A stretch of DNA of 59,948 nt, filler included. It is 7 parts of 7 records of this genome, joined end to end, with 100 filler letters (N's around TTAATTAATTAA, not from the genome) between each part and the next. Parts side by side here need not be neighbours in the genome. Positions count along the whole stretch, not along the records: positions 5,945 to 16,083 come from SRR31156797_15137; 6 more parts are not named here. One strand, given 5' to 3'. Within the stretch, counting starts at the first letter, position 1. The number at the start of each line of letters is the position of its first letter. Made by a program: the position numbers and the translations under genes. This document shows, piece by piece, positions 1-59,948 of the stretch. The notes below the pieces were generated by a model, which saw only the letters and a program-made list of their open reading frames with translations, was not told the DNA's origin and made no database searches.

Positions 1-354
1 GCAGAAGCCCACCCGGAACTTGCCGAGTGGATGCCGAATCACGAAAAAACCCTGAAACGGGCATTTCGGGCCGTTGGATCGATTTACGCCGATGTTGCCA
101 TTGTACTTGAACGCAAAATCATCCGCTTGATTGACAAAGCCGATGAAAAATGGGCCAAGCCCGGCAACCTGAGTCAAAAAGCCATTCGCGCCATGACTTC
201 CACTTCCGGAATCTCCACTGTTCTCGTTGGTATGCGCAAAAAAAAATATGTCTCGGATGTGCTGACCGCAGCAGATCCTTCCATCGAAAAAGAAAACCGG
301 AACGAATCCTGGCAACGTCTGTCGGAGATGTCCGGGAAGTTGTTTCCGGACTAA
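1..354 (+). CDS. Aldo/keto reductase family protein, C-terminal fragment (5'-truncated)
   Basis: Frame is open from base 1. SQKAIRAMTSTSGISTVLVGMRKKKYVSDVL resembles the AKR C-terminal VLVGMR..xV motif. Confidence 0.55.
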   Translation, partial: AEAHPELAEWMPNHEKTLKRAFRAVGSIYADVAIVLERKIIRLIDKADEKWAKPGNLSQKAIRAMTSTSGISTVLVGMRKKKYVSDVLTAADPSIEKENRNESWQRLSEMSGKLFPD

Positions 355-652
355 GGGCTCGCAAAAAAATAACCCAGGCATTTTCAGCGCCCATTCATCC
401 CGTTCAGCTGCGTTGTGAAAACACGGGATATGCCAGTTATTCCTTTGTTTGGCCTTGGGATGAGCGTATGCTTGATCTCCGTCAATTTGCAAAATTATTT
501 TTCGCGGCTCCTACCCTTTGCCCTCTGATCGAGTTTTTGATACGCTCACAGGGTTCATTCTGCTTTAGCCGTTGCACCGAAACAGTCGTTCCTTCACCAG
601 GCAGCACCACATGGTATTATTCAGGAAAATGTACCTGCACGGGAGACGTTAG

Positions 653-1141
653 ATGAAAACTGAAAAACACATCATTACCATGCTTGTGGAAAACGAACCG
701 GGTGTGACCGCCCGCGTGTCGGGATTGTTTGCCAGCCGAGGGTACAACATCGAGACCATTTGCGGAGCGCCGACGGCCAATCCCGACATGTCCCGTATCA
801 CCATCACCACGAATACCAATCCGGACCAGATCGAGCAGATTATGAAACAGGTACGGCGGTTAATCAATGTGATCAAGGTAAGAGACATGACCGGTGATGA
901 AGCCGTACGGAGGGAGATGGCGATGATCTGCGTCAAAGCCGGAGGAACGGCTCGGTCGGAAATTCAGCGTATCGTCGACAACTTTCGGGCACGCATCGTG
1001 GACACAGGTGCCCACCATTACATCATCGAAGTCACAGGAAGGGTGGAGAAGATTGAAGCACTGTTGCGCCTGCTTACCCCCATGGGTATTAAAAAGGTGG
1101 CTCGGTCGGGGGTCTTGGCTTTGTATCGCGAGGCGGATTAG
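653..1141 (+). CDS. ilvN: Acetolactate synthase small regulatory subunit
   Basis: ACT domain LVENEPGVTARVSGLFASRGYNIETI, REMAMI, and C-terminal VARSGVLAL. GGAG RBS upstream. Confidence 0.93.
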   Translation: MKTEKHIITMLVENEPGVTARVSGLFASRGYNIETICGAPTANPDMSRITITTNTNPDQIEQIMKQVRRLINVIKVRDMTGDEAVRREMAMICVKAGGTARSEIQRIVDNFRARIVDTGAHHYIIEVTGRVEKIEALLRLLTPMGIKKVARSGVLALYREAD

Positions 1142-1164
1142 GATCGATTAATTTTCACGCAGGC

Positions 1165-1200
1165 GCCCCGAGGTAAGGGGCTTCACGGGGTATTTTTTTT
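1165..1200 (+). terminator. Probable intrinsic terminator
   Basis: CCCCG...CGGGG stem followed by TATTTTTTTT, just after ilvN. Confidence 0.6.
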
Positions 1201-1312
1201 ACTATTCAGAGGAAAACAATGGACGCAAACCAGGTGCCAGGCCATATGGCCCTTTGCATACTTATCATTACAGGGCATGGCGACATTCCCATAAAGGAGC
1301 TGAAGGAGCGGG

Positions 1313-4300
1313 GTGAACACGATGACAGATGAAATCGACAAAAAAAAAGTTCGTATCCAAAAGATCAAAAAGTACAGCCTGATTGTTGCCGGATTCTTTC
1401 TGGTCTATGTGATCCTGGGTTTCTGGGTCATTCCGCCACTAGTGAAACCCAGGGTAGAAGAGCAGTTGTCCAACCTGCTCGGCCGTAAGGTCACCATCGA
1501 AAAGATGCAGCTCAATCCCCTCCTTCTCACCTCAACAACATCCAATCTTACGATTTATGAAACGGATGGTGAACCCTTCGCCGGGTTTGAAGAACTCTTC
1601 GCTGATGCCCAGTTGTCATCGATTTTCAGGTGGGCCATGACCGTTCGGGAGATCCGTGTGTTAAAACCTTTCGGGGTGCTGAAAATCTTTCCCGGTAACC
1701 AGCTGAACATCAGTGATATTCTGGCAAAACTGAGCGAACCCAGTGCCGAGCCAAAGGAAAAGGAGGAGGAGAAAGGAGGATTACCGCGCGCCGTGATCGA
1801 ACGTTTTCAGGTTGTAGACGGCAATGTGGCGATCGAGGACCATTTGGTAGAGGAGCCGATCATCGAAATTTTTTCCCCGATCACCTTCGAACTTACCAAT
1901 CTGAGCACCCTCAAGGAGCGGGAGGGCGATTATCAATTTGTGGGTATCGGGCCCTTGGGGGGGGAATTTGAAATGAATGGGAAGATCAGCGTCAATCCCG
2001 CACGGATCCAGGGACGCTTCCTCACAAAAGGAGCTCAACTCAACCATATTTGGGAGCATATCGAAGAACAGGTCTCCTTTCAATTCATAGAAGGTACCGT
2101 CGAACTGTCCGCTGATTACGCCATGACGCTTCTCGACGGACAACTGAAGGCCAAGGTGGAAAATGCCACCTTTGATTTGACCGACTTCAAATTGGTGGAA
2201 AAGGGCAAAGAAGAGGTGCTGATCGCATTGCCCACCTTGTCTGTTCAGGATGTCAGTGCCGATTTGAATACCCAGGAGATCATTGTCGGCCAGGTCCGAA
2301 CGGCCGACGCAGTCATCAAATCATGGTTTTCTGCAGATGGATCCACGGAGCTACAGCGCCTGTTTCAACCCGACATTGAAAAATTGATGGCAATGAAGGC
2401 CTCCTATGCGCCTGAGGCGGATGCGGAGCCCGGCCAACCCTGGTATGCAACACTTCAATCCCTGGAGGTAAAGGACTGGCGCCTGGTTCTTGATGATTTG
2501 ACGGGAGAAGCGCCCCTGCGCGAAACCTTTACCCTGGATTCTTTTACGGTGGAAAATGTGAGTACGAAAAAGGACGCTCAGGGCGACTATTCGTTCAGCG
2601 CGACCGGACCCAGTGGGGGACACTATCAGCTGGGCGGTCAACTGAGTGTCGACCCGGTGTGGACGCAGGGACGTTATTCTGTCTCGGATGTTCAACTGGC
2701 GCATTTTTGGGAACACGTCAAAGCGCATCTGTCTGTTCAGATCTCTAAGGGGGCCACAGGCGCCTCCGGCGACTATACGCTTGCGTTGAACGGAGGGATG
2801 ATCAACGCCCGGTTGGAGAACGGAAAAGTCGAACTCCATCAGTTCGAATTGGTGGAAAAGGGCAAAACCGAGGTCCTGATTTCAATACCGACCTTGACCG
2901 CCGAGGAGATCGGAGGCGATCTGCAAGCCCGAGAAATCCGTGTCGGGAAAGTTCAGACGGCGGACGGGTTAATCAAATCCTGGCTCTCCTCCAATGGAAC
3001 CTTCGAGCTGCAGAATCTTCTTCTCGGAGACCTTGAAAAATTTAAAGCACAGCAGGCCGACGGTGAAACAGAACCCGAGTCGGCTCCTTCTGAACCCTGG
3101 CAGTTGCTGCTCAAGAAAATGGAGGTTGACAATTGGGGCGCTGTTTTTGAAGATCGGACCCTTGCAAAGCCGGCCAAAATGTCTGTTGATCAGCTCAAGG
3201 TGGCGCTGGAAAATTTCTCCAATGAAAAAGAGAGCCAGGGGAAAGTGAATGTCACCATGCAGATCAACCGATCGGGGACCGTCACCGTAAATGGGAGTGC
3301 CGGTATTAATCCAATCCAGGCCGATATGAAGGTGTCCACCACAAAAATCGCATTAAAACCGTTCCAGCCTTATGTCGACGATGCGGTGAAGGCCCAGATT
3401 TATAAGGGATCCACGAGTTCCAGCGGTCGTGTACGCTACCAACAGAAGGATACGGGGAAATCCCAAATTCGATACCAGGGCGAGGTCAGTGTCGACGATG
3501 TCGAGATCCAGGATTCGTCGAATACCAAAGACTTCATCACCCTGGCTCAATTCAAGGCCAGCGGGATCGCGCTGGGCCTCAAACCCAACAAGCTCTACAC
3601 GGCCGATGTCCTCGTCGATCGACCCCACGCCAGGGTGACCATCGACCAGAATGGTATGATCAATGTGGTCAACGCCTTTTCTCCCGCAAAAAAGAACGAG
3701 GAGGGAAAAAAGGGTGCAGAGGAAGAACAAAATTTGTTGCAGCGCCTGGTCAGTTTTTTGATCCTTCAGTTCAAAGGCCCCATGCCCTTGCAGGTGGATC
3801 GGGTTCAACTCGCGAACTTCACAGCAGACTTTGTGGATGCTTCCATTTCTCCCAACTTTAGCACGCATCTCGAAATCAAAGAGGGGAGCTTCAAAGGCCT
3901 CTCCTCCGATCCCTCTGCCAAGGCCGATTTCAAGATGGAGGGCAGCATCGACAAAACGGCCCCGATTCAAGCCAGCGGACAGATGAATCCGATGAATGCG
4001 CTAAAATACAGCCGGGTGAATTTTACAGTAAAGGATTTTCAATTACCACCGACCTCTCCCTACTCGGGCAAGTTTATCGGTTATGAAATTGGCAGGGGAA
4101 GCCTGCACACGAATCTCAAATACAAGGTGCAAGATGATAAGGTGTACGGCGACAACATCATTCGTATCGACCAGTTGGAACTGGGCGAGAGCGTGGACAG
4201 CCCCGATGCCATCAATCTGCCCATCAAGCTCGGTATTGCGCTACTAAAAGACAGCGAAGGACGCATTTCGGTTCAGGTCCCGGTAGAAGGAGATGTCAGA

Positions 4301-4840
4301 GATCCACAATTTGACATCGGGGCTACCATTACGAGTGCCTTGACCGGAACCGTCAAAAATGCCGGTGAAGATCCCTTTTCCACCATCATGGACATCGACG
4401 GATTCACGGGGGATGAACTGCGTGCCATCTCATTCGATTTTGGCTCCTCCGAACCCGAAGAGCGCGAGATCCGGAAAATGCAGGCACTGGCTAAATTCTT
4501 GAAAGAGAGACCGTCCCTGTCCTTGGAGATCCTTGGGACAGCTGATCGGAAAATGGATGCCCTCGGGCTTGCAGGGGAACTGAGCGATCAAGATTCAAAA
4601 GAAGAACCGATTTCACCTGAAGAAGAAGCAAAAAAGAAGGAAAAGGACGCTGCAGTTGTTGAATCGTTCGATGTCGGGAAGTTGGAGCAACTCGCAAAAG
4701 AGCGCTCCGAAATCGTGCGCACCTACCTGGTTGAAAAGGCCATGCTGGATGCCGGGCGAATAGGAGCCAAACCCATCGAGATCAACGACGGGGAAGAATC
4801 TGGAAGCGGCCTTGTAGAAATGTCATTGTCCGCAAAATAG
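1313..4840 (+). CDS. DUF748-domain (AsmA-like) envelope protein with OmpA-like C-terminal region
   Basis: N-terminal TM anchor, repeated beta-rich units, SPYSGKFIGYEIGRG, LPIKLGIALLKD..G.I...VPV.GD..DPQF, and a C-terminal LEQLAKERSEIVRTYL. Confidence 0.85.
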   Translation: MNTMTDEIDKKKVRIQKIKKYSLIVAGFFLVYVILGFWVIPPLVKPRVEEQLSNLLGRKVTIEKMQLNPLLLTSTTSNLTIYETDGEPFAGFEELFADAQLSSIFRWAMTVREIRVLKPFGVLKIFPGNQLNISDILAKLSEPSAEPKEKEEEKGGLPRAVIERFQVVDGNVAIEDHLVEEPIIEIFSPITFELTNLSTLKEREGDYQFVGIGPLGGEFEMNGKISVNPARIQGRFLTKGAQLNHIWEHIEEQVSFQFIEGTVELSADYAMTLLDGQLKAKVENATFDLTDFKLVEKGKEEVLIALPTLSVQDVSADLNTQEIIVGQVRTADAVIKSWFSADGSTELQRLFQPDIEKLMAMKASYAPEADAEPGQPWYATLQSLEVKDWRLVLDDLTGEAPLRETFTLDSFTVENVSTKKDAQGDYSFSATGPSGGHYQLGGQLSVDPVWTQGRYSVSDVQLAHFWEHVKAHLSVQISKGATGASGDYTLALNGGMINARLENGKVELHQFELVEKGKTEVLISIPTLTAEEIGGDLQAREIRVGKVQTADGLIKSWLSSNGTFELQNLLLGDLEKFKAQQADGETEPESAPSEPWQLLLKKMEVDNWGAVFEDRTLAKPAKMSVDQLKVALENFSNEKESQGKVNVTMQINRSGTVTVNGSAGINPIQADMKVSTTKIALKPFQPYVDDAVKAQIYKGSTSSSGRVRYQQKDTGKSQIRYQGEVSVDDVEIQDSSNTKDFITLAQFKASGIALGLKPNKLYTADVLVDRPHARVTIDQNGMINVVNAFSPAKKNEEGKKGAEEEQNLLQRLVSFLILQFKGPMPLQVDRVQLANFTADFVDASISPNFSTHLEIKEGSFKGLSSDPSAKADFKMEGSIDKTAPIQASGQMNPMNALKYSRVNFTVKDFQLPPTSPYSGKFIGYEIGRGSLHTNLKYKVQDDKVYGDNIIRIDQLELGESVDSPDAINLPIKLGIALLKDSEGRISVQVPVEGDVRDPQFDIGATITSALTGTVKNAGEDPFSTIMDIDGFTGDELRAISFDFGSSEPEEREIRKMQALAKFLKERPSLSLEILGTADRKMDALGLAGELSDQDSKEEPISPEEEAKKKEKDAAVVESFDVGKLEQLAKERSEIVRTYLVEKAMLDAGRIGAKPIEINDGEESGSGLVEMSLSAK

Positions 4841-5041
4841 CTTCATTTTTTGGTTATTGCTAAAGTGGTGACCTTAACGGATCCGACCGGGACTGCATCC
4901 GAACGTTACGTCTGTTACCCTGGTACAGAAGTCCTCTCCAAAGCTGAATGGGTACCGGCATGTCGGCGGCACGCCGCAGTCCGGCAGCCACCTGTTGGCT
5001 GGTTGAACTGGTAACGCCAAGCTGGGAGTCGGTGCCCATTT

Positions 5042-5844
5042 ATGAACATAAAAGTTCTCACGATTCTGGGATTCATTTTTATTTTTTCCATCCGGGTGCC
5101 GCAGACTGCGGTTGCCGACTGGGTAAACTTCACCGGCGCCGAAAACGCGCCGAACATTGCCGAAATCCGAATCGGGAAGAACCATGTCAAGCTCGATCTG
5201 GAGATTTTCATCGATGATCTGGTGGCGTTCGACCGCCTGATTCCGACTTCGTTTTTCGAAGGTACGGGCATTGACAGGCCACCGTTGGAGGCGCGACTGA
5301 AGCAGTTCTCGGCGGAAGATTTCCAAATCATCGATGACAAAGGGCGCCATCTGCATGCCCGGTTGCAACTGGCCGAGCCACGGTTTCGCAAAGATCGGCC
5401 CTCCCCCTACGCCGGTAAGCTAAACCCGATTACAAAGCAGCGAATTCCAGGGCCGCCTGAAGACAAACGTGTCCTTTATGTGGAAGTCATTTATCCGTTT
5501 GTTGATAAACCGAAAACGCTAACTTTTGTGCCGCCTCCGGATGAGAAAACAGGTTTTGGAAAAGTATCTTTGGGGTTCATTACCTACCACAAGAGCGTAT
5601 TGATTAACGACTTCCGATATCTTTCCGAGCCGTCCACAATAACCCTCGATTGGGATGACCCGTGGTACTCCCTGTTTGACAAAAAGGTCCTCAAACGTTG
5701 GCAGCGCGGCGGCGTCATGTCTTTTCTTTATGTCGAGCCTTTTGAGGTGCGCCATGAAATTCTGGCCCGTGTGAAGGATCTGTCGGCCTGGATGGATTTG
5801 GGCCTGCGCGGGGAGGCGTTTGTCGAAGCCGATGAAAATGAGGC
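5042..5844 (+). CDS. Exported hypothetical protein, 3'-truncated (possibly the N-terminal part of a large HupE/UreJ-associated protein)
   Basis: Signal peptide ending AVA-D. ORF runs into the linker. Family call is tentative. Confidence 0.55.
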
Positions 5845-5943
5845 NNNNNNNNNNNNNNNNNNNNNNNNNNNNNNNNNNNNNNNNNNNNTTAATTAATTAA
5901 NNNNNNNNNNNNNNNNNNNNNNNNNNNNNNNNNNNNNNNNNNN
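5845..5943. other. Artificial contig linker
   Basis: N-run + TTAATTAATTAA + N-run. Confidence 0.99.
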
Positions 5944-5945
5944 NG

Positions 5946-5972
5946 CCGTAGGTTCGAGTCCTACCCCTGCTA
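5946..5972 (+). tRNA. tRNA 3' fragment (T-arm and acceptor strand); isotype undetermined
   Basis: GTAGG-TTCGAGT-CCTAC T-arm followed by CCCTGCT-A. Anticodon arm is missing at the contig edge. Confidence 0.75.
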
Positions 5973-5980
5973 AAGATACA

Positions 5981-6012
5981 CAGGATCGCAGAAATGCGAT
6001 CCTGTTTTGTTT
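5981..6012 (+). terminator. Intrinsic terminator after the tRNA
   Basis: Perfect stem CAGGATCGCA-GAAA-TGCGATCCTG followed by TTTTGTTT. Confidence 0.85.
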
Positions 6013-6031
6013 ATAAGCTAAAAGCTGTAAG

Positions 6032-7018
6032 ATGCAGAGACCCATGTACAAGCAAATCGACGATAATCTATTTGAGATCCACACGCCCATGCTGGATGAT
6101 CCCAGGATCACCGTGAAATCCTTTGTCATCAGAGATGAAAAACATCCCCTGATCATCGATACGGGTTATAACGATCCCGAGAGCCGCAGGCTTTTCCTGA
6201 ACGCCCTGAGGGAGCTGGAGATAGACCTCTCCCGGGCCCGTCTGGTGCTGACCCATCTCCATCCGGACCATACCGGACTGGCCGTCGACCTTGAAAGAGA
6301 GGGCTGCTCCGTCTACTACGGCAGGAAGGAGAGCCGCTATTTCGAGCGTCTGAACAGCCCGGGCTACGGCAGATTTGTGGAACTCAAATACAGGATGTAC
6401 GGTCTCCAGTGGGACACGGTCGCCCCCGCCGATTATCCGAGCCTGAAGTACAGAACGGCGAACGACTTCTCCTATCGGACAATCAATCCCGGCGAGAGCC
6501 TTGACGCCGATGGAGACAGCCTGGAGATCATCGCCCTGCCCGGCCATACCCCCGGTCACATCGGACTCTACGACGGGAAGAGGAAGCGCCTTTTCAGCGG
6601 CGACCATGTCCTGGAGAGGATCACCCCCAACGTGGACTACTGGGACTCGGATTTCAAGGTGATCAGAAGCTACAGGAAGAGCCTGAGGGCCGTGATGGAG
6701 CTCAATCCCTCCCTCACCCTGACCGCCCACGGCGATAACCTGAAGGAGCTCGGAGGACCGGCGCAGACCATACTGGACAGGCAGGACGCGCGCATCGCCG
6801 AGATCATGCAGCTGGTGCGCGGCGGACATGAGACGGTCCGCGCCATCGCCTCCCATATGGGCTGGACCAGAAAGTTCGACGGCTGGGACGGCTTCCCGGC
6901 CAAGCACAAATGGATGGCCTGCAATCAGATCATGGCCTTTGTCAGCTATATGAGCGAGAGAAAGCTCCTGCGCAAGGAGATGAGGAAGGGAGTGCTTTTC
7001 TTCAGTCCCGATGAGTAA
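6032..7018 (+). CDS. MBL-fold metallo-hydrolase
   Basis: THLHPDH (HxHxDH), PGHTPGH, LFSGDHVL, and a C-terminal winged-helix-like tail. Confidence 0.9.
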   Translation: MQRPMYKQIDDNLFEIHTPMLDDPRITVKSFVIRDEKHPLIIDTGYNDPESRRLFLNALRELEIDLSRARLVLTHLHPDHTGLAVDLEREGCSVYYGRKESRYFERLNSPGYGRFVELKYRMYGLQWDTVAPADYPSLKYRTANDFSYRTINPGESLDADGDSLEIIALPGHTPGHIGLYDGKRKRLFSGDHVLERITPNVDYWDSDFKVIRSYRKSLRAVMELNPSLTLTAHGDNLKELGGPAQTILDRQDARIAEIMQLVRGGHETVRAIASHMGWTRKFDGWDGFPAKHKWMACNQIMAFVSYMSERKLLRKEMRKGVLFFSPDE

Positions 7019-7045
7019 GGAAGGACAGGGGGGGCTACCCCTTCC

Positions 7046-7738
7046 TTATTCGGCCCTGCGGTTTTTCAGATTGTAGCGCTGCTCCACCAGCCTGTGCAGC
7101 CAGGAGGACAACGGGGGGAAGACCTTTGCCACCTCCCCCCGCCGGGGGATCATAAAGAAGTGGGCCTGGTCGGGCATCAGGGCGATATGCCTTATGACTC
7201 CGGGATCTTCCAGCTGCCCGATCACCCCGATCAGCTCCTTTTTCACATCCTCCCTCTCATAGTAGAGCCGGTAGCGGTAGTTGCCCCAGTCCAGTGTTTC
7301 CTGTTTCAGTTTGTCGGCATGACTGATCTTCGGTCCCCGGAAGGCGGAGAACTTCTCCTCGATGAGATGGCCCTCCCCCATAAGGTTCTCCGCCTTTTTG
7401 GAGTAGATCATGGTGACGAACAGACGGTCGAAGCGGCGGATCATCCTGGAAAAGGGATAGTAGAGCCATGACTGCCGGGGCAGGAGGGTTATGGTCGCCT
7501 CCACATGATGGATGAAGCGGTTCTTGTGGGGGACCATATGGGCATGATAACCCGTCAGGCCGCCGATGTTGGTGAAGCGCTGACCCTTGGGCTTCAGGGC
7601 CTCGACCAAAGCGTTGAAGGCGCTCAGGTATATCTTGTTGTTACGCCTTCTTCCCCAGGTATATCCGAGGGACAGGAGTACGGTGGCGGCGATGAAGAGA
7701 TAAAACAGGGGCTGCTGTGCGATATCGGAGTTCTGCAT
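7046..7738 (-). CDS. N-terminally membrane-anchored hypothetical protein, CCDC47/DUF1682-like
   Basis: One TM helix followed by YTWGRRRNNKI, then TITLLPRQSWL...MIRRFDRLFVTM. Starts 10 nt after the ArsA stop. The homology is a visual inference. Confidence 0.6.
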   Translation of the reverse strand: MQNSDIAQQPLFYLFIAATVLLSLGYTWGRRRNNKIYLSAFNALVEALKPKGQRFTNIGGLTGYHAHMVPHKNRFIHHVEATITLLPRQSWLYYPFSRMIRRFDRLFVTMIYSKKAENLMGEGHLIEEKFSAFRGPKISHADKLKQETLDWGNYRYRLYYEREDVKKELIGVIGQLEDPGVIRHIALMPDQAHFFMIPRRGEVAKVFPPLSSWLHRLVEQRYNLKNRRAE

Positions 7739-7748
7739 GCAATGTTCC

Positions 7749-8669
7749 TTACAGATTCTGGGTTAAGTCGCTGTCCATAATATAACAGGTCGGTTCCTCA
7801 TGGTCGATGACGGGAACCCTCTGCAGGGCGATCCCCCTATGGCCGGCCAGCAGCTCCTTCTCAACCGTTCCGGCGGTCTCTTCGTTCTGTAGGCTGACCT
7901 TGTTGTCGAAGACCACGCGCAGGGGCAGGTCCAGTTCCAGGATTCCCTCGAAGAGCCTCTGAGACTCCCTCAGGCTCAGGCGGTCCGGATTGAACACGAC
8001 GGCGATTCTGTTCTCATCGCTCTGTAGCAGCTCTCTGACCTGCTCGTAACGGGAGCGCATCTCGATCAGCTTCTTCATCACAGGATCGTCCTTTTCCAGA
8101 TAGGGGACGGTGAACTGCTCTTCGTCGAATTTACCGGTGATATTGTGAACAGTATGACGCTTGTCCAGGATCTCCCGCCTTATGGCCGAAAGCCGGTCGA
8201 TCCAGCTGACCGTGATGGAGGGAAGGGCCAGGATCCTCAGGGTCAGGCCCGTCGGAGGGGTATCGAAGACGATGTAGTCGAAGCTATCCCGCTCCCTGCG
8301 GAGAATGGTCTCCATGCTGGTCAGAGCCGCGTACTCCTCCACTCCGGGAGAGTACTTGAGCACCTTGAAGTAGCGGTCCATATTGAAAGCCCTGGTATAG
8401 CTGTAGACCTCCTGCATCAGATCCATGCTGTGGTCCAGATACTCCTGGGCGGATTTTTCAAGATCCGTTTCCTGAAGATAGAGATTCGTTTTCTGAAATC
8501 GTTTTTTCTTGTGTCCCAGTTTGACATGGAAGATATCGCCCAGATTATGGGCGGGATCGAAGGAGACGGCGAGGACCCGCATCCCCTTCTCCGCCAGCTG
8601 CCAGGCGACGGCCGCGCTCAGGGTGGACTTTCCCACGCCCCCTTTACCGGTAAAAAAAAGTGTCTTCAT
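7749..8669 (-). CDS. ArsA/Get3-family ATPase, single domain
   Basis: Deviant Walker A GKGGVGKS, switch I SFDPAHNLGD, PGVEE, switch II DTPPTG. Confidence 0.92.
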   Translation of the reverse strand: MKTLFFTGKGGVGKSTLSAAVAWQLAEKGMRVLAVSFDPAHNLGDIFHVKLGHKKKRFQKTNLYLQETDLEKSAQEYLDHSMDLMQEVYSYTRAFNMDRYFKVLKYSPGVEEYAALTSMETILRRERDSFDYIVFDTPPTGLTLRILALPSITVSWIDRLSAIRREILDKRHTVHNITGKFDEEQFTVPYLEKDDPVMKKLIEMRSRYEQVRELLQSDENRIAVVFNPDRLSLRESQRLFEGILELDLPLRVVFDNKVSLQNEETAGTVEKELLAGHRGIALQRVPVIDHEEPTCYIMDSDLTQNL

Positions 8670-8680
8670 AGTACTCCGCT

Positions 8681-8986
8681 TCAGTCGACATCGAGGATGG
8701 AGATGATTTCCGCAAAGGAATCGGAAGCCCGCATGGCCCGGGAATTGAGAACCCTGATCTCATGCTCCAGATGGGGAAGCAGCTCCGCCGATATAAAGGA
8801 CGGCGGAGAGGGCATTCCGGAAAAGGAGCCCATCAGAAGCAGGACGAAGAGGTTTTCCAGTTCCCTTATCTCGAACTCGGTCACATCCGTGACCTGCTTC
8901 CGGTGGCTCTCATCCAGGGTGGAGAAAAAAGCCTTCAGTCCCTTTAGCAGTTTCGGCCCGTCAGGCCTTTTTTCTCCGTCGGCCAT
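8681..8986 (-). CDS. Small (101 aa) CstA-associated protein
   Basis: ATG at 8986, 2 nt after the cstA stop. Core ELENLFVLLLMGSFSGMPSPP...ELLPHL. The longer track ORF overlaps cstA and is unlikely. Confidence 0.8.
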   Translation of the reverse strand: MADGEKRPDGPKLLKGLKAFFSTLDESHRKQVTDVTEFEIRELENLFVLLLMGSFSGMPSPPSFISAELLPHLEHEIRVLNSRAMRASDSFAEIISILDVD

Positions 8987-8988
8987 GA

Positions 8989-10695
8989 TCAGGCCTCTTT
9001 CTTGGATTTGAAAAAGTCGATGATGAATACGAAGTTCATGATGAGCATGATCACTTCGATAACCAGTACGGTGATTCCGGTGGACGGATTGGCCTTGATG
9101 GTACCGGGCAGAACCACGGCGCTGAACCATATGATGGCCGCCGAAACGGTGATCCACAAGAGGTATGCGGGGATCAGGGCCATATTGACGTTCTTCACCT
9201 TCATCCTCTTGGCCAGCCAGGCGCTGCCCGTCAGCATGGCGATGGACGCGATCAGCTGGTTTGCCGAACCGAAGGAGGGCCAGAGCACCGTGAAGCTCCC
9301 GGACCAGGCCAGGTACATGCCGATGGCGGCGGGGATAACCGAAGCGATCCAGCTGTTGGTCAGGAGCTTATAGGCCCCTGCGTTCTTCTCTTTCAGGGGA
9401 AGGGCAAGCTCCATAACGGTGTAGCGTCCCAGGCGGTTTGTGGTATCCAGGGTGGTCATGGCGAAGGAAGAGACCCACATACCGGCGATCAGAACGACGA
9501 TGTTCCTGGGAATGAAGCTGAGCCATGTGGTCTCGACCATGGCGGCATAGGCGTTGGTGAACATGGCCGCTTTGGGGAAGCTTCCCATCATGGCGGGGGT
9601 GTACTCGCTGGCCCAGCCTGCGACGGAAATGGTCTGTCCCGCATCCTTGAGCAGTTCCATACCGAAACCGGCGATGGAAACGACCACCAGGGTGGACAGG
9701 AAACCTTCGGTCAGCATGGAGCCGTAACCGATGGGGAGGGCATCGCTCTCCTTCTCAAGCTGCTTGCTGCTGGTGCCCGATCCCACGAGGGCGTGGAAGC
9801 CGGAGAGGGAACCGCAGGCGATGATCAGGGGGATGGCCGGCCAGAAGGGGGTCGGCTTTCCGCCGGAGATGATGGGGGCGAAGCTTGTGAAGGCGGGGGC
9901 GGAGAATCCGTGGAAACTGAAGATCCCCGCGATCGCGCCGATAAACAGTCCGAAGTAGAGGAGCCAGCTGTTCAGGTAGTCCCGGGGCTGGAGCAGAACG
10001 TCAACCGGAATGGCCGACGCTATGATGATGTAGAAGAACATGACCAGGAACCAGACGTTCTTGCTGGCGGCGATGGGGAAGAGGCTTCCCAGCCAGATGG
10101 CGAGGCAGAGCAGGACGATCCCGATGACCGTGGACAGGACGAAGTTGAGCTTGACCCTGTACATCAGAACGCCCAGGATAACGGCGGCCACCAGCATCAG
10201 GATGAAGGCGGTGGGGATGGAGCCGTTGCTGATGAACATGCCCCCCAGAACGGCGCCGAAGGCGGCTATGACCAGGATGAGCAGAAAGAACACCAGCCAG
10301 TAGAAGAGCTGGCCCGTCCGCTTGGTGATCACATCGGATGCGACGAACTGAATGGAGCGGCCGTCGTAGCGGACCGAAGCCATGAGGGCCAGGTAATCGT
10401 GGACCGCGCCGATGAAGATGTTGCCGAACCAGACCCACAGAAGCGCGGGAACCCAGCCCCAGGCCATGGCCAGAACAGGACCGATGATAGGGGCGGCACC
10501 TGCGATGGATGCGAAGTGATGTCCGAAAAGTACCGGCGCTTTGGCGGGAACATAGTCAACACCGTCGTAGAGCTTCTTTGACGGAGCGTCGTTATCGTCC
10601 GTGGCCTGAACAAGATTCTTCTCAAGCCTCTTACCGTAGGTAAGGTAAAGGACGACATAGACGGCGATTCCCACAGCCAACACAATAGTAGTCAT
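8989..10695 (-). CDS. cstA: Carbon starvation protein A family transporter
   Basis: DGVDYVPA..PVLFGHHFASIAGAAPIIGP, GAVHDY, LLQPRDY, IACGSLSGFH, TTLDT, LWPSFGSANQ. AAGGAGG RBS. Confidence 0.95.
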   Translation of the reverse strand: MTTIVLAVGIAVYVVLYLTYGKRLEKNLVQATDDNDAPSKKLYDGVDYVPAKAPVLFGHHFASIAGAAPIIGPVLAMAWGWVPALLWVWFGNIFIGAVHDYLALMASVRYDGRSIQFVASDVITKRTGQLFYWLVFFLLILVIAAFGAVLGGMFISNGSIPTAFILMLVAAVILGVLMYRVKLNFVLSTVIGIVLLCLAIWLGSLFPIAASKNVWFLVMFFYIIIASAIPVDVLLQPRDYLNSWLLYFGLFIGAIAGIFSFHGFSAPAFTSFAPIISGGKPTPFWPAIPLIIACGSLSGFHALVGSGTSSKQLEKESDALPIGYGSMLTEGFLSTLVVVSIAGFGMELLKDAGQTISVAGWASEYTPAMMGSFPKAAMFTNAYAAMVETTWLSFIPRNIVVLIAGMWVSSFAMTTLDTTNRLGRYTVMELALPLKEKNAGAYKLLTNSWIASVIPAAIGMYLAWSGSFTVLWPSFGSANQLIASIAMLTGSAWLAKRMKVKNVNMALIPAYLLWITVSAAIIWFSAVVLPGTIKANPSTGITVLVIEVIMLIMNFVFIIDFFKSKKEA

Positions 10696-10815
10696 GAATA
10701 GCCTCCTTATGATTTACAGTAATTGTCAGATAAGTAAACGGATACGTCAAGGAGTTTATTATTAGTACTTTTCCTGTCAGGTTTTATTGAAATCGGGGCC
10801 GTCGCTGAAAATCGG

Positions 10816-11103
10816 TCAGCCAGGCTGCTCTGGCAGGATCTCTACATTGAAACCGGGAAACGACAGCCCCAGCGCCGCCTTCAGATCACGGCAGATGCCC
10901 TTCTCTATGACCAGGGATATCCCCGCGCAGGTCAGGCAGCCCGGGCGATGGGAACCGAAGTCGGTAAAGACGTAGATGTTCTTCCCCTCTTCATCGTAGC
11001 GGAAGCGCTTCACGACTCCGAGGCCCGAAAGAGGGAGAGCGCTCTCGGGATCCTTCACATCTTCCAGTACCCTGTCGAAGCGCTCTTTCACATCCTTCTC
11101 CAT
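10816..11103 (-). CDS. DUF59/MIP18-like (FeS-assembly-type) small protein with CxxC
   Basis: VLEDVKDPES.L.LSGLGVV matches the DUF59 V.DPE...I..LG.V motif. PGCLTC. ATG at 11103 follows a GGGAGG RBS. Confidence 0.7.
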   Translation of the reverse strand: MEKDVKERFDRVLEDVKDPESALPLSGLGVVKRFRYDEEGKNIYVFTDFGSHRPGCLTCAGISLVIEKGICRDLKAALGLSFPGFNVEILPEQPG

Positions 11104-11321
11104 ATCGTCCTCCCTATCCGCGGCCAAGGCTCCGCAGGAACTTCAGTGGTTTTCTCTCATAGGCCGGAGGGCCTGTATCGACTATAATCCCCCCCGTTGC
11201 AAAATGACAGGCTCCGCCCCCCCATAAACCAAGAAAACCCGTCCTCCGGAGAAGACGGGCTTCGCTGCGTTCATACCGCGCCGTCCCCGCGACGGGGCGG
11301 CGCCCTCATTTCATTTTCGAG

Positions 11322-12641
11322 TCAGCCGGCCTGCTCGGCCTTGATTCCGGGTTTGGCCCAGACGGCCATATCCAGCTCATTCTCCCCCTTGGAGACGAGA
11401 ACGGTACCGAGGAGGTCGCCTGTCACATTGGTAGCGGTCCTGCCCATGTCCAGAAGGGCGTCGATCCCCAGGATCATGGCGTAAGCGGCGGCCACGGCGG
11501 AACCGGCCTCGATGGTGATTCCGATGGAGTTGAGAACCATCAGAAGCATGATGGCTCCGGCTCCGGGGATGCCTGCGGAACCGATGGAAGCCAGAACGGC
11601 GGTCAGGATGATGTTGAACTGCTGCGCCACGGTTAGCTCTATCCCCACCGCATTGGTGATGAACAGGGCGCATACGCCCATGTAGATCGCCGTACCGTCC
11701 ATATTGATGGTGGCGCCGAGGGGCAGTGTAAAGGATGAGACTTTCTTGGGAACGCCCAGATTCTCAGTGGCGTTCCGCATGGTAACAGGCAGGGTGCCGC
11801 TGGAAGAACGGGTTACGAAGGCGGTGATCATCGCTTCCCTGGAACCCGAGAAGAACTTCAGGAAGCCCAGCTTGTTAACGGCCAGGAACACCCCGTAGAC
11901 CACGACGATCTGAAGGATGAATCCGAAGTAGGATGTCAGGGTCACGAGTCCGAGGGAACCGAAGGCCCTGGCTCCCTGCTTTCCGAAAACGACGGCGATC
12001 AGGGCGAACACGCCGATGGGAGCGTACTCCAGGATCCAGCGGACGATGACGTACATGACCTCGGCGGCGCCGTCGAAGATGTTGAACAGGGACTCCCCCG
12101 CCTTGCTGATCCTCTGGTCATCCGAATTGCGGACGGTCGAGATGCCGATGCCGAAGACCAGGGCGAAGAAGATAATGGGCAGGACCTGGCCCTTGGACAG
12201 GGCGCCGAAGGGATTCTTGGGAATGACGGCCAACAGGGTTTCGATGAACCGGGGCTGGCTCAGCTCCTTTCCGGCGGCATCGGCGGAAGCGGCCAGCTGC
12301 AGGCCGGCGCCGGGATGGAAGATATTGGCGGCCAAAAGACCGACCGTCACGGCCAGGGCGGAGGTCACCATGTAGAAGATGAAAACGCGCACACCTATCT
12401 TACCCAGTTCCTTGGGCTGAATACTGGCGGCTCCCACGACCAGGGAGGTCAGAATCAGGGGCATCACGATCATCTTGAGCAGATTGACCAGCAGGCTGCC
12501 CAGGGGCTGAACAACGGCGATAGAGGGACCGACGATGATACCGGCCACCGCGCCGATGATCAGACCGGTGAGAATCCGCAGCAGCAGATTCGTTTGAAAA
12601 TACCAGGAAAACAGTCCTCTTTTTTTTGAAGAATCACTCAC
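11322..12641 (-). CDS. Dicarboxylate/amino acid:cation symporter (GltP/GltPh family)
   Basis: AFVTRSSSGTLP, LPLGATINMDGT, IDALLDMGRTATNVTGD. Probable GTG start at 12641. Confidence 0.93.
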   Translation of the reverse strand: MSDSSKKRGLFSWYFQTNLLLRILTGLIIGAVAGIIVGPSIAVVQPLGSLLVNLLKMIVMPLILTSLVVGAASIQPKELGKIGVRVFIFYMVTSALAVTVGLLAANIFHPGAGLQLAASADAAGKELSQPRFIETLLAVIPKNPFGALSKGQVLPIIFFALVFGIGISTVRNSDDQRISKAGESLFNIFDGAAEVMYVIVRWILEYAPIGVFALIAVVFGKQGARAFGSLGLVTLTSYFGFILQIVVVYGVFLAVNKLGFLKFFSGSREAMITAFVTRSSSGTLPVTMRNATENLGVPKKVSSFTLPLGATINMDGTAIYMGVCALFITNAVGIELTVAQQFNIILTAVLASIGSAGIPGAGAIMLLMVLNSIGITIEAGSAVAAAYAMILGIDALLDMGRTATNVTGDLLGTVLVSKGENELDMAVWAKPGIKAEQAG

Positions 12642-12794
12642 AATACCTTTCCTCCGGGATGTAAAACAGATCACCCATTCTCGAATTGATGACTTGTCAC
12701 ACTGATTTTGATTGAATAATGCTAGGTTATTCTAATCTTTATTTAATGAATCCCGGATTAAGAATTCTTAACATAAGGAAAAATACGGGCCCCT

Positions 12795-13538
12795 TCAGAC
12801 CATATGGAGCCTGATCCCCCGGGCCGTCAGTTTCTCGCGAAAGGCCTCGGGAACGCCCTCATCCGTCACGATCCGGCCTATCCGGGAGAGAGGGGCGAAA
12901 CTGCGCAATCCCTTTTGCCCGAACTTGCTCGAATCGGAGAGCAGCACCAGCTCATCCGCCGCCTCGGCGATCAGGGACATGACCTCGGTCCTGTCTATGT
13001 CACGCCCCATGGCCCCCTCCTCAAGGGTGAAGCCGTCCATGCCCAGGAAGGCTTTGCTGAAGTTATAGTATTTGAGATAGGCCCCTATCATGGGCCCCAC
13101 CATGGTCTCGCTGTTCTTTTGAAACTCCCCGCCCAGGAGGATCACCCGCACCCCCGGGGCGTCCCGGAACTGACGGGCCACGAAGGCGTTGTTGGTCAGC
13201 ACATTGAGACGCCGGAAGCCGCAGAGCTCCCGGGCCGCCAGGGCGATGCAGGATCCGGCTTCCAGGAATAGGGTCTCCCCCTCCCGTACGAGGGATGCCG
13301 CTTCCCGCCCGATCCTCTGCTTCTCGGCAAAGCGTATCCCCATGCGCCGGGCTATGTCGTCCTCTGAGCGAAGGGTAGCCCCGCCGCGGGTCCTGAGGAG
13401 CAGCCCCTCCTCTTCCAGCAGCCTCAGGTCGCTGCGTATGGTGACAAGGGAAACCCTCAGCTTTTCCGATAACTCCTGAACGCTGGCCTCTTTCCCGCTG
13501 CTGATGAACTTCAATATCTCTTCATGTCTCTGATTCAT
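12795..13538 (-). CDS. yciT: DeoR-family regulator, YciT-like
   Basis: DeoR HTH VSLVTIRSDL..LE..G.L.R.RGGA plus DeoRC domain. Divergent from ybiY/ybiW-like genes. Confidence 0.8.
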   Translation of the reverse strand: MNQRHEEILKFISSGKEASVQELSEKLRVSLVTIRSDLRLLEEEGLLLRTRGGATLRSEDDIARRMGIRFAEKQRIGREAASLVREGETLFLEAGSCIALAARELCGFRRLNVLTNNAFVARQFRDAPGVRVILLGGEFQKNSETMVGPMIGAYLKYYNFSKAFLGMDGFTLEEGAMGRDIDRTEVMSLIAEAADELVLLSDSSKFGQKGLRSFAPLSRIGRIVTDEGVPEAFREKLTARGIRLHMV

Positions 13539-13580
13539 ATCCCGACCATTATGATCCATAATCCGCAGAATATCCACCTT

Positions 13581-13617
13581 TTTTCGTTTGAAAGCTATTT
13601 GACTTTCGTTTGCAAAG
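13581..13617. promoter_or_regulatory. Two tandem TTTCGTTTG(C)AAAG boxes, putative DeoR/YciT operator overlapping a TTGACT -35
   Basis: TTTCGTTTG at 13582 and 13604, 22 bp apart. Each box approximates CTTTC-N4-GAAAG. Confidence 0.55.
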
Positions 13618-13634
13618 CATGATACCCTGAGTTA

Positions 13635-14480
13635 ATGGAAGCCATGATCTTCGATATACAGCGTTTTTCCCTTCATGACGGAAGCGGACTGAGAACGACC
13701 GTCTTCTTCAAGGGCTGCCCCCTGACCTGCCTCTGGTGCGCCAATCCGGAGGGACAGAAACGCCGGCCCCAGCTTATGAAGAACGAGTCACTCTGCATGG
13801 ACTGCGGAGACTGCAGGGGCTGCGGGGACGCAGAGTCTCTGGGGCGGATCTGCCCCACGGGAGCTCTCACCGTCACAGGGCGTAGAATAGGCAGCGCAGA
13901 CCTGCTGCGGGAACTCCTGAAGGACGAGGTCTTTTTCCGAAGCTCCGGCGGGGGCGTCTGCTTCTCGGGGGGCGAGCCCCTGACCCAGGCCCCCTTCTGC
14001 GCCGAGCTGGGAAGCATGCTGAAAGAGAAGGATATCCCCGTTTCGCTGGAAAGTTGCCTCCACGTCCCCTGGTCATCGGTGGAGAAGGTCATCCCTCTGG
14101 TGGACGAGTTCTTCTGCGACCTGAAACACGGTGATCCCCTGGTCTTCCGGGAGCAGACGGGCGGGGACCTCTCCCTGATTCTGGATAACCTGAGACGGCT
14201 CGACGCCCTGAGCGTTCCCGTCCGTATCCGCATCCCCGTGATCTACGGATTCAACCACAGCGAAGCGGAAATCCGCTCCATCATGAAGATCCTGAAGCCG
14301 CTCAAGCATATAAAGGGGGTGGACCTGATGCCCTACCATCCCCTGGGCGCAGGGAAGCACCAGTCCCTGAATATGAGCTACCATCTTCCCCTTAACGCCA
14401 TGCCCCCCGAAGAGCTGGCTCCCTACAGAGAGCTGGCCGAGAGCTTTGATCATACCGTCACCATAGGAGGACTGACATGA
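13635..14480 (+). CDS. Glycyl-radical enzyme activating enzyme (radical SAM), YbiY/PflE-like
   Basis: IQRFSLHDG.G.RTTVFFKGCPLTCLWCANPE, a short ferredoxin-like insert, SGGEP. Confidence 0.93.
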   Translation: MEAMIFDIQRFSLHDGSGLRTTVFFKGCPLTCLWCANPEGQKRRPQLMKNESLCMDCGDCRGCGDAESLGRICPTGALTVTGRRIGSADLLRELLKDEVFFRSSGGGVCFSGGEPLTQAPFCAELGSMLKEKDIPVSLESCLHVPWSSVEKVIPLVDEFFCDLKHGDPLVFREQTGGDLSLILDNLRRLDALSVPVRIRIPVIYGFNHSEAEIRSIMKILKPLKHIKGVDLMPYHPLGAGKHQSLNMSYHLPLNAMPPEELAPYRELAESFDHTVTIGGLT

Positions 14481-16083
14481 ACCAGCGCATCGCCGACTAC
14501 AAGAAGAGAATACTCGCCACCACCCCCACCATCTGCACCGAGAGGGCCCGTTTCTATACGGAGGCCTATAAGAGACACAGAAACAAGCCGGTCATCCTCA
14601 AGAGGGCCTATGCCCTGAAGGACACCCTGGAAAAGATGAGCATCCGCATTGAGCCGGAGGAGCTGATTGTGGGTAACCACTCATCCGCCGTCTACGCCGC
14701 TCCCGTCTTCCCTGAATACGCGGTGGAATGGATCGCCAGGGAGATCGATGAGTTCGAGAAGCGGCCCGCCGACGACTATCATCCCGATGACGAGACCAAG
14801 AAAGAACTGTTGGAGATCTGCTCCTGGTGGGAGGGGGTCACGACCCTGGACAAGGGACGGGCCCTGATGAGCGAAGAGCTGCTGGCCATTCACGAGGCCG
14901 GGATCATCCGGGCCGAGGGAAACCTGACATCCGGCGACGCCCATATAGCCGCCCACTTCCCCAAGATCCTGAAGAACGGGCTTCCCTGGTACATAGACCA
15001 TACGAAGGAGCTTCTGGACAGATGCGACCTGGGCCGGGAGGAGGGCATCAAAAAGTCCAAATATTACGAAGCCACGGTCATCAGCCTGGAAGCCCTGCGG
15101 AACTTCATCCTCCGCTTCGCCGATCTGGCGGAGTTGATCCGGAAGAGCGGCGACAATCCGGAAAGGGCCGCAGAGCTTGGCCGCATCGCCGCGAACTGCC
15201 GGGCCCTTGCCGACGCCCCGGCAAGCGGATTCTACGAAGCCCTGCAGATGAGCTACTTCCTCCAGCTGACCCTGCAGATTGAGAGCAACGGCCACTCCCT
15301 CTCCCTGGGGCGGATGGACCAGTACCTCTACCCCTTCTATAAGGAGGACAAAGACGCGGGAAGGATAGAAGACGACTTCGTTATGGAGCTCCTGGAGCAT
15401 ACATGGCTCAAGCTGGTCAGCATCAAGAAGATACGATCCTGGTCCCATACCCGCTTCTCGGCGGGAGGGCCTCTCTACCAGAACGTGACCATCGGCGGAC
15501 AGCTGCGGGACGGTTCGGACGCGGTCAACGATCTGAGCTTTCTGATCCTGAGGTCGGTGGGAGAGACCAGGCTGACCCAGCCCAACCTGACGGTCCGATT
15601 CCATCCCGGATTGAACGATGCCTTTCTGGCCGAATGCATCGAGGTGATCCGCCTGGGCTTCGGCATGCCCGCCTTCAATAACGACTCCATCGTCATACCG
15701 GCCTTCCATGAGCTGGGAGTGGAGGAAGAGGACGCCTGGGACTATTCGGCCATAGGCTGTATCGAGGTCGCCGTCCCTGGATTCTGGGGCTACCGCTGTA
15801 CGGGCAAGCACTTCCTGAACTTTATGCGGGTCTTTATGGCCGCCCTCTATGACGGCACCGATCCGGTGAGCGGCAAACAGTTCTGCAAGGGTACGGGCAG
15901 CCTGAGCGATTTCACGGCCTACGAGGACCTGTGGAAGGCCTGGGACAAGCAGGTCAGATTCTATGCCAAAGCGGGTGTCTCCATAGACGCGGCCATCGAC
16001 ATGGTCCTCAGGGACGAGGCGCCGGACATCCTCTGCTCCGCCTTTACCGAGCCCTGCCTGGAGCGGGGCATGACCATCCATGA
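14477..16083 (+). CDS. ybiW: Glycyl-radical enzyme, YbiW/PflF type (3'-truncated)
   Basis: CTERA..YTE, AEGNLTSGDAH, QIESNGHSLSLGR.DQYLYP, and single-Cys loop AIGCIEVAVPG.WGYRCTG, as recalled for E. coli YbiW. Confidence 0.82.
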
Positions 16084-16183
16084 NNNNNNNNNNNNNNNNN
16101 NNNNNNNNNNNNNNNNNNNNNNNNNNNTTAATTAATTAANNNNNNNNNNNNNNNNNNNNNNNNNNNNNNNNNNNNNNNNNNNN
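16084..16183. other. Artificial contig linker
   Basis: N-run + TTAATTAATTAA + N-run. Confidence 0.99.
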
Positions 16184-19100
16184 GTACCCGAACAATATAA
16201 ACACCTGAATTCACATCCTTAGCATTCCAGTCGAAATAGTGATCTCCGGCTTCGATCATGCCGTAGTGTAACTGGGTTACAGGCTTCCCCAGAAGGTCAT
16301 AGATCTTTACCGTCAGCTCGCAATCGGCATTAAGCTGGCAATGTATTTTAGTTGTAGGATTAAATGGATTGGGAAAAGCATTTTCCATAACAAAGCCTGT
16401 TTCAGTCAGAGCATCCGGCACCGTGATCGTTACAGTCATATTTTCATGCCGGGTTTCATTATTGCCAAGATCCATATCAGCCAGCATATATGTATAGGTG
16501 TTGCCTGGGATAACACTATAATCAGTGAAATGGTGTTCCAAAGGCTCATAACTGTCTGGAAACCCTTGTCGATATAGAGCTATGAGCAGTTCATCATCTC
16601 TGTAGATCAAGGTATATTGATGATTGGTTTCCGATTCCGTTCTCCAATATAATTCAACTCCACCAAGTTTACAGGTTGCGGTAAATTCGCTCAAGGTGAT
16701 GGGCGTAGGTGTTTCAGATGTTGGGCTATTCAACCAGGCAATAGATTTACTGATCAGTGAATCTCGATCGGCATTATCTGTAAGGTCCCAAAAATTAGGC
16801 GTCATGAGGATCGTACGGTATGAACCGTTTCGTCGTTTAACGCCCACGCAATTGCCTGTACCCTCTTCGTTGAGAATAGCGTAATTGCTATCGGAACTTG
16901 TTTCGGTAATTTCATAAAGGACTTTATCCGCAGCGATGGAAAGGGCAAGACCATTTGTTATCGGATCCTGCGATACGCCGCTTATGCCGTCTCCGCTATG
17001 AGAAAAACTCGAATTAAAAGTTCCGGCAAATAGATCCCGCGCAAAAGGTGAATTCTTAGCATTCCCCAGTGAAAAACCACCCATCGCCATCACATTATTT
17101 CTTTCGGAAGCAGAACCTGCGCCCAGAAATGTTCGGATCTTTCCCGTATCAAGATAGGTAGAATAATTGCTTCCCGTGAACAATAGAAGCTTATCATAAT
17201 TGTCTAACTGAGTCTCGGTCGGAAAGCTATTATTGTCTTCATGATAGTGGTCATATTGAATACCAAGCTCATCAAGACAAGACATGATCGCTTCCTGTTC
17301 GGTGATCAGCAAGGTGCTTCTGTATGGCATGCTCGTGAGCGTATCTGAAACTGAGGTAAGTGATGTACTGCTTGCCTTAACCCTGAATTGCTCACCGGAG
17401 CTGGGATAGGTCAGGTTCATCCAAAAGGTGTTTCCGTTTGAAAATGTTTTGGTCAATCCTTCGGTTGAAGCAAGAGATGAGGAAGCCGGGGTTGTTCCAT
17501 CAAGCTGGACAGCAGATAAGGTTACCGATTCGTTAAAATCGGATGCTATGCCACCTTGATGATCCATGGCATAGATCGATATGAACATACCGTTCCCAAG
17601 TGATTGCCCGGTAAAATCGCTGCCGAGATAATAAAAATCATAATGGCTGTAAAGTTGATTCATTACAAGTGTATCGGAGACGATCGATGAGGAACTTCGA
17701 CTCATTTGTGATCCGTTCGAGGCAACGACGATATCGTTCAACCCGTTGATCTTAAATTGAAGTTTCTTTTCATTTACTCCACTAATTTCACTTTTCAAAA
17801 CTCCGCGCAGAGTAAAATTCAGTGAATCGTTGCTGGAAACACTTTTCCAGGTTGAACTTTCATTTCCCACAAAAACTTTTGAACCATAGATAGTACAGGC
17901 TGTGCTGCCGCCGTCGGAATCATCGACCTGCAAGGTAGCGAAAATATCGTTAAAGCAAATATCGCTGTCCATGGCCGGACCTTTTTGAAAAATGATCTGC
18001 TTGATATTTGTAGCAAGCCCGTCCCCGGCAAGATCCTTGATGGAAAATTCTAAAATATCCAAGGTATCTGTAGAATTGGTGGTTACCGTGTCACTTGTTA
18101 CATTTGAAGCTAAGGTGGTACAGGTGGTCGTGATGTCATTGGATACGCTAGCGCGGAGTTCATAATCATCGGTGCTGGCGACTCTGACACTGTCATCAGA
18201 GCCGGCATAGACAATATTGACCGTGCTGCGCTTCAGATCTAAGGCTATTTTACGCTCCACGTGCGTGGCGCTTCCACCACTAATGTTGGCTATGCTTTCA
18301 GCAGTTGACCATGAACCACCGATGTTGTTCGTATAATAAAGAAATGAACCGGATGAATATGTAATATGAGCTTTACCATTCTCATCGATCACGACATCGG
18401 GGAAAAGTCCACCGGCTGAGAACTGGGAAGGTGTACTCCAGGAACCGGATGTATTGTTCATGTAGTAAAGGGCGCCGGAACTTGTATAAAATGCAATATG
18501 TAAATTACCATCACTATCCGATATGATAGAAGGATGCCCGCCTTCGGCAAGACTATCCATGGCAGTCCAGCTTGAACCGTTATATTTTGAAAGCCAGATA
18601 TTGCCATCGTGTGAACCCAGAAAAAAGAGAGAATCATCAGGAGTTATTGCTGTAGCATAGTATTGCGACGTTAAGGTATTTGCAATCCTGTTCCCCGGGT
18701 CGTTCGTTTGGTAATACACGTAAGAGCCATTGTTGTCTTCCTGGGCAAATACATGCAGGTCGTTGTCGCTGTCTACCTCAACGGCACATTCGTGATAATG
18801 ATCCCAGCCCATCCCGGCGCTTTTTGTCCAAGATGCGGATGTGCGCTCAATATTATCATAGGTGTAGATATTGTGCCCGAAGCTGGCTTTGTAGTATCGT
18901 GCCGCAATCGCTGTAAATCCGTATTCATTAACAGCCAATGTGGGTACATAGATCTGTTCTTCATTTGCAATACGGGTTTGCTCAACCCATTCGCCGCTTT
19001 GGTTCGTAGCGTATTGCAGGTCTTCGCCACCGGTTGTAAAAGCGACATGAAGGTAGCCCATGAGATCGGAAGCGATCACCGGACGATCAGCATTGGTTCC

Positions 19101-19187
19101 ATAGCCCACGCTTGTATAGGTCCAGGTAGCGGCCGATAAAAGAAGGATACTTTGAATACAAATATACAGGAACTTGATCCGTTTCAT
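16184..19187 (-). CDS. Secreted protein with beta-propeller-like N-terminal repeats and a T9SS-CTD/FlgD-Ig-like C-terminal domain (3'-truncated)
   Basis: Signal peptide, repeated D..GNLHIA.Y...LYY.NN..G.WS units, PITLSEFTA...VELYWRT.SE, and NAFPNPFNPTT.I. Confidence 0.85.
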
Positions 19188-19340
19188 GGGATGACTCCTG
19201 GCGTGTGATTATTGTTTGTTTATTAAAATATAAGGGATTGAAAAGTAAGAGACAATAGCAAAGGGGGAGAGAAGTGTAGGCGTGTTAGGGTAATAGCGTA
19301 ATAGGGTCGCGCTTCTACTAACTACTAAATTCTAAATTCT

Positions 19341-19448
19341 CTAAAAATACATTCCAACTCCAACTCCAATCCAGGGTGAGCTTGAATAACTGATACCCAT
19401 CATGGGTGAAACATAGGCATGTGCGAAGAATTGTTTATAGTTGAAGCG
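19341..19448 (-). pseudogene. C-terminal remnant of a sixth array paralog
   Basis: Minus strand reads RFNYKQFFAHAYVSPMMGISYSSSPWIGVGVGMYF*. It shares the YxSP and GxGxGxxF motifs but has no N-terminus. Confidence 0.75.
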
Positions 19449-19464
19449 CTAAATCGTTGAATTG

Positions 19465-19947
19465 TTAAAATTCTATACCTAATCCCAAGCCTCCCCAGGG
19501 AAGAATGCGTGTATATTCGAATTGATAAATAGGAGAGAAATAAATTTGGAGAAGCCAATTCAATTTCCAGAATTTTACTCTTTCCCTATATCCGATCCTA
19601 GGGGACAGGTTATGATGCAAAGAATATTCTTCATCACTGGGAATATCTGCCCAAAGGTTGTCTAAAATAGTCGGGACATAGTGAAAACCGCATAAAAATT
19701 GGTGCTTTTCTCCTAATGTAAAATTAATACCAATCGGAAAGGCGAATGCGGCAAAAGCTCCACCTGCTCCAATAGTCAAGGCAAAGGATAAATTTTGTGT
19801 ATTTATAAAACGATAATCATATTCAAGGGTGATCATTCCACCCATTCCTCCGGCAGAATAAGATAAACTATGGTGTTTAATGTCATCATTTGCAGATAAT
19901 GAAAAATTAAAAAATAAAAGGAGTACAATTAAAAAAGATCTTTTCAT
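19465..19947 (-). CDS. Small outer-membrane beta-barrel-like protein, array copy 5
   Basis: Signal peptide, HSLSYSAGG, RIGYR, YFSP, C-terminal GLGLGIEF. Confidence 0.75.
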   Translation of the reverse strand: MKRSFLIVLLLFFNFSLSANDDIKHHSLSYSAGGMGGMITLEYDYRFINTQNLSFALTIGAGGAFAAFAFPIGINFTLGEKHQFLCGFHYVPTILDNLWADIPSDEEYSLHHNLSPRIGYRERVKFWKLNWLLQIYFSPIYQFEYTRILPWGGLGLGIEF

Positions 19948-19962
19948 GGTATGGGCCAATTA

Positions 19963-20454
19963 TTAGAAATAAAATCCAAATCCCAGGTAAACTTCCGGAA
20001 TAAATGCTACTGACCAACAACATATGCTAAATAAAATATCAGAAGAGAGATTAGCTTGAATATAATATTTATGAGCTGTTTTACCAAAATTATAGCGATA
20101 CCCTAATTTGGGAGATAAACTCGGTGCAATTTCCCAAAAATCATATACAAATCCATGAAGATACATATGGGTTGCCGCTAAATTTATTCCTGTAATAAAT
20201 TGATGTTTATTTCCGATGGAATAGTTGAAACCAATTGATGGTGAAAAGTATGAAAAGAATCCCTTTAATTGTAAATTGACTGAAAATTGTCCTTTTGTCC
20301 CTGATTGTAAGAAATATTCAAATTCTGAGGATATCATCGGGAGATGCGTAGAACAACCAAGGTTAAAAGATGCACTCATCTTTGGTGAATCAGCTTCACT
20401 TCCAAATACAAATACAGAGCTTAAAATGAACAAGAGCAATACGGATTTTTTCAT
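19963..20454 (-). CDS. Small outer-membrane beta-barrel-like protein, array copy 4
   Basis: Signal peptide, GNKHQFITG, KLGYRY, C-terminal LGFGFYF. Confidence 0.75.
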   Translation of the reverse strand: MKKSVLLLFILSSVFVFGSEADSPKMSASFNLGCSTHLPMISSEFEYFLQSGTKGQFSVNLQLKGFFSYFSPSIGFNYSIGNKHQFITGINLAATHMYLHGFVYDFWEIAPSLSPKLGYRYNFGKTAHKYYIQANLSSDILFSICCWSVAFIPEVYLGFGFYF

Positions 20455-20471
20455 ATTTCACCTAAATTTAC

Positions 20472-20966
20472 TTATAAGTATGTTCCTAACCCAATTCCAA
20501 AACCTCTAAATACTCGCGTTGATTCCGAATTTATTTCAAGAGATGGAGAAAAATATGCTTGAATAAAATAATGATCTTCTTTAATACGGAAAACCCTTCG
20601 GTAGCCGAATCTGAAAGAAGCATTATGTATACAATTATAGGTGTGAAGCAGTGACTCGCCCCAAAAATCATACACATGATAATTAAAGATAGGCGTATAA
20701 TGCAAGCCCAGGATCATCTGGTTCTTGTGCCCAAGATTGTACACCAATCCTATCGGTAGAATTACGACACCTGCCTGCAAACCCAATCCACTTGAGACCG
20801 ATAATGAACTTGTCGTGCTTTTTGTTAATCGAAATTGATGTTCAAAATATGCCGATGATCTTGGGCCACCGAGGCTTAAAGAGAGGCTATGACGACCAAT
20901 CTCATCATTTGCCGAAAGAGATGAAACTAAACAGAGTGCTAAGATCAGGATCATATATTTTTTCAT
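20472..20966 (-). CDS. Small outer-membrane beta-barrel-like protein, array copy 3
   Basis: Signal peptide, HSLSLSLGGP, LPIGLVYNLGHKNQ, FRFGYRR, C-terminal GIGLGTYL. Confidence 0.75.
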   Translation of the reverse strand: MKKYMILILALCLVSSLSANDEIGRHSLSLSLGGPRSSAYFEHQFRLTKSTTSSLSVSSGLGLQAGVVILPIGLVYNLGHKNQMILGLHYTPIFNYHVYDFWGESLLHTYNCIHNASFRFGYRRVFRIKEDHYFIQAYFSPSLEINSESTRVFRGFGIGLGTYL

Positions 20967-21000
20967 TGAATATCCTTTTTATACATGGAGGCAGGGGAAA

Positions 21001-21504
21001 TTATAAATGTGTACCCACTCCCATGCCGATGCCGGGATATATTCTTGTCGTCTCATCTTCATGGGAAATTGAGGGTGAAATAAATATTTGAAAGAACAGG
21101 TTTTCATCTTTGATCTTAAAGTGTCTCTTATAACCCAGTCTAAAGGAAGCACAGGCTAAATTGTATTCAGTTTCAATTGGTGGTGGCCAGAAATAATCAA
21201 AAACCATCATATAATTGCTGCGAACATATGGAACGTAGTGAATCCCCAGCAAAAATTGGTTTTTCTGTCCAGATGTATACACAAGACCAAGGGGTAGAGT
21301 AAATTGATTTGAGATCATACCTGCCCCAAAAGAGAAGCTGACATTTCCTTTATGATTATCAGATATTTGATATTGATATTCAAAATAGCTGTTTGATTGC
21401 GGACCGCCAATATTAAAGGACAAGCTATGGCGTTGTGAGTTTTCTTCGGCAAAGCACCAACAAGCCGTAATTAGAAATAAGAAAAGTAAAAGGTATTTTT
21501 TCAT
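21001..21504 (-). CDS. Small outer-membrane beta-barrel-like protein, array copy 2
   Basis: Signal peptide, HSLSFNIGGP, LPLGLVYTSGQKNQ, FRLGYKR, C-terminal GMGVGTHL. Confidence 0.75.
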   Translation of the reverse strand: MKKYLLLFLFLITACWCFAEENSQRHSLSFNIGGPQSNSYFEYQYQISDNHKGNVSFSFGAGMISNQFTLPLGLVYTSGQKNQFLLGIHYVPYVRSNYMMVFDYFWPPPIETEYNLACASFRLGYKRHFKIKDENLFFQIFISPSISHEDETTRIYPGIGMGVGTHL

Positions 21505-21568
21505 TTGTTACCTCAAAATGAATTATGTGTGTAAGCTATACCTTATATTTATTTGAGATCAAGATATT

Positions 21569-22063
21569 TTATAAGTATACGCCAAATCCCAAACTTACCG
21601 TACTTCTGATCTCTGTCCAATTTTCTCTGAACAAGATCACCGGTGTAAAATATGCCTGAAGAAAATACGTATCTTCTTTTCCACTGAATAATCTTCGATA
21701 TCCCAATCTAAAAGCATAATTTTTCAGATCGGAATCTTCAAACAGCGGCTCGTCAAGCTCTGAGCTATAACGGTTAAAATCAAAGTTTGGAACATAATGT
21801 AAACCCATAAGCATTTGGTTCTTATGTCCATAGGTATAAACCAGGCCCAAAGGGAGCGGGATTTCCTGTCCATTGAAACCCATGCCGACAGACAGAGAAA
21901 GAGAGCTTTTTTTTGCCTTCAATATTGAATGTTGATATTCAAAATGACCTAGAGATAGCGGTCCTCCCGCATTAATGGAGATATTTTGCTTTAGACCTGC
22001 CTCACTTCCAAAAAGAGACACAAAAAGAGCAGTAAAAATAATCATCGAAAGTAATTTTTTCAT
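21569..22063 (-). CDS. Small outer-membrane beta-barrel-like protein, array copy 1
   Basis: Start MKKLLS at 22063, NAGGP, LPLGLVYTYGHKNQ, FRLGYRR, C-terminal LGFGVYL. Confidence 0.75.
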   Translation of the reverse strand: MKKLLSMIIFTALFVSLFGSEAGLKQNISINAGGPLSLGHFEYQHSILKAKKSSLSLSVGMGFNGQEIPLPLGLVYTYGHKNQMLMGLHYVPNFDFNRYSSELDEPLFEDSDLKNYAFRLGYRRLFSGKEDTYFLQAYFTPVILFRENWTEIRSTVSLGFGVYL

Positions 22064-22236
22064 TGATACACCTTTAAATAAATTGTTTATCCTATTGTTT
22101 AGCGATTTACAGCAAACATACTCGATCAATATAATAATGTTCCCTTAAAATATATTTATTATAGATAAAAACAATATAGAATATTATGAAAAGAATAAAT
22201 TTTTACTCTTAAGCATCCAAGAATGCGGTCAATTTA

Positions 22237-23421
22237 TTAAATAATCCGACTTTTTTTAATAAGGGTCTTAATGGGGTTGATCCCGAACATCGCAACCAGA
22301 TCATCCAATTTTTTAACATCACAGATCAACATATCTGCTTGTTTGCCTTCTTCAATCGAGCCAATGAGCTTATCGCGGGAAATGGCTTTGGCGGCATTGA
22401 GGGTGACGGACTTCAGCGCTTCCCCGGGAGTAAAACCCATGTGCATGACGGCTAGGGACATCATCATGGGGATGCTCAGCGAGGGGCAGGTGCCCGGGTT
22501 ATAGTCGGTAGCCAGCGCGACCGGCATATCGGCATCCAAATACGGTCGGGCATCCGGGTAAGCGGTTTTTAAATAATAAGAACAACCGGGTAGAAATACC
22601 GGAACGGTCCCGGACCTTAACATGGCATCGAATTCGGCGTCGCTGACTTTGTCCAGATGATCGGCGGAAATGGCTTTCATATCTGCGGCCAGTCCGGTAG
22701 CCCCGAGTGCTTCAAATTGTCCTGAGTGTATTTTCAGGGGAAGGCCTTTGGCTTTAGCTGCCTTCAAGAATTTTTCAGTATCCTCAAATGAGTAAGCGCC
22801 CACATCACAATAGATGTCTACGAACTCGGCTTGTTTTTTAGCGAGTTCAAGTCCCTCATTCAACAACCAATCCATGTAGACGTCGGGCTCCTGATCTTGC
22901 GGGTAAACATGCGGACCTAAAAAAGTCGCAACGGTTTCAAGATCGCTTTCATCATTCAATCTGTGAATGACCTCGAACATCTTTGCTTCGGTCGCCGGCT
23001 CAAGTCCGTAGCCGGTTTTGATCTCTGCCGTGGTTGTACCGTGCTTGATGCAAAGTTTGGCGCGTTCGAGAGATTGCTGATAGAGTTCCTCAGCCGAAGC
23101 AGCGCGAGTATCTCTGACGGATGAATGAATGCCACCGCCCTTTTGCTGGATTTCCTGATAGCTCATACCCTGCAGTCGATATTGCAATTCATTTGCCCGT
23201 GAACCGGCATGCACCAGGTGGGTGTGGCAGTCCACAAAACCAGGTATGACCAGTTTGCCCTTGGCGTCGATGACGGTCTCGGCTTGATAGTTAGTATTCT
23301 CACCTTCAAAGACATCGATGATCTTCTCGTTTTTTAAGACGATACAGCCATTTGCGATCTCTCCCAGTGCTGAAACCGTGATAATATGGGCATTTTCAAT
23401 GATGAGCTCAGCTGATCTCAT
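22237..23421 (-). CDS. hutI: Imidazolonepropionase
   Basis: PGFVDCHTHLVHAGSRANE, GGGI.SSV, EIKTGYG, ALATDYNPGT. Confidence 0.95.
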   Translation of the reverse strand: MRSAELIIENAHIITVSALGEIANGCIVLKNEKIIDVFEGENTNYQAETVIDAKGKLVIPGFVDCHTHLVHAGSRANELQYRLQGMSYQEIQQKGGGIHSSVRDTRAASAEELYQQSLERAKLCIKHGTTTAEIKTGYGLEPATEAKMFEVIHRLNDESDLETVATFLGPHVYPQDQEPDVYMDWLLNEGLELAKKQAEFVDIYCDVGAYSFEDTEKFLKAAKAKGLPLKIHSGQFEALGATGLAADMKAISADHLDKVSDAEFDAMLRSGTVPVFLPGCSYYLKTAYPDARPYLDADMPVALATDYNPGTCPSLSIPMMMSLAVMHMGFTPGEALKSVTLNAAKAISRDKLIGSIEEGKQADMLICDVKKLDDLVAMFGINPIKTLIKKSRII

Positions 23422-25093
23422 GTGTCAGTTTCTCCTCCGCGAACAGCGTCAGTTCGGCGGCTTTTTTCTCAACGTCATCGAGTGTTTTCTTGGCTGCTTT
23501 GCGAATGCTTTCGCGCTGTTTGGAATCATCCAAAGACGGCAGGTTGATCAAAACATTATAGTAAGCGCCCCATGCTCCGGCTTGACTTTGTTTTACAGAA
23601 ACGGCTGCATCGGACAAGGCATTCTGATTTCCGTTCTTTAAAACGTATTCGGCGAGTTTGAGAATTTCCGGACACAAGTTCAATGTGCCGTGAGGAATAT
23701 TGATCGCACCAAGAACCGCTTCTTGAATGGCGGCATTGCGCTTCGCTTTCTGTTCGTCCGTTTTCTTTTTCATGCGCATGGCATCCATCCAGACATTGAA
23801 AGCTTCGGTGTCGTCATCGATAAGCTGAAGCGCTTTTACTTTTAGTGCCTGCGCTTCACGACCCGCTTTTTCCATGGGTTCGCGGACGTCGGTATAATTT
23901 TTGTTTTCGAAGGTCAGATTAGCGACCATGGCAGAGAGTCCCGCAGCCAAGGCTGCATTCAATGCCGCCACCGATCCACCGCCGGGTGCCGGAGCGTTTG
24001 AGGATAAAAGATCTGTAAAATTATTCACGGTCAAATGCTTGAGCTGACCATCTTCGTTTTTAAGGGAATATTCCACAATGCGTTTTTGCGGATCGAAAGG
24101 CGAAGTGTCTTCCAGTCCCAGTGAACGCATGGCGATGTTGATAATATCTTTTTCGGGACAAGCCGTGGAGCAACCCTGTTTTTTCAAATAGTGTTCACCG
24201 GAATCCAACATGGCTTGTAAGGGTACCAGTCCGATAAGTTCAGAGCCTGTCACACGAATGCCTTTCTTGGATGCTTCGTCGATGACCATATCGAAAGCCG
24301 TATGTAATCCGGTGATATCAAAGCGATGCAAGTTCATCGTAACCTGGGCATAGCCGTATTCTTCGATGTACCAACCGCCGGCCTGGCAGAATTTCAGTTT
24401 ACCGGGGACTTTGACCATCTTACCGTTCTTATCACGAATGATCTTACCATTGGCATCGCGTTTGGCACGTCCGGTTGAACGAATGGTCAGGGCGATATCT
24501 TTAGCGGCTTTAAGATCCGCCGTATTTAAATTAATATTGTAAGCCAACATGAAGGCGCGGGCACTTACAGATGTGGCACCGGATCTGGGTAAAAAGACCG
24601 GTTCACCAAAATCGGGAGCAAAATCCGGATCTTTGAATTTTTCTTCCAGCGCTTCGTATTCGCCTTTGCGGATATCCGGTAAGTTGTAGCGGTCATCACG
24701 TTGTGCCGCTTCGCCGTATAAATAGATCGGAATGCCGGTAGCATCGTTAATGCGTTTGCCGAGTACTTTCGCCAGTTCGGCGCATTCTTCCATGCTGATA
24801 TTTGAGACAGGAACAAGTGGACAAACGTCCGTGGCGCCCATTCTGGGATGCGCGCCGCTGTGCTTGCTCATGTCGATGAGTTCCTTGGCTTTGGCCACGC
24901 AGGCCACCGCAGCTTCCATGACCGGTTCAGGTTCGCCGGCGAAGGTGACGACCGTTCTATTGGTGTCCTTACCCGGATCTACATCCAGCAGCATCACACC
25001 GTCCACGCGTTCGATCACATCGGTGATCTGTTTTATGATTCCCATGTCCCGACCTTCGGAGAAATTGGGGACGCATTCGATAATTTGTTTCAT
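23408..25093 (-). CDS. ftcD: Bifunctional glutamate formiminotransferase / formiminotetrahydrofolate cyclodeaminase
   Basis: IECVPNFSEGR and HPRMGATDVCP (transferase) fused to the APAPGGGSVAAL cyclodeaminase domain. Confidence 0.93.
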   Translation of the reverse strand: MKQIIECVPNFSEGRDMGIIKQITDVIERVDGVMLLDVDPGKDTNRTVVTFAGEPEPVMEAAVACVAKAKELIDMSKHSGAHPRMGATDVCPLVPVSNISMEECAELAKVLGKRINDATGIPIYLYGEAAQRDDRYNLPDIRKGEYEALEEKFKDPDFAPDFGEPVFLPRSGATSVSARAFMLAYNINLNTADLKAAKDIALTIRSTGRAKRDANGKIIRDKNGKMVKVPGKLKFCQAGGWYIEEYGYAQVTMNLHRFDITGLHTAFDMVIDEASKKGIRVTGSELIGLVPLQAMLDSGEHYLKKQGCSTACPEKDIINIAMRSLGLEDTSPFDPQKRIVEYSLKNEDGQLKHLTVNNFTDLLSSNAPAPGGGSVAALNAALAAGLSAMVANLTFENKNYTDVREPMEKAGREAQALKVKALQLIDDDTEAFNVWMDAMRMKKKTDEQKAKRNAAIQEAVLGAINIPHGTLNLCPEILKLAEYVLKNGNQNALSDAAVSVKQSQAGAWGAYYNVLINLPSLDDSKQRESIRKAAKKTLDDVEKKAAELTLFAEEKLTHEIS

Positions 25094-25106
25094 GTCAGTT
25101 CCTTTA

Positions 25107-25136
25107 GCTATCAGCTGTCAGCTTTCGGCTGTCAGC
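25107..25136. repeat. Heptamer tandem repeat upstream of ftcD
   Basis: GCTATCA GCTGTCA GCTTTCG GCTGTCA GC. Confidence 0.7.
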
Positions 25137-25218
25137 CTATGTTCAACCCATCGACAAGCTCAGGGTTGGGAATATTTATGCTTTCAAATCCCGGCACTTC
25201 GTACCGGGTTATTACTTA

Positions 25219-25318
25219 NNNNNNNNNNNNNNNNNNNNNNNNNNNNNNNNNNNNNNNNNNNNTTAATTAATTAANNNNNNNNNNNNNNNNNNNNNNNNNN
25301 NNNNNNNNNNNNNNNNNN
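25219..25318. other. Artificial contig linker
   Basis: N-run + TTAATTAATTAA + N-run. Confidence 0.99.
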
Positions 25319-25453
25319 AAAGTACGGGTTGGCCAGATCCATGGTGGTATAACCGAACTTCAGGGTTTCATCTCCATCCTGCTGTCCACCGGCAAAGAGG
25401 GCTGCGGGAATCATCAGGGCGGCTAAAATCATCAGAAAAACAAATCGTTTCAT
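25319..25453 (-). CDS. Sugar ABC transporter substrate-binding protein, N-terminal fragment
   Basis: Spirochaete-type signal LFAGGQQ followed by FGYTTMDLANPYF (RbsB-like NPYF). Confidence 0.75.
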
Positions 25454-25670
25454 ATAAAAAACTCCTTTTCGTTAGAATTGTGTTTATCTTAAGGCCGGAT
25501 CCCCGGACTTGACCATTTCATATCTTTTGAATTTTTTTTTGTTTTTTATGATTTTTCTACATTTTTGTGGAATTTGGAACACCTGGACTAAATCATCCTT
25601 GAAAATCCCGGTATTAGGGAGGTGAATTTTCCAGGCTCATACCCCCAGATTAGATGTTATAATAAACGGG

Positions 25671-27431
25671 ATGAGCCAGCCATTCCTGAAAACCGGAAAC
25701 CTCTCCTTCCGTATCAAACTGATTTTCAGTTTCATTGCCCTCTCCATGGTCCCGCTCCTGATCATGTCCTTTCTGGCCTACCGTCTCTCCTACGATATTA
25801 TTTCGGAGAATACGGCGGCCAATGCAGAGATGATAATCGATCGGGTTCAGGATGAGTTGAACGAACTCTTTGACAAAACCCTTCAGGTGGCGGACTCCAT
25901 CGCCGAAAACGCCATTATCCAGCAGGCCCTCCAAGCCAACTTCAACCCTGAGGACGAACAGTTCAGTCTGAACGCCAAGGCCGGGGAGGAGCTCCTTGAG
26001 ATTTTCAAATACAGGGAAGAGCTCTATGGTATTGCGGTCATTGGAGAAAACGGGCAGAGCCTGATAAGCACCGGTAGAGCCACGAGGCAAGAGGATTTCC
26101 GGGGTCGCTACTGGTATCGACAGGTCCTCCAATCGGCTTTCACACCTCACTACTATCCGCCTCACACCGGTTCCTATGTTTTCAATGAGGATGAAACCTC
26201 ATTTTTCACCCTGGCAATCCCGGTGGAGGATCGACTCTCCTCCGCGCGCCTGGGAATCGTGATCATTGAAATAGAAGAGGAGCTGCTCAAGAAACTCATC
26301 CGTCTGAGGCTCGAAGAGAGGGGGTATCTCTTCATCCAGTACGGCCGGGCGGGATTCACGTCCACTGCGGCTCAAGTTCCCGATTCAGAATACCTGGTGA
26401 GGCTGGCCAACAAGAAACCGATCGATCCGGACCTTCTGGAGCAGAAACGGGAAATTGTCCTCATCCGTGAGCTGAATCTGGACGAGGTTCGTCTGGCCTC
26501 GGTGGTCTCACTGGCTGCCCTGGCCATGGACAGCCGAAAAATCGGTATTGTTCTCATCCTCCTGCTCCTGGCCAGCCTGGTGGTTTCAATCATAACTGCC
26601 GCCCTCCTCTCTTTGAGTATAGCCCGGCCGGTTCAGCGAATGCGGGGCCTCATGCTCTCGGTGGAAGAGGGAGACCTCTCGGGCAGGATGACCTACTTGA
26701 GATCCGATGAACTGGGCGATCTGGGGCGTAGTTTCAACCGGATGGTCGAACGGATTTCGACCCTGGTGGAAAACATCAAAGAAGATCAAATCCAGCTGAG
26801 AAAGGCGGAACTGAGAACCCTCCAGGAACAGATCAATCCCCACTTCCTCTACAACACCCTGGACTCAATCAACTGGCTCTCCCGGGAGGGAAGGAACGAA
26901 GAGATACCGGCCATGATCACAGGCCTGACCAATCTCTTTCGCATAAGCTTGAGCCGGGGCCGTGACATCATAACCTTCCGCGAGGAGATGTCCCATGCCG
27001 AAGCCTACCTTACCATTCAGAAAATACGATACGAAAACAGGCTCCGATACGAAATCGATCTGGATGAATCGGCCTCATCCTGCCTCATCCTCAAACTCAT
27101 TATCCAGCCCTTAATCGAAAACGCGCTCTACCATGGGATAAAAGAAAAGAAGGGAATGGGGCTCATTTCCATCCGGGCCAGGAAAGTGAGAACCTTTCTC
27201 ATTGTGGAGGTAGAGGACAACGGACTGGGAATGACCGAAGAACGGCTGACCGAAGTCCGGAAGGCCCTGGCGAGCGGCAATAAAGAAGAAAGAAAAACAC
27301 TTTATGGTATCAAAAACGTCCATGATCGGCTTAAAATATACTATGGAGAGCCTTATGGTTTAACTATCCATTCAATCCAGGGGGAAGGGACTACGGTCAC
27401 CCTGAAAATACCTGTTGTGGAGGAGGAGTGA
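25671..27431 (+). CDS. YesM-type sensor histidine kinase (Cache-HAMP-His_kinase)
   Basis: Two TM helices, HAMP DELGDLGRSFN.M, QINPHFLYNTL, QPLIENALYHG. Confidence 0.93.
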   Translation: MSQPFLKTGNLSFRIKLIFSFIALSMVPLLIMSFLAYRLSYDIISENTAANAEMIIDRVQDELNELFDKTLQVADSIAENAIIQQALQANFNPEDEQFSLNAKAGEELLEIFKYREELYGIAVIGENGQSLISTGRATRQEDFRGRYWYRQVLQSAFTPHYYPPHTGSYVFNEDETSFFTLAIPVEDRLSSARLGIVIIEIEEELLKKLIRLRLEERGYLFIQYGRAGFTSTAAQVPDSEYLVRLANKKPIDPDLLEQKREIVLIRELNLDEVRLASVVSLAALAMDSRKIGIVLILLLLASLVVSIITAALLSLSIARPVQRMRGLMLSVEEGDLSGRMTYLRSDELGDLGRSFNRMVERISTLVENIKEDQIQLRKAELRTLQEQINPHFLYNTLDSINWLSREGRNEEIPAMITGLTNLFRISLSRGRDIITFREEMSHAEAYLTIQKIRYENRLRYEIDLDESASSCLILKLIIQPLIENALYHGIKEKKGMGLISIRARKVRTFLIVEVEDNGLGMTEERLTEVRKALASGNKEERKTLYGIKNVHDRLKIYYGEPYGLTIHSIQGEGTTVTLKIPVVEEE

Positions 27432-29017
27432 TGCTCAAAGTTCTACTGGCGGATGATGAACCTCTTATCAAAACCGGTCTACGAAACGAAATAGACTGGG
27501 AAAGTCTGGGCTGCCTGATTGTTGGTGAGGCGGCCGACGGTGTAGAAGCCCTTGAGCTCATCCGCAGGGAAGAACCGGATATCGTCATTTCCGACGTCAG
27601 GATGCCTGTTCGGGACGGTCTCAGCATGATGGAAGAATCGAGGAAGGAGTCCCCGGACCTTGCTTTCCTCTTTATCAGCGGACACGATGAGTTTGCCTAT
27701 GTCCAGAAAGCCCTGAAAATGGGAGCCCTGGATTACATCCTGAAACCGATTGACATGGTCTACCTTCAGGAAAAGCTGCTCACTGTCACCCGGGAGCTGG
27801 CCTCAAAAGCCGATCGGAAGGGAAAGGTCCAAACCTCCCTGCCGGCCCAGAGTCGCCGATTTCTCCAGGAGATCATCTTCAACGGCCGGACCGATGAGGC
27901 AGAACTGCAGAAGGAGGCGACCGAACTGAATCTCCCGCTGAAAGAAAAATCCTTCCAGGCCATAAGCCTCCAGATGGACCATTACTATCATCACGCTGGG
28001 AATCAGGAGGAAGAGGAGGTGGAAAAACTCCGGGGCACCTTCTACCGATTGGTGAACCTCTTCGATCGAAAGACCTGCTTTACCCTCACCGAATCGTTTA
28101 ATGAATTTGATCTCTGCCTCACCGCGCCGACAGACAGAGCCCTGGAGAGTCTCTGTCAAGACCGAATCCGGACCATCCGGGAAAAGGTGGAAGGTCTACC
28201 CTTCACGGTTTCGATCGGCCTGGGGAATCCCACCATGCGGCTGGGGAAAATTCTGGGAAGCTTCAATCAGGCCCGAGCGGCCCTGGATCTGAAATTCTTT
28301 AAAGGGGATAATCAAGTCTACCGGTTCCGGGAAGTCGAACAGTACCGGGCCAAAAAAGACGCAGTTCCCACCGCCTTGTCCACCGATGCCCTACTTGAAG
28401 CCATCGGCACGGGAAAAACGGAATCCGTTTCCCGGCTGATCGATGATCTGGGCAAAAGGATTCTGGCAGAGCCGTCTCCGAAGCCGCTTCTTTCCTGGAT
28501 TTCCACCGAACTTCTTCTGGAGACCGGCCGTCGGCTGGAAGAGAGAGAGCTCACCCTGGAGGAAGTGATCGACGATCCCTTGAAAGAGTGGCGGGCTCTG
28601 AACGCCTATCACACCGCCGAAGGGTTTCTGGACCGGTTGAAAGAATTACTGACCGCCGTGGCCGCCTATGTGAACATCAGAAAGGAGCAGCACTCCGCCC
28701 AAATCCTCGATCAGTCGATGAAGTCGATCCGGGAGAATTTCACCGACGGAACTTATTCCCTGGAACGGGCGGCGGAAGAGAGCTGCATGAGTCCAAGCTA
28801 CTTTGCGGTCATCTTCAAGCAGGAGACAGGACAGACCTTCAACCGCTACCTGACAAAATTGCGGATAGACAAAGCCAAGGACCTCATTCTCTACACCGAT
28901 ATGAAAAGCTATGAAATCGGCCCCAAGGTCGGCTACGACAATCCCTCCTATTTCAGTACGGTGTTTAAAAAAGCCACCGGCTTAAGCCCTTCGGAGTATA
29001 GGAAGGAGTTTTCATGA
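27428..29017 (+). CDS. YesN-type response regulator (REC + AraC HTH)
   Basis: LADDE, DVRMP..DG, DYILKP, and C-terminal VGYDNPSYFSTVFKK. Confidence 0.93.
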   Translation: MMLKVLLADDEPLIKTGLRNEIDWESLGCLIVGEAADGVEALELIRREEPDIVISDVRMPVRDGLSMMEESRKESPDLAFLFISGHDEFAYVQKALKMGALDYILKPIDMVYLQEKLLTVTRELASKADRKGKVQTSLPAQSRRFLQEIIFNGRTDEAELQKEATELNLPLKEKSFQAISLQMDHYYHHAGNQEEEEVEKLRGTFYRLVNLFDRKTCFTLTESFNEFDLCLTAPTDRALESLCQDRIRTIREKVEGLPFTVSIGLGNPTMRLGKILGSFNQARAALDLKFFKGDNQVYRFREVEQYRAKKDAVPTALSTDALLEAIGTGKTESVSRLIDDLGKRILAEPSPKPLLSWISTELLLETGRRLEERELTLEEVIDDPLKEWRALNAYHTAEGFLDRLKELLTAVAAYVNIRKEQHSAQILDQSMKSIRENFTDGTYSLERAAEESCMSPSYFAVIFKQETGQTFNRYLTKLRIDKAKDLILYTDMKSYEIGPKVGYDNPSYFSTVFKKATGLSPSEYRKEFS

Positions 29018-29886
29018 GCCGGGACACCGGGCATAATGCCGTCAGTGATGAACTCTCCTTTCTCTTTCACAAGGATGTTCAGCGGATCTTCAACAATTTC
29101 ACCGCCCTTTTTAAAATCCGCATCGGGTTCTGTTCTCCCGACGGCCGGGAATTAAAGGTTGGCTTGGACAGGGGACTCTGCTCCTACTGCAGGATGGTCA
29201 GGCTCTGCCCCGGCGGGAAAGAAGCCTGCCGGGAAGAAGACAGGAATGCCCGGCTCAAATCCCTGGAAAAACAGAGCCTCCTGGTGTATACCTGCCACGG
29301 CGGTATGACCGAAGCGGTGAAACCCATCCTCAGAGAAGGGAACCTTCTGGGATTCGCCATGATCGGCCAAATCCGCATGGCCGAAAAACCCCCGGCACGG
29401 TGGGGTGCCCTTTGGGCCCAGCGGAACCAGTTCCCCCCTCTCGCCGAAGCCTTCCGGGAACAGCCCCTCTGCTCAAAAGCAGATCTTCCCCGGATCCTGG
29501 AGTTCTTCTCCGATATCATGGACATGCTTTCCTCTCAGGGAAAAATCCGGGCAGCAGGCAGCGATCGGCTCTCTACCCTGACAGGCTGGATGAAGAACCG
29601 GCCGGATGACCGGATAAGCCTGAACGAAGCGGCCGAAAGGATTGGTCTGAGTCCCTCACGCCTCTCACACCTGATAAAAGAGCGGTACGGGATCTCCTTT
29701 TCCCGCCTCCTGATCAACATAAGAATGGAGAAGGCCCGGTTCTTCCTGACCCACTATCCAGAAAAATCGATCAAGGAAATCGCCCTCTTACTGGGGTATG
29801 GGGATCCCCTCTATTTCACCAAACAATTCAAGAAAGAGACTGGAATAAGCCCTGATCAATATAAAAAACAGCAGGATATTCCATAA
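29014..29886 (+). CDS. PocR-domain AraC-family regulator
   Basis: CSYC...C...YTCHGGMTEA..P.....G..MIGQ (PocR sensory domain) plus AraC HTH. Confidence 0.88.
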   Translation: MSRDTGHNAVSDELSFLFHKDVQRIFNNFTALFKIRIGFCSPDGRELKVGLDRGLCSYCRMVRLCPGGKEACREEDRNARLKSLEKQSLLVYTCHGGMTEAVKPILREGNLLGFAMIGQIRMAEKPPARWGALWAQRNQFPPLAEAFREQPLCSKADLPRILEFFSDIMDMLSSQGKIRAAGSDRLSTLTGWMKNRPDDRISLNEAAERIGLSPSRLSHLIKERYGISFSRLLINIRMEKARFFLTHYPEKSIKEIALLLGYGDPLYFTKQFKKETGISPDQYKKQQDIP

Positions 29887-29951
29887 TTTCAGCCGATTTT
29901 CACCAAACACAAGCCTACAGAGCTCCTCTATGATGATTGCCGGAGGAAATT

Positions 29952-30971
29952 ATGAGCGACATGAGTAAAAGAGAGGTGGTGAAGGCCGTTCTGGACGGAA
30001 AGAAACCGCCCTACGTTCCCTGGTCATTCCGTTTTACAAAGGAAGCAGCAGAGAAGCTGGAAGGCCACTGGGGAAAAGATTGGGAGAAAAACCTGGACAA
30101 CCATTTTGTTGAATTGGGAAGCGATATCGGCTTTTTCGACGATCTGGGCGACGATCGGTTTCAGGATCTCTTCGGTGTGGTCTGGGACAGGAAAGTGGAG
30201 AAAGACATCGGTCTCCCGGAAGCTGTGGTCCTCAAAGAACCGACCCTGAAAGGATACACCTTCCCCGATCCCCTGGATCACCGTTTTTATGATGATATTA
30301 CCCGCAAAATCGACGCGGATCCCGGCCGGTTCCGGGTTTTCTGCATCGGATTTTCCCTCTATGAAAGGGCATGGTCCCTACGGGGCACGGAAAATCTATT
30401 AATGGACTTTTACGATAATCCCGAATTCGTCCACGAACTCTTCGGCAGGATCGTCGATTTCAACATCGCCATGCTGGAAAACGCAAGCACCTACGACATC
30501 GACGCCATCTACTTCGGCGACGACTGGGGGCAGCAGCACGGGCTGCTCATGGGTCCCGCTCTCTGGCGGGAGTTCATCTATCCCCATCTCAAGCGGATGT
30601 ACAAGGCTGTCCTGGACCAGGGCAAGTACATCCTGATCCACTCCTGCGGTGACGTGGACGAAGTCTTTCCGGATCTCATCGACATCGGCCTCAAATGCTT
30701 TAACCCCTTCCAGCCGGAGGTGATGGATACCGAGGAGCTGTTGGAAGAATACCGCGGAAAGCTCTCCTTCTGGGGAGGTCTGTCGACCCAGCGGACCCTT
30801 CCCTTCGGAACCGCCGAAGACGTCCTGAAAGAGACCCGCCGGCTTATCGAACTGGGGACCGAAGGGAGTTACATTCTCTCGCCCTCCCACGCGGTGGAAG
30901 GTGATGTCTCCCTGGAGAATATGTTGACTTTTATTGAAGAGGCGAAGAACCAGCAGGATTTTAAAAGATAA
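29952..30971 (+). CDS. Uroporphyrinogen decarboxylase (URO-D/MtaA) family protein
   Basis: AW.LRG.ENLLMD, GDDWGQQ, HSCG, NPFQP, WGGLSTQ.TLPFGT, SPSH. ATG at 29952 follows GGAGG. Confidence 0.88.
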   Translation: MSDMSKREVVKAVLDGKKPPYVPWSFRFTKEAAEKLEGHWGKDWEKNLDNHFVELGSDIGFFDDLGDDRFQDLFGVVWDRKVEKDIGLPEAVVLKEPTLKGYTFPDPLDHRFYDDITRKIDADPGRFRVFCIGFSLYERAWSLRGTENLLMDFYDNPEFVHELFGRIVDFNIAMLENASTYDIDAIYFGDDWGQQHGLLMGPALWREFIYPHLKRMYKAVLDQGKYILIHSCGDVDEVFPDLIDIGLKCFNPFQPEVMDTEELLEEYRGKLSFWGGLSTQRTLPFGTAEDVLKETRRLIELGTEGSYILSPSHAVEGDVSLENMLTFIEEAKNQQDFKR

Positions 30972-31080
30972 ACACAGGGTTTATCCGGTGTTCACTATCA
31001 ATATTACCACTCAGGTGCTTAGGGACAAAAAAAATAACGGACGAGCGCCTGAGAGTTGATTAAACTATCGGAGGGAATTT

Positions 31081-31124
31081 AGAGCAATGGGAAGCGCCAA
31101 CTTCTGATCCATTGCTCTTTTTTT
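31081..31124 (+). terminator. Intrinsic terminator-like hairpin
   Basis: AGAGCAATGG...CCATTGCTCT followed by a T-run. Confidence 0.7.
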
Positions 31125-31490
31125 ATGTCGGTTGATTTAAAATTTCTACGATGATTTATCTAATATAATGCGCGAGTCTACAGTGCTAAGAGAGGCCGAC
31201 TTGAATTATATTTCTTATAGTGTATTCTGGTCTGGGAAAGTCCTATATCAAAAAATTAAAGCTGAAGAAAGATTGTTCATAATATTTGGTCCGATAATTT
31301 TGATTTCAGTACTTTTTTGTCGATAGTTAGTGTAGATCTGCCTCTAAGTTATAAAGGCACACTGTCAATCCTGCCCGTCAGGATGAAAATGAAAAATCCA
31401 ACTGTGAGGAGGGGACTTTGTCTTTTATGAAGACTTTGCGTATTCTGTATAAAGCTTCATATAGGGCATTTTCCTGTAAAAAATACACGA

Positions 31491-32327
31491 ATGAACCAGT
31501 TTAAAGCATTAGCAGAACTTGAAATCCTTGGAAAGGTTTCTAAAAAAATCGTAAATCAAGAAGCCCAAACGATTCGTTTCGAGTACAGTCTTGCCAATTC
31601 TTTTATGGTAAAAGGTACATCATTAACAATATCACTGATTATGTTTATGGGATCCTTGTTGCCGTTATTTGGACCGCCTACGGAAGGACTATGGAAAGTT
31701 TCTTTAGTAATGCTGGCATTAGCATTTCCACCTTTTATACTGTTTATAGCAGCACAGAAAACCTGTCATTATTGTTTGCTCGATTTTAAAAATATGAAAA
31801 TCAGGACAGGAATAAAAAAATTAAGTAAGGAGCGGAATATTTTATCTGATGATCTCAACAATATTAAATTTATAGTTTTAGACTCAGAACGTGCTAAGGG
31901 CCGTTCCTCCTATGTTGCTTTTAAACATCACGCTGCATTTATTAATAAGGATGGTGTGCGTTTTTATTTTACAAGGCTTTTTAATGAGGGGTATTATAAG
32001 AAAGTCTTTGAGTTTTTAAAGGAATCAAGCGAAATATTTAAATTCAGTACCTTTCAAAATGATTTTATAAAAAATGCAATTCTTCAGTATTTAACAATGT
32101 TTCCTAAGTATTCATATTTAATACTGTCAATTGAAGTAAGATTTACAAATATTATTAAACCCTTACTATACGAAATGAATTTAGAACATATAAATTTACT
32201 TTTAGAAGCTCTAAACAAACATACTGAATTGAGAAACAGGATGGAAATAAGAAACTCAATATTGAAAATAGTTGAAGAGAAGTTTAAAAATAAAATAGAA
32301 AGAGAGAAATACCCAGAGGTTTTTTAA
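31491..32327 (+). CDS. AT-rich hypothetical membrane protein (two TM helices)
   Basis: 278-aa ORF with two hydrophobic segments and no recognised motif. Confidence 0.65.
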   Translation: MNQFKALAELEILGKVSKKIVNQEAQTIRFEYSLANSFMVKGTSLTISLIMFMGSLLPLFGPPTEGLWKVSLVMLALAFPPFILFIAAQKTCHYCLLDFKNMKIRTGIKKLSKERNILSDDLNNIKFIVLDSERAKGRSSYVAFKHHAAFINKDGVRFYFTRLFNEGYYKKVFEFLKESSEIFKFSTFQNDFIKNAILQYLTMFPKYSYLILSIEVRFTNIIKPLLYEMNLEHINLLLEALNKHTELRNRMEIRNSILKIVEEKFKNKIEREKYPEVF

Positions 32328-32743
32328 CATACGACCACTAGACCCTCAACTTAGTTTGGCTCCTTATGTTATTTATAGCAAGCCACCTGGTTCCGAATAT
32401 CAGGGCTTAAGTGGTACACAATCCACTTGTCAATATTCAAAATTACCTTAACTGAAAAGCTCCATATAAGCCAGGCTCATACATATAGGAGATTCTGGAG
32501 AAGGCACCACTTAAATCAGGAGATCTCAACTCATTCTCCAGATCGATTCCAGATACAGATTCAGGGAGCCGCAAGTCGTGAAAAACCGTTATTTCCTTTG
32601 AAAATTCATTACCCATTGCTTCCTCCATGAATTTCAATTATAACTCATGAAAAACAATTAAAAAACAACTATTTTGGCGAAAAATGATTATTCACAGGCA
32701 ACACTTCAGGAACTCATCTATCCAGGAATTCCCTTAAAAAGGT

Positions 32744-32843
32744 NNNNNNNNNNNNNNNNNNNNNNNNNNNNNNNNNNNNNNNNNNNNTTAATTAATTAAN
32801 NNNNNNNNNNNNNNNNNNNNNNNNNNNNNNNNNNNNNNNNNNN
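32744..32843. other. Artificial contig linker
   Basis: N-run + TTAATTAATTAA + N-run. Confidence 0.99.
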
Positions 32844-32845
32844 CA

Positions 32846-35800
32846 ACCATCAAGGATTGCACCGTCGCGTATAATGAAGGAACCTGTGGTATCGGCTTGT
32901 ATTCTCGCGGAGCGCAGCTTTCAGCGGACGGGCTCCGGCTTGGGCCAAACGGTGATGGTTCAACCTGCCAGTCTGGTTTTTCCGGCAGTGAAGTGAATGT
33001 GGATTCCGGAGGGTTGCGAATCGAATCTCAGGATGTGGAAGTATACAACACCCATTTCAAATCGGAATCAGGCACAGGTTTTCTTTTCCTCGAACCGGAT
33101 GCGAGTATGACGATCTCCGCTTCTCCTGTCTGTCAGGCTGAACCCATTTCCTCGATGGATGGCACGATGGTCGTAACGCCAATCTATTTCAGCTTGCTCC
33201 AGCAGTGGTACATCAGTGGTGCTTTGTTCAAAGATGTCATCATCAAGGGATCAGGAGGATCTCTCTGGTCAATTTCTCCAGACTTTGCTTCTTCCCCCGC
33301 GATTCTTCGTTGGACAGGCAACCCGCTCTCGCAGGATCTAAGCAATCACTGGACTGGACATGCAGAAGCAACTTTCTCGTTTGGCGGCAGATTGACAATC
33401 TACGGACCTCTCTATGATGGTGTAACAGCTCAGGCGAATCTTCTGCATGACGGCCTTCTCCTGGATGCATACGTCAGCGGATTTCATGTTCGAGAAACGG
33501 ATCCAAACTCCAACATTCTGGAATTTGTGAACGATGGGGGAGGAGACCCGACTCCTCAGATCATCCCGGTCGGTGGATATCTTTATGACAACAGTATGGA
33601 TGTAACCCTGAGTGGACGCCAGATCCTCTCTGTCGTGTTCGGGGCTGCTCAGCAACCCGGTAGTGATCTTCGGGATTTCTGGTCTGATATCACGCTTCAA
33701 GGGAGTTCTATCGTTACGTTCACTCCTCAGTATCCCACAGATGGGACAACCGAGCTGAGTTGCAACATGACCGGCCTGGGAGATGTGTTCATCAACCCAG
33801 GCGCTTCACTGGAAGTCGTGGATGGCGCCATTGTCGATCTCAGTGGAGAACTGGCAACCGGTTGTGCCGATCCCTATGAATCGGAAGGCTGGGGTACGAT
33901 CACGGTGGAAGGTGAACTGCTTGTTCGCGATGCGACCATCCAGAACACCAACGTGGATGTTACCAATGCCAACCTCGGCGGCGTTACAGACATTATCAAT
34001 AATGATATCACCATGCTGGAATCCAGCATGGGCTTCGGCGGGCAGTTTTTTGTTGAAGGTTCTTCCCTGATCCACTGTAACTATATTACGTCCTATGGCG
34101 ATCGCTATCTGGATCTCGATCCGGATCCGAGCATCCCGATCGAAGAAAGGCCTGTGTTTGAAGACAATGTCATCAAGGTCATCATTACCCAGGGGGTTGG
34201 AGGCGAGCAGGGGACTCTGCTTGAACTTCGTGCTCTGGATTACGATGAAGGATCAACAGATTGCTTTGGACAGACCATTGATGGCTCAGGTGCCTGGTGT
34301 TTTTCTTCCAGTCAGGGCTATGCCGATACCTGGGTGCTGGAACAACTGGAGATCATGCCGGGTGCAAAGGTCAACCTGACCAATCGACAGGGTTTTGAAT
34401 TCAACGGCATCGGAAATGAAGATTGCATCTATGTTAAAACACTGGTGATGCATCCGGGAGCAGTCCTCAATACAGGTCTGCAACGACTCTACTATCTGAA
34501 TCTCGTGGACGAAAACGATGTTCCACTCGTTCGGGATCCCAAGGATCCGTCCGCTCCTATGGCCAACGGTAGCCAGATTGTCGATATTCCACTGTTGGGA
34601 TTCTCTCTGGTTGTGATCAGGATGGATGATCAAACCCCGCCACCGCACAACGAATTCGATGTACGTGTCCGGACGCGATTGACCGATCCTCTCGATGAAC
34701 AGCCAATCGAACCGCCGTATTATCGTGGAACCATTGCCCGTAAGGATGTCGATGATCCCGCCAATCCGGGCACCCCGATCGGCATCATGGAAATGAAAAC
34801 ACAGGAAGAAGATCAGCGTCCGGCTACATCCATTGCCGCCAAGGGAGCTTTTGCACGTGCGGGTGACGAGTACGTCACAGTCACCTTTGACTACCTCTGG
34901 CGAGGACAGGGTGAGCTCTATGTGTACATGAGCGATTACCCAGAGGTGTCTGCCTGCTCAGGCCTGGATGATTTCGCCACTTGCCATCGTCTGATGACGA
35001 TTCTCACGCCACCGGAAACGGGTCTCCCTGGATCTATCGGCAGTGATACATTCGGAAAGTTCAGGGGACGCTTCCCTGCTAGCGAATTGAACTTTACCCG
35101 CGGAACCTATATCGAGCTGGAACTGCGAGGCCCGGATGCAGACATCTGGATCGACAACTGGGATCCGCAGATTCAGTGTCACAGCTTCTACTGCGCGGAC
35201 CTCAACAAGTCTGCCAGCGTCGATGAAATTGACTTCGTGATACTGTCCGCATCCCTCGGAGAATCGTTTGAAGATAACGATATGAACCACTGGTGCCTCG
35301 ATAACGGCCTCAGCAACTATGATGGCTACGTAGACTACCTCGACTTGCTCGGCTGGGATGCTTTCCTTTCCGACAGTACGAATCCCAGCTTCAGCCATCT
35401 GTGCAACAACCCGATCGAGTCCACGAACAAAGCGGAGGCTGGAAAGGCTCCAATCCCGCCAGGCGCATTCTCAGGAAATCTGGTCCTGGCTGGCAAACAG
35501 AGTGCCACCCAGGAGGATTCACTCCTGGTGATTCCCCCATCAGCAGTGACCTGTACGGCAGATGGTCATACCCAGTTGAATACAGGGCAGATCGCCCATT
35601 ATGATCCTCAGTGCACATCCTGCGCACGCGGAAATGGTGTTCTTTCAAAAGCACAAGGTGGGGATCTTTACCAGGTTCATGGTCTGCATGGCGTCGTCCG
35701 CAGTGAAGATGGCAAGATCGTCGTACCCCCGGCAACAATGCCCGCTGTAGGTACTAACGGTGTTGTTTGTGTGGGTGTGGTTGGAGACAATCCCAGTGGT

Positions 35801-36802
35801 TTGCCGGGTCTTCCCTTGATGGATATCGATATGGATCCTGCAGATCCAACGTCACTGTATGTCGTCCCGGTTCTGATGATCCCGGACAATCCGGCCCGTT
35901 GCCCATACACGGCGGCAGCAAAGCTGACATTGACGGATCCCGAAACGGGGTCTTATTCACTCACCCGGATCTATAGTGGAATGGCTGGTCGTGACCGGTA
36001 CACTACCGAATGCGATCCGATCATGTCACACTCGAATCCCCAGAACCAGCGGGAAATTGTCGTAGATGGCGCAGGGGCAATATACGTACTCAGTGCCAGC
36101 TATGGGTATAACGATTATCTTTTGATGTACGATGAAGCAACCGGTGGGTTGTCGCAGAAAGTATATCTCAGCGATTTCCTGCGGAGCCCATCCGCAATGG
36201 AGGTTGATCCGGATAACGGGTACTTATACCTCACTTCATCCCTGGGTTCGACAGGATCGTCCGGAGGCAATGTAAGCGTTGGACTCGAAACATTCGACAT
36301 AACTCCGGGCAGTCCGGAACAAGCCATTGCGTATTCAGGCAGTGAGGTGATCCAGCTTCCTACCTACCATTCCACAGAACAGTCTTATCCGTTCCGTGGT
36401 GTGATAACATCGGTTGAATATACCGAACAGGGCGACCGCTACATAACAGGCATGGTCCTTCCGGTATACCCGGAAAATCAGTCCTTCAACACGCAGGTTC
36501 CTTTGTTCATGAGCCCCTCGATGGCATATCTGCCTTCTGGAAAAACGGGGCCATTTACGGCTGCTGCGATTGAAGCCTTTGATTTATCTGTGCCTCTTTC
36601 TGTCGTATCCATGGGCCAGGCTGCGGCTGCAAGTGGAGACAGCGATAACGACGGTGACGTGGATCTGGCAGACTTCGCAGTATTTCAGAGTTGTTTCAAT
36701 GAAACTACTCCGTCCTGCGTTCAGGCATTTGACTTCGACAAGAATGGTGTAGTTGATTTGTTTGATTATCCGGAATTCTCCGTTCGATTCACAGGCCCCT
36801 GA
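32846..36802 (+). CDS. Large extracellular protein with beta-helix-like regions and dockerin/EF-hand-like modules (5'-truncated)
   Basis: Frame open from the contig edge. ADLNKSASVDEIDF, and C-terminal GDSDNDGDVDLADFAVFQ.CF...DFDKNGVVDLFDY. Cys-rich. Confidence 0.8.
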   Translation, partial: TIKDCTVAYNEGTCGIGLYSRGAQLSADGLRLGPNGDGSTCQSGFSGSEVNVDSGGLRIESQDVEVYNTHFKSESGTGFLFLEPDASMTISASPVCQAEPISSMDGTMVVTPIYFSLLQQWYISGALFKDVIIKGSGGSLWSISPDFASSPAILRWTGNPLSQDLSNHWTGHAEATFSFGGRLTIYGPLYDGVTAQANLLHDGLLLDAYVSGFHVRETDPNSNILEFVNDGGGDPTPQIIPVGGYLYDNSMDVTLSGRQILSVVFGAAQQPGSDLRDFWSDITLQGSSIVTFTPQYPTDGTTELSCNMTGLGDVFINPGASLEVVDGAIVDLSGELATGCADPYESEGWGTITVEGELLVRDATIQNTNVDVTNANLGGVTDIINNDITMLESSMGFGGQFFVEGSSLIHCNYITSYGDRYLDLDPDPSIPIEERPVFEDNVIKVIITQGVGGEQGTLLELRALDYDEGSTDCFGQTIDGSGAWCFSSSQGYADTWVLEQLEIMPGAKVNLTNRQGFEFNGIGNEDCIYVKTLVMHPGAVLNTGLQRLYYLNLVDENDVPLVRDPKDPSAPMANGSQIVDIPLLGFSLVVIRMDDQTPPPHNEFDVRVRTRLTDPLDEQPIEPPYYRGTIARKDVDDPANPGTPIGIMEMKTQEEDQRPATSIAAKGAFARAGDEYVTVTFDYLWRGQGELYVYMSDYPEVSACSGLDDFATCHRLMTILTPPETGLPGSIGSDTFGKFRGRFPASELNFTRGTYIELELRGPDADIWIDNWDPQIQCHSFYCADLNKSASVDEIDFVILSASLGESFEDNDMNHWCLDNGLSNYDGYVDYLDLLGWDAFLSDSTNPSFSHLCNNPIESTNKAEAGKAPIPPGAFSGNLVLAGKQSATQEDSLLVIPPSAVTCTADGHTQLNTGQIAHYDPQCTSCARGNGVLSKAQGGDLYQVHGLHGVVRSEDGKIVVPPATMPAVGTNGVVCVGVVGDNPSGLPGLPLMDIDMDPADPTSLYVVPVLMIPDNPARCPYTAAAKLTLTDPETGSYSLTRIYSGMAGRDRYTTECDPIMSHSNPQNQREIVVDGAGAIYVLSASYGYNDYLLMYDEATGGLSQKVYLSDFLRSPSAMEVDPDNGYLYLTSSLGSTGSSGGNVSVGLETFDITPGSPEQAIAYSGSEVIQLPTYHSTEQSYPFRGVITSVEYTEQGDRYITGMVLPVYPENQSFNTQVPLFMSPSMAYLPSGKTGPFTAAAIEAFDLSVPLSVVSMGQAAAASGDSDNDGDVDLADFAVFQSCFNETTPSCVQAFDFDKNGVVDLFDYPEFSVRFTGP

Positions 36803-36803
36803 C

Positions 36804-36864
36804 GATCATTGATTATGAATGGGTGTACGGACTCCTTTCCGTACACCCGTCAGAATCATTGATC
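36804..36864. terminator. Long stem-loop directly after the stop codon
   Basis: Perfect GGGTGTACGGA/TCCGTACACCC core extended by GATCA-TGATT/AATCA-TGATC. No clear U-tract. Confidence 0.5.
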
Positions 36865-36996
36865 CTGCGTTTCTGGTTACAGCTTTCCGGATTTTGTGTT
36901 TCGGTCGAAGTTCAATGACCGGAACAGGGTATATCTCCTGCGCAGGAGGCAATCCGTGCAAACAGGATTGGCATTTCCATGCTGAACAGAAAAAAC

Positions 36997-37025
36997 TTGA
37001 CACTGTGTATAGATACAAATATCCT
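36997..37025 (+). promoter_or_regulatory. Sigma70-type promoter with a near-palindromic TGTATAGATACA in the spacer
   Basis: TTGACA-17 nt-TATCCT. Confidence 0.6.
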
Positions 37026-37277
37026 GACATAGACAGGGTAGTTTCAGGCAGTTTGATGACAATGCAACGATGAACAAGGAGGTGTGTATACATCCTTTTG
37101 TTTGAGTTGTTGTTTTGAAAAAGGCGAGAGGTGTAGATTTATACTTTTCGTGGTTTCAGTTGGAATTGCATGAGACTTGAACTAGTAAACGTATACACAA
37201 TACGTTTGGATCAGATCTCATTTACAGTGTTAACTGTGGGCGGGCAGTTAACATATTACCAGAGCAGGTAAGGCAAC

Positions 37278-37952
37278 ATGATCCATTTTCAGAATGAGCT
37301 TTTCGATTGCATTCAGACCGCTAATCGTCAACGAGCAACAGATCTGGTCAAACAGTGGATGGCTGAGAACGATTCTGAACTGTTCGTACAGGACGTGCTG
37401 ATGCCGGTTCTGGATCGTTTTCGTGGTGAGGTGACTCCAGATGATCCGCAGCCACTAGCAAGTGGTTATGTTGCGGCTCGGATTACCGAAGATGCAATGA
37501 ACCTCATTGCCGAACGTCGACAACGCGATGGCTCACATCCTTCTGATTCAAGAGGGAAAATCATTCTTGGGAATATCGAGGATGATTTTCATGCCCTGGG
37601 ACGTCGTATCCTTTCAACCTTTCTTCGTGCCGACAACTGGGATGTGGATGATCTGGGTAACGATGTGCCCGCAGAGGATTTCGTCGATAGAGCAGTCGAG
37701 CAGGATGCTTGTCTGATCGGTGTGTCTGCAATGATGTATACAACGGCAAAGAACATCTCGCAGGTGCGGAAAGTGTTGAATGACCGAGGACTCCAAGGTC
37801 AGATCAAGCTTGCAGTTGGAGGAGCCGTATTCAACTTGCGACCGGAACTCATGGAGGAAGTCGGTGGTGATGGGTCAGCACCGACAGCGTTGGAAGGCAG
37901 CGAACTTTTTCAGCGATTACTGAATGAAGTTCGGAAGGTTGAGAAAGTATGA
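37278..37952 (+). CDS. Cobalamin-binding (corrinoid) protein
   Basis: Cap helices, GNIEDDFHALG (DxHxxG), DLG.DVP, VSAMM, AVGGA. Confidence 0.92.
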   Translation: MIHFQNELFDCIQTANRQRATDLVKQWMAENDSELFVQDVLMPVLDRFRGEVTPDDPQPLASGYVAARITEDAMNLIAERRQRDGSHPSDSRGKIILGNIEDDFHALGRRILSTFLRADNWDVDDLGNDVPAEDFVDRAVEQDACLIGVSAMMYTTAKNISQVRKVLNDRGLQGQIKLAVGGAVFNLRPELMEEVGGDGSAPTALEGSELFQRLLNEVRKVEKV

Positions 37953-38974
37953 TGCGTTCTCAAAGTCGATTCCATACTGTACTCGCTGGTGAAACGCCTG
38001 ACCGTCCGCTGTTCACTTCATTATTGACTCTCTATGGTGCCGGGTTGACGAAATGTCCTCTGATTCAATATTACAAAAATGCCGTTGCGTATGTAGAAGG
38101 ACAACATGCGGTATACGATACGTTCGAACCGGACATACTGTTCGCCCCGTACGCGTTTCCCATACTTGCTGAGGCGTTAGGACATGATGTTCGGTATTTT
38201 CGTGACCAGCCTCCCAATTTGTGCAAGCCGGCTTTTGAGACACCGGGAGAAATCAACAGGCTGGAATTGCCGGACATCGACAGCCATCCACGCCTGCTGT
38301 ATCTACGGGATACTGTTCGATTTCTCTCCAGGGATTTTCGAGATATAACAGGTGTTGTATCGGGTATTCCGAGTCCACTCGATTTTCCGATACTCATTTT
38401 CGGCCTGGGAAACTGGCTGGATACGGTCTTGTTTGATCCGGATGGGGCAAGCCGAGTACTGGAGAAGACAAATCCGTACTGGATTGCATGGGCAAATGCG
38501 CTCTACGAAGATGGGGCAGATTGTCTTGCTATGCCTCTTGCGATGCTGTCTTCGGATATTGTACATCCAGGCACTCTGGACCATGTTGCCAGGAAAGCAC
38601 TTGAAGAAACACTCCCCGAGATCAATGGGCCTGTTGTTCTTCATCATGGTGGTGCTTTGCTCTCTCATGTATTCACGAAGTTACATGATGTGTCTCCTGT
38701 CATACAGGGGTTTGCCATTTGTGAAGAAGATGATACCGATCGCGTCTTCCAGTTGTGTGGTCCGGATCATTTCTTCCTCGTGGGGCCGTTTGGACCAAGA
38801 CTTTCACAGGAAGGCCCGGAGAGGATCTACGAGACAAGTAGAAGGCTGATCCAGTCGTACTCTGAGCATACTCGTTTTGTTCTGTTCACTGCGGGAGCGG
38901 ACGTGCCTCTGGACACGCCAGCTGAATGTATCCATGCAATGATATCGGCTATTAAGGAGGAAATGCATGTCTGA
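37949..38974 (+). CDS. URO-D/MtaA-CmuA fold protein (methyltransferase-like)
   Basis: AEALG..V, LELPD...PRL, and C-terminal GADVPLDTP.E.I.AM. Coupled to the corrinoid gene by an ATGA overlap. Confidence 0.8.
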   Translation: MMRSQSRFHTVLAGETPDRPLFTSLLTLYGAGLTKCPLIQYYKNAVAYVEGQHAVYDTFEPDILFAPYAFPILAEALGHDVRYFRDQPPNLCKPAFETPGEINRLELPDIDSHPRLLYLRDTVRFLSRDFRDITGVVSGIPSPLDFPILIFGLGNWLDTVLFDPDGASRVLEKTNPYWIAWANALYEDGADCLAMPLAMLSSDIVHPGTLDHVARKALEETLPEINGPVVLHHGGALLSHVFTKLHDVSPVIQGFAICEEDDTDRVFQLCGPDHFFLVGPFGPRLSQEGPERIYETSRRLIQSYSEHTRFVLFTAGADVPLDTPAECIHAMISAIKEEMHV

Positions 38975-39091
38975 AACCAGCACGGTGATGTGTGTTTGTT
39001 GTTCCGTGCTGAGACGGGAAGTTGAGCATCTTCGGCAATTGCAGGGGTATCCCATGGACTTGGTGTCTCTTGATTCAGAATTGCACAACCA
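38967..39091 (+). CDS. DUF1638-like protein, N-terminal fragment (not in ORF track)
   Basis: MSETSTVMCVCCSVLRREVEHL...LDSELHN matches C.VL.RE...LH(N). AAGGAGG RBS. Confidence 0.65.
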
Positions 39092-39191
39092 NNNNNNNNN
39101 NNNNNNNNNNNNNNNNNNNNNNNNNNNNNNNNNNNTTAATTAATTAANNNNNNNNNNNNNNNNNNNNNNNNNNNNNNNNNNNNNNNNNNNN
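39092..39191. other. Artificial contig linker
   Basis: N-run + TTAATTAATTAA + N-run. Confidence 0.99.
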
Positions 39192-39870
39192 CCTTTGAGA
39201 ATGTTCTTCCGATTATGAGATTATCATATTCAAGTACCAGTCCTGAAAGGTTCCTGTCTGCAAATTCAACATAAGCCTCGTCCACAAACACAAGTCCCTT
39301 TGTAGCTTCAACTATGGCACGTATGTCTGCCTCATCCATCAGCTTGCCTGTGGGATTGTTCGGGGAACAGAGGAAAACTACTTTTGTTTTTTCTGTGATT
39401 GCGGCCTTTATTGTTTCTGCATCAAAGGCAAGTTCATTTCCGGGGTCAACATGAATTGCTACGGCACCGTTTGCACGGGCTGCAATCTCATAGTATGAGA
39501 ACGTAGGAGTCGGGATCACAACCTCATCCCCCGGACTTATCAGAAGTCTCATCAGATTATCCAGAAGGCCATCCATACCCGGACCGGAAGCACATATGTT
39601 GTCTGCAGGAAGACCTGTGTAAACTGATATTGCGTCTACCAGTTCTGTTGCATCAGCAGAAGGATAGATATTCACAGCCTGAGACGTATTTTGAAGTGCT
39701 TCAACTGCCTTTGGGGACGGACCAAGTACATTCTCATTGGAACTCAGCTTGATTATCTCTGATGGAGCAATACCATATTTTCCAGCTATTTCCTCAATTG
39801 ACTTACCCGGAACATATTCTGCAATGGATGAAACTACATCCTTGATCAGTTCAGGCCTGCTCAAGTACAT
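39192..39870 (-). CDS. hisC: Histidinol-phosphate aminotransferase (3'-truncated)
   Basis: [32 protein letters not shown]. Confidence 0.93.
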
Positions 39871-41026
39871 TCACCACCCTGTCAATTTCCTCTTTTGTGA
39901 TAACAAGAGGAGGAGCTATACGCAGGACTGTTTCCGATGTGCAATTTAGCAGAACTCCGTTCTGACGGGCATGTTCTACAAGATCAGCGCACTTGCGATC
40001 AAATTGGACACCTATCATCATTCCCTTTCCACGAACCTCTACAAAACCATCTGTGGAAAGCTTTGAGAGTTCGTTGCGGAAGTATTCACCCATTTCCTTT
40101 GAGCGCTGGATGAGCTTTTCTTCATGAATTATGTCAATGGATGCAAGTGCAGCTGCGCATGCAAGAGGTCCGCCGCCAAATGTTGCAGCGTGCTCTCCGC
40201 GGCCAAAGGAAACTCCTTCACGGGCAGCAATTGCACCCATTGGGAAACCTCCCCCCATTGCCTTGGCCATTGTCATGATATCAGGTTCCACACCAAAGTG
40301 TTCCTTACAGAACCATGTTCCTGTTCTGCCAAAACCGGTCTGGACTTCATCGAATATGAGAAGAGTGTCGGTCTCGTCACATATCTTGCGAACTTCTTTC
40401 AGGTAGCCATCGTCGGGAACGTTGATACCACCCTCTCCCTGGATGGGCTCAACTATGACAGCAGCTGTGTTTTCAGTAATAGAATCTGAGATAGCCTGCG
40501 GATCATTGAATGGAACGAATTTCTCTTCCTGTACAAGTGGTTTGAATGGATTACGGTACATTTCCTTGTACGTCAGGCTCAGGGAACCCATGGTACGACC
40601 GTGGAATGAGTGTTCCACAGCTATAAAGTCGGTCTTTTTGCTTGTGACCCTTGCAAGCTTCATTGCAGCTTCCACTGCTTCTGTGCCGGAGTTGCAGAAA
40701 AATACCCGGTCCATTCCAGTTAAGTTCACAAGACGCTCTGCAAGTTCTGCCTGCGGTTCAGTGTAGTATAAGTTGGAAACATGAAGCAGTTTTTCTGCCT
40801 GCTTTTGTATTGCCTCCACAAGATGCGGATGGCAGTGCCCTACGTTGTTCACGGCAATTCCGGCAACGCAGTCAACATATTCACGACCTTCAATGTCGTA
40901 AACTATGGAGCCTTTTCCGCTTTCAAGGACAATTGCTTGCCTTCCGTATGTCTGCATAACGTATTTTGAGTCTTGGTCAAAGATAGATTGCGAATTTGAT
41001 GATGATGAATTGTAATCCTGTTGCAA
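39851..41026 (-). CDS. argD: Acetylornithine aminotransferase
   Basis: MQTYGR, AGIAVN.VGH.HP, NSGTEA.EAA.K, FHGRT, DEVQTG.GRTG, AKAMGGG.P. Confidence 0.93.
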
Positions 41027-41160
41027 ATTAACACCTGTCCATTTTGGTTATGAATATAGTACTAGAAATACCAGAATCTTTTTTAAATCTGACTATCGCT
41101 ACGAATTAATCAAAGAAAGAAAAAGTGATTATGACCTTCTAGAAGTCCAGTGATCACAGA

Positions 41161-41502
41161 CTAAAGGATACTGTTGTCAGGGACCTTTATCGCAACGAAG
41201 ATATGATAAAGGAAAACAAACAGGGTAAACTGGAAGATCAGAATTAATATACTTTTGAGTCCGGCATCCCCGGTGCTTCCAGGAGCTGAACCGATTGAGA
41301 TCAGGATCTCAAATAGATTTAGTATGAATCCAAAAGTCAGTAGAGCAAAATACTTTTTCAGCTTATTGAATGACACATATATTCGTGAGCGAATCACATC
41401 TGCATCAAGGTGTATTAGCAAATACGATGTCATGAATGCCATTAAGACTATACCGAAGCGTAGCGTAAGATCCAGAAAATTGACCAATCCCATAGAACTC
41501 AT
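41161..41502 (-). CDS. Small hypothetical membrane protein
   Basis: 113 aa with three hydrophobic helices. Confidence 0.7.
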   Translation of the reverse strand: MSSMGLVNFLDLTLRFGIVLMAFMTSYLLIHLDADVIRSRIYVSFNKLKKYFALLTFGFILNLFEILISIGSAPGSTGDAGLKSILILIFQFTLFVFLYHIFVAIKVPDNSIL

Positions 41503-41545
41503 TAATTTTCCTCGTTGTCAAATGAAGTCTCGATTAATTTTGAAA

Positions 41546-42376
41546 TCAGATATCCAGATTCATCAGCTCACTATCGGTTAAAGCATTATCTTCCTCACGC
41601 TCAAAGACAATTCCACCCGGTGCACGCATTACTCCGTCTACACGGGCACTTTCATGAATTGTTATGGACTGGGAATTTATTTCACCAAGAATATGAGTAC
41701 CTGCAGCAACGTAGACCTTGCCCCTGGAAATAATATTTCCATGGATGATATTATCCTGGCCCAGTTTCACGTCCTGGATGGTGCGTATACTTCCATAAAG
41801 TGTTGTCTCGTCTGCCATTTCAAGGGAAGTGGCACGTATGTTACCCACAAGCCTGCATTTGCTTCCAATGACAGCATTAGATGGCACTTTTATTGAGTCC
41901 ATGGATATTTTGGAACCGTTGGGAATTATCATGGAATTAAGTCCTATGGACTCAACGTCATCCTCAAATAGGTCCTCCAGTGCCTTTTCAACTTCCTCAT
42001 CTTTTCCAAGCCTAAGAAGTTCACTGATGTAAAGGAAAAGGTAAACGATAACAGGAACCGGATTCCTTACAACTATCCATCCCTTGGCCTCAAAGCCACC
42101 ATTGATCTTTACGTCATTACCAATATCAAGGTCGCCTTTTACCACAAGCTTTCCATCAATTGTGACGAATTCACCAATATAAGCATTAGTATCGGTTTTT
42201 ACATTGCCACTTATCTCAGACCATATATCAATCCTGGCGTCACCTGTGGAAGTCAGATCTCCTGATACCGTGACCCTTTCACCAAGTATCGCAGAATTTG
42301 CAATTACACCGTACCTGATTTCAGAGTGATTGCCTGCAATGATATCCCCATCTACGACTATTGTATGTTCTTCCAT
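41546..42376 (-). CDS. Beta-helix (bactofilin/polymer-forming-like) archaeal protein
   Basis: Repeated I/V-x-G-x-I/V units. The frame stays open upstream, so the true start may be earlier. Confidence 0.75.
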   Translation of the reverse strand: MEEHTIVVDGDIIAGNHSEIRYGVIANSAILGERVTVSGDLTSTGDARIDIWSEISGNVKTDTNAYIGEFVTIDGKLVVKGDLDIGNDVKINGGFEAKGWIVVRNPVPVIVYLFLYISELLRLGKDEEVEKALEDLFEDDVESIGLNSMIIPNGSKISMDSIKVPSNAVIGSKCRLVGNIRATSLEMADETTLYGSIRTIQDVKLGQDNIIHGNIISRGKVYVAAGTHILGEINSQSITIHESARVDGVMRAPGGIVFEREEDNALTDSELMNLDI

Positions 42377-42516
42377 CCTGGTGTTGTCAGGAACTACAAA
42401 TGTCTTGAAAATCTCCTCTTCTATTCTTTCACTTCCTGATAGGGATTTACTGTGTCAAAGGCTAGCTGATTTAAGCTCTAACGTATTTAATAGATATTGA
42501 TTTATAAATAGTTATT

Positions 42517-42990
42517 CTAGGATTGTGCTATCCCACGCCTTACATCAACCGCAGGACCCCTGTCCATATGCATGGCCTCCTTTGGAGACAGCAATAACTG
42601 TCCGGTTGCCAAAACAGCATCTAAAGAATCCACTACTATGACCTCGTCGCCTGCTCTCAAATTCGGATCCACAGCCAGTACGTGTTTTGCAAAAGCAGTT
42701 TTGCCTTTAGAAACAAATGGAACAGCATCATCACAGATGACAACACGAGAAGAGGGTTTTTCAACTGAATTGTGAAGTGCAGCAGCACCGTCAATGCTCA
42801 ATGTGAGCATTCCGTCCTTTGCACGTACAGTTGCCATGTGTTTTCCATTATACTGGACCTGTCTTACACGTTTGGTCCTGGAAAGCTGGAAAGTAACACC
42901 ATCAGGAAAAAGAATCTCGCCACAGCCCTTTCCAAACTGCATATCAGCCATTGTTCTTACCCTGTGGAGATTTTTATCAGTATTGCTCAT
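42517..42990 (-). CDS. PUA-domain protein (archaeosine TGT C-terminal-like, stand-alone)
   Basis: ADMQFG.G, T.R.RQV, ATVRA.DG.LTL, PFV..GK.AFAKHV...D..LRAGDEV. Confidence 0.85.
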   Translation of the reverse strand: MSNTDKNLHRVRTMADMQFGKGCGEILFPDGVTFQLSRTKRVRQVQYNGKHMATVRAKDGMLTLSIDGAAALHNSVEKPSSRVVICDDAVPFVSKGKTAFAKHVLAVDPNLRAGDEVIVVDSLDAVLATGQLLLSPKEAMHMDRGPAVDVRRGIAQS

Positions 42991-43140
42991 AGACGCTAAA
43001 TAATAGGTAAGTATTAAATTGGTAGCGGTTAAATCAGGAAAAAGTGCAATACAGTTAATCTTTTATTTTAGAAAGTGGAACATTTTTGCTATATAAATAA
43101 TGTCAAACACATTTATATATAATAATGACTAATTATAAGT

Positions 43141-43267
43141 TGAGGAAACGAGAGCAACTGCTTGTAACTGTATTCAAAGGTATAGTAACTGTAACCAAGC
43201 AAAACCATTCATCCCCTCAAACATGGTCTCGTTTCCTCGTTGCTCAATTATGAAACGAACTTTTTTT
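43141..43267 (+). ncRNA. Candidate archaeal sRNA with closing stem and C-rich loop
   Basis: TATA box TTTATATA at 43112. Perfect 12-bp stem 43142-43153/43227-43238. ATCCCCTC loop. T7 run at 43261. Confidence 0.7.
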
Positions 43268-43428
43268 AGTTAATTTTATAATTTAACCTAATTAGCAGAT
43301 GCTATTTTTTATCTGTGTCTTTTTGAAAGTTTGGCTTATAGAAATTATTGAAAACAAAGAACAACGCGATCATCCGCTGCAGGCGGCGCATTCCTTCATT
43401 ACCATCCTGAAGACTATTGAGACATGCA

Positions 43429-43491
43429 GATTTGTAGAAATCTTCATGTGAAGGACTCATATAATCCAAACGTACATTTCATGATTGCAGA
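43429..43491 (+). repeat. Partial copy of MITE-like element
   Basis: Aligns with 48279-48340 (TGTAGAAATCTTCATGTGAAGGACTCAT...TCATGATTGCAG). Confidence 0.55.
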
Positions 43492-43583
43492 CTATCAATT
43501 TTATGGGAAACATCACGTTTTTTAAATTACCGGTATGCAGAAAAAGAAAATATGTCTGAAAAAAAGTTGAAGGTTAAACAGGT

Positions 43584-45050
43584 TTAACCTTTTACAACTC
43601 CCATTGGCAGAACACGTGCAACCTTTGTGGCAATTCCAAGCTGGTGTACAACATCTACAACATCACTGCTGGATTTGTAGACTTCTGGTGCTTCCTCGGC
43701 TATGAGTGATGGCTGGGTTGCTCTTACAATAATTCCCTCAGACTTCAGTTCATTCTGAATCTCTTCACCACGCAGCTCTTTCTTTGCCCTACTTCTACTC
43801 ATGACCCTCCCTGCACCATGACAGGCACTGCCAAAGGTAAGTTCCATTGCAGCAGGACCGCCTTTTAAAACGTAGGATGCAGTGCCCATGCTACCTGGAA
43901 TGATTACCGGCTGGCCGATATCAAAATAATCTTTTGGAATCTCAGGATGTTTTGCAGGAAACGCCCTGGTGGCACCTTTCCTGTGAACGTAGACCTCTTT
44001 TTCCTCACCATCAATCATGTGTTTCTCAAGTTTTGCCACATTGTGTGCCACGTCATAGACAAGATCCATGTCGAGTTCACCATGCTCTTCTTTGAAAAAG
44101 CTGTCAAATACTTCGCGGGACCAGTGCATTATCACCTGACGGTTGACCCATGCATAGTTTGCAGCACAGACCATGGCGCTGAAATAATCCTGTGCTTCCT
44201 CAGAACTTGCCGGAGCACAGGCAAGCTGCTTATCCGGCAGGGGAATATTGTACTTCTTTGAAGCTTTGGTAAGTTCCTGGATGTGATCGGTACATATCTG
44301 ATGTCCGGCTCCACGGGAACCACAGTGAATCATGAACGTTACCTGTCCTTCCTTAAGACCAAAGGCTTCAGCTGCTTCCTCATCGTAAATCTTGTCCACA
44401 TACTGGACCTCAAGGAAATGATTACCACTTCCAAGGGTTCCTATCTGAGGCCTGCCTCTTTTTCGGGCTTTTATGCTTACCTTTGAAGGATCAGCACCTG
44501 GCATCATACCGTCGCTCTCACAATGATTCAGGTCTTTTTGCACACCATAGCCATTCTTCACAGCCCACTGGACCCCATGCATGAATATGTCATCAAGCTC
44601 AGTGTCGTTCACTCTCAGACGGCTCTTTGAACCGACACCTGAAGGTATGGCATCGAAAAGTGCATCGAGTAGTTCAGGAAGCTTCGGGCGGACATCATCT
44701 TCTGTGAGATTGGAGCGTATGAGACGCACACCGCAGTTGATATCAAAACCCACGCCTCCCGGGCTGATCACACCTTCATCCTTATCGAAGGCCGCTACAC
44801 CGCCTATGGAGAAACCATATCCCAGATGTGCATCCGGCATTGCCATGGAATATTTCTGGATTCCCGGAAGACAGGCTACGTTTGCCACCTGATCGAGGGT
44901 ATCCCTTTCAAGGAGATCGAGCAGGGTCTTAGACAAAAATAACCTGCCTGGAACCTTCATATTCGGCTTGAAGTTGCCCGGAATCTCCCATGTGTTATCA
45001 TTGACTTTAGTAAGAACATCATAAACTGAATTTCCATTATCCTCTGACAT
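43584..45050 (-). CDS. rtcB: RNA-splicing ligase RtcB
   Basis: [62 protein letters not shown]. Confidence 0.97.
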
Positions 45051-45165
45051 TATTATCCTCCTGTCACATTATTCCTGTCAAGCATCTATATTGAAGACTA
45101 TATGCCCTAATCGTATGAATACATTGATAATAAGGAACTGATAAAGCAGTTATGTCCACAGATGC

Positions 45166-45609
45166 TCAGGTATCAACTGTTGCCTGTATCATCCAGCCAT
45201 CATCTATCTTCTCAATTTTCATATCGTTGTATGTGGCTGCTTTAACCTCGGTATCAAAAACATGGATAGAGTGATCAATGGTTTCCCCAAACAAGGTTGC
45301 AGAAAGGGAGCACTCATCCTCACTGACGCTCATCTTGTTGATTTTTACTGCTCCAAAGACCATTTCCTCAACCTCGAAAAGAAATAGTATCTCAGAGAGC
45401 CAGTCAAAGAGAAGACTGTCAGCGTCGGGAGAGCATAGTTCAAGTTCCACAGATGAACTATTGTTTACAGAAGCCGTTTCCACCATGACATTGAGCATGG
45501 CAAGGGCAGCGTTCTCAAAAGCCTGCTCAAGGCTTTTCCCGTAAGCTCTGAATTTGGCATCCGCTGTATGTTCCAGATATTCAAAGTCCATGTTCACACC
45601 AGATGACAT
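45166..45609 (-). CDS. Archease
   Basis: EHTAD, EVKAATY, terminal VD. Adjacent to rtcB. Confidence 0.95.
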   Translation of the reverse strand: MSSGVNMDFEYLEHTADAKFRAYGKSLEQAFENAALAMLNVMVETASVNNSSSVELELCSPDADSLLFDWLSEILFLFEVEEMVFGAVKINKMSVSEDECSLSATLFGETIDHSIHVFDTEVKAATYNDMKIEKIDDGWMIQATVDT

Positions 45610-45675
45610 GAACCTTAATTGACCTCGCTATAATTAAAATAGCCCCCTGCTAAATTTCCAATATTTAGAAAGAGA

Positions 45676-46305
45676 TTATTCTCCAAGCTGTTTCCAGATG
45701 TGAGCAATACGCTGGAAAGCTGTTATGTGACTACCTATGCCGATAATTATGATCATCCAGCCAAGGGCAGAGTAACCAAATAGAGGTGTCTGATAGACAA
45801 AATAAACTACTGACGAGAGCATTATAAGCACCAGACGATCAGCCCTGCCAATGATACCACCATAGTAGCGTCCAAGCTGGAGCGCCTGTGCCTGCGTACC
45901 GAGATAACTTGTGAGCAGAACACCGACTATTGTCGCCACACCTATCTTCCAGTCCACGTAGCCTCCGAAGAAGATGCCGCAGATGATTAGAACATCGGAA
46001 TAGCGGTCTATGACATGGTCAAGGAAGTCTCCCCTTGCACTGGCTATGTTGAGATAACGAGCCATAAGACCGTCCATGGCATCAAAGAATGAATTAAGAG
46101 CTACCAGAAGCCCGGCTACAAGAACGAAAAGCGGGTCAGAGTCCGAGTAATAGTACAGGAAACCTGAGAGTGCCGCAAACAGCAGTGAGAGCATTGATAT
46201 TACATTTGGTGATATGCCTGCATCTGCCATCATCCTGGCAATTGGTTCGAGTATCTTTGTTGCTACAGGTCTTAGAGCATTGAATGTCATGGATATTGTA
46301 CTCAA
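45676..46305 (-). CDS. CDP-alcohol phosphatidyltransferase (archaeal lipid head-group synthase)
   Basis: DAMDGLMAR......GDFLDHVIDR signature. Confidence 0.92.
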   Translation of the reverse strand: MSTISMTFNALRPVATKILEPIARMMADAGISPNVISMLSLLFAALSGFLYYYSDSDPLFVLVAGLLVALNSFFDAMDGLMARYLNIASARGDFLDHVIDRYSDVLIICGIFFGGYVDWKIGVATIVGVLLTSYLGTQAQALQLGRYYGGIIGRADRLVLIMLSSVVYFVYQTPLFGYSALGWMIIIIGIGSHITAFQRIAHIWKQLGE

Positions 46306-46368
46306 TGAGCATTTTTATGATTTAACATTTTCTGGGAAATATAGTATTTTCAACTAAATTACCACATA

Positions 46369-46923
46369 TTAACCTTTCTTTGCGAGATCATACCAGTATT
46401 TGATCTTGCAAGAATGTTCCACCTGAGTTGTGAGCACGTACGCCTCGTCCAGCACTTTCCCTGTTGCAAAGGTCCCGTGACTCCATACGATGGCAGTCTT
46501 GTGAGATGCAAGGGCACTACCAAGGTTCTGCGCAAGTTCACCGGAGCCGATACCGCCTTTGACAATGGGCACGTCCCCCAAAAAGTACTGTCCTTCACTG
46601 TCCGCAGGAGTGATACTGTCACCCTCTGCCAGCAGTGAAAGTGTCACCGCAAAGGGGCAGTGGGCATGAACTATTGCAAGTGCCGGTGTGTGAGCATAGA
46701 TGGCACGATGAACGACGGTCTCGGACGATGCGATCATGTCAAGTGCGCACGACCCGTCAACGCTTACCTCTACAACCATGTCCTCTGTGATCTCATCCAG
46801 CGCGCAACCACTCCGTGTGATAAGCATCCGGTCGCCTACCCTTACACTGATGTTCCCGAAGTGGGATTCCACCAGCCCGTTCTCTACAAGTTTTTTCCCG
46901 ATCCTTGATATCTCACGCCACAT
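46369..46923 (-). CDS. Class II aldolase/adducin family protein
   Basis: GNISVR, ASSE..VH.AIY, VHAH, HG.FA. Confidence 0.9.
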   Translation of the reverse strand: MWREISRIGKKLVENGLVESHFGNISVRVGDRMLITRSGCALDEITEDMVVEVSVDGSCALDMIASSETVVHRAIYAHTPALAIVHAHCPFAVTLSLLAEGDSITPADSEGQYFLGDVPIVKGGIGSGELAQNLGSALASHKTAIVWSHGTFATGKVLDEAYVLTTQVEHSCKIKYWYDLAKKG

Positions 46924-47022
46924 AAGACTTCTCCGGGTAGCTAGCTACCATAAAATTTATCTGCTATTATGGTATGTAAGGGAGTGCTTCCCATAAATAG
47001 ATGTGGAGCGCTCTATCATGGT

Positions 47023-47096
47023 GCCTCGGTGGCTCAGCCCGGCAGAGCGAGTGATTTGTAATCACTAGGTCGCGTGTTCAAATCACGCCCGGGGCT
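47023..47096 (+). tRNA. tRNA-Thr(TGT), intronless, CCA not encoded
   Basis: Acceptor GCCTCGG/CCGGGGC, anticodon arm AGTGA-TTTGTAA-TCACT, T-arm GCGTG-TTCAAAT-CACGC. Confidence 0.96.
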
Positions 47097-47608
47097 CATG
47101 ACTCTAATTTTACTGATGTTTGTTCTTGAATAGTATTAGCTTTGTTATAGAAATGATTATAATCATGTAGGCATTCATCAAAAAGAACCCAGAAAAGTCC
47201 GGGGAATTATGTGATTGCATGTTAAGAAGTAAAGGGCGCCAAAGTCCCTGAATAATGCCAAAGCTGCTTACCCATGCCCAGGATGGTGAAATCAGAGAGG
47301 TATTCCCAGCATACAATACTTAAATCTAATACTTAATGCTGGGCTATATGAGCTAAATAGGGTTCCGATTAGTCAGCTAAATCTGATATTTATTTCTTCA
47401 CCGGCAATCGATGCGATAAGAATCTCGATGTCTTTAGCTTGGTAGCAGTTCACAAGAAAAGGAGAAAACCAGCTCAATTGCTGGTGTTTTATGCGGCTCC
47501 ACTCCCAACAGTGTAACCCTACACTATGCTATAGTGAACGTTTGGTATATACCATAATTGTTCATTAATTTCATTTCAGAACATAAATTACAATGACATT
47601 AAATCACG

Positions 47609-47711
47609 AAAAAACTATTTAAAATAAGTTATGAGGCATGATATTTGAGAGTGGGGTTTAAGTGTGGGAGTGGGGGGTAAAAAATATATATCAAATATTT
47701 CTCATACCTCA
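47609..47711 (-). ncRNA. Second candidate sRNA with the same architecture
   Basis: Minus strand: TGAGGTATGA/TCATGCCTCA stem (G-U allowed), inner TATTTGA/TCAAATA stem, very C-rich loop, TTTTTATA about 22 nt upstream, T6 downstream. Confidence 0.62.
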
Positions 47712-47723
47712 CGCCCCATAGAG

Positions 47724-47765
47724 ACAGATGTAGTATAAAAAGATAACTTATATCACTACATCTGT
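47724..47765. promoter_or_regulatory. 11-bp inverted repeat bracketing a TATA box
   Basis: ACAGATGTAGT-N20-ACTACATCTGT. Confidence 0.6.
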
Positions 47766-48045
47766 ATTTTTAGTATGCTGGCTCTTAAAATATGATTTTT
47801 TGCAGTTTACAATAATGGATTGTTTGGCTTCAGAAAAAAAAGGATAGTTGAACACTCAATTTAAAAAATAACCCACAAGTGCACACCCAACCTTTTCCAT
47901 ATACTGACATAGTAAGTGCTTAGGCTTCACACTGGCTGAACAGGAGCCTCTCAGGGAGTCGTACTGCTTTACTTCTAAAATAACATCAATAATATCATAT
48001 AGCTTACTTTACAACTATGAACCATCAAGTTTCAGGTGTAAAGCA

Positions 48046-48225
48046 TTGAATGTTAAAGAAATAATCCTGGTAATTGTGGTAATTCTGGCTGCCTTTGTCC
48101 TGCTGGATGCATTTCTTGGCCTGATTGGTGCTTTTTTCCACCTGGCTTTTAGCTTTGTGCATCTTATGATTGTATTTGTGCTTATTGTACTGGCAATTGT
48201 TGCAGTTGTAAAGTTGCTGTTTTAG
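48046..48225 (+). CDS. 59-aa very hydrophobic small membrane protein (not in ORF track)
   Basis: AGGTG RBS and TTG start. MNVKEIILVIVVILAAFVLLDAFLGLIGAFFHLAFSFVHLMIVFVLIVLAIVAVVKLLF. Confidence 0.65.
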   Translation: MNVKEIILVIVVILAAFVLLDAFLGLIGAFFHLAFSFVHLMIVFVLIVLAIVAVVKLLF

Positions 48226-48278
48226 AGAAATAAAACTCCAAACTTACCAGAAACCACATTTAAAAATATCAAGTTTCA

Positions 48279-48353
48279 GCTCTGTAAAAGTCCTCATGTG
48301 AATGACTCATGAAATCGTGCATGCCTGTCATGGTTGCAGGATTTCTACAGAGC
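48279..48353. mobile_element. MITE-like element with 16-bp imperfect terminal inverted repeats
   Basis: GCTCTGTAAAAGTCCT...AGGATTTCTACAGAGC (14/16 match). A second partial copy lies at 43429. Confidence 0.55.
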
Positions 48354-48377
48354 CAAAAGAGACCCATGATGAAAACC

Positions 48378-48617
48378 CTATTTCCCCTCATATTTTTTCA
48401 TTTCATTTTTTGCCATCATGTTGGAACCGAAAACGTATACCAAAATAATAACACCAAGCCAGATGAAATGACCGCCCAGCTCAGACATGCCCATATATTT
48501 CAGAACTAAGCCTATACTGAATACCACCATATTTACAATGCCTACTTTTTTATTTCTTCTCACCGTTTCTGCATACAACTCTTTACGTACAAGATACTCT
48601 TTTTTTTCAGCTTTCAC
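48378..48617 (-). CDS. Small two-TM hypothetical protein
   Basis: Probable GTG start at 48617. Two hydrophobic helices. Confidence 0.6.
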   Translation of the reverse strand: MKAEKKEYLVRKELYAETVRRNKKVGIVNMVVFSIGLVLKYMGMSELGGHFIWLGVIILVYVFGSNMMAKNEMKKYEGK

Positions 48618-48722
48618 ATTTTCACATCCTGTATATACCATAAAAGGCATAGAGCTAAAACCGTTGTGGAACAAAAATGGTTTTGCCATAAAAATCAGAT
48701 CAAAATAAACTGGAAGGCTAAC

Positions 48723-49064
48723 ATGTCGATCAAAGAAATAGGTTGCTGCGGTGCATACTGCAAGACCTGTAAACCATTCAACACCGGAGCCTGCAAGGGA
48801 TGCAAACTCGGCTATGACACCGGCGAGAGAGACATCACCAAGGCAAAGTGCAAAATGAAAGTGTGCTGCATCGGGAAAGGCTATGAGACCTGTGCCGACT
48901 GTCCTGAAATTGATTCATGTCCCACAATAAATGAGTTCTATGGCAAGAATGGGTACAAGTACGTGAAGTACAGGCAGGCAATTGAGTTCATCAGGGAGAA
49001 TGGACACGAAGAGTTTTTGAAGATTGCTGAGAATTGGACGAATGCCTATGGAAAATACAAATAA
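48723..49064 (+). CDS. Cys-rich DUF3795-like protein
   Basis: CCG.YC..C...CKGCK...C....CC..KG...CADC.....C pattern. ATG at 48723. Confidence 0.8.
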   Translation: MSIKEIGCCGAYCKTCKPFNTGACKGCKLGYDTGERDITKAKCKMKVCCIGKGYETCADCPEIDSCPTINEFYGKNGYKYVKYRQAIEFIRENGHEEFLKIAENWTNAYGKYK

Positions 49065-49165
49065 TCTTTGAATCTCGATCGATCTTAAATTGTTACAGCT
49101 GCAGCTCACTTTTCAAATATATTCGATACCGATTAATACCATTAAATACAAACTATCAAACACCT

Positions 49166-49477
49166 ATGAGTTCAGAATCAAAGATCAGTGCAACTGATAA
49201 CTATATACGGCAGCTTCAGGAAATGAAGCCGGAACTTGAAAAGAAGTTCAAAGTTAGTTCCCTTGCAATATTTGGCTCCTATATAAGAGGAGAACAAAAA
49301 GAAAGTAGTGACCTTGACATACTGGTGGAATTCTGTGAAACACCGGGGTTACTTGAATTTATTGAGCTTGAAAACCATCTTTCTGATACTTTAGGAATAA
49401 AAGTAGACCTGGTACTCAAAAAAGCCCTGAAACCAAACATCGGGAAAAACATATTGAGTGAGGCTGTGCCAGTATGA
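49166..49477 (+). CDS. Minimal nucleotidyltransferase (MNT/MntA-type antitoxin)
   Basis: FGSYIRGEQKESSDLDILV (GSx10DxD), VDLV. Confidence 0.92.
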   Translation: MSSESKISATDNYIRQLQEMKPELEKKFKVSSLAIFGSYIRGEQKESSDLDILVEFCETPGLLEFIELENHLSDTLGIKVDLVLKKALKPNIGKNILSEAVPV

Positions 49478-49824
49478 CGAACGAGCGCACAGACACTGAC
49501 TATTTACAGGACATACTTTATGCCATGCAAAAAGTGGGCGAGTTCACCAGTGATTTGACCATTGATCAGTTTCTTGAAGATGAAAAAACACAGTATGCAG
49601 TCATAAGGGCAATTGAGGTCATAGGTGAAGCTACCAAGAATATATCTGATAGTATCAAAAACAGTGAACCCTCAATCCCATGGAAGAACATTGCAGGCAT
49701 GAGGGATAAACTGATACATGCATATTTTGGCGTTGATATGGATATCCTCTGGAAAGCCGCTACTGAAGAAATACCCCTGATCGAACCAAAGATCAGAGTA
49801 ATTCTTAAAACCTGTAGTGAATGA
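49474..49824 (+). CDS. HEPN/DUF86 RNase toxin (HepT-type)
   Basis: IGEA, PW..I.GMRDKLIHAY (Rx4HxY). ATGA overlap with the MNT gene. Confidence 0.92.
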   Translation: MTNERTDTDYLQDILYAMQKVGEFTSDLTIDQFLEDEKTQYAVIRAIEVIGEATKNISDSIKNSEPSIPWKNIAGMRDKLIHAYFGVDMDILWKAATEEIPLIEPKIRVILKTCSE

Positions 49825-49915
49825 GAGCGAAAAAGCCATTAAGGGTCTTTTAATCTTGAAATTGTATTTCCCTGCTGACAAACAACCTTAAATAAGCTCA
49901 CACTCACCTAGCACC

Positions 49916-50119
49916 ATGAACCCCGGAAGCTCCAGAAGTAACATAAAAATAGGACTCAGTGTCGGAATTGTCCTGAAACAGGATCAGAGAAGTGGCAAAA
50001 TAACCAGAGGTATTGTCAAAAGGATACTGACAAAATCACCGTCCCATCCTCACGGAATAAAAGTTCAGCTTAAAGATGGTCGTGTCGGAAGAGTAAAGGA
50101 AATCCACTCAGGGGAATGA
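49916..50119 (+). CDS. YwbE-family protein
   Basis: IVLKQDQRSGK.TRG.VK.ILTKS..HPHGIKV.L.DG.VGRV. Confidence 0.9.
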   Translation: MNPGSSRSNIKIGLSVGIVLKQDQRSGKITRGIVKRILTKSPSHPHGIKVQLKDGRVGRVKEIHSGE

Positions 50120-50133
50120 ACAGTTTGTTCTGT

Positions 50134-50322
50134 TCAATCATCTTGAGTATAACATGCAAAACTCTTTTTGCAGCTTGTACATCTTGAACCTGACTTATAG
50201 GTTGCTCCGAAATCCACCGGTTTGCCGGAAGTGACCGAAACGCACACAATACTCTGTCCCAGAGGTATTGTTGCAAGGATAGGTGTCCCGCATCCGGGGC
50301 ATAAAACACTTTCAATTTTCAT
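50134..50322 (-). CDS. Small zinc-ribbon-like protein
   Basis: CPGC...CTSC in 62 aa. GAGGG RBS. Confidence 0.65.
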   Translation of the reverse strand: MKIESVLCPGCGTPILATIPLGQSIVCVSVTSGKPVDFGATYKSGSRCTSCKKSFACYTQDD

Positions 50323-50471
50323 ATATATCCCTCTCTAGCTAAGCTTACGAGATAGATCATTAAAAAATAAGGATCAGGAAAAAGTCTGTCAGACAGATAC
50401 CGACCAGATGACCGATCGTGAGTATCTGCCTCGTATTAAATGTGTTAGGATTGAATTATATCAAGATATAA

Positions 50472-50654
50472 TCAGTATCTCTTAGGTGGTCTGTGGTTCT
50501 GGAAGCATTCCCTGCAGTATACAGGTCTGCCCTCAGTAGGCTTGAAAGGTACTTCAGTCTCCTGTTTGCAGTCAGAGCATGTTGCCTTGTGCATTTCTCT
50601 TGGACCATCGTTTGATCTGAAGCCGCCGCCGCCGCCTCTGTTATTGTATCCCAT
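50472..50654 (-). CDS. CxxC-x17-CxxC domain protein
   Basis: Gly-rich head plus REMHKATCSDC..ETEVPFKP..GRPVYCRECF. Confidence 0.92.
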   Translation of the reverse strand: MGYNNRGGGGGFRSNDGPREMHKATCSDCKQETEVPFKPTEGRPVYCRECFQNHRPPKRY

Positions 50655-50931
50655 TTGTTTATCTCCTTATGTGTTTATATAGTCCGTACAGCAGAACCGA
50701 GACTGAGAATTATCGCTTGAACAGCTTTACCTGTTTTAACCAAATCGCTCATTCCGATACGACTACCTCTTACTGTCACCAATTGTTAAAAGAAGCACGC
50801 AAAAATAGAGTAATCCTTTATTAAATCGTTGAGCAATCGAACTAGTGAGTACAACTCACCCATGATATAAATAACCGGTGCTATCAATTTGCAAAGTTAT
50901 TGAATTATATACACCCATACTGAAAAATACG

Positions 50932-51799
50932 TCAAATGACCTCAAGCAAATTCATTAAACCATGGCAATTACAAGTAGTAGCAATGAAGAATATCCTGCT
51001 ATTAATAGAACACGAAGTACCATTCTCCCTGATCATTTCCACATGCTCCATCAAAGACAGCATATATTCTTTGAAATCAATTCCCTTTATCCCACCGATC
51101 CCCGGCTTCATCTGGTAGCTCTCAAATACCCAACCCTTGTGAGTTGAAAGCAGTTTCCCGACATAAGCTGTTATGGTCTCAGGCTTTTCTCTCTGGAAAT
51201 TGTAACAATAATCCTCTGGTCCCATGCAGTTATCAGGACATATCTCACCCATCTTTGCATATGAGAACATGATCACTCCATCCTTAAGAGAACTGAACAC
51301 CACAATATCTTCCGGCAAAAGAGACAGAATGACATTAAAATAAGACGTAAGTTCCTCATCCTGCTCATCTATCTGAAGAGCAGCGATCAAAGCATGTGAA
51401 GAACTGGAACCCAGCATATCAATTGCCATGTTCACAACAGCATGGGTCGGTACAGCAGGCACTATGAATTCAGGCAGTCCTGCTTCAAGGATATCAGGAA
51501 CATCACAGACATCCATACAGTGGAAATAAATATTGTTCTCACCGTTTTTCGAATCACGGTAATCATATAATCAGGTCTGAAAGCTTTTCTCTGCTGACCG
51601 ATATAGAACTGTTCGATGCCTCTGCTGTTTCATCGATATCAATGATAATGACAAAAGGAAAGGCATTCTTCTTTGCATATTCAGCAAAGTCATTTCCTAT
51701 CTTCCCGCCACCGAGGACGAGATAGTAGCCTTCTATGACAGGTAGCGAGCTAAAATCACTTGTTCTCTGCTCCAGACCGGAGATTGTCTCATCATTCAC
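50932..51799 (-). pseudogene. NAD-binding (TrkA-N-like) protein split by a frameshift
   Basis: The upstream ORF (VLGGGKIG) stops at 51563. The downstream frame is already open from 51570 (LYDYRDSKNGENNIYFHCMDV). Confidence 0.6.
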
Positions 51800-51929
51800 A
51801 ATAAAAGTAGGAAAAGCCAGTATATAAGCGGAACCACTTCATACCTGGTCATCAAAAATATAGAGGCATCCCTGTCTGAGTAGAAGAAGAATATATACGC
51901 CAATGAACCTTTGTTCATAATGGGATAAA

Positions 51930-52621
51930 ATGAGTGGAGAATCACGCGACAATGGGAAAATGCCTGTACTATTCATCGGGCACGGTTCACCTATGAACAT
52001 AATCCAAGACAACAGTTACACCCGTAGCCTTGCCAGACTCGGAAAAGATCTACCTGAACCTGAAGCGATAATGGTTGTCTCAGCCCACTGGATGACAAAC
52101 GGCACATACGTGACATGTAATGAAAAACCAAAGACCATATATGACTTCTACGATTTCCCGCAGGAACTATACAACATAGGTTACCCCAGCCCCGGTTCAC
52201 CTGAGAAGGCAGAACTGGCATGCCAGATAGCCCGCAAAGTGCCGGTGGAATGCAGCAACCAGTGGGGACTTGACCATGCATCATGGACGGTTCTCAGGCA
52301 CATGTATCCTGAAGCTGACATCCCCGTCTTTGAAATGAGCATCGACTATTCATTCAATGAATGGCATCCGAAGATGATGCAATATCACTATGATATGGCA
52401 ACTGAACTCAGAGAACTAAGGGAACATGGAGTACTTATAATCGGAAGTGGAAACATCGTACACAATATTTCAGGAACGTGAACTCAAAACCCTATGAATG
52501 GGCTGTTGAATTCGATGAGAAGGTAAAAGCCAACCTACGTTCCGGCAACCACCGGGACCTTATAGAATACCTGAACATGGGCGAGACAGCCAGACTTGCA
52601 GTTCCCACAATGGACCATTAT
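51930..52621 (+). pseudogene. 4,5-DOPA dioxygenase extradiol (LigB/YgiD family), frameshifted and truncated
   Basis: PVLFIGHGSPMN, SAHW, WGLDH, GSGNIVHN, then a frame change near 52470 before PYEWAVEFDE...AVPTMDHY. Confidence 0.75.
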
Positions 52622-52721
52622 NNNNNNNNNNNNNNNNNNNNNNNNNNNNNNNNNNNNNNNNNNNNTTAATTAATTAANNNNNNNNNNNNNNNNNNNNNNN
52701 NNNNNNNNNNNNNNNNNNNNN
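52622..52721. other. Artificial contig linker
   Basis: N-run + TTAATTAATTAA + N-run. Confidence 0.99.
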
Positions 52722-52749
52722 GTCCCAGGTTCGAATCCTGGTATCCCGA
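52722..52749 (+). tRNA. tRNA 3' fragment, probably tRNA-Pro
   Basis: CCAGG-TTCGAAT-CCTGG T-arm plus TATCCCG-A, implying a 5' CGGGATA typical of Pro. Anticodon not visible. Confidence 0.7.
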
Positions 52750-52759
52750 CTTAAAAATC

Positions 52760-52798
52760 AAAGAGTTGCAAGATTTATTTCTTGTGACTCTTTTTTTT
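52760..52798 (+). terminator. Intrinsic terminator after the tRNA
   Basis: AAAGAGTTGCAAGA/TCTTGTGACTCTTT stem plus T-run. Confidence 0.75.
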
Positions 52799-52824
52799 AT
52801 TCTGCAAACCTTCTGCAAGCGTGA

Positions 52825-54017
52825 AATGGGATCAGGGATCAGTTCCATTATATCCCCTCTGTAACATACCGTTTGCGACAACAAACGGTCTTGCAAATTA
52901 TTACCGCACGTTTCGAGTATGAGTTTTCGGATTCCAGTTATGGTTTCCGCCCAAAACGAAACGCCGGGCAGGCAGTATTAAAAGCACAGGGCTACATTAA
53001 AGAGGGGTTCAGCATATCGTAGATATCGACCTGAAGACCTTTTTCGACGAAGTAGACCACTGTTATTTGCTGTAATTGCTTTACCGCAAAATCAAATATG
53101 CGCCTTATCCGCAAATGGCTACGTTCCCCAATACAAATTAACGGGAAACTGGTCAAGCGCAGAAAGGGCGTTCCACAGGGTAGCCCGCTAAGTCCCCTTT
53201 TGTCCAACATCGTGTTAAACAAACTGGTCAGGGAATTGGAACGGCAGGGCTTACGGTTTGTCCGCTATGCCGATGATTTTAGCATTTACCTAAAACTAAA
53301 ACATCAGCCCACAAGGTTGGTAATAACATTTTCAAGTTTCTGAAACGGAAACTAAAACTGCCTATCAACCGTGAAAAAAGCGGCATCCGTCGCCCTGTAC
53401 ATTTTACCTGTTTAGGATTTGGCTTTGTGTCAACCTATAAAAAAGGCGAACGTGGCAAGTATCAACTGGTGGTATCGGCAAAGAATTGGCGCAACTTGAA
53501 GCAAAAACTAAAAACCATTACACGAAAAACTACCCCAATGAGTTTTGATGAACGTATCGAAAAACTTAAGGAAGTACAACAGGGCTGGATTAATGCTTTC
53601 GAATGGCAAGCATCCAAAACAAACTCGTTGAACCGGACGGGTGGCTCAGGAACCGTCTCCGGTATTGTATATGGCACCACTGGAAGAAGCCTGATCGGAA
53701 AAGGAAAAACTTTATCCGTCTCAGCATCTGGCCAGAACAAGCCTATTAATGGAGCCGTACCCGCATGGGGGCTGGCGCGTGGCTCAAAGCCAGATTCTGG
53801 GTACTACTATTACAGTGGAACATTTGAAAAGGCGTGGTTACATTCCTTTGCTGGATCTTTACATTCAGGTTAAACCTAATACAGCGTTGTTTCCTATGGT
53901 TTAGCGAACCGCCATATATACTCCTGAGAAGAGCGAAAGGAGGGAGCGTAGCTCGCGTACGTACAGTGGTGTGAGAGGTGCAATGGCAGTCAGTTGGCTG
54001 TCATCCACCTACTCGAT
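52825..54017 (+). mobile_element. Decayed, 5'-truncated class C group II intron with an RT/maturase pseudogene
   Basis: FSDSSYGFRP, DLKTFFDEVDH, GVPQGSPLSPLLSNI, FVRYADD, with frameshifts and stops. Domain V GAACCGCC...GTACGTACAGTGGTGTGAGAGG and domain VI ending CCTACTCGAT. Confidence 0.88.
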
Positions 54018-54062
54018 TAGCGTTTCGTTGTTTATTCTAAAACAGTACTGCCCGGTAAATTT

Positions 54063-54249
54063 TTACCGGACACTACTTGTATTTCGGTTGTACTCACCAT
54101 AATTCATGTTCAAATTGTTCTGAAACGGAAAACTCATAAAATCAGCCAATGGGTTTTGCTGCTGCCTGCGATAATTCCTCCTTGGATTGCTGGACATTTA
54201 CCGAGAAAATCGCGAACATAATTGTTATCAATAATATTGATTTTCTCAT
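54063..54249 (-). pseudogene. Truncated, frameshifted remnant of an exported/outer-membrane protein gene
   Basis: Signal peptide MRKSILLITIMFAIF..EELSQAA then, after a frame slip, NPLADFMSFPFQNN. This is a recurrent N-terminal motif of proteins often labelled neuromedin U. Confidence 0.55.
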
Positions 54250-54259
54250 GTTTCTTTAA

Positions 54260-55066
54260 TTAATTGCTTATACTTTCTTTTAATTTCTGTATTTCGGTTT
54301 TAGCAGCCTCTAAATCAATCCTGAAATCAGTATTAGCGTGCAAAGCAGCCACTGCCGCTGCACCCATCATTCTTCCATAAACTACATCACTATGCCAATG
54401 AACATTACACACATTACGGCTTATGCCAAATTCTTTTCCTCTTTCCAGAATTACATCGGACTGTTCAGGAAATACCTCGGTTAGTATTAGTGCCCAAGCC
54501 CAACCAATAGAAGTATGCCCCGATGGGTAAGAGCCGTCTTTTCTTAACGCTGCTTCTTCGTCGGGCGTGCAAGTAGGAGTGTTATTCACCATAAATGGTC
54601 TTTGGCGTTGATAATAATTTTTAGCTGCATAGGTTGATAATCCTGCATCGGCTAAAGTTCTGCGAAGAATCATATACAAATGCGGGGTGTTTTCTTCCGA
54701 AATTTTAATATCCAACACATTGTTAAAAGCCTCAGTAGCTTCTGGAAAAGACAATATTGCATCTTTAGTAGCTTGTTCTTTTCTTTGCTCATCTTCCGAA
54801 GCCACATATTTAGCAGCAATTTCCTGATCGAGCGCTAAAGCAGCCGAACCTTCTTCTGGAGGAGGAGGTACTAGTTGTAGGCTATTGGGTATTTCCTCTT
54901 TCGATAAATACCCTTCTAAAATACCTTCATGTATTTCCTTTATATCTTTTGATAAAGAAGTAACATTTTGCTGTTCTGTTGCTGTTTGTTGCGTACAACT
55001 GAAGATTAGAACTGACAGCAATAATGCTGTCAGTAATTGTAGATTATGATATGCTTTTTTCATCAT
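54260..55066 (-). CDS. Class A non-specific acid phosphatase (PAP2), lipoprotein
   Basis: Lipobox LIFSC, KNYYQRQRP, SYPSGH, SRNVCNVHWHSD. Confidence 0.93.
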   Translation of the reverse strand: MMKKAYHNLQLLTALLLSVLIFSCTQQTATEQQNVTSLSKDIKEIHEGILEGYLSKEEIPNSLQLVPPPPEEGSAALALDQEIAAKYVASEDEQRKEQATKDAILSFPEATEAFNNVLDIKISEENTPHLYMILRRTLADAGLSTYAAKNYYQRQRPFMVNNTPTCTPDEEAALRKDGSYPSGHTSIGWAWALILTEVFPEQSDVILERGKEFGISRNVCNVHWHSDVVYGRMMGAAAVAALHANTDFRIDLEAAKTEIQKLKESISN

Positions 55067-55212
55067 TATTTAATAATTAGTACGCTTTTGTACAATTGAT
55101 CTTCCTGATTAACCTATTGGGTTTATTGCACCTTAACCATCGTAGGAATCATCCTTTCGCAGCTCAGTTATTCTTAATCAGGTCTATCATCGTAAGGCAC
55201 AATAAAATAGTT

Positions 55213-56250
55213 CTATTTTTTTTCTACTGGTTTCACATCCGGGAAATCCCATTCTCCTTCAAGTATTTCCTTACGAGGCTGATACAACCGAACAGTATAG
55301 TTCCATCCCTCCGTTATATGCAGATAGTTCGAACTGTTTGGATCACCGCCAAAATGGACGGTAAATGAACCATCCTTGTTAGGGGTGCCTGTAATGTTAT
55401 TGACGCTATAAGCCTTGTATTCATTTTCCTGAAAATACCCCTCTCTATTGTATGCGCTTATTGACCAAAATGCGTCCACCGGAACATCCTTTACGGTGAG
55501 TTCATAGGCACCTACGGGAAGATTCGGTTCAATGGTAAGATAGAATGCCTCATACTCAGGCAAACCACCCCATCCGAATGCTGTACCAAGCAAATGACGT
55601 ACTTTATCGACTTCTGTTTCTTTTCCGAACATCCTGCTGGTTTCAGCCATACCTCTACTCAGTTCAATCAATGGCTTATAGGTAGCTTTATAACTTTCCT
55701 TGTCGTAATTGGGGTGCGTATACGATTTGGCAGATTTCGCTTTTATGGTGATTCCATCCTGAATAGCCCTCACCTCTTTAACATCCTCAGGGTTTAAAGC
55801 ATCTACGAGGATGCGAAACGTTATATTTACATAAGGGGTTCCAAATTCTTCCATGGTAAGCTTATAGGTGCCCGGATTGTGAAATACATTGTTGATGAAG
55901 TGATCTTCATTTATGATCATAGCAGACAGGTAGCGGCCATTGGTTTCAGGAATGGTTAGTGTTGCCCCTTTACTGATATCGACAATAGCAGCACTGTAAT
56001 AGGTGTCTCGATTCATTCGTATAACCGTTTGTTTGTCTAAAGGGATGGGCTCACGAATGTGTACGAACTTGTTGACTTCTCCATTAATAAGTGCGAGTGT
56101 TCGGTCGAATTGAAAAGCTGTTTCGGCACGTACAAAATTATCGATGTTTACAATAACAGGTTCATTTGTTTGGGCATGCAGGTTTAGCGCGAAGATTATA
56201 CCTACTATTATAGCGCCCAGTCGATTGATGGTATTATTTTTAATTAGCAT
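55213..56250 (-). CDS. DUF1254/DUF1214 family exported protein
   Basis: NFVRAET, VIRMNRDT.YS, GWGGLP, VPVDAFWSI, WNYTVRLY.P. Confidence 0.88.
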   Translation of the reverse strand: MLIKNNTINRLGAIIVGIIFALNLHAQTNEPVIVNIDNFVRAETAFQFDRTLALINGEVNKFVHIREPIPLDKQTVIRMNRDTYYSAAIVDISKGATLTIPETNGRYLSAMIINEDHFINNVFHNPGTYKLTMEEFGTPYVNITFRILVDALNPEDVKEVRAIQDGITIKAKSAKSYTHPNYDKESYKATYKPLIELSRGMAETSRMFGKETEVDKVRHLLGTAFGWGGLPEYEAFYLTIEPNLPVGAYELTVKDVPVDAFWSISAYNREGYFQENEYKAYSVNNITGTPNKDGSFTVHFGGDPNSSNYLHITEGWNYTVRLYQPRKEILEGEWDFPDVKPVEKK

Positions 56251-56283
56251 AACTTTTTTTCCTTTGTTAATTTGACTTTACTA

Positions 56284-57705
56284 TTAATTTGCTTTTATCA
56301 TTGGTGGATTCATCCATTCGCCAGAAAGGGCTTCTGCTTTTGGACCATACAAACGCATTACGGCATAAAACGGTCCATCAGGAGCTGGTAACCAGTTTGT
56401 TTCCAAAGATTCGCCAGGTGATTCTTTTTGAATGTAAAGCGTTAGAGAACCATCATCGTTCATTACAAAATCATCCATCATGGGTGAATTTAACAAATAG
56501 CGGTCAAGAGGATTATCGATTAGTAATTGTGTATCTCCATCGTACATAGTCAATGACCAAAAAGCTTTAACAGGTGGCAGTTCTCCTTTCTTAAAAGTAA
56601 GGGTATAGTTGTTTTCGGCTGCGTTCATCGGCTTACCTTCGGCATCCACAAAATACATGGGATAAGTAGCTTCTGCTGCAGAGTTTCCATAAAGACCTCT
56701 GTCGGCTGCAACTGCTCGGGGCAAAAACATATTCTTATAATTGTAATTCTCTTTTGCACTTTGATTCAAAAAACTGCGGGTTCCAAACATTTTGGTACTG
56801 CTTAGTGGGTCGGTGGCATTTTGTTTCAAAAATGCTTCCATTTCTGCAAATCCCTCTTTCACACCTGCCTTGATAGCTTCCTGAATTTCCGGGTCAAAGC
56901 TTTCAAAATTGAAGGATTCAGCAGTTCCGATGCCTAGTTTTGCAAATTGTTCCCGAACTACCTTCTCCCCTTCTATTTCCTGAGTAAGACCTAAAACAAC
57001 ATCTATATATTTAAAGGCAGCTTCGGTAAACTGGTCACCCTCGTTCCAAACGGGCCACTCAATATTGGGTACTTTATAATCAGATGCTTGGCCCAAATAA
57101 TCGCTCAACAATTGAATCTGATACGCATCTTGTATCGCCTCAACCTTACTCAAGTCATTTTCATCCATCAGCTGAGTGCGGACAATAGTCAGAAACAAAT
57201 CGCTTTCACAACGAATAATGTCATTAATACCTTTGGGTTTATCTCCAGTCCAGTCATTTCTGGCAATAAGATATTTCCCGGCTCCATTACCTGTGGCAAG
57301 TGTACCTATATAGGCAAAATTGTGGCTAAATAAATCAATAAGCTGGAAAGAATAATAGCGCTCGGCCTCAATTTCGGGTACTGAAATAACCACGGGATCT
57401 CTGCTTATATCCGACCAAAAAATGCAATAAGGTGTATCGGAATTCGGTGTTACAATTGCTTTATCCTCTGGTGTATAAACCCGGGCCTCGCAACTTTTTA
57501 CATTAAAATCTCCTTTGTATTCCGATGAGTTTTTATCAAGCGTGTAAGCATACAAGGTTTTGTAGTTCATTACTAACGGAAACCCATAAATATAGGCTTC
57601 TTTGGCTATTTGTTTTGCCTCATCAGGGATTATCTTTTTCGCTTGCGGATTGCATCCCGAAAGAAAAGCTGCTACTAATACCGCAAGAATAATTTTTGTT
57701 TTCAT
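56284..57705 (-). CDS. DUF1254/DUF1214 family lipoprotein
   Basis: Lipobox LSGC, AYIYGFP, PNSDTPY, PPVKAFWSLTMY, NWLPAP, MRLYGP. Confidence 0.9.
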   Translation of the reverse strand: MKTKIILAVLVAAFLSGCNPQAKKIIPDEAKQIAKEAYIYGFPLVMNYKTLYAYTLDKNSSEYKGDFNVKSCEARVYTPEDKAIVTPNSDTPYCIFWSDISRDPVVISVPEIEAERYYSFQLIDLFSHNFAYIGTLATGNGAGKYLIARNDWTGDKPKGINDIIRCESDLFLTIVRTQLMDENDLSKVEAIQDAYQIQLLSDYLGQASDYKVPNIEWPVWNEGDQFTEAAFKYIDVVLGLTQEIEGEKVVREQFAKLGIGTAESFNFESFDPEIQEAIKAGVKEGFAEMEAFLKQNATDPLSSTKMFGTRSFLNQSAKENYNYKNMFLPRAVAADRGLYGNSAAEATYPMYFVDAEGKPMNAAENNYTLTFKKGELPPVKAFWSLTMYDGDTQLLIDNPLDRYLLNSPMMDDFVMNDDGSLTLYIQKESPGESLETNWLPAPDGPFYAVMRLYGPKAEALSGEWMNPPMIKAN

Positions 57706-57790
57706 AGTTTATAGATTTGTATGTTTTACTAAATATTAAATGAACATATGCATTGCACTGGTATAAATTTTATATAAAAACGTGTCTTGA

Positions 57791-58294
57791 TTAAAAACTA
57801 TACAGCACAACCAAACCCATTCTAAAATAGCTAATATCTCCAAAAGTGTATTTCAATTCTGGTGCTATGGCAAATTTATCGCTAACATTAAAATTAAGTC
57901 CAAGCCCTAAATTAAAACAATACTCTGTCGATTTTATTTCTAAATCAGATAGTATAGGCCCACTATGCTCCAACTTCCAGAAGGTAAGATTCAAGCCTCC
58001 AATTCCATAAAGGCTTCCCTTGTCTCCGATTCCTGTAAAATGGTAATTCGCATCTAAATCTACAACCGACCAATTTGTAATGTTTTTTTTTATAAAATAG
58101 CTGTAAGATGTAGCCACTGCCCATTTTTCGTTAAATGAATACTTTCCATTTAAACTAAAACCAACATTTTCTATGTCTGTTCCATACCAACTACCTGCAC
58201 CCAAACGAAACTGTGCTCTCGCTTCATTTGCCGACAATACTATGATTAACAAGATTACTATTTTAAAGATTTTTCTCATAACTTTTGATTGCAT
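57791..58294 (-). CDS. Outer-membrane beta-barrel protein
   Basis: Signal peptide ending ARAQ, alternating beta pattern, terminal YSF. Confidence 0.8.
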   Translation of the reverse strand: MQSKVMRKIFKIVILLIIVLSANEARAQFRLGAGSWYGTDIENVGFSLNGKYSFNEKWAVATSYSYFIKKNITNWSVVDLDANYHFTGIGDKGSLYGIGGLNLTFWKLEHSGPILSDLEIKSTEYCFNLGLGLNFNVSDKFAIAPELKYTFGDISYFRMGLVVLYSF

Positions 58295-58373
58295 ATTAAA
58301 TTATTATCTATTTGTGGTTCTATCACTTATGGTGGTTTTGAGAGTATCTGATGTTTAATTAAACAAATAAAAA

Positions 58374-58940
58374 CTATTTCAGACTGTCTAGTGGAATAGC
58401 CATATCTGCAGTAATCCTTTTTGTCTTGTTCACATATTTCTGCTCCTTATAATCCCTTAGAATTTTATTTACAGAATTGTTTTCTGATATCTTTTTCTCA
58501 ATCGAAGCTTTCTTTTTCTCCGATGTGATAATCGGCTTACTCTTTACAACCGTATTTTTACACTTTTCAAAGTTGGTATCTTCAATAGTTATAGGAGAAA
58601 GCACGACGTTGTTTTTAATCACTCCGGGTGAATGAATGGTCGAAATTATATAGGTCCCTCCCGATTTAAATTCACAATCTAAAAACTTTTTATTTTCTGA
58701 ATCGAACCATAACAATTGTTTACCTGCAGGTAATTCATAGCGCAAGTACCCTTTCCCGGTAAAAACGCCGACAAAGTTTTCATTATGAAAGACTTTAAAT
58801 GTAAGTGCCGAGCCAAAACTAGTGTTACGAACAATGTAAACGACTGCGTTCCCATCAGCTGGTGGTAAAAATTCCTGAGCATATGCGCCAAGGCTAAAAA
58901 TCCCAATCAACAGGATTATAAATGATTTTTTACTTTTCAT
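58374..58940 (-). CDS. Exported protein, DUF2846-like
   Basis: Signal peptide, AVVYIVR, Y.RYELPAG..L.W..SE, GGTY. Confidence 0.65.
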   Translation of the reverse strand: MKSKKSFIILLIGIFSLGAYAQEFLPPADGNAVVYIVRNTSFGSALTFKVFHNENFVGVFTGKGYLRYELPAGKQLLWFDSENKKFLDCEFKSGGTYIISTIHSPGVIKNNVVLSPITIEDTNFEKCKNTVVKSKPIITSEKKKASIEKKISENNSVNKILRDYKEQKYVNKTKRITADMAIPLDSLK

Positions 58941-59132
58941 TTTATAGGTTTCTGAATTTGTTGTTTTTATTTTTTTCTTGAGTTGTAAATATCTTCAGAA
59001 TCTAAATTCTTATGTTAATATATTTTACAATCTGCGAATCAAAAATACACCACAACTTTAGATAAAACTTGTACAGGGGTGTCAGGTTTGTAGTAAGTAT
59101 TGGGTTATAGAAACTATAACGAAATTATAAGT

Positions 59133-59702
59133 CTATTTATTTGAGGGCCTTACAGTTTCATTAACTTCATATAAGGCCAAAATATTTCCTGTGATTTCTT
59201 CCGCCAGGTTGACCATTTTTTCAGGACTGGTATCTTTAAAATCTAAACGGGTGTACCAGGCATCGGTAAGGGTATTGTAAAACCTGAAAACCTCCTCGTT
59301 GGATTGGTTAAAGCCAAAGTGAGTTTTAATATGTGGAAGTAGAATTTGAATGCATAATTTATTGGCTTCGTAGTACAAAGTTTTATAAGTAGGGATATGA
59401 CAATTGTGCAGCAATTGCTGGTGAAATTTTACAGTGGTTAAATACCTAAATAAGAGAACATATAAATCAGGAATCAAATTAATAATATCTTCCAGTTCTT
59501 GCTGAACTTTTTTAGCAATGGAAACATGATAGTCTAGTAGTTCGCTTATTAATTCGTCCTTATTTAAAAAGTGATAATAAAAGGTTGCTCTGGGGAGGCC
59601 AGTTTTTTGAGCCAACGCTTTTAAGCTAAAATCGGGGCCGTTTTCGGCAAATTCGTAGTAAGCCGCACAGAGCCACTTTTTATGTTTTTCGTTTGATTTC
59701 AT
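59133..59702 (-). CDS. TetR/AcrR-family regulator
   Basis: FA..G...SLKALAQKTGLPRATFYYHF.NKDEL. Confidence 0.9.
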   Translation of the reverse strand: MKSNEKHKKWLCAAYYEFAENGPDFSLKALAQKTGLPRATFYYHFLNKDELISELLDYHVSIAKKVQQELEDIINLIPDLYVLLFRYLTTVKFHQQLLHNCHIPTYKTLYYEANKLCIQILLPHIKTHFGFNQSNEEVFRFYNTLTDAWYTRLDFKDTSPEKMVNLAEEITGNILALYEVNETVRPSNK

Positions 59703-59948
59703 AATATACCATTCAAGATATGAAAGTTTTTTAAGCTGAAGGGCATCATTTGCTTTTTAAAATATTTTGATAAAATGCGGATATTCCGGGTCAAACTCAG
59801 TCCTTTGCAATAATTCAGATTGCTGATTTTAAGTCTTTTATATTTGCTACATTTTATATTGAAATATTTTTAAATCATTAGTTGTTATGCAATTATGCAA
59901 GTCCTGGATTCAATTCCAACTAACGTAAAAAATAGTCTCTGATTTTCA

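Follow-up and report, generated by a model that had tools for sequence, protein, structure and literature searches.

A cstA-cstX-arsA homologue-cstY module whose CstY protein is predicted to fold like the eukaryotic PAT-complex subunit CCDC47

Introduction

Characterised CstA/BtsT relatives are proton symporters that need no ATPase. What, then, would an ATPase of the Get3/ArsA family do when its gene sits in one operon with a CstA permease, a small acidic protein and a membrane-anchored one? The question is raised by a locus in a stretch of 59,948 nucleotides (filler included; here the window), assembled from seven parts, where the part carrying the operon is about 10 kb long (5945-16083) and has N-runs on both sides. 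A first-pass annotation of this DNA had read the cluster as a chaperone or insertion system dedicated to CstA or, alternatively, as an ATP-energised CstA complex, and knew of no established function for cstA-arsA neighbourhoods. A function had been proposed, however, as the alternative is the very proposal of Castillo and Saier (2010, Int J Microbiol, PMC2963123).

In that article, clusters of cstA, cstX, in some cases cstY, and an arsA homologue are described from gene context, cstX and cstY receive their names, CstA, CstX, CstY and the ATPase are reported to co-evolve, ars genes and arsR are absent, and the ATPase is proposed to energise CstA. The clusters comprise a CstA permease, a CstX of ~90 aa, a single-domain ArsA homologue of ~300-330 aa and a single-helix CstY of ~210 aa, the latter in 5 of 26 CstA-ATPase clusters, solely in five archaea. 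Parts, sizes and order match those in the window, where the 101-aa gene is equated with CstX by its position between cstA and the ATPase gene, not by sequence comparison, and the 230-aa protein would be CstY by its size, its single helix and its relatives in Thermococcus and Crenarchaeota, the groups from which CstY was described, not by alignment. A widespread module of this composition was already known. What differs here is that CstY is bacterial, and that CCDC47 and the DUF59-like fifth gene go unmentioned in the article; moreover, neither a published report linking CstY to CCDC47 nor a bench experiment on any module member was found in the literature searched.

Organization of the locus

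ORF calling bore out the initial description of five co-oriented genes, all placed on the minus strand within 7046-11127. In order of transcription, they and two nearby elements are:

11263-11234, minus strand: terminator-like hairpin of the upstream symporter gene (consensus scan alone, no evidence of function)
11210-11181, minus strand: promoter-like site ahead of the module's first gene (consensus scan alone, no evidence of function)
10816..11127, minus strand: DUF59-like small protein, 103 aa from a TTG at 11127, probably 95 aa from an ATG at 11103
8989..10695, minus strand: CstA-family permease, short form, 568 aa (PF02554)
8681..8986, minus strand: CstX, acidic, 101 aa, from an ATG internal to ORF 8681-9157
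7749..8669, minus strand: single-domain Get3/ArsA-family ATPase, 306 aa (PF02374, TIGR00345)
7046..7738, minus strand: CstY, 230 aa, N-terminal membrane helix and basic cytosolic alpha/beta domain (structure model)

The gaps between cstA and cstX, cstX and the ATPase gene, and the ATPase gene and cstY are 2, 11 and 10 nt, as first noted, and 120 nt separate the DUF59-like gene from cstA. The family calls for CstA (PF02554, E 2e-124, a single continuous match) and for the ATPase (PF02374, E 5e-53) also stood. The permease stays far under the cut-off of the NCBIfam model 'pyruvate/proton symporter CstA' (180 bits for a cut-off of 1188) and lacks the 115-aa loop insert present in stand-alone long forms.

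The DUF59-like assignment held for the family and not for the window's own copy: PF01883 (DUF59 / FeS_assembly_P) matches 21 of 24 orthologues (best E 3e-7), while this copy is unmatched in Pfam. In the alignment of these 24 sequences DPES, H60, P62, C64 and C67 are invariant, and the ATG at 11103, in frame with the TTG at 11127, coincides with the homologues' start. The gene occurs in 27 of the 80 closest related loci, in three different positions, and is a facultative fifth member; with cstA, cstX, the arsA homologue and cstY all present, the module is complete here and has this gene in front.

The neighbours within the 10-kb part encode an MBL hydrolase, a GltP-type symporter, a DeoR regulator, a radical-SAM activase and a PFL-like enzyme. 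Three RNA libraries, which may include DNA, yielded contigs with parts of all five genes, and one contig, with the same reservation, spans the ATPase/cstY junction (7579-7867).

Conservation and distribution

The co-occurrence in other genomes on which the first-pass reading depended was found. The CstY family counts at least 188 hits among species-representative genomes and, when grouped at 50% identity, 236 representatives. In the closest 80 loci of these 188 hits the order CstA-CstX-ATPase-CstY is kept on one strand wherever enough upstream DNA exists: the ATPase gene adjoins in 78 of 78 cases, CstX occupies its position in 75 of 76, and CstA does so in 65 of 65. Such an arrangement is far from chance, although the perfect synteny partly reflects shared ancestry, because the surveyed loci are the closest ones. 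Furthermore, the cstX-ATPase gap is often -1 to 12 nt across related loci, which suggests translational coupling and, in turn, stoichiometric subunits.

The nearest relative of the window's CstY belongs to an Oceanispirochaeta MAG, and distant family members of 216-217 aa bear the names of Thermococcus and Crenarchaeota. Among 301 sampled Spirochaetota genomes, CstX and CstY occur together in 8, CstX only in 5 and CstY only in 9. In four CstY-only loci a divergent CstA adjoins CstY and there is no ATPase; in four to five CstX-only loci CstA, CstX and the ATPase are present and CstY is missing. CstY and the CstX-ATPase pair are separable add-ons, each remaining with CstA.

The ATPase

The ATPase clears TIGR00345 (184 bits, cut-off 135) and passes none of the ArsA, BagA and NosAFP equivalog models in the NCBIfam search, scoring 116 bits against the ArsA equivalog TIGR04291, whose cut-off is 650. 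Its closest sequence matches are algal ArsA1 (1e-38), archaeal Get3 (6e-34 for 3ug6, 5e-31 for 3zq6) and ArsA (4e-31). The motifs GKGGVGKS, DPAHN and DTPPTGLT are intact, and Walker A, switch I and switch II (GKGGVGKS, DPAHN, DTPPTG) are invariant in 52 sequences of the family. So is the switch II Leu, whose place is taken by His in the four best PDB relatives (ArsA1, MjGet3, EcArsA, MtGet3), DTPPTGLT thus standing against DTAPTGHT in ArsA.

Conserved metalloid-binding cysteines are a feature of ArsA, which moreover consists of two homologous ATPase halves in a chain of ~580 aa, whereas the module ATPase is one domain of 306 aa without those cysteines. As the first-pass annotation had observed, it contains just one Cys, which is residue 295, and the invariant and near-invariant columns of the 52 sequences include none. 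An arsenite pump, already judged unlikely in that annotation, is ruled out by the single ATPase domain, the lack of a conserved Cys and the absence of ars genes nearby (no arsB, acr3, arsC, arsD or arsR in the 10-kb part 5945-16083).

With Get3/TRC40 the module ATPase shares the single-domain architecture, the deviant Walker A and the switch I and II of the Get3/ArsA fold. Get3/TRC40 forms a dimer bridged by zinc through a CXXC motif, and its helical subdomain carries a Met-rich hydrophobic groove for clients. The module ATPase lacks the CXXC, and its residues 150-206, corresponding to the helical subdomain, are polar and conserved, with 39% charged residues and a median Met count of 1 (range 0-3); by-eye counts in the aligned archaeal stretch, the groove being placed by sequence alignment alone, give 8 Met in MjGet3 and 5 in MtGet3. 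In addition, Get3 is a general factor, while the gene of the module ATPase stays tied to a single transporter operon, and no Get1/Get2-like receptor was identified for the module.

CstX

CstX is acidic (median pI 4.9) and is predicted to be a two-helix hairpin with helices 10-56 and 63-97 (AF2, pLDDT 62, low confidence), whose turn corresponds to an invariant G-x-P-x-P-P in the alignment of 53 sequences. Its hydropathy maximum is 1.24 in a 19-residue window, with no clear transmembrane segment. NF041419, 'cory-CC-star', matches all 53 sequences (best E 1.9e-7), every score being under the cut-off of 80.

From the complex envisaged in the first-pass annotation, CstX was modelled with the ATPase dimer and CstY, leaving out CstA and custom alignments, and no interface was returned. 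The ipSAE for CstX was 0.34 (runs 0.34, 0.30 and 0.47), which the tool rates as 'weak support'. Of 78 solved complexes 51 attain this mark, as do 2 of 108 mismatches, and passes at or below 0.60 are more often wrong than right. The controls, including one with the ATPase replaced, reached a best of three of 0.00; contact agreement between runs was at least 52% and partner pLDDT at least 49. With this weak support, CstX may contact the ATPase.

CstY and CCDC47

The call of a CCDC47-like protein, made from sequence alone, was borne out by structure comparison. The CstY model (AF2 pLDDT 91, pTM 0.84) has a membrane helix at residues 10-48, with a hydropathy peak of 1.67 (19-residue window) from residue 6, in agreement with the membrane anchor first assigned to the 230-aa protein. 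Foldseek retrieved 7tm3_4 (E 1.8e-9), 9i78_4 (E 4.3e-7) and 6w6l_7 (E 6e-3), and the VIA comparison gave Z 15.4 (7tm3_4/7tut_4), 14.2 (9i78_4) and 11.0 (third chain). In an unbiased search, two CCDC47 chains from two species took ranks 1 and 2 of 48,161, the rest being ~6 Z lower and the next match standing at Z 8.8. Residues 8-221 of the model superpose on residues 135-397 of the 7tm3_4/7tut_4 chain with an rmsd of 3.7, and the match embraces the CCDC47 membrane helix and the entire globular domain in the same order (208-209 residues, 10-12% identity). The matched chain letters 7tm3_4 and 9i78_4 would correspond to CCDC47, as PDB 7TM3 contains this protein (PMC9816642), and the matched range of 9i78_4, 76-368, agrees with the ctCCDC47 body of 'residues 76-370' given in PMC12572126. 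CstY is hence predicted to fold like the transmembrane and globular domains of CCDC47.

CCDC47 (PDB 7TM3/7TUT, 6W6L, 9I78), the subunit that serves as scaffold in the eukaryotic PAT complex, indeed has a single membrane helix and, after it, a globular alpha/beta domain in the cytosol, in the same orientation and with basic residues past the helix. CstY lacks its lumenal N-terminal domain, since it starts ~9 residues ahead of the helix, and its C-terminal latch helices and coiled coil: it ends at 230 after a helix at 203-229, and the alignment ends at residue 397 of the CCDC47 chain. According to PMC12572126 and PMC7505659, the latch helices extend to the ribosome tunnel and Sec61. We know of no Asterix-like partner for CstY. 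At the sequence level, the Pfam CCDC47 family (PF07946) appears, sub-threshold and collinear, in 44 of 104 CstY family members, any other family appearing in at most 5 of 104; the window's CstY scores 12.5 bits and the best member 22.7, under the gathering score of 27.7. The protein is basic (median pI 9.6), and so is its domain (median pI 9.4, basic in 86 of 104 family members).

Possible functions of the module

The explanation that fits best, and to which we give an even chance, is that the products of the four core genes assemble into a single membrane complex in which ATP is coupled to CstA transport. CstA would be the permease, its characterised relatives bearing the NCBIfam name pyruvate/proton symporter; an ATPase homodimer would dock on its cytoplasmic face, held through the acidic two-helix CstX, and CstY would be anchored next to CstA by its single membrane helix, its basic domain of CCDC47 fold facing the cytoplasm. 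ATP binding and hydrolysis would drive or gate transport, as ArsA makes a pump of the carrier ArsB; there too an ATPase of the same SIMIBI family is encoded beside a permease of secondary-carrier type, which offers a model for docking. The data show the gene identities, their tight and conserved linkage, the intact ATPase motifs and the predicted CCDC47-like fold, while the physical contacts, the coupling and the substrate are inferred. Several observations argue for this complex: the conserved synteny, the coupled gaps, the co-evolution and the lack of ars genes described in PMC2963123, the invariant ATPase motifs, the Met-poor subdomain, the separable parts, the CstX score and the RNA contigs. 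Against it stand symport without an ATPase in characterised CstA/BtsT, the weak CstX-ATPase prediction with a low-confidence CstX model, and a synteny that is partly ancestry; the nearest sequence relatives of the ATPase also include targeting factors of the Get3 type as well as ArsA, and the closest structural relative of CstY serves membrane-protein biogenesis and is no subunit of a transporter.

It is this relative that speaks for a client-dedicated device of biogenesis or quality control, which we consider rather unlikely. The ATPase would hold hydrophobic segments of CstA or CstX, and CstY, like CCDC47, would aid the insertion or folding of the many-helix CstA. The leading CCDC47 matches and the recurrent PF07946 are consistent with it, as are the basic CstY domain, resembling a ribosome- or RNA-binding surface, and the nearly gap-free alignment of ATPase residues 2-259 to archaeal Get3. 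Type III secretion chaperones, numerous among the lower CstY fold matches (Z 4.3-6.4), are a lead only. McsB-like and ClpC genes, related to protein quality control, lie just downstream of CstY in four spirochaete loci, but across a 330-nt gap and in probably related genomes. Conversely, by alignment the ATPase is polar and poor in Met where archaeal Get3 has its groove, there is neither a CXXC zinc motif nor a conserved Cys, and CstY stops where the latch helices would start and has no lumenal domain. Long-form CstA works elsewhere without such partners. Tight translational coupling points rather to stoichiometric subunits, and CstY and CstX-ATPase are separable from each other. Since most CstA-ATPase clusters lack CstY (present in 5 of 26 in PMC2963123, missing in the five CstX-only genomes), CstY cannot be an obligatory receptor of the ATPase. 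We hold it to be unlikely that CstY is truly homologous to CCDC47, a prokaryotic 'mini-CCDC47' consisting only of the membrane helix and the globular domain, shared by bacteria and archaea and acting with a Get3-like ATPase in CstA-specific biogenesis or quality control; if true, the scaffold of the PAT complex and targeting of the Get3 type would have had a common transporter-bound forerunner pre-dating eukaryotes.

Less likely still is a regulatory switch, in which the ATPase dimer would sense the adenylate or energy state and act by way of CstX and CstY to open or close a CstA that is still a proton symporter. The linkage data that favour the ATP-coupled complex serve it equally, CstA relatives carry the proton symporter name, and the invariant Leu in place of His in switch II hints at altered signal transmission. 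Against it, gating and energising are indistinguishable by the present data, no sensor domain was found, and to our knowledge such a switch has no precedent in the Get3/ArsA family.

Similarly improbable is that the likeness to CCDC47 arose by convergence on a common alpha/beta arrangement, CstY being an unrelated transporter accessory comparable to TtfA, the mycobacterial trehalose monomycolate transport factor (PDB 6T84). TtfA is a membrane-anchored accessory of the same fold (Z 8.8, 152 residues), but with 5% identity, no sequence similarity and a Z barely over the background of 7-8. Its partner is MmpL3, not CstA. In favour of convergence, PDB searches with prokaryotic CstY family profiles retrieved no CCDC47 and nothing else, the family profile found none at E <= 0.01 among 7997 longer candidates, all PF07946 matches fall under the gathering score, and the 150 family representatives listed are nearly all of 80-260 aa. 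Against it, the CCDC47 chains are the top two matches, well clear of the others with helix and domain collinear, and CCDC47 is the sole Pfam family that recurs; in the 12 of 103 members matched by PF07946 at E <= 0.005, six matches reach well beyond the membrane helix and one lies entirely outside it.

A CstA module of a known kind

The available text of Castillo and Saier (2010) describes 26 associations between CstA and ArsA homologues, 24 of them with a CstX of ~90 aa, together with a single-helix CstY of ~210 aa found in five archaea (PMC2963123). It also reports the co-evolution of the module parts and the absence of arsR, proposes a CstA energised by the ATPase through CstX as the coupler, and labels CstY a possibly nonessential auxiliary (PMC2963123). 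Our literature search returned no work on cstX or cstY later than that paper. The module described here is of this known kind, and the window adds an ordinary bacterial copy of it, lying in the piece 5945-16083 as five genes arranged head to tail, from first to last:

10816-11127, minus strand: DUF59-like gene, 103-aa ORF, first of the module
8989-10695, minus strand: CstA, 568 aa (PF02554, E 2e-124)
8681-8986, minus strand: CstX, 101 aa
7749-8669, minus strand: Get3/ArsA-type ATPase, 306 aa (PF02374, E 5e-53)
7046-7738, minus strand: CstY, 230 aa

This arrangement bears out the first-pass annotation, including its gaps of 2, 11 and 10 nt among the last four genes, and its family guesses proved right. 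A terminator-like hairpin and a promoter-like site, both consensus matches only, lie ahead of the first gene, the hairpin following the symporter gene upstream. The neighbours encode an MBL-fold hydrolase, a GltP-type symporter, a DeoR regulator, a radical-SAM activase and a PFL-like enzyme; as the annotation had stated, no ars gene occurs among them in this piece. Contigs of three RNA libraries carry parts of all five genes (90-99% likeness) and one crosses the ATPase/cstY junction, which constitutes weak evidence of expression because DNA can contaminate such libraries; the stretches that these contigs leave uncovered carry no evidential weight.

CstY relatives number 331 in the clustered database at E <= 1e-3; among the 120 of them listed, none has a Pfam domain and the few names are all "hypothetical". 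The family comprises 236 representatives at 50% identity, and 188 stretches of species-representative genomes encode a member. In the best 80 of these 188 stretches, the ATPase gene is immediately upstream of cstY in all 78 loci with enough DNA, CstA is in the expected position in 65 of 65, and CstX in 75 of 76, the sole exception being a locus (L056) where a truncated ATPase gene shifts its position. This conservation partly reflects shared descent, since these 80 loci are the closest relatives. The nearest belongs to an Oceanispirochaeta MAG (80% identity), and others belong to Spirochaetota, Synergistota and Syntrophales-type MAGs. Moreover, distant members bear names from Thermococcus and Crenarchaeota, which links the family with the CstY that the 2010 paper described from archaea (PMC2963123). 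A tree of 104 CstY members was poorly resolved and served only for choosing distant members.

CstY and the fold of CCDC47

The AF2 model of CstY is confident (pLDDT 91, pTM 0.84) and places a beta-rich domain between a long N-terminal helix and a helix at the C-terminus. Its top Foldseek matches in the PDB were 7tm3_4 (E 1.8e-9), 9i78_4 (E 4.3e-7) and 6w6l_7 (E 6e-3), from ribosome-translocon structures described as containing CCDC47, the eukaryotic PAT-complex subunit (PMC9816642, PMC12572126, PMC7505659). A second look with VIA-align gave, at best, Z 15.4 with rmsd 3.7 over 209 residues (model 8-221 against chain 135-397), the next two matches having Z 14.2 and Z 11.0. When all 48,161 representative chains were searched, the first two ranks were occupied by the CCDC47 family (Z 15.4 and 14.2), followed by the mycobacterial transporter accessory TtfA at Z 8.8, the remainder not exceeding 7.0. 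The CCDC47-like label given to this protein in the first-pass annotation was thus well chosen. Furthermore, the range of 9i78 aligned to CstY, in a chain whose letter we take to denote CCDC47, is 76-368, equal to the "TMD and globular domain" body of C. thermophilum CCDC47, given as residues 76-370 (PMC12572126). CCDC47 additionally has a lumenal domain and latch helices, whereas CstY lacks both.

Sequence gives a faint link, though a specific one. Of 104 diverse CstY members, 44 match Pfam CCDC47 at E <= 1, and no other family is matched by more than 5; at E <= 0.005 the number is 12 of 103. Among those twelve matches, six extend 90-140 profile positions beyond the helix and one falls entirely outside it. 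No CstY member reached the CCDC47 gathering score, and two CstY-family profiles (A1 and A2) gave only chance matches against PDB sequences (GTPBP10, E 1.1; a designed protein, E 8). The family profile found nothing at E <= 0.01 among proteins of 421-2000 aa, weak evidence according to the tool, and no CCDC47-sized protein occurs among the best 150 of the 236 representatives. A CCDC47 cluster also came up for CstY in a protein atlas, but at no more than 0.79, and counts as a lead rather than as evidence. Altogether, we regard homology between CstY and CCDC47 as very probable. The available text of PMC7505659 presents CCDC47 as an ER factor of eukaryotes, "conserved across eukaryotes", and does not contain the string "prokaryot"; a literature search judged partly by titles and abstract openings found no paper that connects CCDC47 with TtfA, DUF1682 or proteins of prokaryotes.

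The ATPase, CstX and the role of the module

The ATPase passes the broad Get3/ArsA/TRC40 model TIGR00345 (184 bits, cut-off 135) and falls below every equivalog cut-off (ArsA, 116 vs 650; BagA, 54 vs 400; NosAFP, 52 vs 325). Among solved structures it is nearest to algal ArsA1 (1e-38), to archaeal Get3 (6e-34 and 5e-31) and to E. coli ArsA (4e-31), whereas eukaryotic Get3 scores around 1e-18 to 1e-21. Walker A, switch I and switch II show no variation across 52 sequences, so the enzyme is probably active; its switch II reads DTPPTGLT, whereas ArsA1, MjGet3, EcArsA and MtGet3 carry DTAPTGHT. No Cys is conserved among the 52 sequences.

Get3/TRC40 and CCDC47 are eukaryotic membrane-protein biogenesis factors, and relatives of both stand here in one prokaryotic operon, tightly linked around a single multipass transporter, which makes a small and genetically tractable system. 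A dedicated biogenesis role for the module is nevertheless unlikely in our estimate. Indeed, the stretch aligned to the Met-rich helices of archaeal Get3 is Met-poor and charged (median 1 Met, range 0-3; 39% charged), as against 8 and 5 Met counted by eye in two archaeal sequences, and such a composition would argue for a specific protein interface rather than a promiscuous helix-shielding groove. An ATP-coupled CstA complex, either energised or gated, is the reading we prefer; whether the ATPase energises the carrier is, to our mind, an even matter, and that it would gate CstA instead of energising it is quite improbable.

CstX has no Pfam match, even at E 10; each of the 53 orthologues hits NCBIfam NF041419 "cory-CC-star protein" with a score under the model's cut-off. 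Modelled alone by AF2 with low confidence, it forms two long helices flanking an invariant G-x-P-x-P-P turn, with no clear membrane segment. Median pI is 4.9 for CstX, an acidic protein, and 9.6 for the basic CstY. The multimer prediction suggested in the first-pass annotation was run as one job of four chains, in which CstX was scored against the ATPase dimer plus the CstY domain, family alignments being unused. It gave an ipSAE of 0.34 (runs 0.34, 0.30 and 0.47), a low pass; by the tool's calibration, passes of this kind are wrong more often than they are right, except where the guess was likely beforehand. The best of three controls, one of them replacing the ATPase, reached 0.00. At least 52% of contacts agree between runs and partner pLDDT is at least 49, and no interface was obtained. 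The CstX part of the suggestion thus received "weak support"; CstA stood outside the job, and the score bears neither on it nor on a CstY-ATPase contact.

Three questions can be put to this system: the role of a CCDC47 fold without ribosome-latch helices, the job of non-arsenic ArsA/Get3 ATPases in prokaryotes, and whether CstA-type carriers can couple to ATP. If the module only energised or gated the transporter, it would represent a new energy-coupling mode for the TC family CstA, as the available text of the 2010 paper predicted.

Separable parts and forms of CstA

Among 301 Spirochaetota genomes sampled with CstX and CstY models, 13 matched the former and 17 the latter, with both in 8, CstX only in 5 and CstY only in 9; 13 of those loci were annotated with HMMs. 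CstX-only genomes have CstA-CstX-ATPase and lack CstY; one such locus carries two tandem ATPases, one a broken CstA, and one meets the contig end. In four of eight CstY-only loci (L082, L085, L087, L088), CstY lies in divergent orientation beside short-form CstA, with neither CstX nor ATPase in the DNA around it, which is a two-gene form of the module. The other four (L081, L083, L084, L086; about 6000-11200 in each) have CstY without CstA, CstX or ATPase; before it come HPPK and a transglutaminase-like gene, and after it a 205-aa gene, a McsB-like arginine kinase and ClpC. Each of these four genomes has a long CstA at another site. At another locus (L090:2229-4544), a ClpC-like AAA+ gene is convergent to a CstA-CstX-ATPase module without CstY, a second, independent Clp neighbour that may be coincidence. 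Tandem or second Get3/ArsA-type ATPase copies were seen at L093:1882-3888 and in L023 and L037 (about 1770-2700, minus strand), and CstA is duplicated in L073 and L076.

Accessory-linked CstA is the short form, with a single continuous Pfam match in 7 of 7 copies. Stand-alone CstA is represented by:

L094:471-2546, L095:430-2505 and L096:331-2412: stand-alone long CstA, 691-693 aa

All three carry a hydrophilic 115-aa insert, absent from all 7 accessory-linked copies tested, after the position equivalent to residue 201 of window CstA (8989-10695). The idea that CstX substitutes for this insert in trans was dropped because neither the CstX nor the CstY HMM matches it.

The DUF59-like gene and other features of the window

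The DUF59-like gene occurs in 27 of the best 80 of 188 loci, in three different positions. DUF59/FeS_assembly_P is matched by 21 of 24 orthologues; the window copy has no Pfam match. Its start is probably the ATG at 11103, where orthologues start, and DPES and H-x-P-x-C-x-x-C are invariant in the orthologue alignment (A4), the latter being a possible metal site. Fusions of DUF59 domains to Mrp/NBP35 P-loop ATPases, which belong to the same broad class as the module ATPase, are common.

The window consists of seven pieces with paired 44-base N-runs between them:

5845-5944, 16084-16183, 25219-25318, 32744-32843, 39092-39191, 52622-52721: joints

At the 16.1-kb joint, G+C falls from about 0.58 to 0.42. 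The pieces need not be adjacent in a genome and might even derive from different organisms. At 13635-16080, 2.5 kb from CstA, whose family bears a name for pyruvate uptake, lie the radical-SAM activase and the PFL-like glycyl-radical enzyme, the latter cut at the piece end. The first piece encodes a 1175-aa DUF748 protein (1313-4840, E 8e-239).
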